Part shown: in pieces, positions 1 to 25,529 of the stretch | Position numbering within the stretch: the stretch's first letter is position 1 | How the letters are laid out: the number at the start of each line of letters is the position of its first letter | Source of the DNA: a virus | Lineage: Duplodnaviria > Caudoviricetes | DNA: 25,529 bases | IMG/VR virus record: IMGVR_UViG_3300016667_000182 | Coordinates: 1-25,529 of that record | Direction: 5' to 3' (one strand) | Made by a program: the position numbers and the translations under genes | Notes under the pieces: model-generated | Database searches by the model: none | What the model was told of the DNA's origin: nothing | What the model saw: only the letters and a program-made list of their open reading frames with translations

Positions 1-3000
1 GCTGAAGCTGACGGAAACAATCTAGTCGAAGGTACTTACGTCGATAAAGACACTGGCACCGAGTTTACTGTCACTAAGGGCAAGAACGGAAGCATAATTA
101 TTCTACAAGACACCATGCCATATGGCGGTGTTCGTGGTGGTAAGGCCGACCAAGGAGCAGTTTCTTTTGCGTCGCTAGTTAAACAGGGCGCTTATGTCCC
201 AAAGGTAGAAGCACCAACAGCACCTGCCGGTGCCGGTCCAAAGACTGGCCCAGTTGTTGTTATGCTCAAGAGACGTGCTCGCAAAGAGGCAGCTCCAGAA
301 CAACCAAAGCCTGAAACGCCTCCAGTTACTACTGAAGTAACCCCTGAGCAAAAGAAGCCGCAGGGGCGCATCCTTCGTTCAGCAGAGCAAGAGGCTGCTC
401 TTAAAAAGGCTAGTGAAGATGCTGAGCGTGGTTACCGGGTAACCGCTGAAGGTGACAACCGTGACTTCGGTGTCGCGCCTAATACATCTGATGTGAACGC
501 TCGCAAGCGCTTTGTCACCCGTGCTAAGGCCGCTGTAAAAGCGCAAGGTGATGCTGCACCGCAGTATTATAAAGATGCTGATAAAGCTACTCAGGGTAAA
601 CCAGAAAAAGGTCGTACCCCTAAAAATATCCAACGCAGCAAGACTATTGATGAAGCGTGGCAGCAAGAGCATCAGGCGAATTTAGAAGTTATCGAACGCC
701 GTAAGGTGGCGCAGGAAGAAGCAGCGAAAGCTGCTGAGGCTCCCGAGCCCGAACCCGACGCAACTTACAAGCCGAAGCGCACTTACTCCGAAGATACCGT
801 CAAGCGCGTTATCGACGCGGCGCTGAAGAAGGCCACCGATAGAGAGCGTGCCGAACTTCAGGCCCTGCCGCCTGAGAAGCTCAGAGAGCTGGCGCAGATA
901 GCCCTTGACCAGCGCAAGAGCGATTTTTCTCGCGGTCAGTCCGACGTCAACGACCAACAAAATTACGTCCAACTTAATGAGGAACGCGCGCCGTCCTCGC
1001 AGAGTGACGTCGTTGCGGATATCGCTATCCAGAATAAGATCAACGCCGCAGGTGACGCTAAGGGCGACTATGGTGTTTCGGATATTAGCGAAACACTAAC
1101 TCGTCGCGCGGTTGACACTGGCCCAGAGAACACGGCATCCACAGCATCTGCCAATACGCGCGTCTATGGTGCGCGCGGTCTCGGCACTGCAAACGAAAGC
1201 CGCGTCGTTAAGACTAAGGACGGCAAAGAGATCACTGTTGAGGGTCAGAAGGCCGAGCAGGGTCGTAGTCTGTCCGCTGAAGAGAAGGCCCGCTGGGAAG
1301 CCGAGAACCTTGCCCGTGCCATCAAGGAAGCGGAAGAGGCGGTCGTCCGCGCTCAGAAAGCCAAGGCCGAACGCGAAGAGATGCTTCGTGCACACGGCTT
1401 GCTGAAGGGCGAGCCTGTCAGTCTGTTCGACATCATTGTTGCTGAGCTTCAGTCAAACCGTGTGGATCGTGCTAAGCTGGCCGACCGCCTCAACGCGATG
1501 ACGGACGAGAAGTTCAAAAACTGGATCATGCGCTCCGAGAAAGGCGAGTTCCTCTCGGCAGTGCGGGCTAACGCTGAGTTCCCAATCTCCCGTATGCAGA
1601 CGCGCGAGTTCCGCCGTCTTCTGAACGAGATCTATAACGAGCCGATCTATCCGGTTCGTGAGATGTCTGTGCGTGAGGCGTTTAAGGAGAACCGTGGCGG
1701 CACGAAGAACGCACTACTAGACTTCATCGAGCGCCGCATCCTGTCCCTGATTGGTGACATGAAGGTTATGGTGGTGGACGACGAAACGATCCGTCGCGCC
1801 AATATCCTCGATAGACGTAATACTAACATCCAAGGTTCTTACGATCCGGTTAAGAACCATATCCTGCTTAACGAGAATAGCTACGTCCCCGGCACGGCTG
1901 AGGGCCGTAAGCTGCTCGTACACGAAGCACTTCACGGTGTGCTGGCTAACGCTCTTCGCCGCAATCCAAAGTTGCGCGACCAGATCGACAAGCTGCGCAA
2001 GCTAGTCGCTACAGAACTCGAGACCAACCCAGAGCTTCTGCTCAAGTATGATAATCTCGATGTTCGATATGGTCTTAAAGACCCAGATGAGTTCATCTCT
2101 GAGACGTGGGCCAATGATGATTTCCGCGACATGCTCTCAGATATCAAACTCTCTGAAGCACAAATGCGTGAGATTGGACTTAATCCGTCACAGGGTTGGG
2201 TGCGCGACGGCTTCCGTGCCATTGTTGATATGGTGCGGCAGGTGCTTGGTTCTACGCCAAATACTCGTACAGCGATTGAGCAGGCGATCCGCTTCACCGA
2301 TCAAGCGTTTGAGAAGCGCGAGGCTCTGGGTACTGGCGCAGCTAAGTCTGCTCTAACACCAAATGAGATGGCATACGTACAGGCGAAAGCGCCTGATCGT
2401 CCTGTCTATCTTGAGAACTTCGCAGCACGTAAGACAACGGAAGCAAGCGTCCGTCGCGAGCTTGAGAGCCGTGGTGTTGATCGCGAAACGGCAACTGAAC
2501 TTGTTAACGTGCTCAAAGAAGAGCTTGGTGCAGACTTTAACTTCAAGAACGCCAAGCCGTTCATCGATGAGCTCGCCAGTAACTTCGGTAGTAACGAGCC
2601 GCCCCCGCCGCCCCCGCAGGCTAAAATTGCGGCTGGGGCGGAAAGCATTGCGCAGGCGATGTTCGTTCCGACGAAGACTTATAAGGCACCGTTCAAAATT
2701 ACTCTGCGATTTGCTCGCGTTAACGAACTTGCCCAGATGGCAGACCGTGTGTTCGGTCGCGATACCAACCCACTGCGCGAGATCTCTGATACAATTCAGA
2801 TGCAGGGGCGCGAGAAAGAACGCATCCTGAAGGAGTTCGAGCCAGAGCTCATAGAACTCTCAGCCGCAAGCCACAAGTATAAGGGCAAGGGCTTTGAGGA
2901 CATGGTCGCGATTGCGCTCGACGCATCACGCGCACAGGTCCATCCTGACGTGCCACTGACCGATCCAAAGAATAAGCATCTCGGTCAAGAGAAGATGTCC

Positions 3001-5715
3001 GGCGTCTGGGGTAAATCCCAGTACCCAGATCTTGCCGCGCGCTTTAAGAAACTTTCTGACGAGAACCCTGAGCTGGCCCAGATCTACGGTAAAGTTCGGG
3101 ATATGCTACCTAAGATGCTTGAGGCTCGCCTCGAAGCAGTCGTTAGCGCAGTTCTTCGTAGTACTGGGATTGACGATGTCGCCGTTGCTCGTCGCTTCTT
3201 AGAAGGTAAAGCGACGCCTGAAGATATCGCAACGGCTGGGCCGATCATCGTTCGCCATATCGAGAACGCAATCGATGTCGCCCGCCTTAATGGTCCCTAC
3301 TTTAACTTTGCCCGCCGTGGCGACTTCGTTGTGCATGGTCGGTACAAGGTTGAAGCACCGACTAATGCAAGGAAAGTAAGTGACGACACGTTTGACTTTG
3401 CGACACGCAAAGAAGCTGAAGAGTGGGTGCAGAAGCAAAACCTTCCCACTACACTTGAAAGTGTCTACATAGATCCGAAGACAGGTAAGACTGAGTTTGT
3501 CGACGCTGACGGCAAAGAAGTTAGGGTCACAGCTAAGGATGTCGAAGGTGAACAGCGTTTCCGCGCCACCGTGCAGACGCAGTATACCGAGTTTGTCGAG
3601 ACACTAGGTCAGGCTAAGAAGCGTACCGCAGAAATGCGCGAAGAGGGTTTGGCTATGTCAGACCCTGAAGATCGCAAGGCGATGACGACATCTAACTGGC
3701 GCGATATCTTGCCAAACCAGATGCGCGCTCTAATGGAGATGACTGACCAGCGCCTCGAAGGCTCGAAGCTCACAAGCGGGCAAAAGAATGAGATCATTGG
3801 CATCCTGAACGAGTTCTCGATCACGATGCTTGGTCCGAACCGTATTCAGAGCAGCCAGTTGCCGCGTCGCAACGTGGCCGGTATGTCAACCGACTTTGTC
3901 CGCAGCACCATCGAATATATGGAGCGCTCGGCTGGCTATATGGCCCGCACGAAGTACCAAGACCAGATGACTAAAGCCCTAAAGACCATGGAAGAGCGTA
4001 CTAAGGCTCTATCTGATCTTGGCACTGGGAATGGTACATTCGCTCGCCGTATCGCTAACGAGATGGAAGGTCGCGTTATTCAGTCCAACGCGATGGAGCA
4101 ACCATCCCGCGCTGGTCGTATAATTGACCGCCTTAACGCACTCTCATATGCCGACAAGCTCTTGTCGCTTGGCTACAGCATCACAAACTTGACGCAGACC
4201 ATGTACACATTCGCCGAACTCGGCGGTGACCATGGTGCCACTATCTCTGCCTTCCATATTACAAAAGCCTATAACGATGTGTCTGCTGGGCGCGTGCTTG
4301 GCCGTGGTGGTGTTGAGACCGTTAAAGCTGCGATTGGTAAGGACGGTAACGCTCCGTACATCGAGCAGATTAAAGCACGTCTAACCCCGAAAGAAGCTGA
4401 ACTACTTGATTTCCTCGTCGAGCGTGGTGTCGTTGATCCTGACGCTGGCTTTGATATGGCGATGATTAAGAGGCAGCGCGACGGGAAGGACACCCTCTAT
4501 GCTAAGTCCGTTGCTGGTATGGACAAGGGCATCGACTATCTGTCGAACGTGGCCCGCGCTCTGCCCCGTGCCGTTGAAGCAGTTAACCGCACAGTTGCTG
4601 CACTTGCCGCTTATCGATTGGAGATGCGCCGTAATGGTGGCGACCACGAAAAGGCAATGATGTATGCGCAGGATGTGGTGAGTAACTCTCAGTTTAACTC
4701 ATCGCCTACCAACGTCCCCCCTGATTTCCGCAACCCGTGGCTACGCGCTCCGCTGCAATTTAAGCTGTTCTTGCAGGGTTCGATGCACGCTGTCGGTCGC
4801 CAAGTTGGTCGGGCTATCCGCAATGAGAGCCCCGGTGATCGTATCAAGGGCATCCGCGCTCTTGCTATCTACGTCGCTGGCTATCAGGCTATGGCCGGTG
4901 TCCTAGGCTTGCCGGGTGTTGAACTTGTGAAGCTCGCACTGTTGTTGGCTAACGCTCTCAACCTAAGCGACTTCAAGCCTAGCGACTTTGAACAGATGGT
5001 TCGCCGTTATGCCACAGAGATGCTTGGTAAGGGTGGTGGAGAGTTGGCTACTCGTGGTCTGACCCGTGCTATCGGTATCGATACATCAAACCGTCTCGGC
5101 TTCCCGACTGTCACATTCGGTGAGCCGCGCGGTGACACTGAGGATGCTGCATGGGCATACGTAGCTAAGACTGCTGCTGGTGCTCCCGCCTCGTACATCA
5201 TCGATGTGGGTAAGGGCTTCCGTGCAGCTATGGATGGCGAGTGGAAGAAAGCTGCTGAGCTAACTATCCCTATCAAGACTATCTCAGATTACATCAAAGC
5301 AGATCGCCTTAGTGAAGAAGGTAAGAAGAGCGCGGCTGGCCGTCAGACGATGACGCCTTACTCCACGTCTGAGAAAGTTAGCCGCATCATTGGCTTCACC
5401 CCTGCGCGTGAGGCTGAGGAGTTCGAAGAGCGCTCCGCTAAGCAGAGTGCCGTTGCTGAGTACAATAAACAACGGCAGAAGCTCATCAGTGACTGGGTTG
5501 GAAATCCAGATAACCGTGCCAAGGCTATGATCGCGATTGAGAAGTTCAACCGTGATAAACCTTCTGAAGCTCAGATCGACATGAAGGATCTTCGTAACTC
5601 AGAGAAGCGTCGTCAGACTGAAGAGAAACGTGGTACGGTGGTTAATGGTATCCGTACCAATAAGCGCAATAAGTATCTGGTTGAAGAGATCGACGTGTAC
5701 AACACTAGGAAATAA
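1..5715 (+). CDS. Giant polyvalent / internal virion (DNA-ejection-type) protein with zincin-like metallopeptidase and PLxRFG-like region; 5'-truncated
   Basis: Frame of the 115..5715 ORF is open back to base 1, so the gene starts upstream of the window. HEALH (HExxH) followed by DEFISETWAN; YFNFARRGDF resembles the PLxRFG motif; long helical C-terminal part typical of large phage ejection proteins. Confidence 0.7.
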   Translation, partial: AEADGNNLVEGTYVDKDTGTEFTVTKGKNGSIIILQDTMPYGGVRGGKADQGAVSFASLVKQGAYVPKVEAPTAPAGAGPKTGPVVVMLKRRARKEAAPEQPKPETPPVTTEVTPEQKKPQGRILRSAEQEAALKKASEDAERGYRVTAEGDNRDFGVAPNTSDVNARKRFVTRAKAAVKAQGDAAPQYYKDADKATQGKPEKGRTPKNIQRSKTIDEAWQQEHQANLEVIERRKVAQEEAAKAAEAPEPEPDATYKPKRTYSEDTVKRVIDAALKKATDRERAELQALPPEKLRELAQIALDQRKSDFSRGQSDVNDQQNYVQLNEERAPSSQSDVVADIAIQNKINAAGDAKGDYGVSDISETLTRRAVDTGPENTASTASANTRVYGARGLGTANESRVVKTKDGKEITVEGQKAEQGRSLSAEEKARWEAENLARAIKEAEEAVVRAQKAKAEREEMLRAHGLLKGEPVSLFDIIVAELQSNRVDRAKLADRLNAMTDEKFKNWIMRSEKGEFLSAVRANAEFPISRMQTREFRRLLNEIYNEPIYPVREMSVREAFKENRGGTKNALLDFIERRILSLIGDMKVMVVDDETIRRANILDRRNTNIQGSYDPVKNHILLNENSYVPGTAEGRKLLVHEALHGVLANALRRNPKLRDQIDKLRKLVATELETNPELLLKYDNLDVRYGLKDPDEFISETWANDDFRDMLSDIKLSEAQMREIGLNPSQGWVRDGFRAIVDMVRQVLGSTPNTRTAIEQAIRFTDQAFEKREALGTGAAKSALTPNEMAYVQAKAPDRPVYLENFAARKTTEASVRRELESRGVDRETATELVNVLKEELGADFNFKNAKPFIDELASNFGSNEPPPPPPQAKIAAGAESIAQAMFVPTKTYKAPFKITLRFARVNELAQMADRVFGRDTNPLREISDTIQMQGREKERILKEFEPELIELSAASHKYKGKGFEDMVAIALDASRAQVHPDVPLTDPKNKHLGQEKMSGVWGKSQYPDLAARFKKLSDENPELAQIYGKVRDMLPKMLEARLEAVVSAVLRSTGIDDVAVARRFLEGKATPEDIATAGPIIVRHIENAIDVARLNGPYFNFARRGDFVVHGRYKVEAPTNARKVSDDTFDFATRKEAEEWVQKQNLPTTLESVYIDPKTGKTEFVDADGKEVRVTAKDVEGEQRFRATVQTQYTEFVETLGQAKKRTAEMREEGLAMSDPEDRKAMTTSNWRDILPNQMRALMEMTDQRLEGSKLTSGQKNEIIGILNEFSITMLGPNRIQSSQLPRRNVAGMSTDFVRSTIEYMERSAGYMARTKYQDQMTKALKTMEERTKALSDLGTGNGTFARRIANEMEGRVIQSNAMEQPSRAGRIIDRLNALSYADKLLSLGYSITNLTQTMYTFAELGGDHGATISAFHITKAYNDVSAGRVLGRGGVETVKAAIGKDGNAPYIEQIKARLTPKEAELLDFLVERGVVDPDAGFDMAMIKRQRDGKDTLYAKSVAGMDKGIDYLSNVARALPRAVEAVNRTVAALAAYRLEMRRNGGDHEKAMMYAQDVVSNSQFNSSPTNVPPDFRNPWLRAPLQFKLFLQGSMHAVGRQVGRAIRNESPGDRIKGIRALAIYVAGYQAMAGVLGLPGVELVKLALLLANALNLSDFKPSDFEQMVRRYATEMLGKGGGELATRGLTRAIGIDTSNRLGFPTVTFGEPRGDTEDAAWAYVAKTAAGAPASYIIDVGKGFRAAMDGEWKKAAELTIPIKTISDYIKADRLSEEGKKSAAGRQTMTPYSTSEKVSRIIGFTPAREAEEFEERSAKQSAVAEYNKQRQKLISDWVGNPDNRAKAMIAIEKFNRDKPSEAQIDMKDLRNSEKRRQTEEKRGTVVNGIRTNKRNKYLVEEIDVYNTRK

Positions 5716-5984
5716 TGATGAGCAAGCGTGATCCCATAACACACCGCACGCCAGAGCAGATGAAGAAACTATCGCGTGGTTATAACGCGAAACCCGAGCA
5801 GGTTCAGAAGCGTGCGGAGCGGAATAAGGCTCGTGCTATGCTGATGAAGGAGGGTCGCGTTCAAAAGGGTGATGGTAAAGACGTCGACCATAAGAAGCCC
5901 CTGCGTCATGGTGGTAGTAACTCTCGGAGTAACCTACGGGTTGTCTCTAAGAACCGTAATCGCGGGTGGGTCGATGGCGTCTAA
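5715..5984 (+). CDS. Small basic HNH endonuclease-like protein
   Basis: KDVDHKKPLRHGGSNSRSNLRVVSKNRNR is an HNH-type motif; TAATG coupling to the upstream gene. Confidence 0.8.
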   Translation: MMSKRDPITHRTPEQMKKLSRGYNAKPEQVQKRAERNKARAMLMKEGRVQKGDGKDVDHKKPLRHGGSNSRSNLRVVSKNRNRGWVDGV

Positions 5985-6164
5985 CGCCTCGACCACTTCA
6001 CGTACACGATCATCGATACGCTTTTCTTTAGCTAATATCTCGCGAATGATCGCGGCACCTGAGATGCCGCGCTCATGCGATTGTTTCATCACCCACTCAT
6101 AGAGTTCTTTAGAAAGAATGATGTTGTAGGTTTTGGTAGGGAATGGGTGACTTGGGCGTCCCAT
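5934..6164 (-). CDS. Putative ribbon-helix-helix (CopG/Arc-like) DNA-binding protein
   Basis: Beta-strand-like TYNIILS followed by two helices (KELYEWVMKQSHERG, ISGAAIIREILAKE); TAATG coupling to 6164..6391. Confidence 0.55.
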   Translation of the reverse strand: MGRPSHPFPTKTYNIILSKELYEWVMKQSHERGISGAAIIREILAKEKRIDDRVREVVEALDAIDPPAITVLRDNP

Positions 6165-6391
6165 TAGTCCTCATCCTCGTCATCGACGATGTTTATGAGC
6201 AGATGTTTGAAACGCTCTAAGAGCCACACGGCAGTCATGCCGTCAGCAAAAGAAGACGCGAAGTACTCCTCGCCTTCCTCTGTGTAGCCAAGGATCATGA
6301 CCTTCTCGAGCTTACCCTTGGCTTCCTCAAGGATATCATCTGGGTCAAGATCTAAGAGAGTTTCGCCGGTAAACTTGATGACATTGGACAT
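6164..6391 (-). CDS. Hypothetical acidic phage protein
   Basis: Strong RBS (CAGGAGGCCACC-ATG); 75 aa; coupled to the next gene. Confidence 0.75.
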   Translation of the reverse strand: MSNVIKFTGETLLDLDPDDILEEAKGKLEKVMILGYTEEGEEYFASSFADGMTAVWLLERFKHLLINIVDDEDED

Positions 6392-6445
6392 GGTGGCCTC
6401 CTGTAACCCGACTATGTCAGGTCAGAGTTACAGGGGTGTAACCAC

Positions 6446-6661
6446 CTATTTCTTGTTATTATCCAATGCTTTGATGGTTTTATCGGCCTGATCTAGCCAC
6501 TTTACCTTCCGTAAAGACATTGGGACTAGCCTGCCGTTATGGGTTACTTCCATTTTGGTTACGATCTCGAATGGTTCTTCGGCTCGTTCCCATCGTATGG
6601 CGGCAAGGGGTTTGTTGTACCTAGTACGACGCTCAGTCCTACGCGCAAGTTCACTCGTCAT
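6446..6661 (-). CDS. Hypothetical protein (start revised to MTSELARR)
   Basis: ATG at 6661 overlaps the end of 6651..6854; the track start at 6754 would overlap that gene by about 100 bp. Confidence 0.55.
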   Translation of the reverse strand: MTSELARRTERRTRYNKPLAAIRWERAEEPFEIVTKMEVTHNGRLVPMSLRKVKWLDQADKTIKALDNNKK

Positions 6662-6854
6662 TCGCGACCCCGAGAGCCTGCTTGGCCCGCACGACAGCAG
6701 CAACCAGTGTGTTAACCCGCTTATCGTAAATGATGTCGTTGAGCGCGTCCTCATACCGTTTCTTCGTCATCTCTAACCACTTAATCCTGTCTTGCAGTTT
6801 TCTCGTATCTGGGTCCAGTTCGTCAACCCAGTCGAACATATCGTTCTGCGACAT
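6651..6854 (-). CDS. Hypothetical small coiled-coil protein
   Basis: RBS GGAGAGTAAC-TAATG coupled to the primase-helicase stop; C-terminus RAKQALG loosely resembles the array tail. Confidence 0.65.
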   Translation of the reverse strand: MSQNDMFDWVDELDPDTRKLQDRIKWLEMTKKRYEDALNDIIYDKRVNTLVAAVVRAKQALGVANDE

Positions 6855-9784
6855 TAGTTACTCTCCTCTACTTCTTTCGCCGCAATTTCTGCCAGCGGCG
6901 TTCCTGCAAGTTGGATCTGAAGAAGGCGTTGCGTGCCGGAGGCATACTGTGTGCCAGAGCCCATGCGCCCCGTTACCTGCTGCTGCCCAAACTCATATTC
7001 GAGAGCCTTCATGAAGATGGATGGGGAGTAGTTATTTTGTCCCAACCAATCTCTAAACTCGTACTCAGTCATACGAAGCAGACCATCTTCAAGACCGACC
7101 TGAACATGGATGGCATCAAGCCTTGACGCATCGCGCTGCACGGTGATGGAGCCCGTGAGAGGCTTGCCTTTCGAGACATGGATACGGTTTGTGAAGAGGG
7201 TGTGCCGAGCACGCATCGTGTCGAGATAGCGAGAGATAACGTCTGAGACGTTCAGCTTGTCTCGCATATTAACTGTCTGAGACTTGCGGTCAGTGCGCGT
7301 GTTGTTAACGAGGTTGCAGATATAGTTTTCGAACTCGTCGAGATCGATGTTAGTGAAGCCAAGGGTGTTGGCGTAGGTCGCGCCTTGTATCAATGATGCA
7401 GCGCACACGCGCCAGAAGCGTTCATCGTTCTCGAACTTTAGTTTCTCTGTCAGCCGCTTGGATGTCTCGGTCACATCATCCATGACTTTGGTTACGTTGT
7501 GTCCGAGGAACTGAGCGTATTCCTGCCCAATCACACCATGATTATCTCTAAGTCTGGAGATCTTGAGCGAGGCTTCAGTCGGATCGATCTGACCGATAAC
7601 TCCCGGAGTAACCGTGAACTCGAGCATACGCACAGTGCCTGCGGATGTCGTTCGGTTAGCGCGTGTGACATGGTCAATCAGCGGCTCGTTAGACGCCACA
7701 AGCATAATTGTTTCCCACACACCGATCTGACGCTGCTCTGATTTAGCCGTGAGACGGGACTTCTCTCTGCCGCCAGTGAGGTTGAATAGGATCTTAGTGA
7801 CGAAGCGCTCAGTGTCTTCGATACCCTTCAACTCGTCCCAGTACATCGGCAGGTTCTTGAGCTCGCCAAGTTTGTTGAGGACTGAGTTAGGCGTATCGTT
7901 TAGTGACTGTACCCCCATAATGGGGTCGCCCCACACAGCCTGAGCAACCTTGATCGCTGTCGACTTACCTATACCTGTCTCAGTCGAGTAAGCAGATATC
8001 AGTGCCCCCTGCTCGCCTAACCATTTGAACACCGGAGCTGCAAAGGAAGATATCAGGATGATGTTGATGTCCTGACGCTTCTGGTCAGTAATCATCCGAG
8101 CAGCCTCGATCCACGCATCACGGTTACCGCTTGGTGTGTATTGGCGCTGCAAGACCTGATCTGTATTTGCAGCCGGACGATCTCCATTTGGTGTGTATAC
8201 GACACCACCATATGAGAAGCCTTCCTCCTTACCGTTGTTTGTTACCCATCCGAACGGTGATGAGGTTACTACCGAGTTACGACCCTGCCTCAGCTTGTCT
8301 ACCCAAGCCATAATGAACTCCTTAAACCTGCGCATGTAATGCTCTTGCAGGTTCACTCCTTGGTTACTGATGTGTTTGAAGAACGGCTCCTTAGTTGGGA
8401 GCAGCTCGTATGGGATGCTGATCTGACTAGTGATGTCTTCGTTGATCTCGACCGTGAAGTTTACCATCCACGGGTTGCGTTGCAGCCAGCCATTGGTGAT
8501 CGCGTAGGGAGCAATAGGAACTGGAACGGTCTGACCCTTTGTGTCTTGGACCATCTGATAGACCAATCTATCTGCGTCTCGAATGTATCCATCGGGTAGA
8601 TCGTTCGATAGTTTGATGGTGTTAGACGGCGGGGCAGGCGGGGCCGCAGCGAAGTGCAGCGGGGTCTTGCCGTCCATGCGATGCGGGCAGACGTTACAAC
8701 CGGAGTAACCAACTGCGATGCTCGTGCATTTAGGCCAGCCAAGATCTTTCCGTTCCCGCTCAACAACCTTGCGGTCGTATAGTTCATCCGTGCTCTCGAC
8801 AGAGTAGTCAGCATGGCCACACGCCATGATGTGCGCGTCTTGCCGACCACCTTCTGTGAAGGTTGCTAACAGCGTTGTCAGGTTCCACAGCGGGTTATCG
8901 TAAGCAGCGCCACCCGTGTCGATGGCCTCGCGGATGAAGCCACACTCGCGTGCTGCGTCGGCTAGGACGACCGGGGGAGCTTTGTGGATCTCGATGCCAG
9001 CGGACAGGTCGTTGCCACCAACAATAGGCGTGCGGGGCGGCAGTGTGACTTCTGGTTTGAACCCTGTCTCATATGGGTCAAGTGCCTGCTTGATACGGTC
9101 GAACGAATAATCGTCACCGGGCGGCAACAAAAATCTAACATTGCGCGGCGGTTCATACTTGTAGTTATGGGTATCTGGGACACGAAGCACGCGAGCTGCA
9201 TCGATGCTGCACTGCGTGTCGCATATCAGGTCGTGCTGCTTCACAGCGGCGACTAGCTTATGAGAGTACTCTAGCCATTCGCTACGACTGATTGGCTCTG
9301 ACAGAACCCAGTGTGCATGGAAGCCACCAGAACCAGATGCCACCACGAATGTTGGTGTTGGCAAATCTGCCGCGCGACGAAACTCGCCAAACGCTTTTAC
9401 TGCGTCCTTGGTAGTTTCGTATGCACCTTCTTTAACATCGACGTCGATGAAGAAGGACTTCAGTGAGAGAGCCTGATCGCTGTGACGTACTGCGTTGCGG
9501 TACTTATGGCCCTTCTTAGAAGTGCGCTCGTCGCACATCGCCTGACGCGACATGCAGGTATAGATATCGCGCACGTCCTCCATCTTGGAGATCCATTGGA
9601 GCGTGCGAACGGCATCAGCCACCGATGTAAGAGCACGGCCAGACCAGATAGGCTTAGCGGTTTTGTCTACCGTGCCATCCTGTTTCCGGCGAACGCTAGT
9701 CCAATGGATATTTACAAAGCCTTGGCCATCCTCTGGCCATGGTAGAGCTCTGGCTAAGAACTCTTGTGCATCACTAAAAGACAC
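6854..9784 (-). CDS. Primase-helicase fusion (AEP/RepB-like primase + DUF927-like region + P-loop helicase)
   Basis: FFIDVDVK (DxD), SGSGGFHAHW and DAARVLRVPDTHNYK primase motifs; Cys cluster CTSI...CNVCPH; Walker A TGIGKST and Walker B MYWDE; GTG start with GGAG RBS. Confidence 0.85.
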   Translation of the reverse strand: MSFSDAQEFLARALPWPEDGQGFVNIHWTSVRRKQDGTVDKTAKPIWSGRALTSVADAVRTLQWISKMEDVRDIYTCMSRQAMCDERTSKKGHKYRNAVRHSDQALSLKSFFIDVDVKEGAYETTKDAVKAFGEFRRAADLPTPTFVVASGSGGFHAHWVLSEPISRSEWLEYSHKLVAAVKQHDLICDTQCSIDAARVLRVPDTHNYKYEPPRNVRFLLPPGDDYSFDRIKQALDPYETGFKPEVTLPPRTPIVGGNDLSAGIEIHKAPPVVLADAARECGFIREAIDTGGAAYDNPLWNLTTLLATFTEGGRQDAHIMACGHADYSVESTDELYDRKVVERERKDLGWPKCTSIAVGYSGCNVCPHRMDGKTPLHFAAAPPAPPSNTIKLSNDLPDGYIRDADRLVYQMVQDTKGQTVPVPIAPYAITNGWLQRNPWMVNFTVEINEDITSQISIPYELLPTKEPFFKHISNQGVNLQEHYMRRFKEFIMAWVDKLRQGRNSVVTSSPFGWVTNNGKEEGFSYGGVVYTPNGDRPAANTDQVLQRQYTPSGNRDAWIEAARMITDQKRQDINIILISSFAAPVFKWLGEQGALISAYSTETGIGKSTAIKVAQAVWGDPIMGVQSLNDTPNSVLNKLGELKNLPMYWDELKGIEDTERFVTKILFNLTGGREKSRLTAKSEQRQIGVWETIMLVASNEPLIDHVTRANRTTSAGTVRMLEFTVTPGVIGQIDPTEASLKISRLRDNHGVIGQEYAQFLGHNVTKVMDDVTETSKRLTEKLKFENDERFWRVCAASLIQGATYANTLGFTNIDLDEFENYICNLVNNTRTDRKSQTVNMRDKLNVSDVISRYLDTMRARHTLFTNRIHVSKGKPLTGSITVQRDASRLDAIHVQVGLEDGLLRMTEYEFRDWLGQNNYSPSIFMKALEYEFGQQQVTGRMGSGTQYASGTQRLLQIQLAGTPLAEIAAKEVEESN

Positions 9785-9792
9785 GGGTGGTA

Positions 9793-9832
9793 CTCCGACG
9801 GGAGGAAAGAGGGGGCGGGGCGTACCCCGCCC
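9793..9832 (-). promoter_or_regulatory. GC hairpin (UACG loop) plus anti-SD/SD pair upstream of primase-helicase
   Basis: Minus strand GGGCGGGG-TACG-CCCCGCCC (9832-9813), then TTTCCTCCC-GTC-GGAG-TACCACCC-GTG. Confidence 0.5.
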
Positions 9833-9839
9833 AGCAGCA

Positions 9840-10793
9840 TTAGATCAAGTCGTCTAACGCGGCATCCAATTCGTCCTCGAACGAAGAGGGAGCAGCAGGC
9901 TCAGGCTCGGCTGGCTTAGGAGCTGCCTTGGGAGCTGCCTTCTTCGCAGGCTTGGGAGCTTCGGTAACTTCGCCAGTAACCGGATCGTGCGGCACGGGCG
10001 CTGCCTTGGGAGCTGGGGGTTGTTCGAACACCTGTTCCAGTGCCGGAGCAGAAGCCTCAGCCGGAGCCTGATAGTCAGAGGCTTCGGACATGATGCGGGC
10101 CACACGGGGATCTGTCTGGTAGGCGATAACCTTCTTGGCTTCCTCGTCGGTCAGCGGACGGATCGCGCTGAACACGAACTTCGGATATGCCTCTTTGGTA
10201 TCGAACGAGATGCGTACCCCGATGGAGTTATAGGGATAGCCCAGCGCGTCCATCTTAGTGCCGAACGTAGCGATGTCGCTCAGCGATGCGGCTGGCACAC
10301 GCAGCAGCATGGGGCCACCATAAACTTCGTTATCGAGATCCTCGAGCGGCACGATGGCGAGGCGCTTGCTATCTGAGCACGCCTTACCTTGCTTGCCAGC
10401 CGGGGTGATGCGGGAGCCAAAAGCGTTCTGCTTGCAGGTAGCACAGGCCGAGTGCTGCTTCTTAGGAGCGTTGGCATCCGGTGTTACACCGTTAGATGAC
10501 CAGCAGTCGGGTGCGGCTGTCGAACCTTCTACATACCCGTTCTCGTAAAAGATTTTGGACAGGTGTCCAGAGGCTTTGACAATGACGACTTCGATAGATG
10601 CACGCGGACCATCGCCGTCTTCGCGCATGAGGTCGCGCTCTTCGCCACGGTACTTGGTGCGCCACACCTTGCCGCGATAGCTGATGATACCAAAGCCGGA
10701 AACGACACCAGCAGAGAGGTCATTATTGGTGGCGGTGTTTGCGAATACCGTCGAGACGGCACCGAACTTGGATGGGATAGTAATGTTGCTCAT
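9840..10793 (-). CDS. Putative ssDNA-binding / annealing protein
   Basis: Position in the replication module; conserved-looking PDCWS, CATCKQN and KACSDSKRL segments; Pro/Ala linker and acidic tail (FEDELDAALDDLI) as in phage SSBs. Function inferred. Confidence 0.5.
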   Translation of the reverse strand: MSNITIPSKFGAVSTVFANTATNNDLSAGVVSGFGIISYRGKVWRTKYRGEERDLMREDGDGPRASIEVVIVKASGHLSKIFYENGYVEGSTAAPDCWSSNGVTPDANAPKKQHSACATCKQNAFGSRITPAGKQGKACSDSKRLAIVPLEDLDNEVYGGPMLLRVPAASLSDIATFGTKMDALGYPYNSIGVRISFDTKEAYPKFVFSAIRPLTDEEAKKVIAYQTDPRVARIMSEASDYQAPAEASAPALEQVFEQPPAPKAAPVPHDPVTGEVTEAPKPAKKAAPKAAPKPAEPEPAAPSSFEDELDAALDDLI

Positions 10794-10808
10794 AGGTACT
10801 CCTTGGGA

Positions 10809-11207
10809 TTACGAGCGGCGGACGCCGACCAGTGAGGTCGTCGAGTAGTTGACACCCGGAGGGGGTGCTTTGTGTTCACCGATGAAGTCTTCAACGGCAT
10901 TGACGTTAGCCTTCCGGTCTAAAAGATCCCATGCTTCATTACTAACGACGTAGTCCATGAACGCCTGCGGATCAGCCAGAGAAGCTGATTTCTTAGTGGT
11001 GACATAAGCGGTACCAGCCGAGGTACGGATGCTTTCGCCACCAACCTGAGTGAGATGCTGTAGTATTACAGCATTAAGTTTCTCAAGTGTATCCTTGTAC
11101 TTTTTAAGCTCCTCTTTATGACGAGCTTCAATCTCCTTAATCTTATCGCGCAGTGCGAGGTACTGCTCGATGCGGACGTTGATGTCCACTTTAGCGTTGG
11201 CTTCCAT
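10809..11207 (-). CDS. Conserved phage replication-module protein (N-terminal coiled coil)
   Basis: RBS GGAGTAACCA-ATG; 132 aa with coiled coil and C-terminal PPPGVN motif. Confidence 0.7.
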   Translation of the reverse strand: MEANAKVDINVRIEQYLALRDKIKEIEARHKEELKKYKDTLEKLNAVILQHLTQVGGESIRTSAGTAYVTTKKSASLADPQAFMDYVVSNEAWDLLDRKANVNAVEDFIGEHKAPPPGVNYSTTSLVGVRRS

Positions 11208-11222
11208 TGGTTACTCCGGTGG

Positions 11223-12779
11223 TTACGAGTGGTCCTCGAACATTTCGAGTAGGGTGTTTTGTACTTTCTGCTTAGACCTTAGACGCGAGTACATACGCTT
11301 CTCTGCATCCGTCGACTGAAACATAAGGACTAATTGCTTATGCTTCTGCCCCACACGGCGGATGCGGGCATTGGCTTGCTCGAAGATCTCGAGCGACGTG
11401 GTAGGGGCAAACCATATAATAGTATCAGCGGCAGTCAATGTAACACCGTGTGCCATACACTGCGGGTGGGCTACTAAAACCCGTAACTTATTTGTGTTTT
11501 GGAACACGTTGAAGATGTGGTCACGATGGAGGCGGGGGGTCTCTCCCGAGACCGTCTCGCACTCGATGCCCTCATTAAAGAGCCGCGTCTTGATGCCGTT
11601 CAATGCGTGAACAAACGGCACGAAGACAATCACTTTACGCTCAGTACTTTCGATGGTGTCGACAAGAGCCTGTAAGCGATTGTCGTTATCGAGAGTTACA
11701 ACCTCACGCTCCTTCGCATAGACCCATCCGGCGCTGATCTGAAGCAGCTTATTAAGAACGGCTCCTGCGTTCATAGCAGTGATCTCTTTAGCAGCGATTG
11801 CAGCATATGCGTTCTGCTTCATCTGCTTATAGATCTTGTCCTGCTTCGGACCCATTTCGATATCCTGCGTCCGCTCAACCACTTCAGGTAATTCTAATAT
11901 GTCGTCGAGCGTGTAGCGCACAGCAGGCTGTAGTGATGCGAAGGCTTTCTCAATAGCGTCAGGCTTAGGTACCCACTTAAACTGCGTGATGCGCTGCATA
12001 AGATCTTCGCGGTAACGAGAAAAGTAACGCGGCACTGTGTTGGGAGTTACGATGGTGGCTTGTGCCCAAGCGTCCGTTGGTTCGTTAGGCGTAGGCGATC
12101 CAGTCATACCCCACACCCACGGGAAGTTCTTAGCTACATCTCTCGTCTTCTTAGTGCGGTCTGATCCTCCATTACGGTAGACGGCTAGTTCGTCGAGGCA
12201 CAGAACGTCGATATCGGTACGCTTCTTTATGTCCTCTGCGATGATCTTCAGGCCATCGTGATTGATGACGTAGATGTCGTGATCTTCAGCAAGACGCTCT
12301 AACCGTTTTGCTCGTGAGCCATGTAAAGTTACGCAAGACAAGTGTGGTAGGGTGTTAAAGACTTCGCGAGCCCAAGTGAAGTTCATCGTCGATAGCGGTG
12401 CAACGACAAGCATACGTTGGGCTAGGCCAACAGAACGAAGGTAATCAAAGGCCCACAATGCGCTCTTTGTTTTTCCGGTACCCATGCCGTTAAGGACATA
12501 AGCACGCGGGTTCGTCGTAAGCATTGCGCAGGTCTTCTTCTGGACTTCGAATGGTTTCCCACCGGCCCAGTCGTAGTGCATCAGTATCGGTGCAGGTACT
12601 TCATAACCAAGGTTACGAAGAACGCGCGTCTCCTCTAGACCGTGCGGCAGCACGATCAGTTGGTTACTCCCAAGAGTAACTCTCTTCGCTGCGGGGAAGA
12701 GGTTTGCAATGTCGGGGCGGTAAGGCACCCCGACAGCACGGTGCTTAGTAGATAAATGGATCATTGGTGGTCGAGCCAT
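11223..12779 (-). CDS. SNF2-like superfamily 2 helicase
   Basis: Motif I GMGTGKT, Ia VVAPLS, II LDELA, III MTGSP, V HGVTLTAAD, VI QANARIRRVGQ. Confidence 0.92.
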   Translation of the reverse strand: MARPPMIHLSTKHRAVGVPYRPDIANLFPAAKRVTLGSNQLIVLPHGLEETRVLRNLGYEVPAPILMHYDWAGGKPFEVQKKTCAMLTTNPRAYVLNGMGTGKTKSALWAFDYLRSVGLAQRMLVVAPLSTMNFTWAREVFNTLPHLSCVTLHGSRAKRLERLAEDHDIYVINHDGLKIIAEDIKKRTDIDVLCLDELAVYRNGGSDRTKKTRDVAKNFPWVWGMTGSPTPNEPTDAWAQATIVTPNTVPRYFSRYREDLMQRITQFKWVPKPDAIEKAFASLQPAVRYTLDDILELPEVVERTQDIEMGPKQDKIYKQMKQNAYAAIAAKEITAMNAGAVLNKLLQISAGWVYAKEREVVTLDNDNRLQALVDTIESTERKVIVFVPFVHALNGIKTRLFNEGIECETVSGETPRLHRDHIFNVFQNTNKLRVLVAHPQCMAHGVTLTAADTIIWFAPTTSLEIFEQANARIRRVGQKHKQLVLMFQSTDAEKRMYSRLRSKQKVQNTLLEMFEDHS

Positions 12780-13045
12780 TCTTTCAGTTGGGTGGTGTCT
12801 CCATCGATCACGAAGACGGCACCGCCAGCACGGGTAATACTAGCGATGGTTAGTAGTTGTCGTTCAGTAGGCTTCTTCCCCGGCGCTTTTGTTTCGACAG
12901 AAAAGAACTTTCCTTTGTAGCAGCCCATGTAGTCTAAGCCGCTTTTGCCGTACCCACCGGGCACTGGCATCTCGTAGTATAGACCGGGGTACTTCTTCAG
13001 TAGCTCGGTCACCTTTCTTTTTACTTTGCCTTCCGGCGTCGACAT
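12761..13045 (-). CDS. VRR-NUC domain nuclease (putative Holliday junction resolvase)
   Basis: PEGKVK...SGLDY...FFSVETKAPGKKPTERQ; PD-(D/E)xK pattern, typical neighbour of SNF2 and PolA. Confidence 0.88.
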   Translation of the reverse strand: MSTPEGKVKRKVTELLKKYPGLYYEMPVPGGYGKSGLDYMGCYKGKFFSVETKAPGKKPTERQLLTIASITRAGGAVFVIDGDTTQLKEWLDHQ

Positions 13046-13737
13046 TACTCACCATTGTGTGGACACTGTGTAACAGGGCACCAACGGCGGCAAAGGTTAC
13101 CGGGTTTGGGTGGATAGTTAACTTCGATAGATGCGGCTTCGAGCGTCTTTACTCTTGGTAGTAACCCATTCCAAATCTTCGGCATGTCTTCTCTAGTGAA
13201 GTCAGCGCGTGTGGTTGCGTCTTCCTTCAGCCAGACAAACTCGGTGCGGATTTTCTGAACATCAGAGTGATGTGCAAAAACACACTGAGCCATAAGAGCT
13301 AACTGAGATCCATCTTCTTGGATCTTACCAGTCTTCCAATCGAGAACGACAGCGACAGGGCCAACGATCTTAATAACGTCAGCGATGCCACGATACCAAG
13401 CCTCGTCTCCGAACCATGATGTAGGGCCAAAATCCTTAGTGATGGCTAGCTTCTGCTCCACTAGTAGCTTCGCTGTGCCGTCACCAATAACCTTAACGCA
13501 CCACTCTTCGTTCTTCTCAAAAGGCTTCGGCAGAGGCGTACCTTTTTCAATACGTTCAGCCAGTGCCTTGTGAAGAGCGTTGCCGTACTGGATGTGCTCG
13601 CTCTCTTCTTCCTTAACATCCTTAGCAATGTCGAGATGCCAGTGACGCTTAGGACAAGTCTCGTAGTTCTTTAGCTTGGAGTAAGACCAGCTAAACGGCT
13701 TAGGCCGGTTACGAGTGGTAGTAACTGTGAAGCTCAT
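13045..13737 (-). CDS. PD-(D/E)xK Cas4/AddB-like exonuclease
   Basis: WSYSKLKNYETCP, GNALH, RGIAD...LDWKTG, QL motif, C-terminal CRRWCPVTQC (1+3 Cys, Fe-S-like). Confidence 0.85.
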   Translation of the reverse strand: MSFTVTTTRNRPKPFSWSYSKLKNYETCPKRHWHLDIAKDVKEEESEHIQYGNALHKALAERIEKGTPLPKPFEKNEEWCVKVIGDGTAKLLVEQKLAITKDFGPTSWFGDEAWYRGIADVIKIVGPVAVVLDWKTGKIQEDGSQLALMAQCVFAHHSDVQKIRTEFVWLKEDATTRADFTREDMPKIWNGLLPRVKTLEAASIEVNYPPKPGNLCRRWCPVTQCPHNGE

Positions 13738-13922
13738 GCAACCCGTTCCAATTTAGGCGGTCTCTGCGTGAGTTCTTTCAGCAGTTCCCGCGCCGCATAC
13801 TCTGTGTGGCACTGGGCCACGGTGATGTAGGTATTCCCTACGCTACGGCGGGCGACGAACCACTTGCCAGTTTTAGTGGTGGGCATGTGGATGAGCGTGT
13901 ATTGGGTGGGTGTTCGCATCAC
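13734..13922 (-). CDS. Hypothetical protein, last gene of the cassette array
   Basis: Start (GTG/ATG) and RBS supplied by repeat copy 1; ATGA overlap with the exonuclease start. Confidence 0.7.
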   Translation of the reverse strand: MMRTPTQYTLIHMPTTKTGKWFVARRSVGNTYITVAQCHTEYAARELLKELTQRPPKLERVA

Positions 13923-13951
13923 TCTTTCTCCCCAAGCGCAGCGCGGGCTTT
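13917..13951 (-). repeat. Cassette junction repeat, copy 1
   Basis: + strand catcactctttctccccaagcgcagcgcgggcttt; identical over 35 bp to copy 2. Confidence 0.97.
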
Positions 13952-14131
13952 ATTTAAAACCTCTTGTGCTGAGATTGTTTTCAAAAGCCGCGGTTCGCCG
14001 TTTTCTTTGTAAGATTTGACATTGATCGCAAAATCTTCCGGCTCAACTTCCAGTGCCTTACACATGATTTCAATAAGTGTGCTCGTGCTTTGCAACGCTT
14101 CACGCAGCCGTTCAACAATGTCAGTCATCAC
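13919..14131 (-). CDS. Cassette ORF (MTDIVERLR...ARAALGEKE)
   Basis: Bounded by repeat copies 2 and 1; 70 aa. Confidence 0.8.
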   Translation of the reverse strand: MMTDIVERLREALQSTSTLIEIMCKALEVEPEDFAINVKSYKENGEPRLLKTISAQEVLNKARAALGEKE

Positions 14132-14160
14132 TCTTTCTCCCCAAGCGCAGCGCGGGCTTT
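14126..14160 (-). repeat. Cassette junction repeat, copy 2
   Basis: catcactctttctccccaagcgcagcgcgggcttt. Confidence 0.97.
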
Positions 14161-14331
14161 CAGCATAGCATCAGCCATTTCGTAGGCTTTTCGTGCTGAC
14201 ATTTCCGCAACGTTTGCCGGTGCATACATCGTCCCAAGGGCGATGCCTGCAAAATAGTCCCGTAGTGTCATGCCGCATTGCGGTTCGCATAATTCTGTCT
14301 TGTGTGGGAAAGCACTTGGATTTTCCATCAC
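14128..14331 (-). CDS. Cassette ORF, GMTLRDYFA-type small phage protein with ARAALGEKE tail
   Basis: PSAFP...GMTLRDYFA...AYEMADAMLKAR is a recurrent small phage protein pattern; bounded by copies 3 and 2. Confidence 0.8.
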   Translation of the reverse strand: MMENPSAFPHKTELCEPQCGMTLRDYFAGIALGTMYAPANVAEMSARKAYEMADAMLKARAALGEKE

Positions 14332-14360
14332 TCTTTCTCCCCAAGCGCGGCGCGGGCTTT
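14326..14360 (-). repeat. Cassette junction repeat, copy 3
   Basis: catcactctttctccccaagcgcggcgcgggcttt; one substitution versus copies 1 and 2. Confidence 0.97.
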
Positions 14361-14639
14361 TTTCATTGCCTCTGCCATTTCATGAACAGCCGTATCGTTT
14401 CCGGGAACGATACCCATCAGTTTGTGCAGAACATGATGGCAATCACGCAGCGCCTCTTCCAGTTGCTCAATGCGTTTGGCCTGCGCCTCAATGCAGTCGG
14501 CGGCGCGTTCAATTACATCACAAGTGCAAAAGTTGTTTACACAGTCATCGCACTCTTCGCCCCGCAAAAGCCTTATCAAATCATCTGGTGTTCTTGCCTT
14601 ACTTCTGCTGGTGGGTCGCGTCACAAGATTGTCGCTCAT
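14328..14639 (-). CDS. Cassette ORF with Cys cluster and coiled coil, ARAALGEKE tail
   Basis: CDDCVNNFCTC, then AADCIEAQAKRIEQLEEAL; ATGA coupling with GAGGAGG RBS. Confidence 0.75.
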   Translation of the reverse strand: MSDNLVTRPTSRSKARTPDDLIRLLRGEECDDCVNNFCTCDVIERAADCIEAQAKRIEQLEEALRDCHHVLHKLMGIVPGNDTAVHEMAEAMKKARAALGEKE

Positions 14640-14920
14640 TTCATGGCCTCCTCATATGCAGCGAGGGCGTCGAACAGTTCCTGCTCGCTCTTGGTCATCA
14701 TCGGATAGACCTCCGGCGCGAAGAACGACATGCTCACGCGGAAAGGCTTCTTAGGAACGTCGAACATGTGCGACTGCCATTCGTAAGCCAGTCGCCAATA
14801 CGCCTCCTGCACGACCTTGCGAGCGGCCTTCAATTCACGCTCCTTGATATCAAGGACGACTTTCAGCCGGTCGTTCTCGGCCACCAGTTCGTCGTAGTAG
14901 TCCATCATGTCACTCATCAC
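14636..14920 (-). CDS. Cassette ORF without the canonical tail
   Basis: Starts in repeat copy 4; coiled coil ELVAENDRLK; ends ALAAYEEAMK. Confidence 0.75.
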   Translation of the reverse strand: MMSDMMDYYDELVAENDRLKVVLDIKERELKAARKVVQEAYWRLAYEWQSHMFDVPKKPFRVSMSFFAPEVYPMMTKSEQELFDALAAYEEAMK

Positions 14921-14944
14921 TCTTTCTCCCCAAGCGCGGCGCGG
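14915..14944 (-). repeat. Cassette junction repeat, copy 4
   Basis: catcactctttctccccaagcgcggcgcgg. Confidence 0.96.
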
Positions 14945-15147
14945 ATTGATCGTCTCGTGTCCGCCAATATTTGCTTTGCTGCTGTGTCGCCAAGAATTGC
15001 GCCTTCTGCTTTGCAGACCATGACATGGGCAAAACGCAACTCTGTTTGAAGCCGTTCTATTTCTTCCTTTAATCGGCGGTGCGATCTTGCTGTGTATTGG
15101 TCTGAAACAAACTGGTCCCAGTATGCGTCATCTAATCCAGCCATCAC
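14917..15147 (-). CDS. Cassette ORF (EEIERLQ...IRAALGEKE)
   Basis: Bounded by copies 5 and 4; 76 aa. Confidence 0.78.
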   Translation of the reverse strand: MMAGLDDAYWDQFVSDQYTARSHRRLKEEIERLQTELRFAHVMVCKAEGAILGDTAAKQILADTRRSIRAALGEKE

Positions 15148-15176
15148 TCTTTCTCCCCAAGCAGCGCGGCGCGAGC
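15142..15176 (-). repeat. Cassette junction repeat, copy 5 (in-frame 3 bp insertion)
   Basis: catcactctttctccccaagcagcgcggcgcgagc; encodes ARAALLGEKE. Confidence 0.95.
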
Positions 15177-15464
15177 GTTGTCTTCTGCCCTCTCGTAATC
15201 GGCCATCATTAAGCGAAAAATCTTGTTTGATGCGACCGCTCTACTTGGCTTCACTTTCTCGTCTTCGGAACGCTTGAGCAAGGAAGTAGCTGCTACAAGC
15301 GCACTCAATGCAATCGTCAGCGCCTCACGCAGCTGGTCTATTTCATCCTTATAGGCACGGATCAAACTGGCCGTTTGGTTGTCTCTCCCCCAAACGTAAT
15401 CAGTTACGGTTGGCTTGCCATCATCCCAACGCACATCGTCAAAATCTTTAATGTCTTTCATCAC
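15144..15464 (-). CDS. Cassette ORF (start revised to the GTG/ATG of copy 6, MKDIKDF...)
   Basis: In-frame GTG 15464 / ATG 15461 lie in repeat copy 6 with its RBS; EIDQLREAL coiled coil. Confidence 0.78.
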   Translation of the reverse strand: MMKDIKDFDDVRWDDGKPTVTDYVWGRDNQTASLIRAYKDEIDQLREALTIALSALVAATSLLKRSEDEKVKPSRAVASNKIFRLMMADYERAEDNARAALLGEKE

Positions 15465-15490
15465 TCTTTCTCCCCAAGCGCGGTGCGGGC
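15459..15490 (-). repeat. Cassette junction repeat, copy 6
   Basis: catcactctttctccccaagcgcggtgcgggc; encodes ARTALGEKE. Confidence 0.96.
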
Positions 15491-15733
15491 CATTCCGCAT
15501 GTCATGTTGTCGATTTGCGTTAGCCGTCCATACAAGTCCGGCTGTAATTCAAACGGCGGAAGTTCACTGAAATGCTTGCGCCTAAGCGAAACTGCCAACT
15601 GGCCTGCATACCTATGCGCTTCATGCAGTTCATCACGCAGCCGCTCTATTTCGTCGGCGGCTTCGCATAGCTCCTCATCGTTCAGTTCTATCCGCCATCC
15701 ATTCCGCAGCCGTTCAACAATGTCAGTCATCAT
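15461..15733 (-). CDS. First cassette ORF (MTDIVERLR...AADEIERLR...ARTALGEKE)
   Basis: ATGA coupling to 15730..16149; ends in copy 6. Confidence 0.8.
   Translation of the reverse strand: MMTDIVERLRNGWRIELNDEELCEAADEIERLRDELHEAHRYAGQLAVSLRRKHFSELPPFELQPDLYGRLTQIDNMTCGMARTALGEKE
15705..15732 (-). repeat. 28 bp exact repeat of 14103-14130 (encodes MTDIVERLR)
   Basis: cgcagccgttcaacaatgtcagtcatca occurs at both loci. Confidence 0.95.
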
Positions 15734-16149
15734 TTCCTCAATAAGTTGAGTTTTGTAACGAGCGCGTCACTCGGGAACATTGTTCTATCGTCCCGTATAA
15801 AAACTGGATCTCCATTAACGACAAGGAAGACAATGACTTCACTCTCGCCAATGTGGCACTCCAGAAAGTCAAACGGTATCTGATCGAAGTCCGCTACATG
15901 CAGCCTCATGCAGACCATCTGCTTCGCCGTATACTTCCTAGTGAATGGGTCACGGTTGTCATAGACATTAGCTGAAGCTGCTTGGTTAGCTACGCCTAAC
16001 GGTGATGTGTTCATCGTAGCTGCATGATGAAGCGATGCTTTGTGCAGCGCCATTTGCGTAGCCACATCTACTGTACCCATCGCAGTGTTGGGTGAATATA
16101 ATGGTGAGTTAGACATCAAAGCACCTCGGTTAAATGCTGGGACCGACAT
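15730..16149 (-). CDS. Hypothetical protein
   Basis: 139 aa; GGAAGTAACTG-ATG leader; overlaps both neighbours in operon fashion. Confidence 0.7.
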   Translation of the reverse strand: MSVPAFNRGALMSNSPLYSPNTAMGTVDVATQMALHKASLHHAATMNTSPLGVANQAASANVYDNRDPFTRKYTAKQMVCMRLHVADFDQIPFDFLECHIGESEVIVFLVVNGDPVFIRDDRTMFPSDALVTKLNLLRK

Positions 16150-16606
16150 CAGTTACTTCCGTAGTAATAATCTCTACAGGTATGCGGGCTTCATCAAACA
16201 TCTCCTGCGCTGCTCTAAAGTTATCCTGCCAAGCCGATGGTACTTCTGGCATGTAAGCAACGACACGCGAGATGCCTGACTGAATAATGATCCCCGTGCA
16301 GTTGGCGCAAGGGTGTAATGGTGAGACATACAGCGTGCAGTTCTTTACTGGTTGTCCCGCCGTTAGGATTGCGTTGACCTCGGCATGGACAGTCCGCATT
16401 AGCTTCGTCGGGCGGTCTTGATAAAGCGTCCCTGTATCTCTGGTGCCCCTTGGAAATCCATTATAACCAACCGACACAATGGTTTTGTTCGGTCGCACGA
16501 TAACAGCACCGACTTTCGTCGACGGGTCTTTGCTCCACGACGCCACGAGAGAAGCCATCTCGAGAAAGCGTTTATCCCATTTGCGATAGTAAGTTTGAGC
16601 ATCCAT
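16130..16606 (-). CDS. dCMP deaminase (start revised to MDAQTYY)
   Basis: SKDPSTKVGAVIV, GYNGFP, HAEVNA and PCANC zinc-deaminase motifs; ATG 16606 overlaps the TGA of an upstream micro-ORF. Confidence 0.92.
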   Translation of the reverse strand: MDAQTYYRKWDKRFLEMASLVASWSKDPSTKVGAVIVRPNKTIVSVGYNGFPRGTRDTGTLYQDRPTKLMRTVHAEVNAILTAGQPVKNCTLYVSPLHPCANCTGIIIQSGISRVVAYMPEVPSAWQDNFRAAQEMFDEARIPVEIITTEVTDVGPSI

Positions 16607-16695
16607 CAAGCGCCCCGCATATAGTACGCGGCGAAGTAGCATCCGCACGCGATGCCACATATGAAGAAGAATATATTGTAGAAGATCTCATCCAT
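16606..16695 (-). CDS. 29 aa hydrophobic micro-protein (not in ORF track)
   Basis: MDEIFYNIFFFICGIACGCYFAAYYMRGA; RBS AGGAAAACCACA-ATG; TGATG coupling to dCMP deaminase. Confidence 0.6.
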   Translation of the reverse strand: MDEIFYNIFFFICGIACGCYFAAYYMRGA

Positions 16696-16707
16696 TGTGG
16701 TTTTCCT

Positions 16708-16745
16708 AAAATGGCCCCCAGTGCTGGAGAAACACACCGGGGGCC
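16708..16745 (-). terminator. Intrinsic terminator-like hairpin
   Basis: Minus strand GGCCCCCGGTG-TGTTTCTCCAG-CACTGGGGGCC-ATTTT. Confidence 0.65.
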
Positions 16746-16819
16746 TAGTTTACGAACAGAGACAGTAGGGTTGGGACGAAGCCGCTGGGTGCAACTATCG
16801 CTCCAGACAATGACTTATG

Positions 16820-17191
16820 TCATTGCCCTCTCGCACTGTCAGGCGAGAGCTCTTTGTGCGAGTTACTCTTGGAAGTAACTCCACGGATCTTTTCCTTCAT
16901 CGCTGGTTCAAGCCAATAGCCGACTGACTGACGCGACTTAATCTCGATGCCGTATGGTTTAAGCCTACGGCGCAAACGATAGATCGCTACTCGTCCTGAT
17001 GCGGCAAGGCCAAGCTGCTGCTCTAACATCTCGTGCGTCACATACGATAACGCCACGAGTAGACCTAATATCCTACGAAGTGATGGTGGTAGTTTGTACT
17101 GCGCTGTGAGTGGGTCGACTAGTTTTAGTGTTCCTTCTAAGTCTCGTATGCGTTCGCGAAGTGCTTCGATCTCAGCGACTTTGTTCATCAC
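16820..17191 (-). CDS. Winged-helix DNA-binding protein (OmpR/PhoB C-terminal-like, no receiver domain)
   Basis: RVAIYRLRRRLKPYGIEIKSRQSVGYWL fits the recognition helix plus wing pattern; N-terminal coiled coil. Confidence 0.75.
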   Translation of the reverse strand: MMNKVAEIEALRERIRDLEGTLKLVDPLTAQYKLPPSLRRILGLLVALSYVTHEMLEQQLGLAASGRVAIYRLRRRLKPYGIEIKSRQSVGYWLEPAMKEKIRGVTSKSNSHKELSPDSARGQ

Positions 17192-17348
17192 GCTGGCCCC
17201 GAATATCTTCTGCGTAAAGGTGGCGAGACTTATCCTGTTCCTCGAGTAACTTCTCCAAGTAACGTGCTCTGCGGCATACGATCATGCCGAACATTGCGCC
17301 ACACGATGCTGCCATGGTTGTAAGGAGTGCTAGTTTAATCCAGTCCAT
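17172..17348 (-). CDS. 58 aa putative membrane protein (not in ORF track)
   Basis: MDWIKLALLTTMAASCGAMFGMIVCRRARYLEKLLEEQDKSRHLYAEDIRGQRDEQSR; fills the gap and overlaps the next start; RBS weak. Confidence 0.5.
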   Translation of the reverse strand: MDWIKLALLTTMAASCGAMFGMIVCRRARYLEKLLEEQDKSRHLYAEDIRGQRDEQSR

Positions 17349-17359
17349 GCAGCACCGAG

Positions 17360-17427
17360 AAAAGGAGCGATGGGTTTTACCCCATCGCTAAGTCAAGGGA
17401 GGAAACGCCCAAGGAAGATCCTCGAAC
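17360..17427 (-). ncRNA. MmgR/SuhB (alpha-r8)-like small RNA
   Basis: 5' stem GUUCGAGGA-UCU-UCCUUGGGC, then the decamer UUUCCUCCCU, UGACUU and terminator AGCGAUGGG-GUAAAA-CCCAUCGCU-CCUUUU; own promoter upstream. Confidence 0.78.
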
Positions 17428-17433
17428 AAGAAA

Positions 17434-17462
17434 ACGCTAAACTTTTTTTCCTGCCATGTAAA
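17434..17462 (-). promoter_or_regulatory. Sigma70-type promoter for the sRNA
   Basis: Minus strand TTTACA (17462-17457), 17 nt spacer, TAGCGT (17439-17434); +1 would fall at the start of the 5' stem. Confidence 0.6.
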
Positions 17463-17500
17463 GCTGCTAAAAGCGGTAGTCTGGCCCATAATGGGGCACG

Positions 17501-19369
17501 TCATTTTGCGTCACCGTATGACGGGCCACAGTCGGCTTCTGCTGATAGGGGTAGCCCCACTGCCCAGCTCGGTGCCGTACTCATCTCATCGAGAACCATC
17601 TGAGTTACGACCGGGACCATGTCATGCGGCACGATGTAAATAAGTTCGTCATGGACCTGACCAGCGAGCTGGATGTCGTAGGTAGCGAGTTGTTTACGAA
17701 GGCGCAGTGCAGCATCCATCACCACGATGCGAGCCAAGGCTTGGATGATGTTCTCGAGCAGCTTGCCACCAAAGATCTTCTTGCCCTTGGTCCGACCGTA
17801 GTCGAACACCCACTGCCCATCGTCCTGCCTTAGATTATGGTAGTAGAGCGACAGACCTGACGGCAGGTCGACGCGGTTCTTGCGAGCGGTAACCTTGCTA
17901 GTTACCGGACCAAGGCTAAGCGGCTCGTCGGTTGCAGCGATGTAGGACAGGGCATCGTTGAGCTTGGACCATGTCGCTGGGATGTTGGGATAGGTCGTGC
18001 GGTAGGTCGTAACGATACGCTGTGCCTCGTTATCGGATAGGTCGATCTCCTGACCCAGTTGGTTCTTAGACTGGATCTTGACGGTCGCTTGGAACTTAAC
18101 CCAGCCCATGCCGTAGCCTAGTCCCAGCACGGCGGTCTTACCAATAAACCGTTCAACCTTATCGGCCTTGGTGACAGGCTTACCGAACACGACAGACGCG
18201 AAGGATGAGTAGACGTCCTCGCCAGCGGCGAATTGCGCCACGAGGTTATCCTGCTGCGCGAACCACGCGACCATACGTGCCTCAATCTGTGCTGCGTCTG
18301 CGGCCACGACAGAGAAGCCATCGGGTGCTCTGAGTGCCTGACGTAGCTTACCGCCACGGGGGAGGTTCTGCATGTTGATACCCCAGTCGCCGGAGAGGCG
18401 GTGCGTGTGGGCACCGGAGTAGCGGAGCGGCATGGGCATGATAGCGCGCTTTCCATCCAGCCACTGGAGGGTAGCGATGCGCAGGAACTTCTCTGTGCGG
18501 CTCTCTTCTAGGGTCGATTTAAGTCCCAAGCGAGCAGACACAAGAGCCTGTACATCTGGATTTTCGTGCTCCTCTAACTCAAGGAAGGCATGGTCCGTCT
18601 TGGAGAAGGCGTAGGTTGACCGGCCAGTTGTGAGCGATGTCTTCATCGGTGGCTCGATCCCAAAGGCACGTAGGGCCTGAGCAAACTTCTCATTGCTCAT
18701 GAGATCGTCGCGTGATGTTAGACCGGCACGGGCGAGCAGTGCCTCCTTACTGTTGCGGACTTCGTGTAAGTGTTCGGCGAGCAGGTTACTATCGAGAGTA
18801 AACTCTGGTTCAACAGCACAGCGTAGCACCATGTCTTGGATGACAAGTTCTGACACCGGGAATGGTTGTAGCTTCTTATAGATTTCACGACAGAGCTCGA
18901 CATCGTTAAGCGCATACTCTGCGAGTTGCTCGTACAATCCAGCTTGCTTCATCATCGCAGCGTTCATGCCAGCGACCTTCATGATCGCTTCGCCCTTAAC
19001 ACCGACACCGAAATGATTAGCTAGTGAGGATAGCGATAGTGAGGTGGTGTTATAGGCACACTTCGCACGCGCCATGCCGAGCGTATCGATCATTAGCTTC
19101 GGCACGATACCGTAGCGCCATGACAGGATACTCATGTCGAATAAAGCGTTATGGCTAACAACCTTTGAGCTAGCCAATAGATTGTAGTTGTCGAACACCC
19201 ACTGCTTAAACTCGTGTTCATCAAGCCAGAATGGCGCGTCATCATTAAGCGCGACTGCGGCACCGATGCACTCGAAGCGAGGATCTAAGATATACTCGAC
19301 GGGTGTCATACGACGCAGTGAGTATTCGGTGGAATAGTATGTTTCGAAATCGAGATAGATTGTCTGCAT
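17501..19369 (-). CDS. polA: Family A DNA polymerase with 3'-5' exonuclease
   Basis: Exo motifs LDFET, HNALFD, YALND; polymerase motif A DAAQIEAR, B RFIGKTAVLGLGYG, C VHDE. Confidence 0.95.
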   Translation of the reverse strand: MQTIYLDFETYYSTEYSLRRMTPVEYILDPRFECIGAAVALNDDAPFWLDEHEFKQWVFDNYNLLASSKVVSHNALFDMSILSWRYGIVPKLMIDTLGMARAKCAYNTTSLSLSSLANHFGVGVKGEAIMKVAGMNAAMMKQAGLYEQLAEYALNDVELCREIYKKLQPFPVSELVIQDMVLRCAVEPEFTLDSNLLAEHLHEVRNSKEALLARAGLTSRDDLMSNEKFAQALRAFGIEPPMKTSLTTGRSTYAFSKTDHAFLELEEHENPDVQALVSARLGLKSTLEESRTEKFLRIATLQWLDGKRAIMPMPLRYSGAHTHRLSGDWGINMQNLPRGGKLRQALRAPDGFSVVAADAAQIEARMVAWFAQQDNLVAQFAAGEDVYSSFASVVFGKPVTKADKVERFIGKTAVLGLGYGMGWVKFQATVKIQSKNQLGQEIDLSDNEAQRIVTTYRTTYPNIPATWSKLNDALSYIAATDEPLSLGPVTSKVTARKNRVDLPSGLSLYYHNLRQDDGQWVFDYGRTKGKKIFGGKLLENIIQALARIVVMDAALRLRKQLATYDIQLAGQVHDELIYIVPHDMVPVVTQMVLDEMSTAPSWAVGLPLSAEADCGPSYGDAK

Positions 19370-19397
19370 GGCAGCTAACTCACTAGCGGTAGTGGTG

Positions 19398-19426
19398 TTG
19401 ACAGTTGGGACTACAAGATCTATTTA
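19398..19426 (+). promoter_or_regulatory. Plus-strand sigma70-type promoter in the PolA upstream gap
   Basis: Perfect TTGACA (19398-19403), 17 nt spacer, TATTTA; points against the surrounding genes. Confidence 0.55.
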
Positions 19427-19431
19427 TCTAA

Positions 19432-19506
19432 CAGCCACGGCGGTGGCTCTCCTTGGGTGGGAGTTAGTGGGCGGCGAGGTTGGTGGTTACCCTCGCCGCC
19501 CTTTTT
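19432..19506 (+). ncRNA. Candidate plus-strand small RNA
   Basis: Hairpins AGCCAC-GGCG-GTGGCT and CTCC...GGAG, then an 11 bp stem (19469-19479/19491-19501) with a T-tract on the + strand only. Confidence 0.55.
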
Positions 19507-19512
19507 ATTTGG

Positions 19513-20238
19513 TTACCACGTTAGTAACTGGCTCTGCTGACCCGTCTCTACCTTATGATGGTCCTCGAACCTAACTCCATAGTGCACTGGTGCATGTGCC
19601 TGTGTTGGTACCATAGTAGCTTTGGCAATGATGGTGTTGGTATCGATTATGATCTGCCTGCTACCATGAGGAAGGCTTGGGATAGTGCGGGGTATGGTGT
19701 TCTTAGATAGGTTCTTAGCATCGTCATCTAGGCCAGCTTCTTTGAGAAGCGTAATGATGCTTGGCATAAAGTACCGCACCTGACGCATGTTGGTACAGGC
19801 ATCGTTGAGTATCTCCAATGCAATCCGTGCGCGAGCGAACATTACAGCGATGGGGTACATCTTGTCGGCGTAGTCTTTAACGCAGTCGTAGAACGGCATT
19901 GACGGATCGATGGTGAACGCTTTGTTGGTAGCGTACTTAGGGAGTAGGCACTTAACCTGTTTAAGTCCGACGTCTATGTACACGGTGTTGTGCTCGCAGT
20001 ACCCATCGTTCATCTCATACTTTACAGGCACAGCTAACTTAATAGCGTGATTGTGCGCCGCAGGATGAAGGCCGAGCTCGTATCCACGTTCTAGGATTGG
20101 GACATCTTCTGGTGCGATAACGCTATTGAACACGGCACGCTGATCTACATCCAAGCTATAGATCGCGAACATCCTACGGTTAAGATCGCGTAGTGTGCTG
20201 ATGAGCATGGACAGTGTGTTTGGTTTAATTGCAGACAT
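19513..20238 (-). CDS. Hypothetical protein (start revised to MSAIKPN)
   Basis: AGGAGTTACC-ATG RBS at 20238; long ORF filling the gap. Confidence 0.7.
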   Translation of the reverse strand: MSAIKPNTLSMLISTLRDLNRRMFAIYSLDVDQRAVFNSVIAPEDVPILERGYELGLHPAAHNHAIKLAVPVKYEMNDGYCEHNTVYIDVGLKQVKCLLPKYATNKAFTIDPSMPFYDCVKDYADKMYPIAVMFARARIALEILNDACTNMRQVRYFMPSIITLLKEAGLDDDAKNLSKNTIPRTIPSLPHGSRQIIIDTNTIIAKATMVPTQAHAPVHYGVRFEDHHKVETGQQSQLLTW

Positions 20239-20300
20239 GGTAACTCCTATAGTTATGAATTGAGTGTGGGGATTGCAGGATTTCACGGCGATATGTTGCG

Positions 20301-20424
20301 CCTAACGAGGAGCCGAACCCTGCCTTGTCGCGCCTTCAGACCATGTGAGAAACGAAAATAAAACACATGCTGTCACGCTCACCCGACCCCACCTGCGGTC
20401 GTGGGTAGGAGCTTCCTCGTTAGG
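20301..20424. other. Multi-stem structured intergenic element
   Basis: Perfect 11 bp inverted repeat (20301-20311/20414-20424) enclosing two hairpins. Confidence 0.55.
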
Positions 20425-21697
20425 AACTTGTGATGGGGCACTCGACTACGTCGCCCCATGGATACTTGGAAGAGTGCTTGGAGATGTCACCCCACAGTAC
20501 AGGATAGGATGGCTCGGCTGATGGGAACGAACCGTCACCGTCAGTGAGATAGACAAGAGCGTCAGGTGTGAGATCGTGCTCGGCAATGTAGTCGAACACG
20601 GGGATGAACGATGTGCCGCCCCAGCCGGGTACAGGCTGAGCACGAAGTGCTTTGAGATCGCTAGCGTCCTCGACCTCGTCGACACGATGGACCTTGGCAT
20701 CGCACCACACAGCGAGCAAGCGACGTGGTTTAAGATCCTCGACAATACCTGAGAGCTCGGCGAAGAAGCGGTCGATGATGGTAGGATCGGCAGCGATAGA
20801 GCCAGACGTATCGATGGCTACTACGATAGTACCAGCAGCGTGACCTGAGCGACCCGGTGCGTAGATAGGATCTTTGCGAGCGATGAGGCGACGGTCAGGG
20901 CGACGCCAGTCATAGCTACCGGAGCCAACCTTGCGTGCAAAGAAGGCATCGATCTTCTCCTGCCACGGCACCTGCGGCTCGAGTACCTCGCCAAGCAGAC
21001 GCTCGATGCTAGCAGCTAACTTACCCTGAGCCTTAGCAGCAGCGAGGCCAGCAGCTACAGCTTGCCGCCACTCTGTCTCGTTACGCTCGGAGTTACCGCT
21101 ACCACCCTTACCATCCTCTGGTTGCAGATGCTCGTCGAAGCCACCATCATTACCGCCTCCGCCTTCGTCGTCGGTATAGACCTTGCGATAGACATCGATG
21201 GCACTGTCGTCACCCGTCGCAACACTGCGGTCGTGCAGTCCCATAGTTGGGAACGAGCCAACACCTGCGGTGATGAGCGCGTCGTTGATAACGAGATCAG
21301 TCGCCATGTTCATGGTCTTGTGATTGTACTTGATCTTGGTACCGTCTGAGTAACGGACCTCGCCTTGCTTGGAAAACTTCTTGGCCTGTCCGCAATGATC
21401 CCAGATACCATGCAGCACTTCGTGTGCGAGGATGAACACACGCTCGGCGAGCGGCAGCTTGAAGAATGTGTCAGGGTTGATGAGCACGTTGCTACCGTCA
21501 GTCGCAGCGTATGGTACGTCCTTGGTGAACGTAGCGATATACTCGGAGCCCTTGGGGTTCATCATGGTGTACAGGACATGAGAGAAGGCGGGGCAGTTCC
21601 ATAAGAAGGCGGCGCGTGTCTCAGTCCACAAGCGAGACTGGTGTGCAGTGATATCGCATGTTGAGATAGAGGATGCTGTGCGAGTTGCGGATGTCAT
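20420..21697 (-). CDS. DUF2201-like metallopeptidase + VWA domain protein
   Basis: AATDG, LAHEVLH (HExxH), NMATDLVIN; MIDAS elements DTSGS, GGTSF, YLTDG. Confidence 0.88.
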   Translation of the reverse strand: MTSATRTASSISTCDITAHQSRLWTETRAAFLWNCPAFSHVLYTMMNPKGSEYIATFTKDVPYAATDGSNVLINPDTFFKLPLAERVFILAHEVLHGIWDHCGQAKKFSKQGEVRYSDGTKIKYNHKTMNMATDLVINDALITAGVGSFPTMGLHDRSVATGDDSAIDVYRKVYTDDEGGGGNDGGFDEHLQPEDGKGGSGNSERNETEWRQAVAAGLAAAKAQGKLAASIERLLGEVLEPQVPWQEKIDAFFARKVGSGSYDWRRPDRRLIARKDPIYAPGRSGHAAGTIVVAIDTSGSIAADPTIIDRFFAELSGIVEDLKPRRLLAVWCDAKVHRVDEVEDASDLKALRAQPVPGWGGTSFIPVFDYIAEHDLTPDALVYLTDGDGSFPSAEPSYPVLWGDISKHSSKYPWGDVVECPITSS

Positions 21698-21702
21698 GGT
21701 GG

Positions 21703-21957
21703 TTACTCCTGATCTTCTGCGTTCTCGAAGATATCGATACCTTCGTCGCCGTCAAACGGATCGAAGGCGGTTACCGCAATGAGTGGGGCGTGCTCGTCGG
21801 AGATGAGTTGAGCGGCAGCGAGAAGGCCACGGGCTGATTGTGCAGCAGCTCGGCGCACGATATCGAAACGTGACTTATCTTTGAAACGGACCTTGAGTTC
21901 GATGGTGACTGTCTTCTGCATATCAGGTCTCCAGATGGCTTTGATGATTGGGTTCAT
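21703..21957 (-). CDS. Hypothetical protein
   Basis: 84 aa ORF packed between neighbours; start may be the internal MQKTV. Confidence 0.6.
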   Translation of the reverse strand: MNPIIKAIWRPDMQKTVTIELKVRFKDKSRFDIVRRAAAQSARGLLAAAQLISDEHAPLIAVTAFDPFDGDEGIDIFENAEDQE

Positions 21958-21958
21958 G

Positions 21959-22447
21959 TTACTTCGGTGGTAACTTCAGTGCTCTGCGCATGTCGGGATC
22001 TTCTTGGGTGCGGGCGAACCAGTTGTTAAAGATCTCCATACCTTCCTGACCTTTGAAGTAGTATGTGTTGTAGCTCTTCGCGACTTGGCGAGCGACTACC
22101 GGAGCATCGGGCTCAAAGTTGCGTGACATAAACGCGATGGCATCTTTGGCTACGATGTTGAGCGGTGCAGCGATAGGGCGAAGGTACTGCACGTTCGGGA
22201 TCTCGACACTCATTCCTACTATTCCTCTGGTGTGATGGTTCCAGCGAAAGTAAGGAACGAACGGTCGTTTAAGATCCTTAGCTAATGCACGAGCAAACTT
22301 GTGCATACCGTTGTTCGGCATGAAGTCACTAAACCGTGCTCTGAAGATTGTGTTGTTCATGATCTCTAATGTGATCGCTCGGATATCATTAGTGAGATCG
22401 AGATACTTAGTTGGCAACATGACTGGTGCTTCGTTGTCCTGAGACAT
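21959..22447 (-). CDS. Hypothetical protein
   Basis: AGGAGTAACCG-ATG RBS; 162 aa. Confidence 0.7.
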   Translation of the reverse strand: MSQDNEAPVMLPTKYLDLTNDIRAITLEIMNNTIFRARFSDFMPNNGMHKFARALAKDLKRPFVPYFRWNHHTRGIVGMSVEIPNVQYLRPIAAPLNIVAKDAIAFMSRNFEPDAPVVARQVAKSYNTYYFKGQEGMEIFNNWFARTQEDPDMRRALKLPPK

Positions 22448-22482
22448 CGGTTACTCCTAATAGTTATGGTGTGATGGTGTGA

Positions 22483-22518
22483 TGGCCCACCCCACGAGGG
22501 GGGATCAGGGGTGGGCCA
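22483..22518. other. 11 bp GC-rich hairpin without U-tract
   Basis: tggcccacccc (22483-22493) / ggggtgggcca (22508-22518). Confidence 0.6.
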
Positions 22519-22545
22519 CTCAGTCCGCTATGCGTTAATCACGGA

Positions 22546-23625
22546 CTAAGCTGCGTGCATCATAGACACGATGGTCGCGTTCTTGGTAGCCCAAGTCGAG
22601 AAGGCATCGGTCATGATGAGCTCTGGGATACGTTGGCATGTAGACTTAGCGAACGTAGCGGCGAACTCTTTGGGGAAGCGGTCGACGTATTGCAAGACAG
22701 GCTTGGCAGTCTTGGCATCGACGCGAGCAGAGAGCTCGTAGATGGAGAGCATACGCGCGTCAGGTGCCTTGGGCAGCTTGGCATTGTCAGGGTCAGCGAT
22801 GATCTCTGCGAAGGACGGCAGCTCGTGACCTAGCTTGACGAAGGCGACGAGTTGCTGTGCAGCAGCCTCACCGATAAGGCCAGCAGCCATCTCGATTGCA
22901 GCAGCGTCAGTCGGCAGCTTGCCAGTGGGATAGACGCTACGCATGACGCGAGAGAGCATGACAAGCGAGCGAGGCGTGCACCATGGACCTTGCTTGTCAG
23001 GTACCTTGCCGTCGAACACGATGTGTGGGTTAGACACAGCGAAGGCGACGAACAGCGGCTCGATACCGCGTGCGTTGGCCCATGCCTCCCATGCGTTAAC
23101 ATCGGGAGTAACCTCGATCTGCAAGCGGCGATTGATAACGAAGTCGAATGACTTGGTGACGCCCGAACGATCTTGGCTACGGTTAGATGCTGCGATGATG
23201 GACCAGCCATCGGGGAGTTGCCACGGACCTAGACGGCGGTTGAGCAAGAGCTCGGCAGATGCACGCTTAGTCTCTGGCTCGCCTTGACCAAACTCGTCTA
23301 GGAAAAGGATGCCGCGTTCATACTGCGTGACAGGGATACCGTTGCGATCCTGCATCCACGGGGGAAGTGTGAAAGCAGAGACAGAGACGGTCTTGCCACC
23401 AAACTCGCGGTCACGCGGCACCATGTAGCCCATGAGATCGGTAGGGGTCATGGTAGCGAGGAAGCAGGTAGCGAAGCCCCACTCGAAGCCGTCGCGCTTG
23501 GACATGATAGCGCGAATTTGCTCGACCCATTCTGACTTGCCAAGACCGGGCGACGACTGCAATTCGATGGACACGCCGCTGTCAAGAAGACCGGGCGCAA
23601 TGGTGCTAAGAGTTTCGAAGTTCAT
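22546..23625 (-). CDS. MoxR-like AAA+ ATPase
   Basis: Walker A SSPGLGKS, DLMG, Walker B LFLDE, sensor AASN, INRR arginine-finger region, TPRS; VWA partner downstream. Confidence 0.88.
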   Translation of the reverse strand: MNFETLSTIAPGLLDSGVSIELQSSPGLGKSEWVEQIRAIMSKRDGFEWGFATCFLATMTPTDLMGYMVPRDREFGGKTVSVSAFTLPPWMQDRNGIPVTQYERGILFLDEFGQGEPETKRASAELLLNRRLGPWQLPDGWSIIAASNRSQDRSGVTKSFDFVINRRLQIEVTPDVNAWEAWANARGIEPLFVAFAVSNPHIVFDGKVPDKQGPWCTPRSLVMLSRVMRSVYPTGKLPTDAAAIEMAAGLIGEAAAQQLVAFVKLGHELPSFAEIIADPDNAKLPKAPDARMLSIYELSARVDAKTAKPVLQYVDRFPKEFAATFAKSTCQRIPELIMTDAFSTWATKNATIVSMMHAA

Positions 23626-23652
23626 GGCGGTGGTTCCTATGATGGTTGGTTA

Positions 23653-23880
23653 CTACGCGAAGTAATTGGGTGGTGTGGTAGTCACTTCTATAAGTATCTG
23701 ATCGGTATTCCAAACACGTTGCTTCTCGTGTCGTGGTAGTTGGTCGAACAGATCCCTATTGATGAGTAGTAAATTACGCTTCTTGTCTAGGTGGGAGACA
23801 GTATTATGGGTAGGCATTACTGAAGCGTCAACATAGCGGAATAGGCGGTTTGGCCCATTTTGGGGTGTTACATTACTCAA
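23653..23880 (-). CDS. Hypothetical protein
   Basis: TTG start overlapping the upstream stop, AGGAG RBS; 75 aa. Confidence 0.6.
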   Translation of the reverse strand: MSNVTPQNGPNRLFRYVDASVMPTHNTVSHLDKKRNLLLINRDLFDQLPRHEKQRVWNTDQILIEVTTTPPNYFA

Positions 23881-24169
23881 TTATGCTCCTAATCTCTTCC
23901 ATTACAGAAGTGCAGCGGGTTAGGACGGATGCCCTAATCTCAGGCGAGGAATTGATGACGACAGGATCAGTGTGAGCAAGCGAAGCCATAAGGTTTCGCA
24001 GCTCGATCATCCGGTCATGCGCAGGTAGTTGTGTGTATGCCGTGCGCACGGCGTTGGTTGATTTCCTAGTTACCGCATCATCCACGTTTAGTTCTTGCAG
24101 CATGAGGCTGATGGCTATCCGTGCATGGTAGACGGGTTCTAGTGGATCAATGTGTACTTCATACCGCAT
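23873..24169 (-). CDS. Hypothetical protein
   Basis: 98 aa ORF overlapping both neighbours in operon fashion. Confidence 0.6.
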   Translation of the reverse strand: MRYEVHIDPLEPVYHARIAISLMLQELNVDDAVTRKSTNAVRTAYTQLPAHDRMIELRNLMASLAHTDPVVINSSPEIRASVLTRCTSVMEEIRSIIE

Positions 24170-24557
24170 GGGCCTGCTGCTCTACTTCTTCTTCGCGGAT
24201 GATGGGACGAGGCTTGGGTGCAAACTTGCGAGCGATCTCGGCAGCGCTGATGTCTGCCTCGAGCTGCGCCATGTTAACCTTGTCATTACCGTTACTACGG
24301 ACGTTACTGAATTGACCAGCGAAGGCAGCGTAGTTGATGAGATCGATCCATGTGTCATCCTTGGTCGGGCTCTCAACAGAACGTGCTAACTTTGTAGCGA
24401 TGTGAAAAACGCATACCTCAAATGGTGTTACGTTTCGATTAAGCAGGATAGACGCAAGGTTAGCGATACGTTCAAAGCAAGGCTCGACAGGGCCGTACTC
24501 CTTGCCGCGTTCAGTCAAAATGCGAGCGGACGCAGAGATGAAATCTGTGTGGTGCAT
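24159..24557 (-). CDS. DUF6378-like all-alpha protein (nucleotide pyrophosphatase-like fold suspected)
   Basis: ERGKEYG...FERIA...KLAR...DDTWIDLINYAA pattern; GGAGTTACCC-ATG RBS. Confidence 0.75.
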   Translation of the reverse strand: MHHTDFISASARILTERGKEYGPVEPCFERIANLASILLNRNVTPFEVCVFHIATKLARSVESPTKDDTWIDLINYAAFAGQFSNVRSNGNDKVNMAQLEADISAAEIARKFAPKPRPIIREEEVEQQAHAV

Positions 24558-24575
24558 GGGTAACTCCGATGGTTA

Positions 24576-25019
24576 TTAGTAACGGACTTTCTTTAGAAAA
24601 TCCTGTGCTCGTTTGCGTGCATCATCGTCTTGGTGGATGAGCATGTCTTTGATGATATCGGCAGCAGCCTGAAGCTGCATCCGTAGTTCTTTGGTTTTAT
24701 GTTCAAACGGGGAAGGCTTAGCACCATTCTCCAGTTTGTCAGTTACTTCCTGTGGTACCGACATAAGCGAGAGATCGATGAGCCTCTGCATCCTCTCTCG
24801 GAAACTATCAGGGGCCTGCTCTGGTGACTTAGTTGTCAGATCGTCGACGTTCATATCAAAGGCGGCAGCGATGGCTCGTAGGACTTTTGGACCAGCGGGT
24901 TGCTTGCCGACCTCGATACGTTGCAGGGTAGCGTGGTTGATGAAGGATCGTCTGGCCAGCTCTTGCTGTGACCATCCGTGGATCAGACGCATCTGCTTGA
25001 TCTTCGATCCAATGCTCAT
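24576..25019 (-). CDS. XRE/Cro-C1 family HTH transcriptional regulator
   Basis: IGSKIKQMR...WSQQELARRSFINHATLQRIEVG...LRAIAAAFDMNVDDL. Confidence 0.88.
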   Translation of the reverse strand: MSIGSKIKQMRLIHGWSQQELARRSFINHATLQRIEVGKQPAGPKVLRAIAAAFDMNVDDLTTKSPEQAPDSFRERMQRLIDLSLMSVPQEVTDKLENGAKPSPFEHKTKELRMQLQAAADIIKDMLIHQDDDARKRAQDFLKKVRY

Positions 25020-25052
25020 GGTGGTTACTTTTATAGTAATCCTGACCCTAAG

Positions 25053-25325
25053 TCACTGCTCTGTCTGGTGAATTGGTACACCATCATGCTCGAGTGATGA
25101 CATGGCCATCTTTAGATGGTCGAATAGTTCATCCTGAGACAGCAGGTCAGGTCGATCTCCGACTAGGCGACAGGCTAGTAGACCACACGCGATGAGAGCA
25201 ACAGTTCCAACATCTGCGTCAAACTTAGCTGACACCATTGGGATCAAGTCGACCACGTAGCTTGCCGCCTTGGCACACGTCTCTAATGCTTCGGCATCTT
25301 CGGGTGAGAGTTCTTCGTCAGTCAT
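25053..25325 (-). CDS. Hypothetical protein (start revised to MTDEELS)
   Basis: GGAG RBS before ATG 25325, which overlaps the end of the Cys-rich ORF. Confidence 0.6.
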   Translation of the reverse strand: MTDEELSPEDAEALETCAKAASYVVDLIPMVSAKFDADVGTVALIACGLLACRLVGDRPDLLSQDELFDHLKMAMSSLEHDGVPIHQTEQ

Positions 25326-25473
25326 CACAGATCTCCGTGCAGTTGCCATGGCGGTCGCAGCATATTGAGCATGATACAATCTTACCATTGGAGTAATAGG
25401 TCTTAGTTCGACACGCCGCATAGGCGATTGTGCTTATGGTTAACAGCATGATGGTGGTTAGGACTAACTTCAT
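25318..25473 (-). CDS. 51 aa secreted Cys-rich peptide (not in ORF track)
   Basis: MKLVLTTIMLLTISTIAYA-ACRTKTYYSNGKIVSCSICCDRHGNCTEICDD; signal peptide with AYA site, six Cys; RBS GAGGTAACCAC-ATG. Confidence 0.75.
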   Translation of the reverse strand: MKLVLTTIMLLTISTIAYAACRTKTYYSNGKIVSCSICCDRHGNCTEICDD

Positions 25474-25529
25474 GTGGTTACCTCTGTGTTACTTCCATAG
25501 TAAAAAACGACGGCGTGGTGGTTTACCAT

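Follow-up and report, generated by a model that had tools for sequence, protein, structure and literature searches.

Among the alpha-r8 or suhB-type small RNAs, the mmgR orthologues presumably correspond to subfamily alpha-r8s1. An account of the suhB family gives its layout as a promoter, a short helix near the 5' end, an unstructured core and a terminator (PMC1273637), and in mmgR the first loop exposes an anti-Shine-Dalgarno (anti-SD) sequence, according to the available portion of PMC7143759. As far as the available text of PMC12559287 goes, SisA of Caulobacter crescentus represses mRNAs, many of them for TonB-dependent receptors or transporters, through direct pairing of its 10-mer, and the CrfA sponge removes SisA in starvation. 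SuhB of Sphingopyxis granuli TFA blocks the SD of thnR with Hfq, as stated in the accessible section of a preprint (bioRxiv 10.64898/2025.12.09.693200). SisA-D and SuhB, which have family and seed in common with the phage RNA described here and for which SD repression with Hfq has been shown, are chromosomal and stand under host factors (the CrfA sponge, a LysR activator), whereas the phage copy leads a phage operon.

Small RNAs encoded by phages themselves provide a second comparison. Lambda 6S and StxS are terminated late-promoter transcripts, and to our knowledge VpdS, PreS and 6S all have phage-specific sequences, none being a captured copy of a conserved host small-RNA family. VpdS of phage VP882 and PreS and 6S of lambda are phage RNAs that use host Hfq, in what is accessible of the accounts of them. 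We found no report of a phage-borne alpha-r8 RNA in the literature, where the 2016 paper that defined alpha-r8 and the 2017 MmgR paper might still mention one, and the available portion of a 2025 review of phage small RNAs (PMC12197685) mentions neither suhB, MmgR nor alphaproteobacteria. In this study we describe such an RNA in a 25,529-nucleotide stretch of viral DNA, referred to in its whole length as the window, which is a linear virus record, 42% complete. The element in the window is a real RNA gene under selection, and the RNA of this phage clade is a new variant of a known RNA family in an unusual carrier.

Anatomy and family assignment of the small RNA

The gene lies on the minus strand at 17360..17427 and is predicted to give an RNA of 68 nt, an assignment backed by its match to Rfam RF00519, its fold and its synteny in relatives. 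Transcription is predicted to start at the G at 17427, downstream of a predicted sigma-70 promoter with the -35 hexamer TTTACA (17457..17462) and the -10 hexamer TAGCGT (17434..17439). All seven variants found in the clade keep TT....A in the -35, the 17-nt spacer and T1, A2 and T6 of the -10, the middle of which is variable. The -10 of the window is weak, with consensus bases at only 3 of 6 positions, and for this reason the site is missing from the promoter scan list; the promoter is a prediction supported by the conservation of its key positions. A CtrA box was also considered, as a TTAA-N7-TTAA-like site with one or two mismatches precedes the -35 in five of the seven variants, the window not among them, and was rejected because the genomes show no enrichment of such boxes and the site resembles a dispersed repeat.

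The RNA opens with a 5' stem-loop of 9 bp, three of them G-U pairs (17407..17427), in which GAGGA pairs with UCCUU, a sequence that lies in an open loop in MmgR, and masks it; across the seven variants the unpaired probability of UCCUU is 0.03-0.37. A single-stranded linker of 17 nt follows (17390..17406), which holds UUUCCUCCCU-UGACUU, with the 10-mer (17396-17405) and GACUU. The 10-mer has an unpaired probability of 0.94 in the window and of 0.79-0.94 across the variants, and the chance expectation in the shuffled window is 0.01 occurrences for the exact 10-mer and 0.05 for a 16-mer with at most two mismatches. The RNA would end at a predicted intrinsic terminator (17360..17389) with a 9-bp stem (17389-17366) and a short tail, CCUUUUCU, that finishes near 17360, the U-tract of the window being the shortest of the five variants compared for the tail. 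In the terminator, five of eight base-anchored pairs change on both sides among the seven variants, with one mismatch in two near-identical variants, while the 5' stem lacks covariation support because its sequence is invariant. These counts were used in place of an RNAalifold consensus on a MAFFT alignment, which gave a seed-to-terminator fold and was rejected because the 3' arms were misaligned.

The stretch of 73-77 nt folds with a z score of -4.1, none of 200 shuffles being equally stable. The anatomy in the original prediction, that is promoter, 9-bp stem, linker, terminator and a length of about 68 nt, proved exact. In silico, the phage RNA has the features of the family: an unpaired 10-mer, a terminator right after the core, a short 5' helix and a putative upstream promoter. 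Metatranscriptome contigs from two runs of one study cover 16900-17374 and 17110-17418, and none covers 17419-17971; these contigs carry no end or strand information and possibly derive from DNA, and they were left out of the evidence for expression.

A local Rfam scan returned suhB (RF00519) as the best match over the full model length, at 36.3 bits and an E value of 1e-5. The match to suhB that was expected from the original prediction was thus found, without reaching the gathering score of 41 bits, which is the curators' working cut-off and not a biological feature; the window has no match to any Rfam family at or above the cut-off of that family. Every clade member scored also falls under the RF00519 cut-off (32.3-37.1 bits), and because of these scores we file the RNA as a divergent variant. 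Together with direct alignment to S. meliloti mmgR and with synteny and covariation in relatives, the Rfam match supports the phage-encoded alpha-r8/suhB identity that had been read from the letters alone.

Comparison with MmgR of S. meliloti shows where the phage RNA departs from its closest described counterpart. Both RNAs have the 10-mer, GACUU, CCUUGGG, a short 5' helix and a terminator; the two linkers differ by one base, and their pairing energies with ribosome-binding sites (RBSs) correlate with a rho of 0.87 over 253 S. meliloti genes. However, MmgR has CCUCCUU around its open first loop, while the phage clade has no CCUCCU and its UCCUU is paired with GAGGA. The 9-bp phage stem closes on the same GGGC as the family helix, yet extends over the loop. 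The mmgR locus scores 61.3 bits against the 36.3 bits of the phage-encoded RNA, and is convergent with an N-formylglutamate amidohydrolase (FGase) gene. By tblastn this gene was found at none of 96 phage and metagenome loci, while the control locus L193 matched, and the clade promoter regions contain neither a PhaR/AniA operator (0 of 7, with the motif taken from the available part of PMC12542648) nor a sigma-54 motif (none in 7). Given the masked or lost first-loop anti-SD, the missing FGase neighbour and the missing PhaR operator, the phage RNA is, as judged from sequence, a divergent alpha-r8 and not an mmgR orthologue in the narrow sense. We also note that record CP090106.1, 3.7 Mb long and labelled pSymB, carries mmgR, hisN, cpdR1 and ilvD; it appears to be the S. 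meliloti chromosome.

Carriers of the element in one phage clade and in other viruses

The minus strand of the window encodes a polymerase, a dCMP deaminase, an exonuclease, a helicase and a primase, and the window also has a repressor-like XRE gene. The family A DNA polymerase gene (17501..19369, minus strand, identified with PHROGs and Pfam) is the upstream neighbour of the small RNA. A strong 11-bp hairpin just upstream of this gene (19470-19501; z -5.3 on the coding strand) is U-tailed on the antisense strand only and may be a processing site or an antisense terminator. G001, a relative that is 93% complete, encodes head, portal-type, internal virion and tail-fibre proteins; a scan of 52 of its 67 called proteins showed no integrase. 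We infer an alphaproteobacterial host, since the closest isolates are the Rhizobium phages RHph_TM3_14A, TM27 and TM29 (polymerase 47%, primase 43%, ATPase 40%) and several top matches of the G001 endolysin are alphaproteobacterial phages. The tail fibre of G001 matches cyanophages and was left out of this inference, and a scan of bacterial genomes for the host gave two loci, a MAG contig at 42% and a 27-residue match, neither of them informative. DNA of the phage was found in freshwater and estuary runs. In RHph_TM3_14A, the gene at 42263-45298 annotated as 'putative integrase' matches the DUF927 primase/helicase of the window at 43%, and this annotation looks wrong.

In a set of 36 polymerase-related loci, the core directly follows the stop codon of the polymerase gene in all four whose polymerases are 77-82% identical, and none of the 32 with at most 47% identity has it at the polymerase within the flanking DNA covered. 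In the polymerase tree of 21 rows, the four carriers that were included group together in a single clade (100/100), whose sister is RHph_TM3_14A, a phage without the module; this grouping is consistent with one gain. RF00519 searches over whole records gave 33.6 bits for G001, 32.3 bits for G002 and 15.2 bits for RHph_TM3_14A, and no match in records G003 and G004. A pattern search with the variant 5' stem added six metagenome contigs, each of which encodes the same polymerase (72-82%), and this brings the number of distinct variants to seven. Since these contigs were found using the core itself, the invariance of their core is by construction, and the unbiased test of conservation is the set of three lineages found by protein search. 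In these, the element has 25 consecutive invariant bases; the polymerase gene, in the same comparison, keeps 64 of 237 four-fold sites invariant with a longest invariant run of 17.

An exact 19-nt alpha-r8 core occurs in about 180 viral stretches, so phage alpha-r8 copies are common. From 44 of the 64 parts of the viral search we took 120 core-bearing loci. In their 112 distinct copies, a hairpin and T-tail stand right after the core in 99, against 21 of 600 random positions, and the canonical 5' hairpin (GCCC-loop-GGGC) is kept in 80; all 19 copies scored, out of the 120, pass the RF00519 cut-off. A census of upstream genes covered 73 loci, that is 75 distinct loci less L023, dropped as coding, and L048, which has no upstream gene. 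The upstream neighbour matches a PHROG at 40 of the 73, 15 of the neighbours belonging to one antiterminator family, and capsid, portal, endolysin and repressor genes are found among the others. The viral alpha-r8 copies are phage cargo and not host flanks. The canonical copies, in viral contigs and in Bradyrhizobium phage ppBeUSDA76-1, have core and terminator as in the window and are unannotated; they differ from the copy of this clade in that they mostly have GCCC-loop-GGGC, pass the Rfam cut-off and often follow an antiterminator gene, while the copy of the clade follows the polymerase gene.

Two further observations were made in this wider set. The antiterminator family is phrog_6386, which directly precedes alpha-r8 at the 15 viral loci and in two Bradyrhizobium phages (L016, L024, L027, L033, L035, L046, L052, L059, L061-L063, L066, L067, L070, L079, L002 and L004), and several of these copies are followed by HNH or terminase genes, which is where the leader of a late promoter would lie. 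Canonical alpha-r8 copies also occur in phages deposited as Microcystis phages, namely L003 (PP395640.1, 62.8 bits) and, by a partial blastn match, OM681334.1; the canonical copy is a hint that their true host is perhaps an alphaproteobacterium of the culture.

The downstream operon and a second structured RNA

Beginning 12 nt past the terminator, a gene encodes a 58-aa peptide with a hydrophobic N-terminus (17172..17348, minus strand), which shows 32-37% identity in relatives and no family match. It is followed by a gene for a stand-alone winged-helix protein (16820..17188, minus strand), likely of the OmpR/PhoB DNA-binding-domain type according to ESM Atlas clusters (PF00486 at 0.92); Pfam gives E values of about 0.01 in two orthologues, below its cut-off. 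RHph_TM3_14A has a homologue of this gene, with a promoter-like site, TTGACA-17-TATATA, in front of it and no small RNA. The promoter of the small RNA probably also drives this membrane-peptide and winged-helix operon by read-through, and it probably served the winged-helix operon first, the captured RNA now being its leader. To call this promoter the RNA's own, as in the original prediction, is therefore an incomplete description.

The operon ends in a second conserved structured RNA of about 145 nt (16708..16852, minus strand), with hairpins, a pyrimidine-rich linker, a terminator and a possible loop-to-linker pseudoknot. Copies are found at L170:3070-3200, L175:3103-3245, L179:988-1123, L181:986-1134 and L182:1770-1919. 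Eight of its 33 pairs change on both sides and 97.9% of cells pair, and in six of six lineages a GACAGU in a loop and a distal ACUGUC are both invariant and complementary to each other. The RNA has no Rfam match; among 93 sources, its model found copies in the clade only, and the exact pattern occurs in four clade contigs only. One strain variant alters base 16843 in its first hairpin. The two RNAs pair weakly with each other, in a way that is not conserved, and the gain from co-folding is -1.5 to -6.2 kcal/mol. After the second terminator, a 29-aa hydrophobic peptide (16606..16695, minus strand) can be read from the sequence in four of seven loci and is absent in L175, L179 and L183. The terminators of both RNAs thus immediately precede genes for short hydrophobic peptides.

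A bipartite repeat, GTWAC-N6-8-GTWAC, is dispersed in these genomes, with 19 occurrences in the window against about 0.8 expected, 35 in G001, 26 in G002, 33 in RHph_TM3_14A, one in G003 and none in G004. The repeat and the winged-helix gene occur together (4/4 against 0/2), and the repeat is possibly a genome-wide binding site.

Proposed function and competing readings

Blocking of host RBSs through the anti-SD seed, as put forward in the original prediction, is by analogy with SisA and SuhB the best reading of this RNA. We give about an even chance to the full proposal that it is an Hfq-dependent alpha-r8 mimic, captured by the ancestor of the clade, that likely represses host transporter and metabolic mRNAs at their RBSs during infection. 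According to this proposal, the ancestor of the phage clade would have captured a host alpha-r8 gene, which now follows the DNA polymerase gene closely, with a predicted sigma-70 promoter before it and a terminator after it. In an alphaproteobacterial host, the 68-nt RNA would be transcribed from this promoter and load on host Hfq, and the exposed UUUCCUCCCU would pair with RBSs of transporter and metabolic mRNAs and repress them. The alpha-r8 regulon, which comprises TonB-dependent receptors and other transporters in Caulobacter, may in this way be repressed free of host PhaR control. The short U-tract may be partly read through to supply the peptide and winged-helix genes, for which the RNA would double as leader.

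A weak hint for such repression in trans comes from the carriers' own genes, whose RBS regions are poorer pairing partners of the seed (181 genes against 221 non-carrier genes, p 0.006, in a non-independent comparison of one clade with three phages). GGAGG occurs in 11 of 181 RBS regions of carriers and in 33 of 221 of non-carriers, with starts chosen by SD score. What weighs against the trans reading is the suhB score below cut-off, the weak -10 of the window and a duplex-energy target prediction that is without power, as shuffled linkers pair with 23-85 of 253 S. meliloti genes and the phage linker with 60.

Also against repression in trans is the position of the element, which is that of a leader or attenuator, and this leads to the alternative that survives best, which we nevertheless consider unlikely: that the captured gene acts only in cis, its C-rich seed pairing with the G-rich 5' arm of the terminator and tuning read-through into the downstream operon. 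The next open reading frame begins only 12 nt past the terminator, and in RHph_TM3_14A a plain promoter stands directly before the same winged-helix gene. An antiterminator gene stands directly before the copy at 15 of 73 other viral loci, and this arrangement would also suit action in cis. The seed-to-5'-arm fold appears in six of six variants when the 3' arm is blocked, and RNAalifold chose it, on the misaligned set. However, the stability of this alternative fold is lower by 7-11 kcal/mol, and its register varies between variants. In addition, a switch that acts in cis would have no need to keep the 10-mer and GACUU exactly as in the host, and other copies lie in unrelated contexts, such as beside capsid, portal, endolysin and repressor genes.

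The carbon-storage role in the original prediction, taken here as an MmgR-like action on phasins that would limit polyhydroxybutyrate (PHB) and redirect stored carbon to phage production, was left unsupported by our analysis and comes next in order, as an improbable reading. The phage linker is almost identical to that of MmgR, and PHB rises when the MmgR 10-mer is lost (available text of PMC12559287). However, phasin RBSs rank only 59 and 188 of the 253 genes sampled from S. meliloti, a stand-in host, and the PhaR operator is absent from all seven promoters. Furthermore, the first-loop anti-SD of MmgR is lost or masked in the phage RNA, and a direct MmgR target had not been identified, as far as the same available text goes.

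Another improbable reading, which we rank just behind the PHB reading, is that the RNA is a decoy that titrates Hfq or a CrfA-like sponge and so alters host small-RNA activity, pairing with no mRNAs itself. In the accessible portion of PMC12559287, the conserved 10-mer region of SisA-D is where CrfA binds, so the phage copy offers the same site, and VpdS of phage VP882 competes for Hfq, in the accessible portion of PMC12197685. Nevertheless, an intact seed on Hfq should repress targets too, as SisA does without its siblings (PMC12559287, available portion). Less probable again, and in our judgement quite unlikely, is that the targets are phage mRNAs, either for the timing of the phage's own genes or among genes of competing phages. 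Many RBSs are possible partners of an anti-SD seed, and one of the 30 genes of the window comes to -13 kcal/mol or below; but the top-ranked genes seem, by eye, not to be common to the window, G001 and G002, the RBSs of carriers pair less well than those of non-carriers, and the gain from co-folding with the second RNA is small. Finally, a chance terminator or a constraint from a 77-codon opposite-strand open reading frame (17370-17603), which the score under the Rfam cut-off and an antisense ATG-initiated frame across the core in three of six lineages might suggest, is largely refuted and highly improbable, as that frame is absent in the other three lineages and has no family match, and the conservation pattern follows RNA structure and not codons.

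Beyond RBS repression by this one RNA, we also advance a wider proposal, tentatively and with clearly less confidence, that alphaproteobacterial phages have repeatedly captured a host Hfq small RNA as an auxiliary regulatory RNA. In this clade the capture would have led to a two-RNA cassette, consisting of the alpha-r8 copy, in which one of the two anti-SD sites is masked, and the new pseudoknotted 145-nt RNA, that flanks a winged-helix gene whose product would bind the genome-wide repeat.

Auxiliary metabolic genes of phages are well known, whereas there is hardly any description of phages in which a conserved regulatory RNA of the host is present as a working copy. More than 100 viral contigs have alpha-r8 copies, and the unrelated gene contexts of these copies suggest repeated capture. 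The version in this clade is missed by routine annotation because its score lies under the Rfam cut-off. Because the clade RNA keeps only the 10-mer, it is a natural mutant that would allow a direct test of which part of an MmgR-type RNA regulates, and it also bears on what a phage may gain from switching on the alpha-r8 regulon.

Follow-up and report, generated by a model that had tools for sequence, protein, structure and literature searches.

A candidate family of multi-target antisense RNAs within the early gene block of a clade of ~60-kb phages

Small antisense RNAs are known from several phages, and in the sections of the cited paper that cover them, each characterised example (c4, sar and OOP) controls a single phage message (PMC12197685). 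The loops of the phage-encoded c4 RNA pair in trans near the ribosome-binding site of a phage mRNA, whereas lambda OOP, a 77-nt counter-transcript driven by a promoter of its own, acts on a phage message in cis (PMC12197685, same sections). The P4 CI RNA, as far as the accessible part of its description goes, is an antisense RNA that restrains the replication genes of its own phage and is processed from the transcript it controls, with premature termination through seqA/seqC (PMC4825925). Excerpts on alphaproteobacterial repABC replicons describe a ctRNA counter-transcribed in the intergenic region before the replication gene (PMC3155836). Multi-target repression is described, again in part of the source, for GcvB, which pairs immediately upstream of the Shine-Dalgarno sequence (SD) at an ACA-containing enhancer (PMC3879156). 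Rhizobiales RNAs with anti-SD motifs in their loops are treated in the available portion of PMC3927594, and host anti-SD RNAs are also the subject of PMC5461406, according to its accessible part. Here we analyze a short unit, encoded against the replication operon of a phage, that shares traits with several of these systems and whose predicted targets are the phage's own early gene starts.

The window, that is, the whole 25,529-nt stretch of a 25.5-kb virus record (completeness 42%), carries late genes on the + strand in its left part and an early/replication block on the − strand. The first half of this block comprises an XRE gene, an AAA ATPase, a DUF2201 VWA/peptidase gene, gene h and a family A polymerase; the rest comprises an exonuclease, an SNF2 helicase, a gp33-like gene, an SSB-like gene and a DUF927 primase/helicase. 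The closest named phages are Rhizobium phage RHph_TM3_14A and its kin (polymerase identity 47%, identical gene order). Further relatives, here denoted by our own L and G labels, occur in Bradyrhizobium and Pseudolabrys assemblies, where other assembly labels may reflect binning noise. A cultured Bradyrhizobium strain also has the unit, on a prophage contig that carries an integrase. It interrupts the operon between gene h (19513–20238, − strand, 241 aa), which is convergent to the unit, with 5 nt between its stop and the 3′ end of the unit, and the family A DNA polymerase (17501–19369, − strand), the next gene and a candidate cis target. Gene h matched no Pfam or PHROG family. Its matches are with uncharacterised phage proteins only. 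The structure model is confident (pLDDT 86.6), and comparison with solved folds gave no match (best E 0.12; best Z 4.6; nothing usable in the Atlas), from which neither novelty nor absence follows; the protein may bear a remote likeness to Nmad5 proteins. The h family is fast-evolving and spans 220–260 aa. Three other features were recorded along the way. The RHph_TM3_14A annotation "putative integrase" (L039, 30610–33693) belongs to a homologue of the window's primase/helicase (43% identity). Six short genes at 13894–15488 of the window have in common a 20–30 nt repeat that runs from their last codons across the following SD to the start, resembling a cassette-like array. A Pseudolabrys contig (G003:C4) contains a prophage region twice, at 61504 and 123397, about 61.9 kb apart, which is either a tandem prophage or an assembly effect.

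The initial annotation had proposed a counter-oriented sRNA gene, with a + strand promoter and terminator enclosing ~75 nt inside the minus-strand block, and all of its coordinates check. The −35 box (19398–19403, + strand) lies 30 nt upstream of the polymerase start, which is on the opposite strand, and its first five bases are kept in 27–29 of 29 family rows. The −10-like hexamer (19420–19425, + strand), which we take to be of the alphaproteobacterial sigma70 type by its consensus, retains its A in 26/29 rows and its last T in 27/29. Columns of the promoter spacer are conserved in at most 14/29 rows, so that the boxes are kept and the spacer is free; these column counts cover 29 rows, of which that of L039 is misplaced in the alignment. 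The predicted sRNA of ~76 nt (19431–19506, + strand), with its 5′ end placed from the promoter, has homologues (see below) and folds as three hairpins (−40.9 kcal/mol, z −3.9, 0/200 shuffles as stable). It scores 76 bits, as a training row, with R1, a model built from aligned family members. Hairpin 1 (19433–19448, + strand) is present in most members with variable sequence. Hairpin 2 (19449–19463, + strand) is the conserved core, with an anti-SD 5′ arm and a G/U-rich loop; the family consensus of this loop is UGUGGGU, and the window's version is shorter by one base. The intrinsic terminator (19469–19506, + strand) has an 11-bp stem (19469–19479/19491–19501), an 11-nt loop (19480–19490) and a T run (19502–19506) that places the U tail on the sRNA strand; 7/10 of its pairs show two-sided changes in the family. 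A simple scanner detected this terminator and missed the promoter, and an Rfam search returned no family at threshold for the unit. Contigs from RNA libraries (4/7 listed runs) partly cover the flanking genes and leave out 19338–19504, although contigs of this kind cannot reveal a 76-nt RNA or its strand.

How does this unit compare with described systems? Like c4 of P1 and P7 (C4, RF01695), within what the accessible source describes, it is phage-encoded and has loops complementary to the phage's own ribosome-binding regions, a likeness of complementarity only. Unlike c4, it comes with a promoter and a terminator of its own on the counter strand, it is predicted to target many early genes in place of a single antirepressor message, and an integrase is missing from many carriers; the window gave no match to the C4 covariance model at E ≤ 10. 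Unlike P4 CI, it lies on the strand opposite to its predicted targets, with its own promoter and terminator, and the SD regions that form its predicted sites are as much as 9 kb distant. The unit, described at first as reminiscent of P1 c4 or P4 CI, is a member of neither. OOP, whose pairing leads to RNase III-dependent decay of the mRNA, lies between the 3′ end of a regulator and a replication gene, and the unit is likewise placed as a counter-transcript by a replication gene, as far as the partial description of OOP allows the parallel. Unlike OOP, it ends at its neighbour's stop (gap −4 to +11 nt) instead of overlapping the coding 3′ end, and its conserved loop has cognate sites at a distance. 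The predicted counter-transcription directly before a replication gene, in the window and most members, also recalls the plasmid ctRNAs in the excerpts available. However, the best ctRNA family match (ctRNA_pGA1) reached 27 bits against a cut-off of 45, and the unit is not always beside the polymerase. Pairing of a plasmid ctRNA induces a terminator in the mRNA leader. For the unit, none of the 29 rows has a U tract after the hairpin when read on the gene strand. Like GcvB in the accessible account, the unit is predicted to pair just 5′ of the SD on several mRNAs, and its sequence points to traits of an Hfq-dependent multi-target sRNA of that kind (own promoter, intrinsic terminator, conserved exposed seed). 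GcvB, in contrast, is chromosomal, enterobacterial and directed at transport genes, with no sequence match to the unit. Unlike the loop-borne anti-SD RNAs, as partly described, it carries its anti-SD in a stem and has G/U-rich loops. It resembles suhB/MmgR (RF00519) in size, terminator and an 8-nt stretch in common, but the 10-nt pyrimidine core of suhB falls in an alignment gap and the score is 17.4 against 41 bits. The unit belongs to none of C4, CI, ctRNA or suhB.

Two other non-coding elements lie nearby. Directly after the polymerase gene, at 17351–17424 (− strand), the window carries a suhB/MmgR-like sRNA with an intact pyrimidine core (36.3 bits versus a cut-off of 41), which by its sequence is a putative phage copy of a host-type regulator; it is also present in L002 and L004 and not in L284, and no paper on a phage-borne suhB/MmgR-like sRNA was found in the literature searched. 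A conserved structured non-coding motif lies between the VWA gene and h (window about 20265–20345, − strand; L078 5749–5801; L039 18757–18795). It has no Rfam match, also appears in unrelated contexts (L081, L083, L084) and may serve that operon as a leader element.

The unit is retained well beyond the window's immediate relatives. In the four closest viral contigs (two lineages) it is kept while the flanks and the promoter spacer have diverged, and deeper relatives also carry it among the matches listed in viral, genome and metagenome scans (for two of these scans, the best 80 matches each, taken as listed). A quick polymerase tree placed it in 29/31 rows of one clade of ~60-kb phages (SH-aLRT 92), the exceptions being L178 and L181, and in 0/12 outside rows, which were scored by model misses that divergent units can escape. 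Among 15 aligned members, both sides have changed in 11/15 pairs, 95% of cells pair and 0/500 shuffles were as high, as the proposed sRNA gene would predict; the structure was derived from the same 15 sequences, which biases the slide control towards it. Hairpin 2 changed on both sides in 4/5 pairs while its loop columns remained invariant, whereas hairpin 1 keeps its shape across the family and not its sequence. On the sRNA strand, hairpin 1 has GNRA loops in L165, L166, L175, L176 and L094 and a UUCG loop in L177. The terminator loop is of a G-rich type in the window, L002, L004, L176, L167, L175, L174, L087, L085, L077, L284 and L086, and of unrelated sequence types in the other members (at least two types in all). 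At L079 4924–5009 (− strand), the hairpin 2 seed is present twice.

Membership was assigned at several levels of similarity. Outside its training set, R1 matched L171 (55 bits), L285 (47), L323 (39), L166 (33), L077 (29) and L094 (29). L284 and L287 were recovered by a pattern scan, and visual inspection of promoter, terminator and position added the divergent L085, L086, L091, L039, L090, L169 and L179. Across 151 genomes of the G001 family, the true R1 members were G001 and L323 only; 11 weaker matches there were rejected, having no match to window phage genes or to the h profile. Gapped pattern scans mostly returned unrelated matches (33/37 in one, 16/19 in another). L273 and L288 were not accepted as members, as they lack the gene context, and a hairpin 1 look-alike after the RHph_TM3_14A VWA gene is probably coding and was set aside. 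Three host assemblies contained no chromosomal copy of the unit. We regard it as highly probable that these loci form a real phage sRNA family. It is apparently undescribed: no published description was found in the literature searched, which covered few subscription papers.

Strand asymmetry bears on whether any RNA is made. The unit could be just an mRNA-stabilising hairpin after h beside a chance promoter. Both promoter boxes, however, are conserved on the counter strand only, and the U tails and stable tetraloops lie on that strand too, leaving such a reading extremely improbable. The gene strand has no U tract in all 29 rows, which rules out a bidirectional terminator, and a leader peptide or ribosome-binding site on that strand was ruled out by the absence of a start at consistent spacing.

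Position, by contrast, could be taken to mean that the RNA acts only in cis, as lambda OOP or the repABC ctRNA would, on read-through from h to polymerase, with the trans matches incidental. The unit adjoins the h stop in 25/29 rows (gap −4 to +11 nt), its promoter adjoins the start of the next gene, no gene-strand terminator is present, and the polymerase sits close behind h in L178, L181, L097, L183, L099 and L210, which are without the unit; the weak ctRNA_pGA1 match (27 bits, cut-off 45) points the same way. The polymerase follows the unit directly in the window and most members. Yet it is not the next gene in at least seven others, with other genes in between in L166, L171, L287, L094, L077, L086 and L091. 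Moreover, an RNA acting in cis is complementary to its target whatever its sequence, and still the hairpin 2 loop is conserved while the stem covaries; the excess of cognate start-site matches described below is a further point against it. Overall we consider action in cis alone unlikely.

Predicted target sites in the window were sought along the first 19.6 kb of the gene strand, with a correction for accessibility and with 40 loop-permuted RNAs as controls. Start windows make up 7.6% of the strand and hold 5, 8 and 9 of the top 10, 20 and 30 accessible sites. The controls averaged 0.9, 1.7 and 2.5 such sites and none matched the observed counts, in line with the proposed complementarity to start regions. 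The best single energy (−12.5 kcal/mol) is ordinary among the 40 controls; the positions of the sites are not. The top three accessible sites are the VWA, XRE and gp33-like starts, all reached through the terminator loop (19480–19490), which by its sequence is the predicted accessible seed in the window's lineage. The first covers 10 nt in the SD-to-start spacer of the DUF2201 VWA/peptidase gene (21697–21706, − strand; rank 1, −12.5 kcal/mol) and is kept in L002 and L004. The second covers 10 nt at the XRE gene start (25019–25028, − strand; rank 2), and the third is immediately upstream of the gp33-like gene's SD (11217–11226, − strand; rank 3) and is kept in L002. The initial annotation had named the VWA and XRE matches, which are exact, and two shorter ones, which are exact over 9 nt each (11218–11226 and 25474–25482). 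As loop targets, VWA and XRE hold up in rank but less well in evolution: both close lineages (L002, L003, L004) have lost the XRE match, and the VWA site remains in L003 and L004 although their terminator loop has lost its last three bases. Lower-ranking candidates include the SD of the SSB-like gene at 9840–10793 (site 10799–10807, − strand), which pairs with hairpin 2 over 9 bp and ranks 22 after accessibility; the gene's label rests on synteny only (PHROG: unknown function). In L004, one base is missing both in the RNA and in this SSB-like site. A further site (rank 8) lies at the second ATG, the inferred start, of the SNF2 helicase frame (12764–12772, − strand). At the AAA ATPase start, the terminator loop has a predicted site at 23626–23635 (− strand). 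The likeness of the RNA's 5′ part to this start, also noted at the outset, corresponds to an 8-nt hairpin 1 match (23626–23633), but it falls outside the top 30 accessible sites and its sequence varies. The second look-alike of the 5′ part, at 6389–6402, is located in start regions as well.

Compositional bias complicates these counts. The hexamer in the loop match, GGTTAC, is over-represented in the window (21 copies versus 5.2 expected), and 7/20 non-self copies lie just upstream of starts; the loop therefore matches a start-region motif of the window phage, and counts within one genome cannot separate targeting from bias. A genome-wide bias in this hexamer had been named from the start as a possible source of the matches: the positions of the sites exceed what loop-permuted controls give, but the hexamer is itself enriched and concentrated at starts. 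Short palindromes of a recurrent type overlap SDs or promoters clade-wide (window 16860–16879, 12663–12682 and 5917–5939; spacers of L171, L201 and L287) and could act as an operator or else account for the bias at start regions.

Comparison across the clade points to a different seed. The hairpin 2 arm and loop complement the SD plus the bases directly before it, and leaders fall within the top 5% of own-strand windows for AAA (9/13), SSB-like (10/16), primase (7/15), gp33-like (7/16), h (9/23), VWA (6/16), helicase (3/15), exonuclease (1/14) and polymerase (0/18), counts that are inflated because any SD pairs with the anti-SD arm. With the hairpin 2 loop alone, carriers exceed non-carriers for the AAA, gp33-like, primase, SSB-like and VWA leaders and not for those of polymerase, helicase, exonuclease and h. 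Carrier leaders are also C-richer (AAA 43% versus 22% C), and specificity for loop order is modest. The loop 5-mer precedes the SD at 29/289 carrier early starts, against 0/299 in non-carriers, 0/175 in hosts and 1/64 late starts. It is unevenly spread: L284 contributes 8/29, the window, L002 and L004 have no instance, and L178, which lacks the unit, has 1/9. Strong seed pairing occurs at 34/289 carrier early starts, versus 5/299, 3/175 and 1/64 in the same sets and a mean of 13 (max 22) over 30 composition shuffles. These counts take all ATG starts with a 4-nt SD core, with hosts sampled over 400 kb; the non-carrier set is 25 loci, 20 of them screened with R1, which misses divergent units (L086, L091). 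Pairing of the SD-to-AUG spacer with the terminator loop of the window occurs at 13/143 starts in phages with a G-rich loop (window, L002, L004, L077, L284) versus 0/146 in others. We conclude that the family-wide conserved seed is hairpin 2, to judge by loop conservation and predicted pairing, and not the terminator loop. The idea of one antisense RNA for several early genes thus extends clade-wide in its complementarity, but through another loop than first proposed.

The 5-mer contrast bears on the possibility that the conserved loop addresses the host, whether a host mRNA, a host anti-SD sRNA (as a sponge) or an RNA-binding protein such as Hfq. Conservation of the loop across phages at about 45–50% polymerase identity is consistent with such a partner, as are the 8 nt that hairpin 2 has in common with the same phage's suhB/MmgR-like unit and the weak suhB alignment (17.4 bits). 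However, a sponge would expose the purine-rich 3′ arm, and this arm varies in concert with the 5′ arm and so behaves as a stem; the loop 5-mer precedes 0/175 sampled host SDs (400 kb, ATG starts with a 4-nt core), and the three host assemblies have no chromosomal copy. A host-directed loop is improbable on this evidence.

Own and foreign RNAs were then compared on the same starts. Among 25 carriers with at least four starts, matches of ≥8 bp were found at 15.5% of starts for a phage's own RNA versus 6.5% for foreign RNAs (0/20000 permutations; outcome unchanged with 20 representatives), and coding windows showed no own-RNA excess (2.0 versus 1.4%, p 0.18). Phylogenetically independent swaps between disjoint lineage pairs gave 7 for, 2 against and 2 ties (p 0.09), which is not significant. 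Hairpin 2 seed swaps stood at 6:3, with control genes at 7:1 and pairs not all disjoint, sister-pair swaps of the terminator loop showed no cognate advantage (4 for, 7 against), and whole-RNA duplexes against the h leader gave no cognate signal (p 0.17), their energies being dominated by GC stems. The RNA matches none of its own starts in 7/25 carriers. Perfect 11-nt matches are found three times in L284 (all at SDs), twice in L085 and once each in L086, L285 and L167, and the AAA start of L284 carries both sites. The RNA of L091, in which the loop is lost, matches 6/15 own starts in another register, and that of L169 matches 2/9, both above any foreign RNA. Seeds and cut-offs for all these target tests were picked after the leaders had been viewed.

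These results also allow a reading in which the RNA is real and its complementarity a by-product, with start-region strings copied around genomes or biased clade-wide and hairpin 2 being such a string backwards. On the gene strand, hairpin 2 does resemble the clade's SD context, start-region motifs are over-represented and are also present in phages whose RNA fits them only with a bulge, and the tests on independent pairs fall short of significance. Against this stand the lack of a start codon at consistent spacing from the SD-like string, and registers that differ by lineage (hairpin 2, the terminator loop, the 5′ part in L091 and L169) with each fitting its own starts. We regard an origin as by-product as quite improbable.

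We favour, at a probability of roughly 0.55, a new family of multi-target antisense sRNAs that would lower translation of the phage's own early/replication genes, with the phage's own early starts as predicted targets. Host sigma70 would transcribe the ~75-nt antisense RNA from the unit's promoter, and its G/U-rich loops would pair with the ribosome-binding regions of several own early/replication genes, lowering their translation. The hairpin 2 loop may nucleate on C/A-rich bases just 5′ of the SD, with pairing then spreading along the anti-SD arm; in the lineage of the window, it would instead be the terminator loop that covers the SD-to-AUG spacer, so that pairing would occlude either the SD or the spacer. 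The two seeds are in the same order as their sites, which makes simultaneous use improbable, and one molecule can probably not use both at once. The unit may also damp the polymerase in cis, being antisense within the h-to-polymerase read-through with its −35 box near the polymerase start. Such interference fits the lack of a trans site at the polymerase leader and the close h–polymerase junction in phages without the unit.

The likely role of such an RNA is to set the timing or the dosage of the early/replication module, in integrating and non-integrating phages. The initial annotation had considered a lysis/lysogeny switch. A tyrosine integrase is present in 2/7 carriers that are ≥90% complete, and the other 5/7 have neither a tyrosine integrase nor a serine recombinase; a lysogeny switch is therefore not favoured. 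A wider and more doubtful possibility is that the early/replication genes bear a private ribosome-binding signature, absent from hosts and late genes, and that a co-evolving RNA combines trans shutdown, cis silencing of the polymerase and discrimination between lineages in an RNA-only master switch. An RNA directed at such a common signature of many own early genes would give phages a novel, repressor-free means of timing their programme or of keeping out relatives, and it would explain why the early ribosome-binding contexts of the clade differ from those of the host and of the late genes.
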